A DNA stretch of 62,733 bases, the filler included, from Trichosphaerium sp. ATCC 40318 (Eukaryota; Protista; Tubulinea), in assembly GCA_038496445.1 (NCBI GenBank). It is 3 parts of 3 records of this genome, joined end to end, with 100 filler letters (N's around TTAATTAATTAA, not from the genome) between each part and the next. Parts side by side here need not be neighbours in the genome. Positions count along the whole stretch, not along the records: positions 53,536 to 62,733 come from JALMLS010000519.1; 2 more parts are not named here. One strand, 5' to 3'. The notes beneath the pieces are model-generated. The model had not been told where the DNA came from. It searched no databases and was given only the letters and a program-made list of their open reading frames with translations. How positions within the stretch are numbered: position 1 is the first letter of the stretch; every line of letters starts with the position of its first letter. Below, in pieces: positions 1-62,733 of the stretch. A program made the translations under genes and the position numbers.

Positions 1-3000
1 TTGATAACAGTTCGTCAAGCTTGTTTGGTGTATTTGATTTGATAGTCACAGATTTGGTTGTGTACTTTTGTTGGAGATCACCTAGTGCCCTTTCAGCCGC
101 CTTGATATCAGCAGTGCTTCCAACGACAGTCAATTTGACCATGTCACGTTTAGGATTCTTTTTCTTATTGTATGTGTACACTATAGTACGTTCTTTGTTG
201 GTAGTTGTGTTACGCTGTGTCATTTTATTGAAATCAACTTCGTAGTTGTAAGTATACTTTGTTGCTACACCATGAGAGCCGGTGACCATAAAAGGAGCTG
301 TTGGAATTTTCCCAAGTTCCATCCTTGAATGTATTAGCTCGAAAATCAAACGTGGTACTTACTCTTTAAAGTGGTCTTGAATGATTCTGTTTTGCGTTTC
401 GTAATAGTTGACAAATGTACCATCATTTTCTTTCCACTGCCACTGCATTGGATGAAGGAGGTCCGAATACTTCTTAACTGCTTTAGTGAACGCTTCAACC
501 GCCTTTGGGTTTGTGTCAACAAGCCGTATAGTGTCAACCTTGTTGTCAAGCAAATACAAAGTACAAAGTCGGACAATAGTGTCACAACAAAACTCAACAG
601 GGAATAAAGCTTTACCACCACCAAGGGCGAGTATAGACAAAGACTTATATCCGTTGCAACAATCCCTATGTAGTGTTAGTATAGTACTTCTGGTGAGAGT
701 GTACCTCAAAAGTGTATTAATTCTCTCTTCATAAACTAGTTTACTCTGTTCGTTTTTTCTTCTTGGGATTTTAACGCATAAAACCTAAACAGTAGTTTTT
801 AGGAAATTAAGATTATGATCATCTCATATTACATCGTGCCCGAGAACGCCTTTTGCCCACCATGTATTCTCGTTCAGTTTAGATGTTGTTTGCCCTTGTG
901 ATTGATAATCCCGTAAGGTTTCAGATGCTTTGCTTCCTACCGACTGATTAAAAACCCAATCGCACAAAATAGCTACCTGATGCCATAATCTTACAGTCCG
1001 TTGTTTCATCATAAATATCTCCATAGTGTACTTTAAATGGTGTTTTATGATCTTCAGCGCTGTGAGTTTTTTGGTTGATTCTGGGAGTCTTATTCGTAGT
1101 ATCAAACGCAATCACATTGTACTGAGCCTGAAGCTTTTTGAACTCTAATTTGAATGAGATTATTTTAAATAGCTACTAATCACCTTCGTTTTTGTGGAGT
1201 AGTGCTGCAGTGGTAGTAGACATTTCAAAACTCTTCTCTTCAATGTTTAGCTTTTGTGATTTCAATAAACTATACAAAGCAGTTTCGCATCTCTTCAGTC
1301 CTTGTGAGATACCTGTCATGGATATCCAAAAAGGCGCTTAAAAAAAAAATCAACTTTTATCGTTTTAACTGCTAGATTTAAACGCACGTGTTTCAAGAGA
1401 GGACGTCCACTGCACACAATATTCTATTGCAAGCTTATCAATATCAGATTGGGTTTCCCTAAGTAAAAACGCTTCTACAGCTATAAGGTCTCGCTGTATA
1501 GTTTTTACAGATGTTAGAGATTTCATAGCCGCAACTGCTTTGTCTATGCATGATATTAGATATCTCTCTTTTCCTAAAAAGTTGGTACCAACTGGCGGTT
1601 TGCCTAACCCCGCTACTACTATTCCTTGCCGTTTTAAGGTAAGCAAGACACGAGACATCTCTGGGCTGGTCTTATTTAGTTGATCTCTATTATTCAAAAG
1701 TTCCCACATCGCAAATGACTGATTTCGTGATAGTACAACTTCCTTCTCGTAAAACGAATAATCCTGCAGCGTAATAATGGAAACATCAGTTGAATCTCCT
1801 ATAATTTCTATAACCCACGTGTCTAGGCGTTGTTACTATACTATAAGTAATAAACCAGTACCTTTCTTCTCTGTCCTTGTAATGATAAGATTCACTTTTA
1901 AGAATATTTCTTTTTCCATGTACTCAAACTCCTGTAGAAAATGTGAGTTACGCTCTCGCCAGTTATTTTGCATATTAATACCTTTGAAAGTAGTTGCTTG
2001 TGAGTATCATTTAGTGTCTTAATCTCAACAGTATCCACAATGATATCTTTGGTGAACTCATCAATCTTCGTTTTTTTCTCATTTATTTCTTTATCTGTCC
2101 CATGAAGAATCAGATAGTCAATTCCGTATTCTTCGATATCAACATCCGTAAGGTATTCTTCTATAAAAGTAATTTTGTACCCAGCGTAGATAAACTAGAA
2201 AACCTATTAATTAACTCTTAGCTCACAACATACGCACTTTTCTTGTTTGTGTGACTTCTGCAGCTCTTTTTTCCATATACTGTTTAGCGGAATCTACCTC
2301 ACTTTGAGAAAAACCTTGCAGAACTTGTTTTATTGTACCCGTATGAGGTAGTAGTCCATTCCCTGCTGATGCTGGATGAAGCTAAAGTAACTGTCATTTA
2401 GAAGCCGCACAAACGTGCTTACTTTGATTGATGCTATATCGTTCCCAATATCCAAGAATATATGTTGTATACAATCGTTGACATCTTTCTTAAACCCAGA
2501 TACAATCAATTCTCCTTTTGTACTTGTTATAACAACTGAGTACGTTTGTTCAAGCTTTTTTAAGCTACAATCAATAACGTTAGATGTAAACAAGTCAAGG
2601 GTAATGTACTCACTCAAGTGAAGTATCTATTGTACAATCATACTTGATGGTTCCAAATTCCAATTGTTCTGGCAGTTTCTTCAAAAGGTACAATTTGTTG
2701 TGATTTTCGATGTTATAAGAGAGTATCTAACGGAATTTTAATCAGCTATTATGTGTACTACTTACTGTACATCGGTGCGAAGACCCGAAGAGCCATCGTC
2801 TACCAGGCAAGGTAAGAATGAAAGCACATATATTGTCTACATACTTTTCTTCAATATGAAAATCACATGGTTGTGAAGACATCACTTCCTTCGCCTTGAG
2901 TTTAAATACTTGCAATACTTGACTATCCATGTTAACGTAGACACTCGATTTGATAACCACAGTGTTTGTCAATACTTTTGCCACTTTTGAAGCTGCTAAA

Positions 3001-3440
3001 ACCGTCATTAGTTCCTGAGCGACACGCGTTTGAAAATCGCACCTTGTCCGTGCAAAAAGTGAACTATACACCCTTCGTTCTTTGTGTCAATTGATAGTAT
3101 TGTTCCTTGTTTACAGTAAGAATAATAAATCTCCAAAACGTTAACTTACCCATCTTTTCCATTTCTTCTTTGTCGTCGTTGTTTACGATTGTATGCGGAT
3201 ACCGCAAGGCTGAGTTACTTTCAACCTAGCGCAGTTGATTAGATTAATTCAACAAGCGTGTCGTACCAAAAAAATTGGGCTTACTTTATTATCCATTGAA
3301 GCGTTACAAGTGGCGCTAAACAGATAATTTTGCTCGGGTTCGTAGTCAACCAATTTCAAAGAGTCTCTCAGAGATTTTCTTCGAATAGTTGAACAAAGCT
3401 CTTTTCAACGCGTCAGATACTTGTGAAGATACACGCAGAA
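1..3440 (-). CDS. Multi-exon macro-domain + WWE-domain protein (PARP9/14-like architecture); 3' end runs off the window, 5' end approximate
   Basis: ORF 359-709 has a macro-like segment (YKSLSILALGGGKALFP...DTIRLVD) followed by a WWE start (QWQWKENDGTFVNY); exon at about 170-340 gives YEVDFNKMTQRN...RTI (WWE end). Several upstream minus-strand ORFs (824-3071) are separated by short introns. No PARP catalytic domain is visible in the window. Confidence 0.55.
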
Positions 3441-3535
3441 TTTAGTATTGCAAAATAATAACCTTTGTAGATGGTATGAGCGAACAGTTTCCGTGTAGTA
3501 AAAATTTTATTTTTTTTTCCCAGTCATAGTTGTGG

Positions 3536-4716
3536 CTAGCCAGTGTACAAGTATGAATCGATGTCAAATTGAAATGGAGCTACACCACAATTTATAGAGA
3601 AACTACCTTTACAATTAAAAAATCCGAGTATAGGACACCAGTCTGATATACTATCAGCTAGAGGAGGAGCGCTATCTTTACTGAAAGCAATCCCTAATTT
3701 CTTTCCATTTTTTGTAAAAAACACCAACTCGTGCGTTAGATCTATCAAGAGTACATTGAGTGTTGCGATATAGAAAATGATAATTAGTACCTATACATAC
3801 ACCAATAGTGTCATTTGCACCATACCTAGGACCATAATGTTCTCCATGAGCTAATTAAAACGTAAGTAAACCTCACAAGAACCAGAGTTGAAGAGAAGCG
3901 AGTAAAACAAAGATAGAAAAGTACCTTCGTATTTATTGTCTTGAGATCCTGGAAATCTAAATCCATCGTCCCCATGATATCCTACACTAGGAAATACATC
4001 GGGTGTAAACCTTACCAGTAGAGTCAGTAGAGTATAAGCGATATGGCAAGTCAACTTTAAAGCTCAAAAACGAACCATCCTGGCATCATTGGACGGTTAT
4101 CATATCCTGTAGCGTTTGTAAACCCTGCAGCACCAGAACCAACACATACAGAGTGACTAAAACCATAAGTAAATAAATAAAATGTTCATATTATTGCAGT
4201 CATGATACGTACTCATGGACTTGAGCGTTGTAAGGTATCATATTTTCTCCAATCGTTACTGGAAAAAAAACCAATTAATTAACTTGCACCTATAGCCTAC
4301 ATCCAAAATAATTCCTTTTACTAACCTTCATAGTACTTAACAAGTACTTGAGAACCTGGCATACGTCTATATCTTGGTGGTGGACTAATTTGACACGTGT
4401 CAACACGAATTATTTGAGAAAACAAAATAACATGTTTGGTAGCTGCTTCAAGTCAACGTACCCGACAGCTTGTATTGTGAGGTAGTCCATATGTCCTGTA
4501 CCAAGCTCATACCATCGTATACCATTTACATCACTTTTAGTGAAACGTAATTTTTGGTTTGGACCCATCATAGTATGTGGAAGAAATCGTAGAGTCCTAG
4601 CTTGTTCTTGCACTAGAAATAACGTTTGTTTTGGTTGAATTTTTTGATTGCTGTTAAATGGCGTACTTATTGTTGTTAATCGGTATAAGTGCTTCCAACA
4701 AGGCAGTTGACGCGCT
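3536..4716 (-). CDS. SPRY-domain protein (RanBP9/Ssh4-like SPRY), multi-exon
   Basis: Exons translate to YYEVTI, MMPGW, SVGYHGDDG, YGPRYGANDTIGVCID, VFFTKNGKKLGIAF, INCGVAPFQFDI, which are typical SPRY motifs. Start approximate. Confidence 0.8.
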
Positions 4717-5370
4717 AATTAATAGTGTTAGAAGTCATTCTTAATTTCGTGACAAATTTGTTTTTTTGAAATATTGTGTGGTGTGATGCACAAAGTATTA
4801 GTGTTGTTGTGGGATAAATGGGAAATAAAATAGATGCGTACTGAACTGTTTCGGAACCTTGATCCACAAATCAAGATATAGGTACTTCCAGGCAATTTTA
4901 CGTCTCTTCAAAGGGGAATTAGGCAATAAAAGACCGCGTTTAGAATCATACCTGACTATCTACTTTTCGCCAGCTCTTACATACACTCAACGCACTGAAA
5001 ACATCCTTAGGATCACCTGAGATACTTAATTACAGAATTGAATAACGCTAGTACAAGAATTTGCATTATTTTCTTACAAAACCATCAAAACAATTAACTC
5101 TTAACTCAGCGCTATACATTAAGAACATTCACGCTAATAAACAAATCTAGGAAGAAAATCTCGAAATTTAAGCAAAAAGATGCTGTCGCTTTTGACTGTA
5201 GCGTACACATTAAATAAATAACAGCCCATAACTCTGCTGGCATTTGTTCCATTTTTTTTTGAGCCGTTACACTTTGTGTAAGCCAGTATTTTTTGAAACA
5301 AACCGTAAGTCATAGTTGACTTATAGCAATAAATTTGATAAACATAAAAAAATGATGTTCAAAAAGATGT

Positions 5371-6500
5371 TTAGTCGGTTACATTACCAAGACGACTTTT
5401 CCGTAAGGTAAACTCTGAAGAACTCCAGGTGTCGCCAAAAGACTCTCTTTTGGGTTCTATTGGAGTGAAGGTTTTGATCATATTAAAGAATAAAGCTGCT
5501 GACATTCCTGCTAAAGGACATGCAGTGATATAAACTACCATCCATCTAATGTCGCCAAAAGCTGTAGCAGTGCCTAGTGCATAGTTAATAAGGTACATGA
5601 GATTATGTTTATCCTAGCCTTTGAATAAATGGACAATTGATGGCCCAATACTGACAGCAGGATTAAAAACTGCTCCGGATACATTTCCTGTCGAAATGTT
5701 ATTACTACAAACAGTGCTAGGTATTTCTTACCAAATGTAAGGGCGCCAGTTAGCACTGTTAGACCTATTGCAAATCCATAGAATGTATTTGGTTGTACTC
5801 GTTCCTCTGTAGCACAATGAAGAACAGCAGAAGCTAGCACAAAAGTCCACAAGTACTCAACGACAAACACCTAAACAAAACATTGACTTTTTGCTTTTGA
5901 ACTTTGCACGTACATGATACCACTTGAAACTTGCTGAAGGACCAGGAGCAAAAGTAAAGTCAAAGAGTCCCCAAACTACCTACACCAAAAATAGTCTCTT
6001 TTAGCGTCCAAAAAAGAACCATGTTTCCAAAAAAATCACGTGATCACTCGTACCAGTGCAGCACATAAAGCGCCAAGTATTTGTGTGATAACATACGCAA
6101 TTGCGTCAAACCTGGACATTTTACTCCTTGAAAAAACAGCGATAGTAACAGCAGGGTTATAGTGCGCTAAAGTATGAAAGGTAAACGAACAATAATATTA
6201 CAAGATTAAAACAGGCAAGAATTATCAATTATCTTTTCCAAAACATACCTCCTGATGCCCAACCACCAGTGAACACAAGAAGAACTAATGTAAAGCCAAT
6301 TCTAACGGAAACAAAATAAACTAATGTCACGTGGAAAATAAAGTCCAAAACTTAATGAATACGCACGCAAAAGGTGGAAAGAAACCATCTACAGCTCCTT
6401 TTGCTGAAAGGGCGCCAGAACAACCAATAGCGAAGACAAGAAAGAAAGTGCCAAAGAACTCAACGCTCCAAGCAATTGGACTAAACTCAAACCTACCCAT
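5371..6500 (-). CDS. Aquaporin / MIP family channel, multi-exon
   Basis: VEFFGTFFLVF, SG/AHYNPAVT (NPA1, about 6150-6165), VEYLWTFVL, SGAVFNPAVSIGP (NPA2, about 5640-5685), WMVVYITACPLAG. Confidence 0.92.
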
Positions 6501-6736
6501 ATCGAGTATACCTCTAAAAAGATTTCAAAAACAAAAAAAAAAACAACCAGACAGTCAATGGGTTTCTAAGGCGCCTATTAAAGCTTGTCAACAATAGTGA
6601 GTGTCAATATGCATGCGATCTATATTGATCCATGTGAGGTTCACAGTGTACGAAATAACCTCACGTGCTTGAACAAGTAAAAACGGAACATTTAGAAAAT
6701 TTGTATTGTTTCATTTTTTTTTAAACCACATGTGGG

Positions 6737-9700
6737 TTATAGTAGCGTCTCAGTTAATAAACCATCTTTTGTAGAAGGTTTTACAAAAATAAATCGATCA
6801 TTATTAGTCAAAACAACTTTCTCCATACGAAGTGCTTTAATCTACAAAAAAACCCAACATCAGCTCATATTTTTGTTCAAAGTTGATAAGACTTTTGCAA
6901 CGTACCTCGAATCTAGGAAAGCTTAATCGTCCTACGTATAGAGGTACCAAGTTATGTTCAATAATATGGTCTGACTTTGGATTGATTTTGAAGAAAGTCT
7001 TTGTATTACCAGCAACAAGAAATCCTGTAGTATCTGTAACAGATAACGCAAAGTCTTGTATTGTGTTTGTATTGTTTGTGATTATAACCTTATGAGGAAG
7101 AAGTTGTCCAACAATAGCAGATTCAGGAGTAACTTACATAGAGTTAAGGGGTAGAAACGTAGAGGTAAGCGAGAGAACGCACTACTTGTAAGAAACGAGA
7201 AAAAAAAGAAAAAAATTGGAAATGCTTTTTGTTCTTTGGATACTGATCTTCTTTTCGAATAGAGCATCACGGATAGATAACTTTGGAACTTGAACTGTTG
7301 TTGTTGTAGAATACTGAGCACCAACTCTATTTTAACAAACAAGTAAGTAAATGACAAAAACAATTGAATAAAGAAAACCGAACCTCTTCCACTTTATATC
7401 AACAGAACCAAAAGACCAAATTCCCAAACAAAGGGCGTTTATCTGAAACCATGAACTATGTTTCTCGTTCTTTTTAAGTGTTATATCCGTCTCACACGTA
7501 TTTGTATTAGCAGTTACTTCGGCAACAGGCCTAAAGAGACATAAGCAGTTGAACTCAAAAGCCTTTTTTTTTTGAACAAAGGTAAAAACCAACTGTAAAC
7601 ACGCACGTGTGCGCACTCGTTTCAGCCTAAATATTAATGTCAGTTTTTATGAACAATACTGTAGCTATACGCACAACTCTGAATGTATTATTTAGAATTT
7701 GAATGGAGTCCTGTGAACATATTTCAGTCCACAACAAAAATGGTTCACGAATAGGAACTAATCCTGCCAATGGTTGTTTAATCAAATGACAATCAGATGT
7801 GAAATAATCAAAACGACATAAAAATGCAGGTTTAACAGCAATAGTTATGTCCTTAATAAAAGAAGCTTTATACGTTTCTGTAGAATACGCCACCTTTAAA
7901 GAAAAGTCAGAACCAAAAAAAAAATCTCTAAGGACAAACACTTACTTTTAAAGAAAGCGTTAGCTCTCTAGCTTCTTGCTTTGCATGGAAGAAAATAGGT
8001 AGTGTCAGCGATGCTCCAGCTTCTATGGAAGGTATTATAGCTTCTTTGACAGGACCAGAATCAGGGTCATCAACAAAGCAGTATGGTCCTAAATGGTGGT
8101 CAATCTTCAAAAAACCTCTCAGACAAAAAAGTGTACCTTTTAGTGGCAGAAAAGTTATAGTGCCGCCTTTGACAGGATCTTCTTGATTTTCAAGACGCAT
8201 CTCAATTTTATAATACTCATTCACAAACGCACATGGTTCATGTTTAACAGTAAATGTTAATTTTGGCTCGTGTTCTTGAATCCTTAAAAAAAAAAACAAG
8301 GTTAATACAACAAAATTTATATATGTTAACGTACGTCATTTGGCGTCTCTCACTGAACCTTGTTTTCTGGTATAATGCTTTATCAGGTTCTTCAGGCCAT
8401 GTGTCAACTTTACACCGTAAGAAAATTGTGTTCGGTCCTTCTCCCCAGCGCAAACAAACTTCCGTACACTTAAAGAATAAGCAAACCATAAAAAAAGTAC
8501 ATGTATGACTTTTACCTTCAATTCACACTGCAATGGCGCATTGAACGATAGTTTAATAGTACGCGTTTGATTAGGTTTGAACGAAAGTACATCGCCATCA
8601 GTAATCTCTTGGTTGCATCCTGGAACATGATGTTATTAGTACAAACTTGAAAAAGTTTATGTACCTTCTTCATTAAAAGAAACTAAAAGAGCCGAAAATG
8701 TAGTCGCCATTGGTAGATTTATATTCAAGTATACATTCATACTAATTGGTGAATGTGCAGAAGCACTAGCCTCAATAAATTGTACACAACATAGCACTAA
8801 AATAACAAGTCAGCAAATCCATTACCATTTCAAAAAAAAAATCTAAAAAGGGTACATCGTGAATCGTTGTATCCAAAATCAGCATAGACAGGTTCTGTGA
8901 AATTAGCATAAGTAAGAAGCCCGGCAACGCTTTTTTGAACATCACACTTCTTATCTTTACTCAACCCCATTTCTAATAAAACGTCACAACATACAAAAAA
9001 CCTTTGATAAAAGTACCCTTTTGAAGTAGTGTGAATGAAGTAGTTATTTGATCGCTTAATGACTCCAGGTGTTGTGCACATTGAATCTTATAATTAAGAA
9101 GGTTTGCAACAATAGCATACCATCCTTTTTCAGTATATTGAAGTATAGCATCATCAAGATACCTATCACAAAAATTATTCAAAAAAAAAGAGAACCAGTT
9201 CATACTTCTGAGCTTCTTCGTATTTCTCGCCTTCAAAGTATTCTTTACCAATATCTGTACCAAGCCATAGTACCATTCTCTCATTCAAACCACCCACTTT
9301 ATACATACTATGAGCCCTGTAGAATGTCAACAACAACGATGTTAAAAAAAGAAGGAAACAGAACACATACCTCAACAAAAGCTCCACAATATTTTGATGA
9401 TGCTCGTATTGCAATTCCTAAAATACGTCATACCCAGCAACCACAATATCATGATTTCAAGTACCTGCGAAACTGAAATTTTATAGTCATCGTATTCAGG
9501 AGTCTTCTCAACACCCAAAGGATGATCACCAGCAATAGGAGAAATAGCTTGACCAACCCACCTAAAAAAAAAAGTTGGTGCGTTGCTTAAACAATACATC
9601 TGTGCATACGCTTGTTTATCCATATTTATACTTGTAGGTGCATAAGGTAATAGTTTACCGAGTGCAGTAATTGCTTTAACATCTCCATCGTCCTTCAGAG

Positions 9701-11457
9701 GCTGCGACACATCAATAAGTATTGACAAGATGTAAAGTTGGCGGCGTACAAGGCATAAATGAGTGTATGATTCACGTCTTTTCGCTATAGTACTTGCTGC
9801 CATTTTAAAGTAGAATCCAGGATGCCTCCAACCTTTTGCACTTGATGTGATAAGCTTCTTGAAATGTTGAAGCAATTCACCAAATGTTTGATACCTGATA
9901 AACATTAGATGTCACGTGATGCAACAAAAAAAATTAAACATACTGTAAACTCTTCCAGGCGTGATGTTGAAACATCAGTTTAGGCTCCATTACTATTTCT
10001 GTAAAATGCTTTGTATGCTTACTAAATTGTCCTAAAGCATCACCAAGATTTCCTTTATCCATTAACAACATACATAGCTTAAATAAATGTAAGCTAAAAG
10101 GAGAACTGTGGCGTAAAAAAAAGATGAACCTTAAAATTGATAAAATCAGCCATAATTCGTATATCTTGATTGAGAGTTGTAAGTTTGATATCTGAAATAT
10201 ATTCGTAGCTATGGTTATAAAATCTTGTTGTTAAGGTTAATTATAATATTGTGATTGCGTTAAAAATAGTAATAAAGGTGTATGTATGGATACTTGAGCG
10301 CTGTTTTTGAATCACGTCGAAATTCAGCAAAAAAAGCAGCTTTGAAAGAGTGCCGCGTATACAAGTGCAATTGCTTGTTCAAACGCTCCTTGAAACGCTT
10401 AACTGCACGCTCTTCTTCTTTGTAATAATCACAAGCGTGCTTGGTCAAAAATTTCTCCAACCTAGCACAACGTATGAGTTGACAAAAAAAAAAAAACAGA
10501 TTAATGTAAAAACTAACCTTCGTGTAGAGTTTGGGACATCAGACGACGTGAATGTAAAGAAAGATTTTGCGTCAATATCAGCACGCTTGCGCAAAGCCGA
10601 TAACTTCTCAGCTGAGTCTTTAGCTGCACCATTCTCCTCTACAAAGCTGTTAAAAACAAATATAAAAACTCAAACAAAAATCATGTTCTTACCTGCATCC
10701 TCGGTAGGACACAAATGAACAAGAACTATCTTCATAGCTTTACCGCGCATATTTTCTCTAAACCAAGCGTTAATTCGGGATGACAATCATTTTAAAGAAA
10801 ACCAATAAGACATTCCACAAACTGTAGCGTTTTATCAACGTGACATACCTTACAGCTTCGACATAGAATGCTACATCATTTTCTTTAGAGTTCCAATCCT
10901 AAACCACGTGGTTTAGCTTTTAAGATTATAGTACGTTCTATGAGGCTCAAAAATGGTTGTTTTTAGCGTAATTAGGCGTAAAACAAAAAAGTAAGTACGC
11001 ACTTTGTCATTGGTGTCTTTTGTAAAAAATATGGCTACTACTGATGGTACGCTGTTACAGTGGCGATACCTAATTAATGTGGGATTATTGTCACGTTACA
11101 TGATTTCTTACATCCAGTTCGCTTGGAGAATGCCTGTTTTATAGTGAATACAGTGTTTAAGAAGCTTAGAGAGTTAAATCATCAAAAAGTGCGTACTTTT
11201 AATTGTATAATCCTCGTAGGTTGTTCTACGCTCTCTAAAGAACGTTTGAAACACGTTTTGGCAACTATTGTAACGTACTTTCTTTTTGCCACAGTTTCGC
11301 CATTCGCAATGTTAATCAGGCGCAAGCACTTCACGTCAAAGCCATATACCTTAGTGGTGGTAATATTACTCTCAATTGCTGAAAATAAATCCCTTGCGCC
11401 CATTAACGCAACCACCGGCACAGGTGGTTCCCGTAGTTCCTTCGGGTAAGCGTTCAT
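6737..11457 (-). CDS. TRAPPC11: Trafficking protein particle complex subunit 11 (foie gras/gryzun), many exons
   Basis: N-terminus MNAYPKELREPPVPVVALMG, then RHSFKAAFFAEFRRDSKTALK, QTFGELL...HPGFYFKMAA, YTEKGWYAI, HEPCAFVNEYY; size and order match TRAPPC11. Confidence 0.85.
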
Positions 11458-11928
11458 GGCTGAGAAATGTCACTAGCACAACGACCTCCTGTATCCTTAA
11501 CGTAGTGCCGCTACGAAACAGACCAGTCAACGTGGTTAACTAACGCGATAAGCTATCCAACACGTCGAAAGTTTTTGTACAAAAGTCAAACAAAAATAAC
11601 TCATTGGGCAATCAGCTTGTTATTACACCTTACAGCGAAACGGACGGATGTACCTGATCGTCTGAGTGCATTGTGCCTTTTCCATCAAGTTCGAGCCAGT
11701 GTACATCAAGTATTGCAAAAAGAATGTAGAAATCGTTATTTATTCATTCTACATAGCCTTGGATGGCTTTTGGCGTGGTTCAGCGGTTTTTATATCGCTC
11801 TTTTAAAATCCTTCTTCTTAATGCAACTCTTGTCTAGCACGTGCGATATGGCCATCATCTCTAGTAACGTAACGCTGCGCTTACGCCGACGGCCGTTATG
11901 GTTTGAATACCCTCTTTGAATACCAGAT

Positions 11929-12418
11929 TTAGAGTATATTCCATTTTCCAGTGCGGCGCCATGAGTTAATAGCGCGGCGAGCCTGTCGTTTGACCTACAT
12001 GATGAGTTAAGCGTTTAAAAATATGTAACATTAGAAAATCCTTACCTTCTTGTCACTGTCATTCCAGAACGAATTAATTGCGTCAATGACTTCCTAAAAA
12101 TCATGTTACGGCAATGCACGGTATTTCGGGTTTAAAAAAGCGTACGAATTCGCGGTGTTTTGGGGAACCATCACATAACGAATGGAGCACCTGATACCGC
12201 ACCAGTGGGTTTGGGTCGTTAGTCATCTGCAATATTCTGTCCCACAAGGCGTCGATATCGCGTTTTACATGGCAGGGACTAAGAAAATCAATAAGGGATA
12301 ACTATTTATCGTTAACATACCACATTTCCCTCAAAGCGTCTCTACGGGTTTTCCAGTTGTCGCTTTGTGTCGCTTCAATTATTTCTAGTACTTGTTGGGT
12401 AGGGAATTCGAGTGTCAT
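11929..12418 (-). CDS. Small HEAT-repeat-like uncharacterised protein, 4 exons (missed by the ORF track)
   Basis: Manual splice: MTLEFPTQQVLEIIEATQSDNWKTRRDALREM / PCHVKRDIDALWDRILQMTNDPNPLVRYQVLHSLCDGSPKHREF / EVIDAINSFWNDSDKK / VKRQARRAINSWRRTGKWNIL*; D-x-x-x-x-VR HEAT-like periodicity. Confidence 0.7.
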
Positions 12419-12631
12419 TGCGTTTGGGTTGTTTAAATTGAAAATGAATTTAAAAAAGTGTCAAATTAAGTCACATTTGGACTTCCGTTCAGTTAATTTC
12501 TGGTCACTTTAATAGCTATTAAAGTCATTCAAATAATTACGGTCGCGGGAATAAACTGAGCATGTACGAAACGCAAACAACTTGAGAAAAAATTTAGATG
12601 GTGTAGTGAATGCCACGTGGAACTTTTTCTC

Positions 12632-12752
12632 TTAGCGAATGTTATTATTTATTTATCAAAATAATTTAAGCAAACTTTATTTAAACGTATTAGCGAATGT
12701 TACTATTTATTTATCAAAATAATTTTACCAAACTTTATTTAAACGTATTAGC
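12632..12752. repeat. Tandem duplication, 2 x 58 bp
   Basis: TTAGCGAATGTTA(T/C)TATTTATTTATCAAAATAATTT...AAACTTTATTTAAACGTA starts at 12632 and again at 12690. Confidence 0.9.
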
Positions 12753-13058
12753 TAGTGGTATTATCATGCCAAATAAATACAAACCTGTTATGTGATGTGC
12801 AATCAAATCCTTTTTTTTTCTTGTTTTTTACAAGCCTTTCGTATAATTTTCGTAAGCGATTAACTAGTTTTCGTTTATGCTAGTGGTATGAAATTAATGG
12901 CTTGGGTGGCTTTTCAGTTGCGACAAAACTCAGCTTTTCAGCTTACGCACTAAACCCTTCATACATTTACGGCCTTCGTAAAGCAAGATTAGTCCCTGGC
13001 GTCAACAAAAATCTCAGGAGTAAAAAAAAAAAGGTGTTAAACGTTACAAGCTGATTAT

Positions 13059-16000
13059 TTACAGTCGTGTGGAGCATTCGTTTTTGCTACAAATTGTACA
13101 TTTTGAAGGTCTTGTTTTGTATTTGTAAATTACCATAGGCACTTCAAGATCTTCATCATCAAGAGATGCAACAACATTCAAATCAATGAAGTTTTGCGAT
13201 GGTAAAAACTTGTATTTATGATATAGAACATCTTGAACCAATACGTCCATAAAGTTCTGTCTGTTACCAAAACACATGTAAAGTAATATTGTGGAATAAC
13301 CAATAAGCTAAAAAAAAAGAATAAGAACCAAACGGGTTAAAAATAAACAAACTTTTGAATAAAGTTTTGGGTTATCGTTAAGTAGTATTGACGAGTTATG
13401 CTCGCTTGGATATAACCCTTTAGTGATAATTTACGTAAATTAGACAGTATAATACAAAAGCATTCAGTTCATTGCTGTAAATGAAAACAGTAAAAACCCT
13501 CAAATAGACTTTAAATCGTACCTCTACAGAGCAATTGTGGTACTTTTTAGAAACAAGAGATAAAAATTGTTCTATAGTCAAATCTCCTTCATCTATGATA
13601 AGTTTATCCCAAGTAGTAATTGGAGGTATACTCGGAGCACTTGATTCCTATATAACAATTATGAAATGAATGTTGACGGAGGTATATATACCAGTTTCTT
13701 TGGTTCTGCTGCTTCGAATTGCATAAAAAGGTTATTTTTTGTAATGATATTATGGTCATTAGGAAGACTAGAATTATTTCCAAGTATTTCATAAACACCC
13801 ATGGCCATGAGACCCTACTATATATTAACAATACTAAACGACACAAATTCAAAAGAAAGTTCTTGAGCTTAAGAAAAAAACGAACATGATGAATGAGTAG
13901 TGTACTTTTGAGAGCAAAGAACACTCTTTTAAAATTTGAGGTTTGAAAAAAAAGAAGGAAAACAAAAGAGACGTACAGCAACGATAGAAATAGTAGCAGG
14001 CATACTTGGTTTAGTGTTTGTTAAATACCTCTCTGCACGTAATTTATCATAGCTTTTATACCTTATGTTCTCTACTTTAAAGTCACCAGCTCTTCTAGAA
14101 AACTCTGTTTCAAGGCTACCAAGATTGAATGTATTATCTAGTTTGTTAATACAAACATTATTCAAACAAAATTCTTTAATACTCTTCAATAGATTATCTC
14201 TGATTATTTTTGTTGCGTCACTCAACATTTGTTTAGCATCCATGGAAGCAATCTCATCTTCAGATTTATCACACTTAAAGTCATCCTCAGAGAGATTCGT
14301 GGCTCTATTGTGCGCATACGGTCGTAACGTTGTTGATCTTAGAACAACCAAGAAGTCTTCAAACGAGTCGACTGGAGGAATATTATATGCCTTTGCATAG
14401 AGGTTACTTGTAACGTGAAGAAATCGTTGGTGAGTCTCAAGAGATAATGATAATTCCAAAGCAACAGGTAATCGTTTAGAACCAGACCAAAAAGGTTGAC
14501 CTACAACGAATCATTAGCTTATTGAAAACGAACTAGAGTTTGACAAATAAGAGGGTTGTAAGTACCATCAGCTGATTTGTACGATGGAGGGAAATGATGG
14601 TGTAATACTTTTACACTGAAGTCAAAATTATAAACAAAAAAATCTGCAGCATGTTGTATGCAATCGCTAAATGATTTTGTGTAATACGCTGTACGAATCA
14701 AGTTTTCTATTCTTTCTATTTCGGTGAGCCTCTGGCTGTGTGAATCAGGGTCCTATAATAAGAGAATTACAACTCAAGTACATACTAACGGTGAAGAGCT
14801 AGCTATGGTTGAAAAAAAAACTCACTTTGTCTATATTTTTCATTAATTCTTGTGCGTCTTGAATCTCATTAACAAATATCTTTGTATATTCACCTTTCAT
14901 ATGTGCATAGCATTGAGAAGGTTTGGAAGCCCATCCGTGCTTTGAAATCTCCATAGGTTCTTCAGTTTTTACAATATCTAAACCACTACATGTTTTGAAT
15001 GGAATTAAAACCTACAAACAAAATCATAAGTCTTGAACTTGTACGCTTATTCTATATCTTTCTGGTCCTAAAAAAGAAGCTGCCGTACACCAGTGAATCC
15101 CCTGAAGCTACGAGAACCTCCTTCAATGACAGGCTTTTCCCAAAGTATGGATTTTTCGTATAAATAGCGATGTCCTTGGCTATAAAGAATGAAAGAGTTA
15201 TTACTTTTCTTTCGTTTATCGTTCTTTTAGTACCGTGTATGAGGAGCAAACAATATTGTTGCTTCTTTGTAGACTAAGTGGTCGTCTAAAGCAACAAGGC
15301 CTTTTTTAGAAGAAAGAGAAGATTCCGTTGCAAATCTATGTGTAGCAATATCACTTTGCGAAATACAAGCGTTATCTATCACTGATAGTGATCCACCATT
15401 TGCTCCAAACCCCATGAGCGCTAGATCTAACAATGTTTGAGAGCTGGTACAAAAATTTTTCGCGTACTTTGAAGGAGCGCATTTGAAAGTCCTCCACAAC
15501 CGCCCACTACACCTTTCTGCTTTCCAATTGTGTGTATCATATTTTGTCCAAATATAGATATTTGATGGTCGTGTCGGGATCCAATAGGCGTTGTATTTCC
15601 TCTATCTTTGACAGAAGGAAGCAAGTAAAAAAAATCCCCATGCAGCCACTGATTAAGTGGTTCATGTAGCCCAGATATCTTTGTAACTTCTGAAGCTAGT
15701 ATACCACCAACAACAGAACCTTTTTAAATCTTTTAGCTTCAACTTAATAAAATATACTTCAAAGAACGCACAGATTCCAGGAAGCTCACACTTTAAGTAA
15801 GAAAACATTTTTTTAATTGTATCTTCCAACACATCCTCAAGTCCAATAAGATCCTGGGGTTTCTCCATGGATTCATTGTATTCATTTGCTAATACGATAC
15901 ATTCTAAAACAATAAAAGGTAAGACATTCATAGCATAGTCTCAAGATTGTTCTTTCTCTTTTTTTACCTTTGAAATCCGTTGAAGAGTCAATGTTTGGAT

Positions 16001-17437
16001 CTTTGTTGTGCTTTTCCCTAAACAGCCACAATGCCATTAAACTTATATGTAAGTTCATAAGCCTTCCATTGAATTGATTAATTATTCCAAGAGAGGACAG
16101 ACACTCAAACTTTTTAGCACTATCCTACAGTAGAATAGGCGTAAGTAGCCACCATCACAAAGTTATTTTCACACTGTAAAACATAACTCCCGTTTCAAAC
16201 TACAAGAAGCATTTCAAGACGTACAACGAGACTGAGGTGTGATATTTGTTTTGGTAAGTCTACAGTAGTTACAATACCCTCAGTAGCAAGTAAAGGCCAT
16301 TCCTATAATAATCTTAACAGCAAGTCATCAAACGATTAATACCTTGGCTTGAGAATAACCAACTGAAAAATAGAACTTTGTAGCACAACGTCGCCTTGAT
16401 TTCGGATCCGCTACTAACGAGAAAAGTCTAACGCTAACATGTCCAATACCCTCAAGTTGAGGTATCATAGATACCCCACTAAATACTACTTTTGCACCTT
16501 CTTCGAATCTATGTCTCGTAACAGAGCTTACGCAATATTCAATGACACCAAATTGCTCTTCATATTTTCCAGCAATTTGCGAAATAACTACTTCCTCAAT
16601 TTCTGTTCCTATGGCGTGTGTATTAAGTTAGTAAGCGAAATCTTTGTATCTCCAAAGTTAAACCTGTCTCGGTGATAAGATGGTTTGGTCCAAAATCGGA
16701 AAACACGTGAAAGCTGAGCTAAAAAAATGATGAGAAAACTGCGAGTTTCCAAAAAAAAAACTAACACCGAAATTAGCTGCCAACAGGAACACAACTGGTT
16801 TCTTTTCACCCATGCCATACTCATCAATAACAATCCTATCTCTACACCACGAATTCCATTGTTTCAAAGCTATAGAATCTCAACACTAAGTCATAATCAA
16901 TACGTACTCTTCAAAGGTATATCTATTGTAACAACGAGTGCATCATATTGTTGTAGTGCGTCCTCTGTTATTGGTTTGCTTCTAGCATCAACTTTCGTAT
17001 CTGCTCTAAACTCTCCAAGGCTTCTTGCGCACGTTGGCCCTCTAGGAAGTGTTAATCTTGCATATGAAGACAGAAGCTCTTATTCACCGAATTCCACCAA
17101 CGTCTTTTTCTGTGATGAATGAATTAGCTCCAATGTCGCTAATTACGATCTCTTCATTATCAAAAAGCGTCAAGCGCCGTATACCAGACAATACAAGGTT
17201 TTTGGCTGTTTCAACACCAACACCTTTACATTGTATCAGCGGCGTGTTTTTCTACATTTATGACGGCCGATGAGTACCTTTTGCTCCTATAACCAACACA
17301 TTTAACTTTTGAAGCCTAATCAACGCATCCCCGCCACAAGCACATACTAGACGCGCGTATTTGGTGTAAAACTAAATAAAAGTTACCAAAAGGCACAAAA
17401 AAGATGCCAATCCTACCTTAGGCGGGATCTCCGACAT
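13059..17437 (-). CDS. Divergent ubiquitin-activating enzyme E1 (UBA1/UBA6-like) paralogue, probably catalytically degenerate; 3' end approximate
   Basis: LNVLVIGAK/GVGVETAKNLVLSGIRRLTLFD (first adenylation domain), RHDHQISIFG (second), SFSDCIQHAADFF...HHFPP...QPFWSGSKRLP (SCCH-like), FLHVTSNLYAKAYNIPP, UFD-like tail FIDLNV...DEDLEVPMVIY. Confidence 0.8.
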
Positions 17438-17586
17438 TGCGTGTTAACAGACCAACGAAAACCAGCTTCTGAAACATTAAGGCAAGTGCGTTTTCGGTCC
17501 AGACTATCTCACAAAAAAAAAATGCTCTTTTCAGTTCCGAATTTAAACAACGGAGTTCCAGCTCGTATACAACTTAATGGACATAC

Positions 17587-19929
17587 ATGAAACAGGTTCT
17601 AGACTCTACCAAGCAAGAAACTACGACACCTGCAAGTACATTGTTCTCGTTTCTTTGCATTCTTAGGGTAGTGACATGGCAAGCGCACATTGGTTTTTTT
17701 CCTGATTATGCACGAACTAATTTCTCCGGAAATACCCAAACATACGGGAGTGTATTGACAATAAATATCCATGACACTAACAACTCTTCTTGTACTGTTC
17801 TGTTGCTTTGCAGCAGTCATTCTAAAGCCGTTCCAATACGATCCTACGAACTCTTCAATTAATCACGTGCATAAAGCTCTAACAAGCGGAGCGTCATGTC
17901 AGAGTACGGATTATTATAATTATTGACAACTTTTCTCTGTTTTTCTCACCTTACCAGTTTAAAACACGTGTTTTTAGCTATTATTTCCCAACATCTTGAG
18001 ATTATTTACCAAAATGATGACAAAAACAAGTACCTTCATGCCATGATACGCGTCAATGAAAACGCTCTAAAGTGAGATACATAATGTTGCTTGGGTTTAA
18101 CCTAAACAAGGCAAGCGGCGCTACTTGATTCTATGCGCTACAAAGGACGTAGCGATGCTGATATTATAGCAGATCAACCCCTCTTTTGCGTTCCATCAAT
18201 TGTCAAAGATAACTACGACTTTGTAGGCGCGTGACACATTGTATACTTGCAACACTTTTTTCTAACTCATCAATCAGGTATGCCGACATCTGCTGGTTCA
18301 ATTGCTCTTAACAATTCATACCCAATAACAAACTCGCATTCTGTTGCAGCGCTTCTTAATAATGGTAAATTACAACCTCAATTGTAACGTCTAATTCTTT
18401 GTGAAAGGAGCTGTGATACTTGGTAAAGCTAACATGGCTGAATTCGCTACATTCGGAACAAACACTATGAGGTACACCGCATTTGTATGCTCAAAAAAGT
18501 AGTTAACATCTTCAAGCTCTCTTGGTGGTCAGACCTTGAATTTCTTCAGGCCTAGCCATACTCCTTATGGTTCTAGTGGAGGAAGTGCAACTGCGTCTGC
18601 GGCTGGCTACTCTGTTATTGCCCTTGGAACTGGTGAGAACGATCAGCTCGGCCACGCTGATTTTTTCAATAGATACAAGTGGTTCTATCCAACTACCTTC
18701 AAGCGCTGCTTCTCTGGTTGGTATACGGTCTACTCTTGGATTAGTATCTATTAAAGGCATTGCTCCATTAAACGTTTATCGAGACGTATCTGGACCACTT
18801 TGCAAAACTGTTCTAGATGCCGCAAAAGCTCTTCAAGTACGTCAATGATGTATATTATTACTTTTTATTCGTACACTAAACAACTCTTTGTAGGTAATGG
18901 TTGACCCGTCACAGTCCTCAAAGGGTCCTCAAAACTATGTCGATTATGTGTCAAAGTTAGGACTACAAGGTGCTCGACTAGCATTTGGTAATGGAACTTT
19001 ACAGTACATTGTTTCTCCAGAGATAACAATGATACCGGATAAACAGGTATTAAAAAAACAACTTCGTAGTTTCTAACACAAACATAAGGTCGTTTCTATG
19101 GTTGAAAATGTATTGAATACAATGGCATCAGGTGGTGCCACTATTATAAGTTCAAATGTATTTTCAGAGCTTTTTCTTATGATGAGCTCTGGTACTGATG
19201 AAGGCACATGCTTTCCAAAGGTAAACATTTATAAATTGCTTTCTGGAACATTTTATTAAGACTGCTTTCTTAGCAATTTAAATACTTCTTTAATGAGTAC
19301 CTATCGCGATTGTCACCAAATGCACCAATGAAAACACTTAGTGATATCGTGGCATCAGGTGCGGCACAGAAAAACAGTTTGCAAACGAAGCACTAGCTAA
19401 CACATATCTTTAAAACTATAGGAAAGTACTTGCATCGTTATGGTGTAGATGAGCTTTTGAAGTCCGCCGCAGACTCTAATACTACCACTGATCCATCAAA
19501 AGATAAAGATTGTTCAGCATTCGTTGCTCTGAAAGAAAAAGCTGCAAATGTAAGCCACCTAATTTGATTGTTTACATTTGTGACAAGTTGCTCTAGTTTT
19601 TGGAATCACAAATGGACAAGCTTAATATTTCAGCTTTTATTTATCCTCCGGCAAACCAAAGACCATTTTACTTGTCAGAAACACTTCCTCCACCAAAAGG
19701 TACTCACACCTACTTTTGAAAATCACGTGCAAGATTTTATTTAATTGTATACTTTTTAGGATGGTTTCCATTTGTTGAGGTATCTGCATTTACTGGACTT
19801 CCTGCTATCACAGTACCGATTGGATTTATTGAAGAACTTCCATTTGGTTTGAATATAATAGGTCGTAGATACCAAGAGGCAGAGCTTATTAAAATAGCTT
19901 CCGGATTAGAAGCAGCCCTAAATATCTAA
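17587..19929 (+). CDS. Amidase-signature family enzyme, multi-exon
   Basis: VPSIVKDNYD, GAVILGKANMAEFA, PYGSSGGSATASAAGYSVIALGT/DTSGSIQLPSSAASLVGIRSTLGLVS, TGLPAITVPIGF...LPFGLNIIGRRYQEAELIKIA. Confidence 0.9.
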
Positions 19930-21063
19930 TAATAAATATCTTTTTCTATCTTGTTTGTCTAATGCTAGAGGTGTTACATGTTAACGGGTTACAAGGTAGT
20001 GTGGGTATACCCTGCTGTTATCAAACACAGCATATATTTTCCCTTTTGAAGACTCCATGGTACACGAATCACATCGAGTAATCCCAACACGTTCAAGGGT
20101 ACCAGTTCGATTAACCACGCCAATATTGAGTTAATTCTTCGTTAGTGTGAGACCTTCCAAGGTGCCAGCAACATCTACTACATTCATCAGCCATACAACT
20201 CTGCTCAGGCTTTGTGATATTTTGGCTTCACGAACTTGGTGTACTACTCAATTCTAGTTATATGTCTCTAAAAGCTACGACAACTACGTGACCAGTGTCA
20301 ATGGTAACAAAGAAGTTGGCACTGCCCAACGAGAAGACATTGATGGTAACGCTTGTATTCGCTAGGTGGCGATCTGCGCTCTCGTAAATGACGGCAAAAA
20401 ATAAATTTAAATGAGATATTTTTTGTACCATTTACAACAATTTACTCAAACAATAAATCCATTCGCAAGTAATTAACAATAGCAAACAGGGCAAGGTTGC
20501 CAATGGATTCTAATTTCGTTTTGGTTTTTGTAAGAAAAAAAATGTGCACCTGCCGGATACTGTTTACCCGTTTCTGTTTTTAGGTCTATAAAATTGAAAA
20601 ATACCATATCCGTGGCGTGAGCTCCTGGCGAAGGCCTTAGAGGTATTGTTTTGTACTACACCATAAACAACTATTATTGGACTCCATCTCAACTGCAGGC
20701 ACTAAAACTGTCACAAAAAGACTATAAATTGCAGAAAATGGATCAAAACGATATTGAACAACCGTACAACCCAAATATAATACAACACCCACTTCAAATG
20801 GAAGACGAGGTAACAGATACAGAAGTTGTAAATCAAGAACAACCGTACAATCCGAACATAATACAACCTCCACTTCAAACGGAAAACAAAACAACAGACA
20901 CAAAAGCTAATGACACAGACAATTTGGCACTAAGAATACAATCAAATGTGCTCGTCACAGCAGATACTAAACCAACTAAAGTGTGCGTGATTTTTTTTAT
21001 GTACTTGTCTTGTCGACGGCAGTTAACAAAAAAGTTATCTCGCCCAGATTTTTGAATATATGA

Positions 21064-23151
21064 ATGAATATAGAATTATTTCAGGCGTTTGAACTGAGTG
21101 GACCAGAATGGCTCTATTCTATTCTTAACCCAAATACAACAACAAGAGTAACAGCTCGATTAATCAAGATGGCAAGTAGTAAACAAAATCAAATGTTGGG
21201 TGATATCGACCTTGGCGACCAAGGAACGGCGGTGGCTGATGGAAAGGAGGGTCCAGAACTCCTCGAGATGCACGTCTACTGGCAGAAGGTGGGTGATCAC
21301 GCACTAGCAAGCTTCAAGACCTTCGACCGAGTACTGGCAAACTTGGTGAAGAAGCAAAGTTATCTCGATCTCTACAAAACAGCCTTGGACCCTGACAACC
21401 GACTATGAGGGCATGGCTTGTGGTCTGTGTTGGAAAGCAGATCGTTGAAGCAGTTGGCCGAAATTCATCTACGCGTACGCGAGTATGTCTTTCGTGGCAA
21501 GTACCCAGAATGGGCTCCGCTTGGTAAGGTCTTTTTCAATTTAGCAGAAAACAAACAGAAGTCGATCTCGGCGGTACTCTACGAGAACCCGGAACTGGTG
21601 GCTCAGAAAAGATCTCTGCTTACGCAGATTGGTACCTACGTGAAACAAACCCTTTCTCCGTCTAAAAACAGACGTAAAACTACCACTTTACCTTCAGAAG
21701 CTTCTAAACCTCCAAACTCACCGCGAGTAGGCAACCCGAACGGAACTTCGGCAACAAACGGCAGAACGGAACCGACACGCGATGAGCTTGTGGCTCACAA
21801 CGCCCAGCTCCAGAAGGACCTGCTTAAGACGCGTACCGACATGGCTATGTTGGAATCGCGCATGAAAACGTTCGAGTCGATGCTGACTCAACAGAATACA
21901 TCTCAAAGTGCTGCGTCGCAGCAGAGTATGTCTTTATACCCACCGGCAAAAAAGAATAGCCGAGTTATAAATTTAGCCGATATCGAAACAAGTAGTTTAC
22001 TTGACCTCGCTAGCAACTTTGAAGGAATGGAACCAGCAGCGCCGACTCCTGCTAGAGGTCCACCGAACACCGTGACGGTGCAACAACGTGTCGTACAGAA
22101 GCCTCCAGTACTTCCCAAACCAGCTACGCAACCGAAAGTTGCTTCTCCTCCAACCGATTGGATCAACCTGTTCGCTCCTCGCATAGGAGGCTATTCTACC
22201 ACGGCTGTGGGCACTGCTCCTGCTCTCCCGTCAATTCCGATGGTCGCCGCACCAACGAGTACTAGCGCTGCCAGGCCTAGTCCAACACCCGTCGTTACCA
22301 CACCCACACTTGGGTCAGTTCAAGGTATGACCACGCAGTCGAGTACTGCTTCACGCTCAAACCTGAAGTTGTTAGGTGGCGCCAACACGTATCCGATGAT
22401 ACCAACTCCGAACGCAACTCAGTTAGCTGTGGTAAGTCATGCGGAGAGAAAGGAGCAAAAGAAACGTTTTAAAGAAGCTCCTCTTTTACCTGGTGTACAA
22501 CGTTTTGGCACCTGGTTGCCGGTGTATCACCCAGAACTGGTGCAACCACTAACGCTGTTCAGCTCTTTGCCAGTGCGTACCAACGGGGAGTGCAAGCCGC
22601 AGAAAATAAAAAGCAAAAACCAACTCTGCCTGCACCTCCAACTCATAGACCAGCAGCTAAATCTGGACGCTTTGCACGGCCTCGTAGACAACGAAGGACT
22701 AACCAGTTACGTGCAGTACTGCGCGCAAATGGAAACATTTCTTTTTACATACAGTCTGGACCGGGTACTCGTTTTTGACAGAAATGTTCAAGCGCTCTGG
22801 GAGCGCACCAACATGAATTACGCTTTCCCACAGATGTATATGACTATGTACCTAGGAACTGTACCTCTACCAGGTGGCAACGGTGGACAGCACCAACAGC
22901 AAGGCCAGTCTAGGCAGAGAAATCAGAGGCAACCAATGACGGCATCCCAGGTGCAACAAGCACAGAGAACGAGCCGTCGCAACCGCTGGAATATTCCAAA
23001 TATTCACGCAGCTTGTGCTGGCACGAACCAACCGCCATTAGGAACCTGTTCGTATATGCAACGTCGTGGTACTTGTAACTTACACCACGTCTGCTTTAGT
23101 TGTGGCAATCCTAATCATTATTATGATGACTGTCCTACTAAGAGGACCTGA
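21064..23151 (+). CDS. Gag-like ORF1 of the retroelement (one in-frame TGA at 21406-21408)
   Basis: ORFs 21064-21408 and 21418-23151 share a frame; coiled coil, long Pro/Thr-rich linker, C-terminal CSYMQRRGTCNLHHVCFSCGNPNHYYDDC Zn-finger cluster. Confidence 0.75.
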
Positions 23152-23945
23152 AATGTAGTGCCCACTTGTGCATTAAATAAAGGAATTATTTCTAACAAAA
23201 GTTTTGTTGTTGTGGAAATGACCAAGTGTGCACCCGTCTGGGCAAAGTTATGTAGTAAGGACAAGGACTGGGACTGGGTAGCTGGCTGGATAAACAGTGG
23301 CATACCAGTAATCCCTTTGGGTACAGCAGTACCGGTTACGAACGTTGAAAACTCGAAAACGTGTAACAAATGGAGCAAATTCGTAGATAAAGATATAAAG
23401 GAAGAACTAAAGAAAGGATGGATCTACGAAGTAAAAACAGCGAGAAAATGCAACCAGATTGCAGCTATACCAAAGTATACGGATCTCGGTGTGTTTAGGA
23501 ACAAGATACGAAAGATAGTGTGCTTGAACAGACCAGTTAACAGGTCTACGAACGATATATCAGGGAAAGCACCGAAATTTAGCTTAACAGCGCTTAGAGA
23601 TGTGATAAAATTTCTAAGAGCGAACCCAGACGCTGTCTGGCTAGGAAAATCGGATATGGAGTGTGCTTATTGGATGGTACCAACACATCCAGCACATCAC
23701 GATTTAATGGCGTTTAAATGGCGTGGTAAGATATACTGCGACGGACAGATGCCTTTTGGATGGAACTGGGCTCTGTATTACTTTGTAAGACTCATGGAAG
23801 TTATATCAAGATACATACGCAAACACATTAAAGGTTTTCACGTGGTGTATCTGGATGACTGGCTAATTATAGCTTTTACAAGCAAAGATGTTAAAGAAGG
23901 ACTGAGAATACTAACAGAAGTCCTAAACGCGTTGGGCTTCAAGAT

Positions 23946-26847
23946 CAGGTCTGAAAATTATCATGGTATAATACCATATTTTATGGTATAATCACCTTTT
24001 ATGGTACAAGCTCAGTATAATCCATAATTATACCATATAATTATACCATAAAATATGGTATAATACCATGTTTTTTGGACAAATGGTATAACAGCCATTA
24101 TACCATGTTTATACCATATCTCAATTTATAGAATATAATTATACCATAAAACATGGTACTATACCATGGTATTATACTGCATTTTAAAGTATATTATACC
24201 ACGCATTATACCATATAATTATACCATAAAACACAGTATTATACCATGGTATTATACCACATTTTACAGTATATTATACCATGCATTATATCATATAATT
24301 ATACCATAAAACACAGTATTATACCATGGTATTATACTGTATTTTACAGTATTGTATACCATGCATTATACCATATAATTATACCATAAAATGTGGTATT
24401 ATACCGTGGTATTATACTGTATAAGTATAAGTTAGTCAAAGCTCACTTGGTCTGCACTTGATTTAATAGCATATGGACCTACACAAACGCCATACCACAC
24501 AATGCTTTGACAGTAGCCGTTATTGAACATAATTGGCATATAAATGTGTGAAAAACAGTTTTAAGAGAGAAATCTGGTAACGCGCCCCAATTACGGGCGT
24601 TTTAGGGATAAATTGGCCAACTTTCTCCGATTAATGGTATTTGAGGAAGAAACCACTCCGCGTACCCCATGTTAGAACGCTACAGTGGTATACACACCAA
24701 AAACGCGTTTAGCGCTCGAAAAATGCCCATTCGCAAAAAACCTCCAATTGGAGGTTTTTTTCTCCGGCTCTCATTTTTTTCTCCCCTCCATACGCATTTT
24801 TACACTCAATCAACGCCATACAGCCTCATTTACCAAATCAAGAGCAAAATTATTTATTTTTTTTTGACATTCTTGATATATGCCCCAATGTGTGTTAAAC
24901 CACACGATTAGTGATATAAGGCAAAGTTGTTTCAGAGCCTACCCATTTTTCAAGTTTTTTGGTTTTTTTTGGATTTTTTTTGATTTTTTTGGTTTTTTTC
25001 CTACCAAACGCCCGCATTTGCCGGAACAGATAGCATTTAGGCTCTGCACCCATGCGTTGACCTTACGAGTGATATTGTAAACTAATTGGCTAAGCCAGGG
25101 CATAAAACTAAGTTTTGACCAGTTTATTGCCCACACAACACAAGGTATGCTAGAAAGTAGTTGTTTTAAAGCTGTTTGCCATAGGTTTTACAGGCTTAAT
25201 AGGTGATATAAAAAAAACAAAACGTGTTAGCCGCCCAACCAGGTACTATTCCGCTAGAACTCGTTTCCGATGAGGTTGGTAGCTATTTTCATTTCTTTGT
25301 TTTAGTCTTGGTTTGGCTTCACTGTGCAGGTCATTTGTTACTCTCAGCGCTGCCATAAAACAACAATTTTTGTACGACTACAGGGCTGAAACTAAATAAG
25401 GCTTTTTTTACAAAAGCCATTTTTTTGCCACCAAATACAGCCTTATTTTTCACCAAATTGCCTTGTTTTTGCCAAAAAAAATGAGCAAATATGAGGCATT
25501 GCCTTGTAATGTTGGCCTTTGGAGCCTCATATTTGGGCCAAATAGCAAGCAACTGGTTCACTAATTAGCCTTAAAATAGCCTGCATTGTTGGTCCAATAA
25601 TGCCTCATTTTTTGTGCAACAATAAGGCATTTTTGCCCTCAATTTTTGGGCATAACCCAGGCACCATATACTCATAAAACAAGGCTTTATATAGGCATAC
25701 AATAGTGATTCATTTATTAAAGTACAGTACACAAAACACAAAAAACTTCAATGTCCTCCATGTGAAAAAAATCCTTTAGCAAGAAAAAAAAATTAACAAA
25801 TTATTGGCATAATTTTCGCGGACTGGAAAAATGGTTTAAAGTACCTATACTCCTATTGTAGGTGCATTTGGGTGCTGCGGTTCGAATGGCGGTAGTTTCG
25901 TTAGAATCCATAAAATACTAAGCGCGTGGTGACGTCGTCTATATAAAACGTCAGTAGTAAATGGAAAAAAATGTTTAGAAAGTGTTGGTGTGGTGGAGAC
26001 TTACCTTAAACCAATGTATCCTTAATGTACAATGTGTACACAACCAATGCCTAATTGATGCCTGTAAATTTAAGGCTGGCAATGCATAAAAAAACTAGGG
26101 CAGGCATTGCCTAAAAAAAACAAGGCATTGCAACAATTAAGGCATTGCCCAACAAAGCCTTATTTCAATGCCTGATTTTTGCCTTTTCTGCCATTGCCTT
26201 TGCAAAATCAGGCATTGCCATTTTTGCATGCCTGATTTTTGCCATCAATGCCTGATTTTAAAAAAATGCCTTCATATTTAAGGCAAAGCCTTGTTTAGTT
26301 TCAGCCCTGTATTTATTTTGTGTACAAGAAACCAAGCCGGCGCTAACTCTTCTTTTAGGTTTCATGTTATATCCATTCAATGCACTTACAGCAAGTACGA
26401 TCTGTTCTTTTAAGGTTATTTGATCACTGCAAAAAAGGACATGGGCAAAACTAAAAGTCACGGATGTAAACAAAAAAAAGATGTATTAATAAATGTGTTT
26501 TTATTTTTAGAACAGTTTTTACACAGTATAATACACCTGGTTTTGTGGTATAATCTACCAAGTTTTAAGGTATAATATACCAGGCTTTATGGTATTATAC
26601 TGTGTTTTATACCATGTTTTATGGTAGAATTATACCATATAATGCATTTTTTCAGGTGAAAAAATATGGTATAAATTCGCACTTTCTACTGTATATTTAT
26701 GGTATAATTTGGCTGTTTCATGGTATAAATCCTTTGATTTATGGTATATTATACTGGAATTTGTGGTATAAAATTGGAATCAATGGTATAATTATACCAC
26801 AAATTCATGGTATCTACCATAAAAACAGCTCGAGAATTTTAGACCTG
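23946..26847. mobile_element. Non-autonomous foldback/TIR element A (2902 bp including a nested element), 2-bp TSD AT
   Basis: Termini CAGGTCTGAAAATT / AATTTTAGACCTG; AT on both sides (23944-5, 26848-9); arms about 23960-24420 and 26520-26820 are built of TATACCAT/ATGGTATA repeats; splits the RT exactly. Confidence 0.92.
25381..26309. mobile_element. Non-autonomous TIR element B (929 bp) nested in element A, 2-bp TSD TA
   Basis: CAGGGCTGAAACTAAATAAGGC / GCCTTGTTTAGTTTCAGCCCTG (22-bp TIR, 1 mismatch); TA on both sides; arms rich in AAGGCATT/ATGCCT repeats. Confidence 0.9.
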
Positions 26848-27639
26848 ATATCACAAAGTAAATGTGAGGGACCAACAAAGAAACTCACGTTTTTGGGTCT
26901 CAGTTTAGATATGGAAAAACGTGAGATCGCTTTAACAGAAAGAAAAAGAAATAAGATCACAAAGATGGTTGACTGGTTTATCTCTCAAAAGAAGGTAAAG
27001 AAGAGAAAGTGCATGGTGCTAACCGGCACTCTGAACTTCGCAGCACAAGTAGTTTACGGTGGACAAACGTACATGCGAAGATTATATGACGGAATGAGTA
27101 GATACCCGAATAATGAGATGTGGGTACCTATCACAAAGAATATGAAGAAGGATTTGAAATGGTGGAAAGAGATGCTGAAAGAATGGGACGGTAAAGCAAT
27201 CATCTTAACACCGTTACCCATCAGCAACCTCAGATTTCAAACAGACGCCTCAAGTAAGGCAGCCGGTGCTTTCTTGGACGGAAAGTGGTTGGTGCATGAG
27301 TTCGTCAAACACGAGATAGACTGGGACATCGGTATCAAAGAGATGTACGCAGTCTGGATGGCTCTGAAGGAGTGGAGACATCTATTAAAGAACAAGGTGG
27401 TTAGAAATTTCCACATCGACAACACAGGAATTGTCAGTGCGGTAAACAGATTAGTGTCAAGAAGTGAAGGAACAATGAGAATGGTTTACGATGTCCATAA
27501 ATGGGCAGCAGCCGGAGGTTTTTGGTTGGAAGCACAATGGATAGCAACCGACGACAACGGTGTAGTGGATGCGTTAAGCAGACTAGATTGGAATCGGTTC
27601 AAAGTAGAAGCAGAGATTTTAGGCTTTTATAATTGTACA

Positions 27640-28698
27640 CAGGTCTAAAAAAATATACCAGTTTTTTTGGTATATACCACTTTTATACCACTTTTTTATA
27701 CCAGTTTTTTATGGTATATACCAAAAAAAGTGGTATATTTTGACTGAAATATACCAAAAAAAGTGGTATATTGACCAAATATACCAACAATATACCAAAA
27801 AAAACAGGTATAAAAACAGAAAATATACCACTTTTTTTCACCAGAAAAAAAAAAATATACCACTTTTTTATACCACTTTTTTTAGGTATATACCAGTTAT
27901 ATACCACTTTTTTATACCAATTTTTCATGGTATATACCACTCTTATATACCACTTTATGCCTACTTATGGTACACCTGCAATTCCAGAAAATACACTTTA
28001 TTTAATACACAGTTTGTGAGTTACAAGTTTTGGACAATGTCCACTACAGTTACATTACTATGGGCGTCTGGAAAATTCGTCCATCTCCATGAGCTTGCTG
28101 TACCTACTTTAAAAACATGCTGCGCACCTAATGAAAGTGGTTCCACCTGAATCCATCAATTACTAAGGCCTACGGAGGTCGGTTAATGTATATCAAACGA
28201 AAATAAAATAAAACTTTGTCTGGTACCCACGAACGTCTGTATAATACCTGCAATATAGTTTCCTTAATGTTGGTACTGTAATCAGGTCCTGCGGTTCGAA
28301 TGAGCCTGGTTTGGTTAGATTCTATGATATACTAAGGTCCCTACGCACCGTTCAATGTATGACGTCTATGATCGTTCAACAAGAAAACCCATTACCAAAA
28401 AGCTCCTTAATGACCTTCTTGAAGTATACCATAAAAGTGGTATATACCAATAAAAAGGTGGTATATACCACATACCATAAAAAAATGGTATATACCACTT
28501 TATATACCATTTTTAGAAGGTCTCATTATGTGAATGAAAAGTGGTATATACCACTTCCATATACCTCTTTTTTATTCACTTAATTTCTAAAAAAGTGGTA
28601 TTTCAAAATGGTATATACCAGTTCATATACCATTTTGTTGAAAAAAGTGGTATATACCATAAAAAAACTGGTATATACCACTTTAATTTTTAGACCTG
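27640..28698. mobile_element. Non-autonomous foldback/TIR element C (1059 bp), 2-bp TSD CA
   Basis: CAGGTCTAAAAA / TTTTTAGACCTG; CA on both sides (27638-9, 28699-700); arms of GGTATATACC palindromes and TATACCAC repeats. Confidence 0.92.
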
Positions 28699-28730
28699 CA
28701 GGACGTATAATTAAAGGATCTTTTAGATAG

Positions 28731-29138
28731 AATATACACGTGGATAGTAGAACAGCAGAGGAAAGATATCCTGAGAGCAGCATACCCAGCAAATACAGAA
28801 GCGAATAGGAAATCAGCGATAAAGGCAGTAGTAGTAGCACTTTTGTATGAACATACCAAAGAAAGATTGGTTCCCAATGTCAACAAAAACTCTGACAATG
28901 GTAGTAGCCTTGTGGGCAAAACAAGCACAAGAGGACAAGGGTCTTAAACCGGCAACGATACGGGTGTATATGTCACACTGGGCATGGTTGTGTAAAAGAC
29001 TGGGACATAAGGACCCGAGAGAAGGATGCACTCATTATCACGAGATGTTAAGAAGCATGAGAAGAACTTTTGGTGATAAAATAGAAAGGAAGAGACCGAT
29101 AACACCAAAGATATTGACACAGATCAGACTAAGTATGG
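28731..29138 (+). pseudogene. N-terminal part of the retroelement tyrosine recombinase (ORF3), frameshifted near 28830-28845 and truncated by the gap
   Basis: ILRAAYPANTEANRKSAIK then, after a frame change, MNIPKKDWFP...GLKPATIRVYMS...LGHKDP...KRPITPKIL; matches the core-binding domain and R/K-x-PIT linker of DIRS/Ngaro recombinases. Confidence 0.75.
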
Positions 29139-29238
29139 NNNNNNNNNNNNNNNNNNNNNNNNNNNNNNNNNNNNNNNNNNNNTTAATTAATTAANNNNNN
29201 NNNNNNNNNNNNNNNNNNNNNNNNNNNNNNNNNNNNNN
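29139..29238. other. Artificial contig linker (N44 + TTAATTAATTAA + N44)
   Basis: Exactly 100 bp, six-frame stop cassette, identical to the one at 53436-53535. Confidence 0.97.
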
Positions 29239-29284
29239 TTTTTTTTTGTGTGCTTGCGTTAATGTGGTTTAGTTTTGATCGCAG

Positions 29285-32157
29285 GAGTGCCCCTTCGACT
29301 CCAGAATCATCAGCCAGCGCCAGCACTGTGGCCAGCCCCGTCGCCAGCCACGTCGCCGTAGGCAGAGGCAAGGGCAAGGTGCCCAAAAACGGTTATCTTT
29401 ACACGTCCTCAAAGCGACAAAGGACAGGTAAATTTGGGTACGACTCCTTTCGTTTTTTGGCTTTGTCTATCCAGTACAAATTGTCGTCTTCTCCTCTTTA
29501 CAATTGCAATGCACTTTTGCTAACTCTTTTTCCCAAGTGCACGAAGAACCAGACCCAAATACGTCATAGGCGATACCGGTGGCCACAAATCGCTGGTGAG
29601 GGTGCCTAAAGACGTGGCTGACCCGGCGGTGGTTACAAATCCGTCAACGGACAATCTCGCCGTATACCTGCATACTTTCATGCGCGGTGGCGACGAAAAA
29701 GGCACAATGGTGCAATCCACATGTTCGTGGAAAACCATGTACGATGCATGGCCGCTCGCACAAAGTGCCATTAATGAGATGAGGCACATGGCCAACATCT
29801 CCTCCAAAAAAGAGTTGGAGGCTGAGAAGAACGGTGAACTTGCCTCTACAAAATGGCGAGGATCGTGGCCCACCATCAGAGGGCATCTCAAAAAATATTT
29901 TATTTTTTGCAATGACTGTGCACGATCGGTGATGCAGGAAATTACCATATGCCAGGCGGTCAGTCCTACATATCTCAGAGCATTTCCGTATGTCTTACAG
30001 GCAATTGGCTACAGCTCGAGCTACATTTCGAAGATTTTTCTTGGACTCCGAAAGGTGTTTGCTTGGTGGCACGAGAACTTTGACGCGGAGTTCCGGGGAA
30101 AACAAACCAAATGGATAAAAGATCATACTCCTGAAGAATTGAAGCAGATAAAAAGAGCCATCTCGGCTGCCAAGGACTACGCGTCCCTCACAGCGCGTAA
30201 GTACAAAAAACATGGTCTCAGACAACGGAAGCCCCCTTCCACATTCGCTGAAGACGTGAACAGCGGCAAGCTCATGCCCAAAGGTAAGTAAAACTCAACG
30301 CCTCTTTCTTTTTGTTTGAATGATGCAACAACGAACCGATTCTGATATTTTTTTTTTTTTTATTGTAGCTGAGATGACCTCTTTCATAACGTTCCTGTTG
30401 AGCAGGGTATCCACCCTGGATGCAGCACTCGACGACCCTACTAAAATGCCGTTCGACTGCGAAAGCGTCGCGGATGTACGCTGGGCCATCATGTGCAACG
30501 CTATCTGCGTCGAACTGTCTCTGGGCGGTGGTTCTAGAAGAGAAAGAATACATTACATGGACGAGGATCACTTGTTTCTAGAAGATCCTACGAGGCCATA
30601 CTACCGAGTTCGAGTTCAAAAAACGGACGCAGCACACCGAAAAGACAAGGTTCCTAGATCTCCATTGGCTCACATGGTGATGGAGCACTACAGGACCAAA
30701 GTGCGACCAGTTATGGTCGAGAGCTCGAAAGTGAAGGCCATATGGCTTAACAAGAGCGGTCGCGCCATATGTGCGAAAGGCGTTGGCGAAGCGGTGACCA
30801 TGGTCACCAAACTGTTCAACCCATACCTGCACATGACGCCTAAGTCCTTCAGGACTTTCACGTACTCGTACGCTGCTATGGGGCACTACAACGCGCCAGG
30901 AGACTCCACTACGGTGTCTGTACCAAAAATAGCGAGTTTGATGAGCGTCTTGCCTGAAACAGGGCAAAGATATTACGACAAGAGCAATAGGCTCGTAGAG
31001 CAAAGGTAAGTTCGTTCTTTTATTTTGTTGTCGCGTTTTCCTTGTTTTCCTTTTTTTCTCTTTTTTTTTTTGTGTGTTCGTTTGAATCCATTCACTTACT
31101 TTCTGTGCCTCGATAGAAAGATATTGCATACAATCAATAAAGAAATGCTCGAGTTTGTAGAGCATGAACCGTTCTCAGCCAGCGTCATGAAAGCTGTGCG
31201 CAGAAGAGTGCCGTTTCCCAATGAAGTGGCCAACGAGACGGTGTTCACGAGGCCGCTAACGGTTTTTGAGCACCATAGATACTTGCTCCCAATGGAGCAG
31301 CTTCGCACATGTCAGTTCACCGACATGTCCTACTTTGAAGAGTTCTTTTTGGACGTCGTTTGCAGAGGTACAGCTTCCACGTTATCTCAATTTGTCCTTG
31401 CAAACCCCTTTCTTTCATTCGCGCTGCACTTTTCCTTTTGCTAACACCGCCTCTACCTAGACATCAAACGAGATGACAAGGATGCCATTCTAGAAGCGAA
31501 AAGACTAGACTACCTAGGCGATGGCCTTGAGGTAATGTTTAAAATCTCATGGCCACACGAGGGAAGATCAATGTGGCTCTCATTGAGAGAGGTTGCGTTG
31601 CGCCTACCAAAGCTCCTAACAGAGCTTATCGTGAGCAACACGGGCGGCCTAAAAAGTTTGCCACAGTCTCACAATGCGGCCATTGCAGAGGAACCGGACC
31701 GCTCAAAATTCTCTCCAATACTAGAGTTCGATGGTAAAGAAGGCCATTTCATGATATCAGTGACGACGATATCAGTGACGACGATCTCAGTGACGACGAC
31801 GACAATGTCAGCGTTGTTGAGAACGTCACAGATAGTGTCGTCAACTCCAAAATCCCTTCTCAAGTGAAGTTCGACAAAGCGGCCTTGAAGAAAGCCGGGG
31901 TTCATTTCTTCAATCTGGAGCGCAGTACTCGCGATAGCGACAGTGACACTGACGCTTTCAAAAAAAAGGGTCGTGTCATCGATTTGGTCCATGACAGCGA
32001 CGACGATGTCGGTGACGACAAGGCCGGCGACAGTGCCGAGTCCGTAAACGCCAGCCCACGCGGCAGTGACCTCAGCGACGACGACAGCGCTAGGTACCAC
32101 AGCGAAGGCGCCAATAACAGTTACGAACTCGATGATGTCGATGACTTTTGGTATTAA
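29285..32157 (+). CDS. Intron-containing tyrosine recombinase (Crypton-like) with C-terminal chromo-shadow-like domain and acidic tail; 5' end lost in the gap
   Basis: Exons about 29285-29427, 29538-30283, 30369-31005, 31117-31367, 31461 onward; GT-AG introns keep the frame. YR motifs GGSRRE (R), QKT (K), YRTKVRP, IWLNKSG, HMTPKSFRT, IASLMSV, QRYY (Y). The Asp/Ser-rich tail (about 31750-32157) lies in another frame, suggesting a frameshift near 31735-31750. Confidence 0.75.
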
Positions 32158-33119
32158 TCGAACAAAGGCAACGCCAATCAATCTCTGTGTAATAAATTAT
32201 CCATTCAAACCCTTCTTTTGTCGTTGGTTTCGTCTCTTCTTTTTTTTTTATTATCAGTGTTTCACATTCAAAAAAAAAAGTACCTGAGCAACAGCTTGTC
32301 AAATGCGAGTTCATTTTTGGCCTGTTGTGATCGTTTTGTATTAATCTCTTTCCAATAGAACCATTTCTTGCGCTTGCTAAGCGTGAAAATTGCATGAACA
32401 ATGCCTCATCTATTGTCGTCAGCATAACTTGTGTGTAATTTGCAATGTGAAAAAAAAAAGGTACCCAAACCACTTTTACGCATAATTGGAATGCAGCGCT
32501 GTTCACACTCTTGAAGGTTGGTAAAAAAAGGAAAAAACCCCTTAAAAGGAAAAAAAACTGCACTGTGTCCCCTTTCAACTTAATTACAAGTTCACAAACA
32601 CACTTCACTGAGGGTTTTGTGGCTTTTCTTTGTCGCTACACAACGCAAATCTCAAATTGTCGCTGTAAACTCTAACAAAGTTGCTTTTTTGCCAATCCGT
32701 CTACCGCAATGCGCTTTAATAACAAAATAAACGTCTCGCGTGGTATAATGCCTCTTTAACGACAGCTTTCTATTTGTTACGCGTTTGTTTCGCCTTGCAC
32801 GGCGCTTGAACACCTCATTGACTGCCTTCGAGACAAAAAAACAGCATTTTTCAATTAAAGTGCTTGATAGCCTTCGAAAACGAGATCCAACAGTTCGGTT
32901 GGATCGCCAGACACCACGTCGTTACGTAGAGTGGTCTTTTGCATCGTTTTAATACGTTTGAAGCGAAGAAATTGACAATTTCAATATGTAGACTTGGTCA
33001 ACGTACAGTCACATCTAAATGAAAAATTGTGGTTCTGAAAACCTGTTTGACACAGGTTTTTTGACCTCTACCTTTGAGAGTTTTTTGGCGCTGTTTAGAA
33101 ATCGCTACGATAGGAAACA

Positions 33120-33773
33120 GCGATGACACCTGTGAGGCCCGTCGATAGAAAAAAGAAAAAAAAAATAAGGCTTAGTTGCAAACAAATCGTATTGTTTGTG
33201 TGTGCGTTGCAACTTCAACTTGCAAACCAACCTATTCTTATCTGCGACACCCGAGAGATCACAAGAGATTGGAACAACAAAAAGGTTCGAGAAGGTTTTT
33301 TTTTACCTTGGAAATCAGCAAGTCAGACTAACCGTTGATGACTTGTTTGGACTTTTTGTTGACGTAGCATAGAAAATCTTCCAAACTCTCAATGGTCGCT
33401 CGCAAAAGCAACTCCACCGCGTGAAACGTACTCTAGGTTGTAAAAGAGGAGGCTTTGGACGTGATGAGGGTCTGTGAACAAAGCTTGGCGCTCGTAGTTG
33501 AGCAAACGCGTCTAGTTGGCCTTTTTCCAAGGTTTAGCGCATCTAGAGACCGTTCGAACAAGACAGTTAACTTGAACAAGACTTGTAGTTCGTAAAAGTG
33601 AGAGCCTGGCTTAACTTAGTAGAAACGTTAGAATCGTTCAAACGACCACCTGTAACAGGGCGCCCTGAGCTTTTAATATTATTCTACACCGGAAGCAAGG
33701 CGCTATCTCATAGCATTCTAAAAATCGCTGTCGAAAAGAAGCTTCGCATTTTTGCGGCATCGTTCTCATATTA
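33120..33773 (+). pseudogene. Possible degenerate second gene downstream of the recombinase
   Basis: Higher-GC, codon-like stretches (QVRLTVDDLFGLFVDVA*, EEALDVMRVCEQSLALVVEQTRL, VRAWLNLVETLESFKRPP...RIFAASFSY*) broken by stops and frame changes; no family recognised. Confidence 0.25.
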
Positions 33774-34310
33774 AACAGACACGTTGCTAATCGGGGGTAG
33801 ATATTGTTGCTACTCGTTCTATGCTGTGTGTTTGCTGAGTATGTGTGTTATCTTCTATCAACTTATCTTGGTTGAGATAGCAATTTCACTAGCAACATTG
33901 AGACTCTGATTCACTTTTTCTTCCTATTTTTTGGGAGAAGAACTTCTCATCAAAACTAACATCACGTAAGCAAGTGACGCAATTTTATTCGATCGCGCGA
34001 GTGTTATCTACCCTCTTTTTCTTATTTTTTGTTTTTTCGCATGATTTTTTCTATTTTATTTCTAACCTCTTGCGGCGAAATGAAAACTGACTGCTCTTTT
34101 TCTATACACGTTTTCTAAAAACTTTCATAATGTGAACAATCCACTGTCAAAGTTGGCGTTCAAAGAGAGATTTCAATGTTTGCAAAGTTCTAATTGATTG
34201 ACAGATCGGAGCTTCTTGCAGTGCGTTGTATTTGATGTGAGCTTTGTCTGTGCATCGTTTGGCGTTAAGCAGAGGTATCTACAAAAAGCACAGTGTGGTG
34301 GAATAGATGT

Positions 34311-34690
34311 GAGCTAAGACAGTTGTTTAAAGTTAAGTGGTGATGATTGTACACGGCGCAATGCGCCAGATTGGACGGAAGCCAAGGTAAGTAACTGTGT
34401 AGAGTTAAGTGGTGTTCTTCGGATACGGCGCAATGCGCCGGATTGGACATGAGCTAAGGTGACTGTGTAGAGATAAGCGGTGTTCTTCGGATACAGCGCA
34501 GTGCGCCGGATTGGACATGAGCTAAGGTGACTGTCTGGAGTTAAGTGATGTTCTTCGGATACAGCGCAATGCGCCGGATTGGACATGAGCTAAGGTGACT
34601 GTGTAGAGATAAGTGGTGTTCTTCAGATACGGCGCAGTGCGCCGAATTGGACATGAGCTAAGGTGACTGTGTAGAGATAAGTGGTGATGG
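34311..34690. repeat. 68-bp tandem array, about 5.5 copies, each with a (C)GGCGCA-N-TGCGCC(G) palindrome or a one-base variant
   Basis: GAGCTAAGGTGACTGT recurs at 34451, 34519, 34587 and 34655; two more diverged units lie to the left. Confidence 0.95.
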
Positions 34691-35234
34691 ATGTATAATT
34701 GTAATAAATTGAATCACATAACTTTGTATTGTTGTTGAACTTGTGTTACTTTAAAACGCATTGTATTTCGTTGTAAAAGTAGAGTTGTTTCTGATTAATA
34801 AGTTGCGATTTAGTAATATATATACAAGCTTAATAAAGGTCTTGTCTTTGTTCCGTTTCTTTTTGTGAAATACTCCTTTAATTCTAATCGCTAAATTCGT
34901 AAATGGTAAAGCTGGCGACTAACTGTATGTGTATTCAAAAATATGACTGAATACTTTGCATAATTTTGTAAACAACTTGGACGTTTAGCTACAAATAAGA
35001 GGTTTGTGTAAGTGTAGTAGTATAAAACAAATAAATATGTAATGTCGGTTATAAAAAGAATATATTGAGTAAGTAGATGTAAAGTTGGATGCGTTTTGGT
35101 ATATCCAAATTAATACTTTACAGTTTTTTCTAAAAGTATACAATTTCAAAGGTTTTTATATAAATTGTAATTCATAATGCGTTCTTATAAAGTACATTAA
35201 AGCCTAATATAGGTAAATATAGCCAATATTTGTC

Positions 35235-35470
35235 CCCTAAACCCTAACCCTAACCCTAACCCTAACCCCTAACCCATAAAACCTAAACCCTAATTGGCTT
35301 CTAGGATATAATCCTAATTGCTGTTATTCTAGACTAGGGTTAGGGCTTAATTTACACTCATTAGTAGGGTTAGGGTTAGGTTTACAACCCTAACAACTTA
35401 TGCTATATTTGTTGTTGATTAGGGCTAGGGTTAGGTTCTCAACCCTAAGTAGAATTAGGGTTAGGGTTAA
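35235..35470. repeat. Interstitial telomere-like repeats: (CCCTAA)n followed by scattered (TTAGGG)n
   Basis: CCCTAA run at 35235-35293; TAGGGTTAGGG blocks at about 35335, 35365, 35420 and 35455. Confidence 0.9.
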
Positions 35471-35807
35471 TACATTAGTTTGCAGATGAAGCTTTATAAA
35501 CCTTAATGCTTTAATTAGTAGATTTGTATGGTATAAAAGTATTTGCAGATTGGTTTAAGAACATAGTTGACTTGTAGCTATGATTACAGTTGAAATAAAG
35601 AGATGTTTGTTAGAATTTTACATTGTTATACTAATATTAGTTTTGTTTACATTTTTTGTAACACTGTAAATATAGCAAAAATATTTACAACAAATACATA
35701 CTTAAAAAAACATTTTCATTGACAAGCATTTAGGCTATAGCAATTATTTTCTTTATACATTTTTTTGTTTATTAAACTCTTTATTAAATAGTCACAAGTC
35801 CTGAAAA

Positions 35808-36677
35808 CTAGTTATAAGCAGCTTTTGATGGTTTAATGGAACTTTTTGGCGGTTTATGTTGTACAAGTTTAACCAATAAATTTGCAGGGTCTTTGTCACT
35901 TACAATATACTTTTTAGAACCTATTTTTTTGTTAAAAAAAACTTATAAGGGTTACTATGCATACTAATAAAGCCATTGGCTTTTGCTTGTTCTATCCATG
36001 CTAACAATGCATCAAAGTAACCATTTGTATTAAGGATACCAATTGGTTTTGCATGCAATCCTACAGCAGTCATTCATAAGTTGCACAACAAGAGTAACAG
36101 TTACCTATTTGACACCAAGTAATTACTTCTGAAAGCTCTTCAAGGGTTCCAAAGCCACCTGGCATGGCAATAAACGCATTAGACCCACTGTACATTTGAG
36201 TTTTACGTTGATGCATAGTATCCTGCTCATTTTTTAAAACGCATAAGTCACGTGTTTAAACACAATAAAAACGCCGTACCACTGTTATCATTTTGTAGTT
36301 ATCTGACTGTGTGAATGGCTTGGTGGGAAGGGCAGCTTCTGCCGCTATTAACCATCCGGGCACGATACCTGTAACTTTACCACCATTTTCTAGCCTAAAA
36401 TGAGGCTCTACGCTCCAAGATACGCGTACCTATAACTAATTTCTGTGGTTAGGGAAGAACGCTAATTTAACGCTACGTTTTTTATGCTACGATGCGTACC
36501 AGACTCCGCAATAGCGCCCATCATGCCACAAGTGCCGCTGCCATACATTAGCGACAAGTTTTGTTCTGTCATGAGTTTGCCGAGCGCCCTCGCTGCAGCG
36601 GTGAACGCAGGGCTGTTGCCATCACGAGAACCAGAAAACACACAAATTGTCTTCACAGACGCTTTCTCTTCCGTCAT
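35808..36677 (-). CDS. LOG: LOG family (cytokinin/nucleotide phosphoribohydrolase, Rossmann fold), 5 exons
   Basis: [49 protein letters not shown] (PGGxGTxE), [13 protein letters not shown]. Confidence 0.92.
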
Positions 36678-36868
36678 AACCTTATGTATTGCACTATCAG
36701 GTCAATGTGAAAATAAACTGACGTATCACAACCCCAAAGATACACCCCAAAAGTCTTTACTTTTCCAACGCGTATTTGCACGACTATTTGAAATATTACT
36801 TTATTTACAAGTGTGTTAGGTTACACGAAAGACCAATTCAACGTTTCCAACATGAATTTGGTTGTTGT

Positions 36869-37832
36869 TTACGCTTGCAAGAAGTCCAAGTCGTCAAACA
36901 TATTGTTGTACTTGAGAACCTTTTCTTTGTATTTTGAGGTTCCTCCCAAGCGAACATAGTCTTCCATTGTTCTAGACACGAGATAAGCAAAAAAAACGTG
37001 CTGTGAAAAAAAAAAAAGTGACAAAATGTGACACATTGCAATCTACTGTTTTACCTTGTGACGTGAAATGCAGGGTCAGTGATTGTTTGAGGTCCGACAG
37101 TAATATCTAAGGGACTTTATTAGTGGCATTCATATGAGGAAATAGTTACTATGCAAGATTATACGGCATGCTCTGTTCGTTAAATATTTGTACATAAAAA
37201 CAAAATAATAACAAAAACAGCACGTACGTCCTTGCTGTATCATCCTCACAGCGCTTGACGTGTTCTCCGCTATTTTACGGCGACAGAGTATTGTCGATAG
37301 GCGTCGCCTAAACCAATTTTTAGCGCTGGGAATATTTTTCGCATTTGTCGACAATGTGACACACGTACTTGCAAAATGTCGATATTTTCACCTTTTCTGC
37401 TGTCCTGAGATTACCCTTGTACTCTATCAATGCCATATCGTACCTTTTAGCGTTTCAGTATTATTTGGCACTTTTTTCTCATTTTCAAAAACCAGTACAC
37501 GCGTAGGCATGCTAAATCATGGCGAATTTGAGGCGTTTATACACGTACAACTTATCTAACAGCTGAGATGTTAATTTAATTCTAAAAGGGTCCCGCTGGT
37601 CCATATCCAACAATACACGGATAAGATTACGTAAATTTGTAACCAATAACTTGTATCTGAAGATTGTAAATTGACGCAATACGGTGTAAACGAACCTAGA
37701 GAAGTCTTGACGATCAACAAGTTGGAAACGGCGCAAAAGCACAGCTTCGCTTACATTTTCTTCTTCTTGTAGACCTATTAGATCAACCTTCTTCAGGAGT
37801 TTCTTTTCATGCCACTTGAGGTTCCTGGTCAT
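36869..37832 (-). CDS. IMP3: U3 snoRNP protein IMP3
   Basis: MTRNLKWHEKKLLKKVD, DPFRIKLTSQLLDKLY, LCRR...SAVRMIQQG, VGPQTITDPAFHVT/RTMEDYV, YNNMFDDLDFL. Confidence 0.9.
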
Positions 37833-37964
37833 GGTTGCGCTAAATTATAAATCGCTTTGAACGAAAAATGTCTTAACTTCAAAAAAACCCAAAATTCAAA
37901 ACAAAAAAAAAAAGCGAACAAAAGGCGTCTAAAGTGAAATTTCTCCTACGAAAACACCGCTTTC

Positions 37965-40761
37965 ATGGCTGTTTGTTTAGTAGACGCCATTCGCGCGAGA
38001 GAAGGCACGGGATTTTTTTTTTAAACGTACCAAATGCGCTAAATACATTTTAGGGCAACCCCTTCGACGTTCTAAGAAGGGCTCGAAACGTTTCAGAAGT
38101 TTTGGTGCCAATTCAGCCAAGGTGTGGCAAAAACGTATCAGCGGGAATAAAAATCTGGTTCGCCGTTTGGGTGTGGATACTGTGTTTTGTGCGTACAAAT
38201 TTGAACGATGAAAAAAGAAAAATTATCAATAAAAATTCGTTTTATTGTGCTCTCTTGAGTATTCTACGCTCTAGTACTCAACGAATCGAGCGTAAAAAGT
38301 GAAATTCGACGATATTTTATTTTGAGCAAAACCTGGTTCCGTTAGCACTATCAGGAACTAACGTTTGCGCGTAGATGGCCATAATGGCAGTGTAAATAGT
38401 GTAAATTGGGATATACAAGGTAACTGCCTGCTCTCGGCTGGTGACGACTGTACAGTAACGTTTTGGGATGTAAATAGACAATACAACAAGGCCTTTGATT
38501 CAGGGCACACGGCACCCATCCTTTGGTACGTGGTAACAAAAAAAACTATCCAAACCGCGACACTATGTCATACATTACGCAACAGAACTGATTTTAGAAA
38601 CAACCAACTCGTTGTGGTCTTGTGATGTGTTCAACAAATTTTATTATTTTATTTTCTATTCGGGCGCGCTGTACAAACAGTTGTGGTCATAAATTCGCGT
38701 TACTTACAACTGTTTTTTTTATAGGGCCACTTTTATGCCGTTTACTCCAGAATGTGTTGTCACTTGTGGGATGGATAGAGATGTGCGCGTATCGCATTTA
38801 GAAACGCAAGTCGCTTGCGTAAAGGTATGAGACGCACAGAAAACTTGGTTACCAATTGCGGAGATTTGACGGAAAACTGAGATAATTTACTAAATTCAGT
38901 GAAGTATTGTAAACATGCAACTTACTCTTTTGTTGTAGCCTTTCCGTTATCACACTGGCACTGTATCAAAAGTAGTGTTTCAGCCAGGAAGCGCATCTGT
39001 ACTATATTCATGTAGCCTGGTATGTTCAATTAGCGAAATCAGTTTTGACGCCATTGTTTGTTTTTCATTTTGTATTTTTGACTGCTTTATTAATATTGAC
39101 GCGCTAAAGGATGGCACTATTAAATTATGGGATTTGCGAGAAAAGTCAGTAAAACCTAAACCACTTGTGCATTTACAAAGAGAGTCAAAACGGACCTGGA
39201 AGCCAAAGTGCGCTTTTTTATAAACACAGGATGCTTACTATTGCTTTCACTTAGAAATGGCGTACAGATTCAAACTGTTGCACGTACTAAAATAGAGATA
39301 TCTAGTGTTGCTATCAACCCACAACGCACGCATGAATTTGCTGCAGGTTGCGCAGATGGAGTACTTCGAATATATGACGCAAGGTACGTGTTAGCGCTTT
39401 AGCTAAACTGGAAAGTATTTTTTTTTTCGTTTTTCTTGTCTCGCAGGTTTGTACACTTTACAATTTCTATATCGCTTACGAGACTTCAGAAAAGCTCCAT
39501 CAGATAGTAGCGAGACTCTAGAGCCCGTTCACTTATTTTTTCCATCACCTGTGGCTTCTCAGTCAACTTTTCCATTCAGAAATTACATCAGTGGCGTATC
39601 TTATAATCACAGTGGCTCCAGGATCCTCGCAAGCTATTCAGGTACATCTCGCTATAATATTGACCGCGAGGCATAGTGGTTTTAGTGCACAACAATTTTC
39701 TACTAGTTAACATTCCTTTGTGGTAAAAACAAAACCAAAACTTATCTTCATTTCTAGCACACGATATTTATATGTTTTCAACACAAGATGATTCTAAGCC
39801 AATGGCTGGTGTGCAATATAAATCTACACAGCACATGAACACACCTCCTGGTTCTCCAACACGTAAACGCAAGCGCAGCGATATTGAAGGACAAGATGAA
39901 CAAGATGAAGATGCACGCGCTAAGCGTAGACGGTTTACAGAGCAGATAGGGTTAAACTTGGCATCTATTTTCACAAATGTCAGAAACCTGTTGCGCTCAA
40001 TGCACTCCTCCCCAAGTGCACAACAACAAGAACAACAAGAAAACGCTCTTGTTACAGATGAGCCAACAATGGTGCCCCAACCTACAATACACCAAACGCC
40101 TGCAACAGTAGCAAGTCATGAAATGCTGTACGTACTCTTTATTAAACTGTTAGCAAATCTAATGGGTTTTTTAGCGAAGAAACATTTACTCAATTGAATG
40201 TAGATGACTTAACAGAATTTTGGCGGACGGCATTATGCGGTACATACACCATATGATGATGTAACAATATTCGCTGACTATTGAGAGTAGAAGAAGAAGG
40301 AAAGACAGCTGATAATAGTTTTACACAACGGTTTAGAGGACATCAAAATTTTATTACATCAAAAGAAGTTTCCTTTTTTGGTACAGAATCGGAGTATGTT
40401 ATAACTGGGTCTGAAGATGGGCTAATATTCATCTGGGAAGCAGAAACTGGAGAAATACTAAACATATTACAAGGTAATTGTAGAGTGTTTACTTTGTCAT
40501 TTTTATTTACTGTTTCTGATAGGAGACAAAGAGCTCGTTCACTCTGTTCAAGGGCACCCACAAACTGTTATGCTTGCTTCAAGCGGCTATGACGGAACTG
40601 TCAAATTATGGACACCTGTGCTTCCGGAAGCAGTGCCACCTACATCGTTTGATAATATCATTCGCCACAACATTGCTGAAGTTGAAAATACTTTAAAACA
40701 CCGAGGACCATCACGCATCCACGTTGACATTGTCACAGATAGTACGCGCTTGCACTACTAA
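37965..40761 (+). CDS. WD40 protein, DCAF8/DCAF6/WDTC1-like, multi-exon
   Basis: GHNGSVNSVNW...LLSAGDDCTVTFWD, VVTCGMDRDVRV, DGTIKLWDLRE, FAAGCADGVLRIYDAR, FRGHQNFITSKEVSFFGTESEYVITGSEDGLIFIWE, LASSGYDGTVKLWTP. Confidence 0.8.
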
Positions 40762-40929
40762 ATACCTTTCTTACGAGTTCTTGTAGTTGGTGATTGTTAG
40801 GCAGTCGGGTCTGTCACACATTGTACTACTAGTGGTTTTTATGAAGCATTCTGATTTGAACAAAAAAAAAAACTTCACAAAAAATAAAAACTATTCACGT
40901 GTAAAATAAGCAGTTCGTCATATTTTGTT

Positions 40930-43900
40930 TTATTTTACAGGGGATGAAACCAAGAAAGACTCCAATGTCCGTTGTGGTTGTGGTACTGGCTTTGGAGCCA
41001 ATAATGGCGCAACTGACATGATCACAGGCTTTGGTAGAGGCTCTGGTGGATCCACTGACGCCACTGCCGGTTGCTCATCTTTGGGCTGGACCACTTCTTC
41101 CATCTCCTTGATTTGGTTGTTGTTTTTCTCTTCGGGTGCCAGTATGTACACGTGATTGTAGCCAAAGAAGTTGCGTATAAGTACAATATCATCATAAGTG
41201 AGTCCAGTGCGACGTGGGAGCTGACTGCGACGCCTATTGGAATATTGAGGTTTCAGAAAATGATTGCAAAAGTTTACCTTCGTTTTTTTGACGTTTTGGC
41301 GTTGTGTTCATCACTGCGGCACATTCTACCAAAAAACGGCATGACTTGAGTCATTAATATACTCTTGTCGATTACGTTAGGCGATAGTAACATGCCACAA
41401 TCAAGTATATCTCCATGACTGCTGAGCGTAGGGAAATGTTCATAGTGTACAGGTAATGTTGCTAAGGCATGTGGATCTGCTTTCTTGGGTGTATGTTCAC
41501 GTAAGGACCGTTGAATGATTTCATTTGTGTTATCATTAAATGGAAGAATATCGACAAGAGACAGCTCATCGGCTAGTGAAGCTATTGCATCCAACTCATT
41601 CTATTCAAACTTGAGTTAGCATAATTGGTTTGGAATCAATTAGTATCACACCTTTACCGGTTCTGCCACGCCAGGCTGGTACAATTGTAGCCATTGTCTG
41701 TGCACTATATCAATAGAATCTATTTCTTCACCTTGCATTAGTGCATCCCATATAGAGTTCTGAAACCTGCTAAGGTGAGGATACTGTAAGTCTAAAATAT
41801 TCACATTTCTATTGCGGAAAGACCCTCCCGTGCAATGAAGGTGAAGTTGATTCACGGCCCATCTAATATCTACAAGAAATTGATTATTAAGAATAAATTT
41901 TAAAGCGTTACAAGTGTACCTCCTTTACAGGCTTTTGCTAATTGAAGAAGAAGTGATGGCGAAATGTTATTAAGCAATAAGTTATCATCAATAGCATGTA
42001 ATATATAAGTAAATGTATGCACCAAGAGACGGATATCTGCAAACCTTGTACTTATACAAACAGGCATGGTAGGTAAAGCAACTTTGAACCCATCTATAAA
42101 CAACATTAACAACAGCAAAAAGTTCTTTTCCCCGAAAGAATCTACGTACTATTTGCAGTCAGGATAATTGGTTCCTTTGAACTACTCAATAGATAGCTAA
42201 CAGCAGAGTAAAAACCTTTATCATGGAAAGACAATAAATCCGCTTCGTCAATGAGGATGACCTTTGTACATCCAGGGCCTTTTGGTTTCTTTGGTTTAAC
42301 ATTTTTTGCATTCTTTGATCTTCGCTTTGATTTTTTGCTATTCGTTTCTTTAACCTTGAAGAAATTTGCCGCTGCTGATGGTTTCTTCTAGTAGAGTGTT
42401 AGATTCTTCTAGGCCACTTACTATGGTATGTACAAGACGGTTCAAAGAAACATTGAAATAGAAAAATATCACGTGCCTCAAATTTTATATGCTTTGACTG
42501 CGTTGCTTCTCCAAATACGGACAAGATATCCTTCCTCATGCGAGGACAAGACGCATTTACTTCCATAATGTTAATACCTAATTCTTTGGCTATAGCATAA
42601 ACAAGCGCTGTTTTACCAGAACCAACTGGCCCTGACACCATAACAGACTTTTCTGGAGGTTCCTGAAATAACAGTTAACAATTGATTACTCCATAAACTT
42701 ATATTGTAGCTGTACCTGTCTTCTTGAACGACCCTTTTTGAAATTTTGCCACTCTGTCAACCACTGCCTAATAAACGTAGCAGGCTTTTCAGTTGGTGAG
42801 ACAAAGTGGTTGTGACTAGTAGGCTTAAACACTGAACTCCACACATCAGTACCCCAACCCTTGCAACCTTAACTGTGTCATGAGCAAGCCAAAGAGAATC
42901 ATACGCACCCTTGTAGTGAGAGTATAACTCATCGTAAGGTAGTTTTGTAGCACTACTATCTTCTTCACTTGATGATTCAGAATCCTATTAACAAGGGAGT
43001 TAATACCACGTGAACTATTACTCGCTGTGAAAAAAAAGAAAGCTTACACTATCGTTTTCTGTTGCTGGTTTTGGAGGCGGAGGATCATCCACATCACACA
43101 AACGCTGAAGTTCTTCTACATATCCTTCTATAGACGAATACGTGTCATGAGAATTAGAGCTTGAGGCGGACATAGAAGAAATTCCTTGAGGCATTCTACG
43201 AGCGGCCATCTTGTTAAAACCACGCATTGGGTACTCGTAAATATCATCATCGCTATCGCAAGACATACTATCGATTTCTTGCATAAAATCGCAACAAGAT
43301 TCACGTGTTGTCGAGCAGTATTGGGTCACATGAGACAACTTTGGAAAAGTAGGAAGATTGCATCCATAGTCAGGCGGAAACACGATCTTCGGCGCATCAT
43401 CTATTAGTGTATAAGTTAGTCTTTATTAGCACAACCATTGAAACGCACCCTTCTCATCACTGCTTAAAGCAGCTGGTTTTCTAGGCAACAAGAATGGATT
43501 TGCTTCCTTTCCTTCCGAGAAAATACGATCAGTCTCTCGTCGCTGCTCTTTTTGTGCAACAAGCTGTTTTTTCCTCTCTTCTGCCATGAACGCCTTCTTC
43601 TCACTGGGTCGCATAAAAAAAGGTGATTTCGGACCTCGAAGAGCGTTAGCGGGACAAATTCATACCAGGAAATAAACTAAATGCAACGCACGTGCAAAAA
43701 AAAAAAATTGTTAAATTACACGCTACGTACTGCCTTCCTTGAGCATGTTTGGATCTCCTTCTAATCGTAGCATTTTAGCCACTCTCGGTTTGGGCTTTGT
43801 AGGCTCAAAAAATTGTTGTAGCTTCATGTTAGGAGACACTGATTGTTTGCGTTTTTTCGGAGAACGTATCGTTCTCTTTTTAACAGATTTTTTAGCTTTT

Positions 43901-44430
43901 AAACTTGGTTTAGGTAAAGCTGTCTTTCCAAAAACCTGTTGTTGCACACGCGATTTCTTCGGCGAGCGGCATTTCAAGCGACTGGCAATAGTGCCTAATT
44001 AATAGCCAGTTAATTACATTGACATTTTAATAGCGTAGTACGATCAACATACCCATGTTTGAGGCGCATGGAGCACTTTCGGAGGGGCGAGTATTTGTAG
44101 TTTCTATCAAAGGCTTATTGTTGGTTTTCTGCTTCTTACGCTTAGGAGCGCTCTTGTGGTGTGCGCTAGAGTCTGTTTGTTTCCGTTTTTGAGCAGAGCC
44201 CTTGTCTCTTGTTGACAACCATCCTGTAGCTGTGGGACTACACGATTTAGACGCTGAAAGCGGTTGTCCGCTGTTCTTTTGAAGTCGTTTGGAGCGTCGC
44301 TTTTGTACAGGTTGAAAATCCTCCATTGAGTCGGTTAGAGATCTGCGACGTTCCATCAATGCCCCAGGTAGATAAATAACGCTTGATTACAAATAACGGC
44401 TAGTGTTTGAAACTGGGCGGTAATGTAATG
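40930..44430 (-). CDS. ATAD5: ATAD5/Elg1-like RFC alternative large subunit; 5' end approximate
   Basis: Walker A SGPVGSGKT-ALVYAIAKELGINIMEVNASCPR, FGEATQS, Walker B ILIDEAD...DKGFYSAV...SKEPIILTAN; long Lys-rich disordered N-terminus; ELSLVD. Confidence 0.8.
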
Positions 44431-45348
44431 CACCTAGCACCAGTGCTAATTGATCAGAGTTGAAAAGAAGTACACGAGGGAAAGTGTAAGTTGGCTTAAA
44501 GCCTTTTAGCACAACTTGGTCAATACTCTCGTTTAGATTCAACAAACAACGCTTATTATGAATTCAATTACATTTGATCCACGTCTAAAGACCATTCTGT
44601 CAATTAATGGCGGCCTTACGCTTCTTTGGGGCGGATTAGCTCTATTTGCTCCGAAAATCATTCTAGAGGCCATTCACTCAACTGCCTGTGCGTCAAATGC
44701 TATTTGCCACCCCTAAATAAAATAACTTACAATTCTTCTTAGCCGCTGCTGAGGTGTCCCTTTTTCAGGTGCGAACGCCGTGTACATAGGGCATTAAAAC
44801 TAAACTCAACCATTTTCTTTTTTGTTTGACATCCATCAGGGAAGCGCTGGGCTATTGGTAACACTAGGTATGGTCTCATACGCAAGCAACGAAACCGACA
44901 GAAATCAACAAACGGCACGTTGTTTGTATATTTGTATTTTTTCATATGTGCGCTACTTTGGCCTAACTAGAGTCCTTCTAGGCCATCACAAAATGTTTGG
45001 CTGTAAGCAACATTGTAAACATGGGCATTTATTTGTTCCAACACGACCTCTTTGCAGCAAAAGATATGACTCATGTTTTGTTGGGTGCACTTCCTCATGC
45101 ACTCCTCGGTCTAATGAACATGTACTACGGTTGGATGTATCAAACAAAGGCTTGAATTGTTTTACTTGCGATGTGACGGAGATATTTATTAGATATTTAT
45201 TTATCTCCGTCACGTGACACAATTGAGATGCACTAAATAAAAAAAAGTCCAAAGAAAAAAAAATTTATCACTACTGAGTTCACATACAACAAAGACCATT
45301 ATGTATAATACAGTGGATCTGGCAGACACCGTCTGTTATTAGTTTTTT

Positions 45349-48300
45349 TTATTCACGATCTTGATAACGATCGTTTTGTCTTCTCCTTGAGACTTGCTCT
45401 CGCTTATTAGCCATCTGCCGCTTAGATTGCCTGTTCCATTTCATTAAATGCTCAAAAGCTTTAGCTTTGCTATTTTCCTGAGCTTCTTTAAATTCATGGA
45501 TGTGCTTGTCCTCTTGAACAAGTGGAGCAACTTGTAACACTGTCTTTGGATTGTGTGGTTGTCGTTCTTTCTCTACAAACTCTAAAATGCACGTGTTAGT
45601 CAATCATACAATGTTTAAGATTTTTCCCCTTGTTACCTTGTTCGTCGGGCCATATGTCATCTCTGATTTTGTGTTTACTCTCTGAGGTCCATGCATTTTT
45701 GAACTTTCCAGAAGTCTCTTTTGGACTCATAGGTTGAAACTGGAGCTTCACCTTCTTCTCTTTGCTATCAACAAAAAAGTATCCACCGAATCTCTTTCCA
45801 TTAGCGGATCTCAAACCACCAACATGCTCAGACCTCTTGTCATAAAAAATATCATCTGCCATGTCCTAATACGGAGTTATTAAAGGCGTACTTCCAAGAG
45901 TGAGCTACTAATAATCAAGCATAACATGTTTTATAAATAATCTTTGTGAAGTGGTCACACAAAAATATCTTTTCAACAAACCTTAGATATTGTGTATCCG
46001 TATTGATACTTCATAAAGTAGAAATCGCATCCAGGGACATTGCAATAGTATGATTTTTTACCAACACCAATTTCGCATTGCTCTAGAGGTAGATATTTTG
46101 AGTACACTACATTGAAGCTAACACTTACCTTCACAGTCTGAACTTATTTTAGACTTATTAGTGCGCTCTCTCTTCGTTTGTAATGGAGTGAATTCTCCAA
46201 GCTCTATTGGATTAGAGTTGAACGTTGTGATACTATCCTGTATAACAGTAAGAACAGTAATATTTGTGGAAACACAAATTAAAAAGAACCTTTATCCACT
46301 GGCGGTAATCATCCAGCACTTCCTCTGATTTCGCTGCACCAGCCATCACTGCTTTCAATTTGTCTTCCAAAACACCTACTTGTTCAACATCGACAACATC
46401 CACCTATCGGATGTAAGCTTAGTAACTTTTTATAGATGTAAAAACGGTGACAGCGTACATGTTGAAGGAGTTCGTTCATTTTGTTACCCTTGTGTGTAGG
46501 TACAAACCCTTCAAGTGTACGCTTTATGTAACCTTCATGTAATAATCTATTAACTATCTCTACGCGAGATGCAGGAGTGCCAAGACCTGTACAAAGTTAA
46601 CATAGAAACCCGAGTATTCACTTACCTTTTTGCTCAACAAAATCTTCTTCACTATCTTTAGCATACGTTTGCATTGCTGTTATGATAGTGGCATCATTAT
46701 ACAATCCAGGAACCGATGTTTCACGAGTCTTTTGTGATAATTAGCACAAGTAAATACCCTTGACAATACAACAAAACGCAAGAACGTACTACTGTCCTTG
46801 GAGGGATTTTGAGTTCAACAGCATCTCCTTCCGTCAGTAATGGCAGAAAATCTTCTAACAAACAATCAATAAACGTACTTTTATAAAATCATTGCATACC
46901 TGGGTCTGTATCTACACTGTTACCATCCATAGCACGCCACCCAGGATATATTTCAAACACCTTCTCTTTTACAAATACAAATTCATCATTGCTAACAATC
47001 TCTAAACGTTCATGCGTCTCTTGTGCGGCTGGCATAAATGCAGCTGTGAAACAAAAGTTAAATCTCTTGTAGTGTTGACATGGAGTACCTATAAATCGTT
47101 GCATAATAGCGCCAAACACTACCTTCTCTGCCTTGGTAAGAGCACGAAAAGTTCTTTTATAGTCATCCCGCAATATTGGTATGATAGCATGTAGGTCATC
47201 CTTTCCTTGAACATCGCTAAATACGCGCAGATTATCTTTATTTACAGTTGTTGCGGTTCGGTTTAGCTTCTTGAGGTTCTTTGCGTTTCTAGAGGAAAAA
47301 GATAAGTACAACTAGCTGTTTGCAAAAGTAAGGTGCATCACTTACTTTAGAGTCTCTCGTATAGTATTGGTAAGCGTCAAAGGCAAATGTCGTGACGTTG
47401 TAAAAGGAAACGTGATTAGCCCACAGGAGTAGAGTTTCTACCGAGACTAGTAAGAACGATAACCTTAAAGGTGACTATCATGTCATGTCATTTATGTACC
47501 TTTAGTACTGCTCTAGTTTGGCTCAGTGTATACCGATACTTATTATACATTGACTTTTGTAGTTGTGCAAGATCAAACAGCAATGGCGGTTGAACAAGCT
47601 TTGGAAACATGATGTGTTAGGAAGATCATACATGATATATTCTATACTTACAGTTTTAACAATCTTAAATTCCTTTACAGTGGCATCAGCTACAACTTTG
47701 TTAACTCACTACAGAATACAACTACGCAACCTTTAATTCCTGCTTGAACTTCGAAAAGTTCGTTAGTGTCAAACACTCGACCTTTTGTCTCAATATCACC
47801 CACACGGCCTTCATACCGTAGTGGAATGGTATTATCATCTATCTTTGCTTTGACCCAAACCTCGGCATATTTCTCCTGTGTCAAGACAATTAATACCTCT
47901 ATCACAACTGATCCAAACTATTCCTACGCACAGGCTTTGCATTTTCGGTTTCTTGAAACCTCTTGGTGATAAGGTGTAATACAACTGCTTCAATTCTACC
48001 TATGCACAAGATAAGTTTTTTACAACAAGAAGAAACAGAGATTCTCGTTGAAGTACCTATAGGACATGCTCCACCGTTACGTTCCTGCCAATACGACGAG
48101 CAAAGCTCAGAAAAGTTAAAAAAAGCTAGCCAGTCCATTTCTCGGGCGGTTTTGCCAAACGAATACAAGTCAGGTCGCTCTTTGTCCAAAATAAAACTAA
48201 CAGACTCAGTTTAGCAAAAAAAAAGGTTTTTCCAAAAATCAAACCTATTCAAAGTGCCCTTCTTTGGTGCAAGTGAAGTAAGCCAAAGTCTCTTGGATTT

Positions 48301-48426
48301 TTGCAAGTCTTTATCAAGGCTAAAAAAATCTCTAAAATATATCTCGCCTTGTTCTGTAGGTTCAAATGCGTTCAAAATCTCTAACTCAAAAATTAATAAT
48401 ATTTTATTTAATTTAAAACGTGTCAC
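45349..48426 (-). CDS. Hypothetical multi-exon protein (possibly degenerate)
   Basis: Chain of same-strand ORFs (48211-48426, 47902-48189, 47690-47905, 46889-47311, 45596-45862, 45349-45603) with splice-like junctions; a Cys pair YYCNVPGCDF near 46030; no family recognised. Confidence 0.45.
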
Positions 48427-48555
48427 AATGTGTCAAAAAAAAATTTCAAAGGTAAACGTTATCTAGGTCGTACCCTTTGACTTTTGACCAAACGCGTGGA
48501 GAAGTAAAGCTTCATCAGCATACTTACGCTACAAACTCGGTTAACTTTGTACAAT

Positions 48556-48990
48556 TAAATTGCAAGGCCAAGGCGTACTGGGAAGGTTGGCGTAAGTCTA
48601 GGTGGCAATGCTGGAATGCCTGGTTGGTCTACCGTGTCCATTATATCCAATGAAGCACTTGCATTGGTCCAAAACACGACATCCTATTAATAATACGATT
48701 TTAGCGTCATTTGGATGTGTTTTGAGAATAAAACGAAGAAACGTACGGAAGGCGATTCTTGTGATGCGTAAAACCCTGTAGCGCGTTTTTTTGTATCTAC
48801 AGGTAGGTCCAATGCTCTTGCAATAGCTGTTGCTTCCTCTGATATTGTTTATAATTTATTTACGCTAAAGAACAAGTGTACCTTGAGAATGAGTGACGAA
48901 TAGGCGTAAGTTGGGCTCCTTTACTTCTTTTAATAATTCTTTTGCACTAGATTCTACTTCATCCATCGCAGCATCATTTGTATACGCGTG
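48556..48990 (-). CDS. Hypothetical small multi-exon gene (3' exons)
   Basis: Manual splice gives AAMDEVESSAKELLKEVKEPNLRLFVTHSQ / EATAIARALDLPVDTKKRATGFYASQESPS / DVVFWTNASASLDIMDTVDQPGIPALPPRLTPTFPVRLGLAI*. Confidence 0.4.
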
Positions 48991-49884
48991 AGTTTCATAA
49001 GATGAGCTGGCGCGTTTTACATTGCGTACAGAAGCCTATGTGTTTATTTGTTAATACAAGGCTATTATAACACGCAATGGGTGCCTTCCGTTGATTAGAA
49101 CGCGTAGTTTTCAATTTGAGAAAGCTGCGTGAGTTCCAAGCCGCTATCGGGCTTAAACCACGATGACACTTGCAAAACATCGCCAAGATGTACTTTATTT
49201 GTACTTGTATGACACGATTAAGTTTTGACTAGATAATTCTGTCTGTGACAATTGTATTTTATTTACGTTACGCCGTAGTTGCACTATTGTATAATTCATA
49301 AACAACGAAGGATGTCAAAGCAGAGACAAATCACATTTGTCTGCTCCGGTGATCACAGCGTATTTTTCGGTCTTGTTTCATGCGTCTACAACGCTTGTGG
49401 CGCATATGAGCAATCCCAATACAAAGAAGCAAAACAGAGGGTCTATAAGGGTTAAGGTTTGCTTTTCTTACAACTGCCATTGGTATTGTATTCTCATAAG
49501 CGCTAGAACCTCGCAAAGCGCGTAGGACAAGTCAGTAACAAGAGATTACGCCAAACTATTGGCAGAGTAAAAGGAACAAAAACAGCTAAAGAAGCAGAGT
49601 CTCCTCGTACGTTTAAAAACACAGCACAAAATTATAATCACGGAAATTCAAAAAAACCAGTTTGAACCACCACGTTTCGTCACAACGATCAAAAATCAAT
49701 GGTTGTAACAACTCTACCAAGTCACTTATGTTAAACATTGTCTTTTCTGCACATCGTGTTTGGAGAAATACCGAGATTGTTTCTTGAAGTCATTTTTCTT
49801 TTATTTTACGATCATAGTATTCTAACAGAGTTCATTTAAGCGCGACCGAACACCTCTCAAGATTTCATCCGTATTTACTTACCT

Positions 49885-52800
49885 AATGCGCAACAACAAG
49901 TCGTATTGTTTAAACCACATCTAGTACTACGACAAGTACTAGAGAGGGTATGTGCGCTACGGTATGTAACATAAAAACAAAGTAATTTTATTTTTTTTGT
50001 ACTGGGCCAAGTTTTTTTTGTGTCCACGTGATTTTAGCCTTTAATACTCAAACACGTAAATTTGGTTCTGAAAAAGGCCGTTTAGTGAAAATTGATAAAT
50101 TTTTTAGGCGTGATATAGAGATAGACGCTTTCATACCACTTGACGCTGAAACAAAAGAAGAGCTTGATCTTGAAAAGACTTTAGGCGATTTGAACACTTA
50201 CGAAATCAATTTTTCAACTCCAAGAGGTAAAGTCTAATTTATCACGTGCTTGTATTTGTCACAACCTTATTAATTATCGTATAGAGATTCCTAAGACAAA
50301 TGTACCAGTTGCAGTGAAACATAATCGGACTAGTAGTGATGTCTCATCATGGAGCGTTAGCTCATTCAATCGCAAGTGAGTTGACATAGTATTTAAATAA
50401 CAATTTTTGTTAATCAGTTCCTGTAGGGCCACTGGTTCTGGAAGTTATGCAACACTAAAGACTAGTAAACAAGCGCATAGAGCAACGCTTACTGACAACT
50501 CATTCAACAAGGTACATCATCTATGCAACTAACGTTTATGCTAAGCATAAAAAGGTTGGTGGTCTGCTAGAGGCTGTAAGAAACGGAACAATAGATGATG
50601 TTACAGCAGTCGTTGCTTTACGACCCGGTGATGTAAATACGACTTCTGGAGTCGATGGTGTAACACCGCTATTGGCGTGTGTATCCACACATGAGGCACA
50701 CGAACCATTATAACTTAAAATACTTATTATATTGTAGCGGCGTTTGGCAAAAGCGATTGTTCTTTTAGAGGCTGGTGCTGATCCTACAAAAGTACCTGCA
50801 TCTGGACACACGCCACTTCACTATTTAATTTTATTCACAAACGTTGAGATAACGCTTACGTTCATACTACAATTTTTAAAGGTATGTTTCATGGAAACAA
50901 ATAAATGAACTTACAAGAAAAACAAAATTAGGTTTTCGCTTTGTTGCTGCGTGGTGGATTAGATATAAACACAGGCACAACAACGAGTGATGAGAAACCT
51001 ATTCACCAAGCTGCTCACGTGGGATGTCCTTTATTCGTTATGCAATTATTACTTAAAAATGGAGCAGACCCAAACGCCCACACCAAGTATGATATTTTAA
51101 GCCATGTATTTAAAAAAAAAAACTAAAACTTTTTTTACAGGCAAGGTAAAACTGTTTTACATCGGGCGATACAAAATAACTTGATGGATCATACTAAACT
51201 TCTTCTAAAAAATGGAGCCAACCCATTTACTACTTTTGAAGGAGAGCTAGGTAAGACATTAACTTTTGATTTGTTTGACACAATTTTTCATTGTTTTTTA
51301 TCTTCTCATTTCTCTGAACTTCTTTTTGCATGTGTTTTCTTACATCTCGCTGAGGCAAATCTGATTCTGCGTTGGACCTTGCAAAGAGTTTACACCTCAA
51401 CGATTTTGTACAATGCTTGAATTCTGGAGGAAAAGCTGGACAACCAGGCATACCACCAACAGTAGAAGAGGATCAAAGTTCCAATACTTCAGATCGTAAC
51501 AGCTCTGTATCATCTGCTGTAAGTATTGGAACTTTTATGCATTCTAGTTTTCTTTTATCTCAACTACAATCTAGAGCGCTGAAGACCAAAAAGAGCAGAG
51601 TGCTGATCATTTGCCACCACCTCCCGGAAAACCAGCACCAAACCCTCTTTTGTATGATCTAGATTGCTCGAAATATTTCCCTTACAAATACAATACTAGG
51701 CGATCTGTCACTGCACCATCAATAGAAAAACCAAGGAGAGTTGGTGTACAAAGACCAACAAAATCAGTGCCAAGTATTCCACTCAACGTACGCCTGAAAT
51801 ACTAAGTCGATAAATAAATTGCAAAACTTAATAATCACTGCTATAGCCTGCACCACGTCCACCCATGCCCAAGAATGGTGTACCTACATTGATGATTCCT
51901 GTCAATCCACCTAAGCTCAAGAAACCAAGCAATCAGGTTGTAGGAAATGGCAGGTACCAAGCTTACTTGTATTCCTAAACCCGTTTGTCGTGCTCACCCC
52001 AAATAGTTCTTCACCTAAAACAGCTCCACCTTCTCGTCCAAAAGGTGCACCGCCTATTCCTAACACCCCTCCACCTTCAGTAGTTCCTGCAACTCCACCC
52101 AAACGATCGGCAACTGTTACAAACCTACCACCAAGCTATTCTCCAAAGAAACCTAATCTTCCACCTATGAGGCGTATAAACAGTACAACACAGGTTGTCC
52201 AGCAAAAAATACCTCTGCCTCTCATGAGAGGTTCTCCTCCAATGATACGCATGAATAGCACAACACAAGTAGGCATAAATAGAGCAAACGATAATAACGC
52301 TACCAATCCAGAGTTCGAAACTTTAAGGAGACTTGGCTCTAAGCTTCTAGCGTAAGATTTTATTTTGTTTGAGTACATTTTTCTTACAAAAAAAAAAGGT
52401 CACAGGTTGAGGCTGAGAAACCAAAAGAAGATGAATTGTACTTGGTTTATCTAGAGATTTATAACTACTTTAAAGGTTATGTACACAAACTGGAGATACT
52501 TCTAGTGGTACGGTTTTCTAACAAGTTGAAAATTAAAAAACAAAACCATCATGCTTTTGTAACACGTGCCTTGACTTATTAGTGTAGAGATACTTTTTGG
52601 CGCTTAAAGGTGATAAAAAGAATGGCTTGAGTAATGAGGCGCTAGACCAAATATTTGGTAATATACACAGTATTTATAGTAGTACAAAACAAGTCTGGGT
52701 ACACCTCAAACACACAGAAACCAAATTTCTAAAGTCGTTTTCTAAAGGTAAAACTTGAAGATCATGTTCAACACCATGGATTCTCAAGATGTCTTGCCGA

Positions 52801-53435
52801 GGTTTTTAACAAAGAATTGGATTACTTACTCACATATGGGCCATTCTTAGACCAAGACGTTCGTACTTAATCTATCAGCTTTCTTTGACTTATTTTCATG
52901 TAGAACTACTTGGAATCACAGCATGTTTTAAAGCAATGTCGTTTGCAAAATAGAGTATTGGATAAGGACTTGAGGGTACCTTGAATTCATAACACTTTTA
53001 CATTGATTCCTAATATGCCACTTAGAGGATTGAGAAATTTGAGTCTCAAGCGTGGAAAGCACTAAACTCTTCAACATCAAAAGATAGGATAGATCTTTCC
53101 GTTGAAAGTTTACTTTCAGCTCCAGTATGAACACAGCTTACTAATATATTCTAATTCAGTGTTAATACTTTTATAAGGTGCAGCATGGACCAAAGATAAT
53201 ATTGCTCCACAAGGTTAGTTGAACTTGATAATTTTTTTTTGTCAATTTTTTTTAACAACTCTCAGCAAATGCTTAAAAGTCAGCCCGAAGACTCCACATA
53301 CAGAAATTTAATAGAGGATTGCCTATCTACACTTGATAGTAATATGGTAAAAACAACAAACATGTTCGTAAAGGAGCGGAATAGACAGAAAGTCGTTACA
53401 ATATCCCAGACAGTAAAGAAAGCAGAATTTTTGGT
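49885..53435 (+). CDS. Ankyrin-repeat, proline-rich, DH (RhoGEF) domain protein; truncated at the gap, start approximate
   Basis: Ankyrin motifs GHTPLHY, KPIHQAAHVG...LLLKNGADPN, GKTVLHRA; Pro-rich 51610-52250; DH-like GYVHKLEIL, LDQIFGNIHSIY, YGPFL, QMLKSQPEDS. Confidence 0.7.
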
Positions 53436-53535
53436 NNNNNNNNNNNNNNNNNNNNNNNNNNNNNNNNNNNNNNNNNNNNTTAATTAATTAANNNNNNNNN
53501 NNNNNNNNNNNNNNNNNNNNNNNNNNNNNNNNNNN
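53436..53535. other. Artificial contig linker (N44 + TTAATTAATTAA + N44)
   Basis: Same 100-bp cassette as 29139-29238. Confidence 0.97.
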
Positions 53536-53582
53536 TGCACGTGATAAGTTTTTTCGTTGTACCTTTAGCCTAAGCTTTCTAG

Positions 53583-55156
53583 GTGGTGTATGGGCTTCAG
53601 GATATTATGTACGATGTAGTTGTAGGAGCAGCCAGGAAGTGCAATCAATAGTTGCCTTGTACAAGTTTCGAGACAATGTTAGGCGACAATTGTAGCTGCA
53701 CTTCCGTGACTACAATTAACTTATACGTTGTTGTAACATTGAATTAGAATGATGGAGGAGAGCTGGTTGATGATGTTATTGAGGCAGTAAGACGAGAAGC
53801 AGAATCTTGTGAGAGCCTTGAAGGATTTCAATTTTGTCACTCTACCTGTGGTGGTACAGGATCAGGTATGATGATACATACAATAACAAAATCAACAAAG
53901 CATACTTTACGTGTACACTTAACTTGACAAAGGGATTGGAACTCTGATTATGAGTAAACTGAAGGAAGAATATTGTGATAAAATGGTTGTTTCCTTCTCC
54001 TCGATGATAGCGCCTGACATGCATCCATCACAAGTTACTGAGGCATATAATGTGTATGCTTGTTAGGGTGTACAACTTGATTTAACATTATTTGCCTTAG
54101 TGTTCTTTCAATACAGCAACTTGCAGAAAACGCTGATTTAGTTGTTTGTTTTGACAATGATGCTTTATTTAAAGTTTGCTCTAGACACATTAACCCAGAA
54201 GATATTAACTTTAAGGATATGAATCACGTCGCAGCTTCTTTAATGAGCAATATCACATGTGGCTTAAGGTTTCCAGGTACACCACATAGTGTAATTATTA
54301 ATTTTGTAAATGCGCTTTTGTAGGTTCAATGAAAACTGGGTTAAGAAGGATTGCAACAAACTTGACACCCTTCCGAAAGCTTCAATTTTGTATAGCGAAT
54401 CATGTATCATTTCCACTATCAAAAATTGGTTCTTTAAAAGTAAATGCTCTACCTCAATTAGTACACGAAGCCTTCCAGGCACGTCAAAACATCATGACAT
54501 TTTGAGTTGAAATGCTAACACCTGTTAGCCACAAAACTCTACGACTTGTTGTGACCCTATACAGGGGAAGTACTTGGCAGCTTATGCTATTTTCAGAGGG
54601 TATGGTTGCTCTTTTAATGCCACTATTTAAGATGTTGTGTAGGAAGACAATAAGTGTTTGTGAAGCAGAAAATCATATTTCAAACTTTCATAAAAAGAAT
54701 AGTAAAACGTTTGTTGAATGGATTCCAGACAACATTACAACATCTCACTGTAGTATAACTAGCCCTGGTATGCTTCTAGTCGTTTATTTATTCCTATCTC
54801 ACCTTCATAAACAAATAGGTGACGCTATGAGCTGTACTTTATTCGGAAACTCAACAGCTATACAAACACTCTTCAAAAAAACAACCAAACACTTTGATGC
54901 TCTTTATAGAAGAAATGCTTTTATACATTGGTACGAGGGTACGTGTTTAACACTTTTCTCTCAACTAAATACCTTGTTTTATTTTGCAATAGATTTTGGT
55001 ATACAAAAAGAAGAATTCAACGAAGCACGAGCAACCTTAAACGATTTAATAAATTACTATCAAATGTATCAAGAAGTAAAGTCACATACCTCACAGGATA
55101 TAGAAGATGAAGCGCATGAATATGATGAAGTTTGTAATACCAAAGAATCACAATAA
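53583..55156 (+). CDS. Divergent beta-tubulin, 5' end lost in the gap
   Basis: [50 protein letters not shown]...[62 protein letters not shown] and an acidic tail. Confidence 0.88.
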
Positions 55157-55405
55157 ACTCATGCTATTGTACAGCCAAGGCGATTTCATCAATAGTCACA
55201 CCAATTTCGAAAAGTTTTGACTTCACGTCGTTTGAGTTCAAAGCTAAATGGTTTGAAGTCAACTTACGTCGATTCATTAACAGTACATGCACGTGCTACA
55301 ACTATACAGACTTTTTTGGCTTTTGTGATTAATATAGCTGTCTTGAAAGTAGCTGGAACTAAGTGCACAGAAATAAAACATCTAAAAATACAAACTCTTT
55401 CGAAA

Positions 55406-57949
55406 GGAAGTGTAAGATTTAAGGCATTTTTTCTAACCGCCAAAAATGCTCTCACCATACTTTATCACGTGTAAAGAAACGATTTGTACCATTTATAGTT
55501 CTCAAATACGTGGCGTTGGAATTGTGAATCTAAAGTGAGCAGTAACGCTAGCTTACGCTATTAAAACGTGTGGAAAGCACATTCAGGTACTTTTGGTCTG
55601 TGTTAAATCAAAAATATGTTAAAAACAAAGTAAAGCCACAATAACAGCCAAAATAGTTATAAGATGGATTGCTTGTGCACTTACAAGTGTAGTACAGATA
55701 TTTATTCATAAAAGTCTATTTTTTCAGTTAACAGATTCAACGTTTCTCTGTCTCCATCGTTGTATCTGATGTGCCATTTTTTTGTACGGGCTATATACCT
55801 TGATATCACACCATCAAAGTATGCCCTTTCCAAAGGCCAATAAACACGGATCTGGCTTCCTACTAAGTTGCGACCCCATGGCAGTGGTGGAGCTTCTTTT
55901 CTTGGTTTTTTGGTGTTTGGAACTCCTTTCAAAGATGTGATGCTACTAAACTTGCGTTTTGCTCCCCTCTGAGTAGACAATTGTTTGTATTCAGGACAAG
56001 TCAAACCAATGAGTACTGCAATGACATGAGCACATGCGCCAACTGTTCTAGCTCCAGCTGGACATGTGCAGTAATGAACAACATCTACAATGTCATTTGT
56101 TGGCAAGTGAAGAAACACAGTGTGTCCCTTTGAGCTTTTTTTCCCTTGAGTAAATCGAGATTTTAAGCCTACTATTTTGTAGACTTCATGAAGCTTTATA
56201 GCGTTTTCAACACTTTGTGTAACATCATAGTACTTTCGCTTCATCACTTTAAAATTGATGGCTCCTTCTTCATTGTGGACATGGTAGGCTTTGGCAAGAT
56301 CTATAGCCATACTCCCCACTGCAAGTTGACGTATATCTATTTGAGAGAAAGTAGGTAGCTTTAAAATATCTGGTTTTATGGTTGTTCATCCAGATCTCAT
56401 TGTGGCGGCTTCATGTAAATAGTTGTTACTTATTCCACTTTTAGCAAATATTGTGTTTTTATCCATCTCATCTGTTGGCTGATCCTTCATGATTGGTTTA
56501 AAAAAACAGTTAGTAAGAGCAGCAAGTACATGGATTAGCTGGTGAAGTAGTGGAATGAGATTGGTGTCTATTGTTGTATAAAATCTTCCATTTTTTTAAC
56601 ATGCCAAAAGCTGCTTCAACTACAAATCTAAATCTTGTAACACATCTACTTTCATTGGCTTGTGATGTGTTTAATTGATCTTCTTGGGCATCTTTTGAAA
56701 CAGGTGTGTGTATTTTAAAGTTAAGTAGTTGCATTTTGTTAAAGCCACGATCACCCATAAACTGATCAAAGGAGCTATCAAATTCATTACTAATATTAAG
56801 TTTGTTATTTGATAATATATTGTCCATCATGTCACCATCTCCATGGTTGCCATCAGAAAAGTACAACTCACTAAAATCCCAAAATTTACAATCTGGACAG
56901 ACAAATCCCATAGATTTAAGAAGATTACGTCCTTTGTATGAAGAGAAACTATGTTTTTGGTGTAAAAAGTAAGATGACTTTTGGCAATAAAAATATGTGC
57001 CATCCAAAATCAATCGTACATAAGGGAATACATCTGCAAACAAAGATGAAGTGTGATCTGCTATAATATCTAACCTTGATTGACGGAGGTGCAAAGGAAC
57101 AAAAGATGTTGTCAAGCTTGTGAGTACATGTTGAAAGTGTGCACCAATTGTTGGTGCTGTAACTCCAAAAAAATCTGCTGCTGCTCGAAAAGACAAGCTC
57201 TGCCGACATATAGTTGTAAATTGAAACATGTGCCTAGGTTTGATTTGAGCAATATTACATACATCTTCTATATTTGAGCGTGTAAGACCAGTGATATGGC
57301 TATGGTGCTGTCAGCTATACTAGTAGCAAAACCATAGGTTCGGATTGACTCAGTTTTTGTTTTTTTTCACATTTGAGATGTCAAGTTAGTTAGCATTTGT
57401 GTTATACACTTTGGCACAGACACTGTCATTGTAGTTGTATCTATCATACTGCCAAGCTCTGTTATCGATTTGGTGCCACAGTTTTTACATAATTTATGAT
57501 TTTTTGAATTGACGAATATGCCACAGATTGAAAATAACTCTACTGTCCTTTTTTGTCCTATACTGATTAATTGCCTTTGTTTTAACCTGTTTTTTCTCCC
57601 TTTCAGGGTTTTACAGGCAATACATTGTATAGTAGTTGCACTGGGGACTGTAAACGACTCTAAAGTAGTATGTGATGCCATTCACGTGGTTTTGTTGTAA
57701 AAACGTGATAAAGAAATTCGTTGAAATAGTAACAATTACTGAATGCAGTAAACTGCATAAAAACCACCTAAACATATATTGCAAGCATAGAATACTATGC
57801 TACAGGTAATATTGGCTTGTGTTGTTATTCTTTTTACAATGCCACGTATTTGAGAACTATAAATGGTACAAATCGTTTCTTTACACGTGATAAAGTATGG
57901 TGAGAGCATTTTTGGCGGTTAGAAAAAATGCCTTAAATCTTACACTTCC
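55406..57949 (-). mobile_element. PIF/Harbinger-ISL2EU-Spy (PHIS)-type DNA transposon, 2544 bp, perfect 109-bp TIRs, flanked by AAA and TTT with no TSD
   Basis: 55406-55514 is the exact reverse complement of 57841-57949; flanks cgAAA | GGAAG...CTTCC | TTTga; internal DDE_Tnp_4-like coding sequence. Confidence 0.9.
55702..57681 (-). pseudogene. Fragmented transposase: Cys-rich N-terminus, HTH, DDE (Harbinger/IS5-like), SWIM finger, Tudor domain
   Basis: ORFs 57367-57681 (CxxC...CxxC), 56510-57229 (LILDGTY, FSSYKGRNLLK, GDRGF, RFVVEAAFGMLK), 55702-56319 (YCTCPAGARTVGACAH; LVGSQIRVYWP...YFDGVI...WHIRYNDGDRETLNL). Frame breaks lie between them. Confidence 0.85.
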
Positions 57950-58029
57950 TTTGACTATTTGTCCATTTATTCAACAGCATCAAAACGTTAATATGTATAT
58001 TGTTTACATGGCGTTTAATGTACAAAGAA

Positions 58030-59337
58030 CTAATTACATTGAGCACCCAATGCAACAACAGCAGCTTTTGTACACTTTGTACCAACAATAAAAACTCTAA
58101 AAGCTCCTTCAAGAGCTGATATCCCTTTGTCTGTCACACGAGAGCACCCCATTAATCTTATTGTATGAACACCCGCAAGAGCCCTTATTCCTCTATCTGT
58201 TATCTTGGTACACTTAACTAAGGATATCTCATGTACACCAGCAAGATGAATAACACCTTCATCTGTGATTTCACTACAATCATTCAAGTGAATAGTATGC
58301 ACTCCTGCAAGTGATTTCAATCCGTTATCAGTTACACCTTTACACCAACTCAAATCTATTTTGTGTACTCCTGATAAACATCCAAGCCATGAGTCTTGTA
58401 TGGTTAAACGCTTCAAAGAGATGGTGTGAATACCAGCAGAAAAGGCTGATATTGAAGCAAGAGTTATTTCTTGACACCCACTCAAGTCGAGTACACTTGC
58501 ACCAACAAGAGGTGTTATATCTTCATCTTTTACAGTCAAATCGGATAAGATGATAGCATTTACACCTGATAGTTGTTTTAAATGTTCAACAGACACAAAG
58601 TCGCATTCAGAAATGTCAATTGTGTGAAGACACATTTCACCTGTTCTGTTTTTAGGTCTAGTCAAGTGTTCAAAACAAGAACCATCAATGCCTAAGCAAC
58701 TAAACATAAGTATTGTGTGAGCTCCAGCAAGTGCTTTTACACCATTGTCAGTAAAGTTGCAAGAGCTGATATTTATAGTATGAACACCAGCAAGACATTT
58801 TAATCCTTCATCTGTGCAACGATAACAACTCGAAATATTTACATTGTAAGCACCTGAAATAGCATCCAATGAATCATCTGTCAAATTACCTATACAGCCT
58901 ATATCTATGGTATGTACGCCTGACAAGAATTGTATACCTTTATCTGTAATACGCTTACATATGTATATATCTATTTCAACAACACCAGCGAGTGCCTGAA
59001 GGCACTTATCAGTCACTGCCAAGCGCCTTATTGATAATTTTTTAACACCCGCCAATGAACTTATTTCCTCGTCTGACGCCTTGTATTTCGTTACTGACAC
59101 AAGAGTATTGTCCAACAGCGATTTTTTCTTGATTAAACGCTTTAAGGACTCCGACGACCTTATATCTATTAAACCGTAACCAACGTGTCTGTGGATAATG
59201 TCATAGAACAGCCAACAAGTCTGAGCGACTGGATAGCGTGTTTTATTCGGAGTGTACTCAAAAATGCTAACAATAAGCTCTGTTGCTATTGTTTCAAGGA
59301 AGCAAGGATTTCTGCCATTATAGTGTACACTAGCCAT
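58030..59337 (-). CDS. Intronless F-box-like + leucine-rich-repeat protein
   Basis: LETIATELIVSIFEY...VAQTCWLFY (F-box-like) followed by many LAGVHTIxLSxCxxITDxG repeats; likely start at MASVHY. Confidence 0.85.
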   Translation of the reverse strand: MASVHYNGRNPCFLETIATELIVSIFEYTPNKTRYPVAQTCWLFYDIIHRHVGYGLIDIRSSESLKRLIKKKSLLDNTLVSVTKYKASDEEISSLAGVKKLSIRRLAVTDKCLQALAGVVEIDIYICKRITDKGIQFLSGVHTIDIGCIGNLTDDSLDAISGAYNVNISSCYRCTDEGLKCLAGVHTINISSCNFTDNGVKALAGAHTILMFSCLGIDGSCFEHLTRPKNRTGEMCLHTIDISECDFVSVEHLKQLSGVNAIILSDLTVKDEDITPLVGASVLDLSGCQEITLASISAFSAGIHTISLKRLTIQDSWLGCLSGVHKIDLSWCKGVTDNGLKSLAGVHTIHLNDCSEITDEGVIHLAGVHEISLVKCTKITDRGIRALAGVHTIRLMGCSRVTDKGISALEGAFRVFIVGTKCTKAAVVALGAQCN

Positions 59338-59666
59338 TACCGCAGAGTAATAATCGGAAAAGTGATTTGTAGGTTGCCTTAGTGAACTAGTTAAGGACAG
59401 GAAACAAGTGCATTTAAACCTAGAGTGGGCGCTCAACTGCAATCTGCTGTCTCATTCAAATACAATTGGCTACACCCGCGAATCAGATGCCAAAAACTAC
59501 AAGACTGTACAAATGTTACCAATCCACATGCTTAATCAACAAGTGCACGTGACTTTTCAAAAATAAGAAAAAAAGTACAGTTTGTTGTTGTTGGTAATTA
59601 ATATTTGATCTCACTAACTACTCCTGGTTTACTATTTTGTTTACAACAAAAATACTGTACGACTTT

Positions 59667-60551
59667 TCACAACACATAGCAAGTACTTCTCAATGAGTTC
59701 ACACATTGGACTGTAACAGCAGTATCATCAAGTGATATTACTGCAACACCTATGAGTGATTTGACACCTTCATCCGTTATGCCTTTACAGTTGGTAAGAA
59801 GAATGGTATGAACACCAGAAAGAGCTTTGAGACCTTCATCTGTAACTGACGTTCCAGAAAGACCAATAGTGTGAACGCCAGCAAGTGCTTTGACACCTTC
59901 ATCTGTTATTGAAGTGCTACTAAGATTAATAGTATGAACCAGCAAGTGTGGATACGTTAGTTACTTGAGTACCAGCGAGGTTTATGCTACAAACTCCAGC
60001 AAGATATTTGACACATTCATTTGTTACTGATGTGCCAGAAAGATCAATGGTATGAACACCAGATAGTGCTTTGACTGGATATGAAAGAGTTACCATCAAT
60101 ACTACTGAACAAGCAACTATTAAAACATCAGGCCACTCTACGACATACCATAGTCAAACTTACAGCTTTTGAAGATTATGATGCTGTTGTCTAACAGTTT
60201 TCTGGTGTTCATGCCATTGATCTTATTGACACTCCCGTAACAGATGAATGTATTAAATCTCTTGCTGGAGTTCAAAAGATTAGACTTGAAAAGTGCATGA
60301 ACATAACTGACAAAGGTATACAAGCTCTCTGTGGCGTTCATACAATCAGTCTTTGTGGCACTTTAATAACAGATATATCCAACAACGTCATGAATGATAG
60401 AAGCAAGAAGAAAGCACGTTTGTGCAGCTGCGAACCGTGCTTTTGTGACGTTTCGTAAAATAATATGCGCTAAAATCTCGACAGGAAGGTCTAAAAGGCT
60501 CGCTGGTGAGGAGGGATGTATTGGAGCTAATTCTACAAGTTCTTTTGACAT
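59667..60551 (-). pseudogene. F-box/LRR paralogue disrupted by an internal inversion (60076-60374), a stop and a frameshift
   Basis: Minus strand: LLDLPVEILAHII...AAQTC (60375-60551) and LRRs (59667-60075). The middle part reads on the plus strand: LDMKELPS...VV*QFSGVHAIDL...LAGVQKI...LCGVHTISLCGTLITD. Confidence 0.8.
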
Positions 60552-60971
60552 TGTGTTGTTATCCCAATCAGCGCCACTCAATGCTATTAAGGTAGAAGCT
60601 TTAAGGAGGTATGATGTTTTGATATTGCAGCCTGTACTTAACATATTGAAATATCCAGACAATGTCGTATGTAGGATTGAAATACTGCTATTTATTGTAT
60701 TGCAGCGCTGAGACTTCTTTTTAAAAGGCCACTCCGATTTGTAGCACGTGACTTGGTCAAATCCGTAGAAATATTCTGTTATTAGTAAGCACATTTATTG
60801 TATAAGTCAACCTAAGGTACGAGGATATCACATACTCCATGGCATACATAATGAAAAAATGGATTTATGTTACTACACTACTATCATGGCTTTGAGTGGA
60901 TAAAGAATTTGACCTTGATGAAAAGATTTAATGGACAAAATAATAAAGCTAGCTATCTGAAAAAGGATTGT

Positions 60972-61790
60972 TTAAAACAATCTTGGCCAAAAGTCTATGC
61001 AAGTCCTACTAGTTTTGCATCCTAGGTGTTTAACCATTCTTTGTGTTATTTGTGTACCAGGACAATAAATATAAGTAAGGCATGTTAAATTAATGACACC
61101 GTTATCTGTGATTTGGTTGCAGTCTTTTAGATCAATTTTTCTAACACCAATAAGACTGTTAACTCCTTTGTCAGATATCAATTTACAACCACAAAGGCTT
61201 ATGCATTTAACACCAACCAAGTATTGTAAACCTTTATCTGTCACAAGTGTATCATCAAGAAATATTGTATGCACCCCAGCAAGTGCTTTTAAAGTACTAT
61301 CGTCAACACAATCTATATCTGAAATATCAATTACTTTTACTCCTGCCAATTGTTTTATCACATCATTTATAACTGACTTACAACCAGCAAAGTCAATATG
61401 CTGTACACCTGCAAAACATGACAGAGTATCACTTTGTAGTTGTATACAATTGTAAAGCTCTATCCAAGGTATACCAGCCAAAAGGTTAAACGTGTTGTTT
61501 GATATTTGAGTGCAGTGGCTGAGACTAATTTTTTTGATGTTCTTTGTGATTTGATTTTGTGTTAACAAATACTTTACTCCTTCATCAGTAATGCCTGTAC
61601 AGCTATCAAATGATATTTCTGACTGGCGAAGAAGAGGACTTCCTGAATAATTCACACAATCTTCACTCGATAAAATTGTGATTCTGCTGGGAACGTTGCA
61701 GGTTTTGGACACTTGATTTTTATCAGGACTGCTCTCTGTTGGTATGCTAGTTTGCTCATCGCAACTCTCTTGGTTTGAACCAGAAGGCAT
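60972..61790 (-). CDS. Intronless leucine-rich-repeat protein (same LAGV repeat type, no F-box seen)
   Basis: 272-aa ORF with CTGITDEGVKYL, LAGVHTIFLDDTLVTDKGL, LVGVKCISLCGCKLISDKG repeats. Confidence 0.8.
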   Translation of the reverse strand: MPSGSNQESCDEQTSIPTESSPDKNQVSKTCNVPSRITILSSEDCVNYSGSPLLRQSEISFDSCTGITDEGVKYLLTQNQITKNIKKISLSHCTQISNNTFNLLAGIPWIELYNCIQLQSDTLSCFAGVQHIDFAGCKSVINDVIKQLAGVKVIDISDIDCVDDSTLKALAGVHTIFLDDTLVTDKGLQYLVGVKCISLCGCKLISDKGVNSLIGVRKIDLKDCNQITDNGVINLTCLTYIYCPGTQITQRMVKHLGCKTSRTCIDFWPRLF

Positions 61791-62733
61791 GACTTTTTCT
61801 GTCTCTGAACGACTTAAATAAAGTGGTGAGAATTTGAATCCATATTTTACTTATTAAAAGGAGCTACATGCTCACAGTGCAACACTGCGATTGTAGTGTG
61901 ACATTTTTTATCACTCTACTGGTCAACTCCGTAATTTTTCGAAAAAAAACGTGTTTGCGGTTTTACACGTGCTCAAAAACCGAAATAAACTTTATTCACT
62001 CATTTTGTAATGCAATTAATGTAAATGTGGTAATCTCAGCGTATTTAACGTTTAGATCACACTAACAAGGTTAACGTACTCATTGGTGCTCTCTTTATTG
62101 CTTTTGAGGGAGCCGGTAATGGGTTTTGAACTCATTTGACAGTGCTAGAATATCTAAACACACGGTAAGGATTAAACAAACTTCATATTATGTGTACCTT
62201 GTAATGGTGCTGGATTTGTGTTTTATTAGTGCTAATTATAGGTCAACTTAGTCATAGATGTTAAGTACACACAGTTTTGCATAAGTTTGTAGGTACCCAG
62301 ATGAAGGGAAATGCGTAAGATTAATTTTTACCCATTAATCTGATTTCAGAAAAAACGTTTAAAAATAATTACTTTGTTTATTTTTAGAACGCTTTTCGGC
62401 ACACAAGCCATGTACTGTAAACTCCAAGCAGGTGAAATATAGATTCGCTAATGAAAGATGAGGAATGGTTAAACACATACGTAGAGAGAGTTATTGGGAG
62501 AAGTTATAGAAAAATGTATTAATGAGTATGGTCGGGAGTAACACATACAAAGTCATTCTGCGAGGTATAGGAATGGGTCGTGGAGGAAACAAGAGAGAAG
62601 ATAACTAGTACTTTCAAGGTTATTAGACCCAAAGCTAAAATCATGGCTCAACGTATTAATTGCATTATATCACTTTATTATACAGAAGATATTGCAAAAA
62701 AGACATAAAGCACAAGTGGTCAATTGGAACTTA

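Follow-up and report, generated by a model that had tools for sequence, protein, structure and literature searches.

Structure and decay of the element

A single DNA transposon bounded by terminal inverted repeats (TIRs) occupies positions 55406–57949 of the window, the whole 62,733-nucleotide stretch of Trichosphaerium sp. ATCC 40318 DNA that was analysed. These boundaries, first proposed in a preliminary description of the locus, proved exact at both ends. A repeat search of the window returned inverted arms at 55403–55521 and 57834–57952, 119 nt in length and 98% complementary, and direct comparison of the arms, counted inward from 55406 and 57949, revealed identity at 109 of 109 nt. The outer 3 nt of each repeat-search arm are the AAA and TTT flanks; the true ends of the element are 55406 and 57949. 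The TIR on the 3′ side of the gene (55406–55514) starts with 5′-GGAAGTGT and contains a CACGTG box at 55466, and the identical arm on the 5′ side of the gene (57841–57949) has such a box at 57884. Comparison of the flanks identified AAA at 55403–55405 as the left and TTT at 57950–57952 as the right half of the target site, both in host DNA. With the element boundaries marked by slashes, the junctions read ...CGAAA/GGAAG...CTTCC/TTTGAC..., and rejoining AAA with TTT yields an AAATTT empty site. No direct repeat of 2–3 bp that could represent a target-site duplication was found at the element ends, whichever boundary was chosen.

The element contains one transposase gene, on the minus strand. 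No second ORF longer than 65 aa was found on the other strand within the element, and the ORFs of 65 aa or less present there had no family match. Two frameshifts and an in-frame TGA codon break the coding region of the transposase into four blocks, and these were searched separately, rather than as a joined or read-through protein or as a consensus. In tblastn searches, the proteins of four intact relatives, each about 600 aa long, tiled positions 57681–55882 in three frame blocks.

Reading along the minus strand, the ORF map places a 5′ untranslated or promoter stretch at 57682–57840, with a CACGTG box adjoining the ATG. The N-terminal block (57370–57681) contains a CxxC..CxxC finger as well as the start codon; it matches the relatives with E-values down to 4e-9, and the CxxC pairs are conserved. 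Frameshift 1 (57292–57340), recognised from the change of frame in the tblastn matches, separates this zinc-finger block from the block carrying the helix-turn-helix (HTH) region and the DDE core. The HTH region (57008–57310) aligns with the N-terminal DNA-binding region of the relatives, and the DDE_Tnp_4 catalytic core downstream of it (56540–57007, E 2e-18) retains all three motifs, DGTY, DRGF, and VE..FG.LK, which bear the catalytic D, D, and E in the PHIS superfamily. Frameshift 2 (56570–56583), located by the frame change against the four intact relatives, separates the DDE block from the one that follows, and the ORF-breaking TGA (56386–56388) falls in a column of the relatives' alignment (alignment A1) that is occupied by Trp in at least 90% of them. 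A non-standard genetic code for TGA was considered and rejected, since TAA terminates host genes as well as the transposase and the frameshifts indicate decay; introns were likewise rejected as an explanation for the changes of frame, the ORFs of the relatives being uninterrupted.

The SWIM-like finger and the Tudor domain lie within one open stretch of 227 codons, and the SWIM, KKPRK linker, and Tudor peptides previously placed inside the TIRs are all encoded by the minus-strand ORF 55702–56319. This ORF ends in a TAA stop codon (55702–55704), followed by a 3′ untranslated stretch running to the TIR (55522–55701). Whether the DDE, SWIM, and Tudor segments belong to one ORF or two had been posed as a question in the preliminary description; the tblastn matches to intact relatives and the 227-codon open stretch point to one ancestral reading frame. 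Because of its alignment to the intact relatives, the gene can be reconstructed as a former single ORF of about 659 codons, encoding in this order the CxxC..CxxC finger, HTH region, DDE_Tnp_4 core, SWIM-like finger, basic linker, and Tudor domain. The element is a recently inserted but broken cut-and-paste transposon.

Assignment to the Spy group

The element was initially labelled Harbinger/ISL2EU-like. Its place in the PHIS superfamily of DNA transposons holds, but the label is too coarse, and the element is better described as Spy-type, inserted between AAA and TTT without duplication and devoid of THAP, Myb/SANT, and YqaJ. Spy elements are defined by an AAA/TTT target without duplication and by TIRs starting with GG(A) (PMC4122938; PMC11304231), and the element is assigned to this type because of its AAA/TTT flanks without duplication. 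Features common to it and to Spy (Han et al. 2014, PMC4122938; cgSpy, PMC11304231) also include a DDE_Tnp_4-type transposase encoded by a single ORF, with a PHIS-type core and no accompanying Myb/SANT or YqaJ ORF, as well as a TIR length within the reported range of 5–691 bp. At its terminus, the TIR of the element carries GGA, but position 8 is T, while the Spy terminal consensus 5′-GGANNNNG has G there (PMC4122938); the TIRs of two relatives start with GGCCATGC and GGTCCTGG, having only GG in common with the consensus.

A pair of AAA/TTT flanks is expected by chance at about 1 per 1000 insertions, as calculated from base composition. The elements of two metagenomic relatives (L001 and L002) are both flanked as AAA/GG...CC/TTT, so that 3/3 elements of the clade have such flanks, each at a chance of ~1e-3. 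PIF/Harbinger elements are characterised by a 3-bp TWA duplication and a second, Myb/SANT ORF, and ISL2EU elements by a 2-bp AT duplication, an N-terminal THAP domain, and a YqaJ exonuclease ORF; the element agrees with neither description, and the search for THAP in the N-terminal block gave only zinc-ribbon matches with E > 0.1.

The nearest named proteins are those of Colletes gigas, ants, and Rotaria; the C. gigas protein has 29% identity over the HTH–DDE region (E 5e-24). On the phylogenetic tree, the element falls inside a clade of 12 transposases with a support of 100/100, and the insect and Rotaria proteins form the sister clade. The clade of the element is otherwise seen solely in metagenome and sequencing-run assemblies. 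An exact look-up of five ORFs of the window in a collection of 15 billion proteins found none of them present, and one copy of this family, the broken one described here, is known. Among searches bearing on the host, a word search with a 435-aa LRR protein gave only matches of 32–36%, from MMETSP and metagenomes, and one with a tubulin ORF gave none; Rfam had no match, and the ESM Atlas yielded only weak leads (score 0.79), to clusters of Rotifera and Mollusca. One further candidate relative (P0004) was rejected as a false positive due to a repetitive PKD domain.

The Pfam DDE_Tnp_4 model spans the entire superfamily, which would accommodate an ordinary PIF/Harbinger or ISL2EU element with coincidental AAA/TTT flanks, but such a coincidence is very improbable in view of the lack of any TWA or AT duplication for either boundary chosen, of Myb/SANT and YqaJ ORFs, and of a THAP domain, the recurrence of the flanks across the clade, and the affinity to proteins of C. 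gigas, from which an active Spy is known (PMC11304231), ants, and Rotaria. Altogether, the target-site features and the homology to insect proteins, rather than a Harbinger/ISL2EU reference tree, place the element in the Spy group of the PHIS superfamily. Within this group it stands apart in several respects: its clade is separate and well supported; the transposase bears a CxxC..CxxC finger at the N-terminus, while most Spy transposases are devoid of zinc fingers (PMC4122938); its C-terminal Tudor domain occurs in no described Spy; and Spy has been reported from animals only.

The SWIM-like finger, the basic linker, and the Tudor domain

The C-terminal piece of the transposase contains a SWIM-like zinc finger, CxCx9CxH (C-T-C-x9-C-A-H), encoded on the minus strand at 56008–56124 and scoring 22.5–22.7 bits on the Pfam model PF04434, whose gathering score is 19.6. 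Its cysteines C106, C108, and C118 (numbering of the C-terminal piece) are conserved in at least 90% of the relatives, and the CxCx9CxH motif is common to the element and the insect proteins, although only two of 13 clade members reach PF04434 at E 0.01 despite the conserved Cys columns. The finger had been regarded as a module carried by this element, a view that is not sustained: judging by its conservation, it is native to the whole transposase clade, the insect proteins included, with zinc binding being putative. The SWIM-like finger is a general, hitherto unremarked trait of this clade. Transposases of the MULE/MuDR type and FHY3/FAR1 also carry a CxCxnCxH SWIM-type finger after the catalytic domain; their catalytic superfamily is unrelated (Mutator versus PHIS), and the likeness is architectural only.

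The finger is followed by a basic linker that includes KKPRK (55879–55965, minus strand) and is probably disordered, as residues 141–163 of the C-terminal piece have pLDDT values below 50. It is possibly a nuclear localisation signal. In alignment A1, the linker aligns with a Lys-rich patch of the relatives, after which the relatives have an acidic tail and the element has the Tudor domain.

The Tudor domain (55705–55878, minus strand), assigned from sequence and predicted structure, is a five-strand barrel of the RDM15/PDS5C type. A phmmer search against PDB sequences found 7de9_A with E 2e-12, 52 ungapped columns, and about 50% identity; the corresponding entry, PDB 7DE9, is the Tudor domain of Arabidopsis RDM15/PDS5C bound to H3K4me1. 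Over the whole domain, the identity is about 45–50%. The match to the Pfam family PTM_DIR17_Tudor (PF21743; E 4.9e-5, 23.5 bits) is under the gathering score of 27.2; PF21743 is a short model, and the solved chain 7de9_A is matched far more strongly in the direct comparison. The lack of a predicted Tudor fold had been named beforehand as an outcome that would speak against the domain. The AlphaFold model, however, has five strands with pLDDT 94–96, and its comparison with 7DE9 by Foldseek gave a TM-score of 0.93 (normalised to 7de9_A), with superposition at 0.7–1.4 Å (Foldseek rmsd 0.7 Å). In VIA-align, 58/58 residues were aligned to 7DE9 with Z 11.7, the next match having Z 8.1.

The ligand-binding residues of RDM15 have been defined by mutagenesis: W616/Y623/Y641 form the aromatic cage, D643/D645 provide monomethyl specificity, and E647/Q654 form the H3R2 pocket (PMC8184781). 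In the ungapped phmmer alignment, W616/Y623/Y641/D643/D645/E647/Q654 correspond to W/F/Y/D/D/E/E in the element. All seven H3R2/K4me1 contact residues are therefore kept or conservatively replaced, including the aromatic cage, the two Asp that coordinate monomethylammonium, and the H3R2-pocket Glu; the replacements are Y623 to Phe and Q654 to Glu, so affinity or specificity may differ from those of RDM15. The earlier recognition of a Tudor domain of the plant PDS5 type with retained aromatic residues is borne out by W, F, Y, and both Asp in the 7DE9 alignment. The identification of the domain as an RDM15/PDS5C-type predicted H3K4me1 reader, with conserved fold and contact residues, is well supported by sequence and model.

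The Tudor domain is absent from 12/12 aligned relatives and is for this reason interpreted as a lineage-specific gain. A HMMER search of 1.84 billion cluster representatives found no combination of SWIM and Tudor among the best 150 of 674 matches, and no relative emerged when back-translated peptides of the SWIM and Tudor piece were scanned against metagenomes of JGI, viral contigs of IMG/VR, and prokaryote genomes of GTDB.

Predicted chromatin targeting and its alternatives

Tethering by reader domains is well documented in LTR retrotransposons, mostly through chromodomains to heterochromatin, and is sporadic in DNA transposons (Chromo, PHD). Like the element, the chromodomain-bearing Ty3/gypsy integrases (chromoviruses, MAGGY) have a C-terminal methyl-lysine reader of the Royal family, for which the same tethering logic is proposed. 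Readers of the Chromo and PHD types are also fused to the enzymes of hAT and other DNA transposons (Grau-Bove et al., 10.1101/2021.11.30.470311). The element differs from these chromodomain and PHD fusions in the class of the reader (Tudor), the predicted mark (H3K4me1 versus H3K9me), and the transposase superfamily. A Tudor at the C-terminus of an integration enzyme is also present in Gypsy-10_Ec32 of Ectocarpus, to its authors' knowledge the first reported transposable element with a Tudor (2025 survey, PMC12477816); this likeness, drawn from the description, is between the integrase of an LTR retrotransposon of a brown alga and a class 2 DDE transposase. In RDM15/PDS5C and the related plant MSH6, the Tudor is part of a cohesin cofactor and a mismatch-repair protein, respectively, while that of the element, aligned with 7DE9 alone, is part of a transposase. 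Full-text literature searches found no DNA transposase with a Tudor.

We consider the best explanation, with a probability of roughly 60%, to be that the element is a mutated non-autonomous Spy copy whose Tudor most likely docks the transposase on H3K4me1 nucleosomes and thereby biases integration. In this mechanism, the task of binding the element ends would fall to the CxxC..CxxC finger at the N-terminus and to the HTH, and the DDE_Tnp_4 core would excise the element and carry out a blunt insertion between AAA and TTT that leaves the target unduplicated. In this lineage alone, a Tudor on a basic flexible linker would take the place of the acidic C-terminal tail of the relatives and dock the transposase or transpososome onto nucleosomes with mono-methylated H3K4, as is predicted because the full set of H3R2/H3K4me1 contacts known from RDM15/PDS5C is retained in the Tudor. 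The choice among many AAATTT sites would then be biased toward H3K4me1-marked chromatin, by the same tethering logic as that of the chromodomain in Ty3/gypsy integrases. Histone binding, its specificity, and the effect on integration are what we infer for an element with a single known insertion site.

A less probable explanation, although one that deserves serious attention, is a one-off exon capture, by transduplication or aberrant repair, of a host Tudor segment that never served the transposase and is visible because the copy is young. It would account for the absence of the Tudor from every relative found, the pseudogene state of the copy, and the failure to find a second copy in the collections searched (protein collection, JGI, IMG/VR, GTDB). 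The GC3 of the Tudor codons, 0.39 versus 0.26–0.33, could likewise mark a foreign, recent origin, but this difference rests on only 59 codons. Moreover, the Tudor is complete, in frame, and joined exactly where the conserved basic patch ends, with seven of seven ligand-contact positions kept, and the TIRs around it are perfect and the insertion a clean one of Spy type, which implies that the fused form transposed at least once.

Improbable, but conceivable, is a functional Tudor that does not steer integration and instead competes with or mimics host H3K4me1 readers of the PDS5C/RDM15 type that lead into silencing or repair pathways, or serves chromatin or nuclear retention. Among homologues with a solved structure, RDM15/PDS5C is the closest, and it connects H3K4me1 with RNA-directed DNA methylation of transposons (PMC8184781); the Tudors of PDS5 and MSH6 recruit repair. 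However, a host pathway of this kind has to be assumed, and precedents of reader domains on integrases and transposases mostly concern tethering.

Returning to the docking of the transposase on H3K4me1 nucleosomes, one could extend it to a wider scenario, speculative and rather unlikely, in which a PDS5C/MSH6-type Tudor was acquired by an active Spy family whose host is not an animal but probably a protist or alga, and now steers the duplication-free integration of that family to H3K4me1 chromatin. If this is true, then in the literature searched the element would be without precedent as a DNA transposon bearing a Tudor reader; it would also extend Spy beyond animals for the first time and provide a natural case of a transposase joined to a reader of a euchromatin mark. 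Spy transposases are under development as gene-transfer tools because no duplication is left, and this natural fusion of Spy to a reader domain indicates that the transposase C-terminus tolerates a chromatin-targeting module. H3K4me1 is typical of active genes or enhancers, while H3K9me is heterochromatic; an H3K4me1-type Tudor would aim a cut-and-paste element at the chromatin of active genes and enhancers and not at silent DNA, which would represent a different ecological strategy.

Structure of the element and its transposase gene

The part of the window from JALMLS010000519.1 (53536–62733) is eukaryotic, AT-rich DNA (36% G+C), dense in genes with short introns. The element at 55406–57949 is a single discrete unit between the end of a tubulin-like gene (55156) and an F-box-like/LRR cluster (start 58030). 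The former (53536–55156, plus strand) is divergent, beta-tubulin-like, contains many introns of 45–75 nt and is cut off at the piece edge; a word search found no relatives of it, and the top PDB matches of its C-terminal third were beta-tubulins at an E-value of just 1e-19. The cluster comprises paralogous LRR genes on the minus strand (58030–59337, 59667–60099, 60363–60794 and 60972–61790) plus 60297–60458 on the plus strand; an F-box-like stretch is present at the N-terminus of some members, fragmentation or broken frames affect some, and one fragment lies in inverted orientation. Their closest relatives, from MMETSP and metagenomes, are just 32–36% identical. The palindrome CACGTG occurs eight times (at 53538, 55290, 55466, 57683, 57884, 59546, 60745 and 61966), against about one expected and a maximum of four in 500 shuffles. 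It is found about 50–200 nt upstream of the start of every LRR gene, in both TIRs (one per arm) and immediately next to the transposase ATG, and may be a host promoter box also borne by the element.

A repeat search detected inverted arms at 55403–55521 and 57834–57952. Base-by-base comparison showed TIR arms identical over 109 of 109 nt inward from 55406 and 57949 and diverging beyond; outside each arm three further bases match, AAA on the left side and TTT on the right side. The element, which starts with GGA, is thus placed between AAA and TTT, its removal restores AAATTT, and no TWA or AT duplication was found at it under either boundary choice. From base composition, such an AAA/TTT pair is expected about once per 1000 insertions. 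Spy elements are defined by insertion between AAA and TTT without duplication and by terminal GGANNNNG (Han et al. 2014, PMC4122938), and the cgSpy study, which gives TIRs of 5–691 bp, confirmed this target experimentally (PMC11304231). Relatives on two JGI metagenome contigs, at L001:3429–5893 (with an intact 612-aa ORF) and L002:116–2230, have 14-nt TIRs and the arrangement AAA/GG...CC/TTT. Since all three are AAA/TTT-flanked, the Spy target signature is present in three of three clade elements. The L001 element is nested within a gypsy-like gag-protease-RT ORF (L001:1512–3689), with a chromodomain ORF upstream on the same contig (L001:5–592).

The coding potential of the window element is confined to the minus strand. 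In tblastn, four relatives with intact proteins of about 600 aa tile it in three minus-strand frame blocks (57681–57340, 57292–56570 and 56583–55882), and an in-frame TGA (56386–56388) falls in a column where at least 90% of relatives have Trp; this copy is therefore disrupted by two frameshifts and one nonsense codon. The frame breaks are lesions: introns were rejected as an explanation, since the ORFs of relatives (L001) are uninterrupted. Each block was searched on its own. Read block by block, the ancestral product was one protein of about 659 residues, consisting, from N to C, of a CxxC..CxxC finger (57370–57681, matching relatives), an HTH region, the DDE_Tnp_4 core (E 2e-18, with the motifs bearing the catalytic D, D and E of the superfamily), a SWIM-like finger CxCx9CxH (22.7 bits; gathering score 19.6), a Lys-rich linker and a Tudor domain. 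The N-terminal finger is conserved within the metagenomic clade; the 2014 Spy paper describes most Spy transposases as being without zinc fingers (PMC4122938). The question raised in the preliminary description, whether DDE, SWIM and Tudor form one ORF or two, is answered in favour of one by the tiling of the blocks and by the single unbroken 227-codon stretch holding SWIM and Tudor.

Identity of the Tudor domain

The Pfam family PTM_DIR17_Tudor matched with an E-value of 4.9e-5, under its gathering score. The sole phmmer match among PDB sequences was 7de9_A (E 2e-12; 52 ungapped columns, about 50% identity), the Tudor of Arabidopsis RDM15/PDS5C in complex with an H3K4me1 peptide (PMC8184781). 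When the C-terminal block of 227 residues was modelled with AlphaFold2, its last 58 residues formed five strands with pLDDT 94–96; the top Foldseek match was again 7de9_A (TM-score 0.93, normalised to 7de9_A; rmsd 0.7 Å), and VIA-align, which is independent of Foldseek, gave a Z of 11.7 over 58 of 58 residues, the next match scoring 8.1. Peptide reading by RDM15 has been established by structure and mutagenesis: the aromatic cage is built from Trp616, Tyr623 and Tyr641, me1 specificity arises from the coordination of the monomethylammonium protons by Asp643 and Asp645, and H3R2 is held by Glu647 and Gln654 (Niu et al., PMC8184781). At these positions the element has W, F, Y, D, D, E and E in the ungapped alignment, i.e., five identities and two conservative replacements. 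Since sequence match, predicted fold and contact residues agree with RDM15, the Tudor assignment made in the preliminary description is well supported.

Origin of the fusion

SWIM had also been presented there as a carried module, which was not borne out: the CxC...CxH columns and a flanking G-R-T-G are nearly invariant across the 12 aligned relatives, the Colletes protein included. Judging from this alignment, the SWIM-like finger (56008–56124) is native to the transposase clade, not captured. In all relatives it is followed by a Lys-rich patch and then by a short acidic tail that ends the protein; in the window element the patch (KKPRK) precedes the Tudor, which stands in place of the acidic tail and is absent from all 12 aligned relatives. 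By the same comparison, the Tudor is evidently a gain in the lineage of the window element. In a HMMER search of the 205-aa ORF against 1.84 billion cluster representatives, no protein combining SWIM and Tudor was found among the best 150 of 674 matches; those listed for the Tudor part were multi-Tudor, bromodomain and PDS5 proteins, and those for the SWIM part were transposases without Tudor. All named Tudor neighbours belong to land plants or to the green alga Chloropicon; metagenomes and MMETSP transcriptomes are the source of those without a name. GC3 of the Tudor codons (55705–55881) is 0.39 versus 0.26–0.33 in the rest of the ORF, over just 59 codons, a weak hint that the domain could be of recent foreign origin.

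The Tudor-fused form may once have been mobile, as indirectly indicated by the position of the Tudor inside perfect 109-nt TIRs with a clean Spy-type insertion, and by its being in frame and complete with every contact position kept. Against this count the single broken copy and the slightly higher Tudor GC3; the window ORFs were not present in the protein collection, and no further copies or relatives turned up when contigs from metagenomes, viruses and prokaryotes were scanned. A non-functional one-off capture of the Tudor is thus a possible, though distinctly less probable, explanation.

Proposed mechanism and group membership

The most likely explanation, to which we assign a probability of about 0.6, is that the CxxC..CxxC finger and HTH would bind the TIRs, the DDE core would cut the element out and insert it blunt between AAA and TTT, and the Tudor, following a flexible basic linker (pLDDT <50), would dock the complex onto H3K4me1 nucleosomes, biasing the use of AAATTT sites. 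Binding of the TIRs, excision and insertion are supported by homology, and the identity of the Tudor is established; histone binding and integration bias are inferred. That this domain serves anti-silencing or chromatin retention, not targeting, appears unlikely.

Of the earlier label "Harbinger/ISL2EU-like", placement in the PHIS superfamily stands, while the defining features of both groups fail: besides the missing duplication, no Myb/SANT or YqaJ second ORF was found in the element (no other-strand ORF exceeds 65 aa), and the N-terminal block had no THAP match, making an ordinary Harbinger or ISL2EU element highly improbable. The closest named proteins, all uncharacterised, belong to Colletes gigas (29% identity, E 5e-24), ants and the rotifer Rotaria. 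By maximum likelihood, the window element branches deepest within a 12-member clade (support 100/100), whose other 11 members have been seen only in assemblies of metagenomes and sequencing runs; its sister clade consists of the insect and Rotaria proteins. The assignment to Spy rests on target site, architecture and homology to these proteins.

Full-text literature searches found no paper in which a Tudor domain is combined with a DNA transposase. In the Ectocarpus TE survey, Gypsy-10_Ec32 is put forward as the first Tudor-bearing TE to be reported, as far as its authors know (PMC12477816), and the TE fusions catalogued by Grau-Bove et al. involve mainly Chromo and PHD readers (10.1101/2021.11.30.470311). 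Neither Spy paper (PMC4122938, PMC11304231) mentions SWIM, Tudor or zinc fingers as found here. The window element is, as far as its sequence indicates, a Spy transposon, and what it adds to the described members of this group is a well-preserved reader of the H3K4me1 type.
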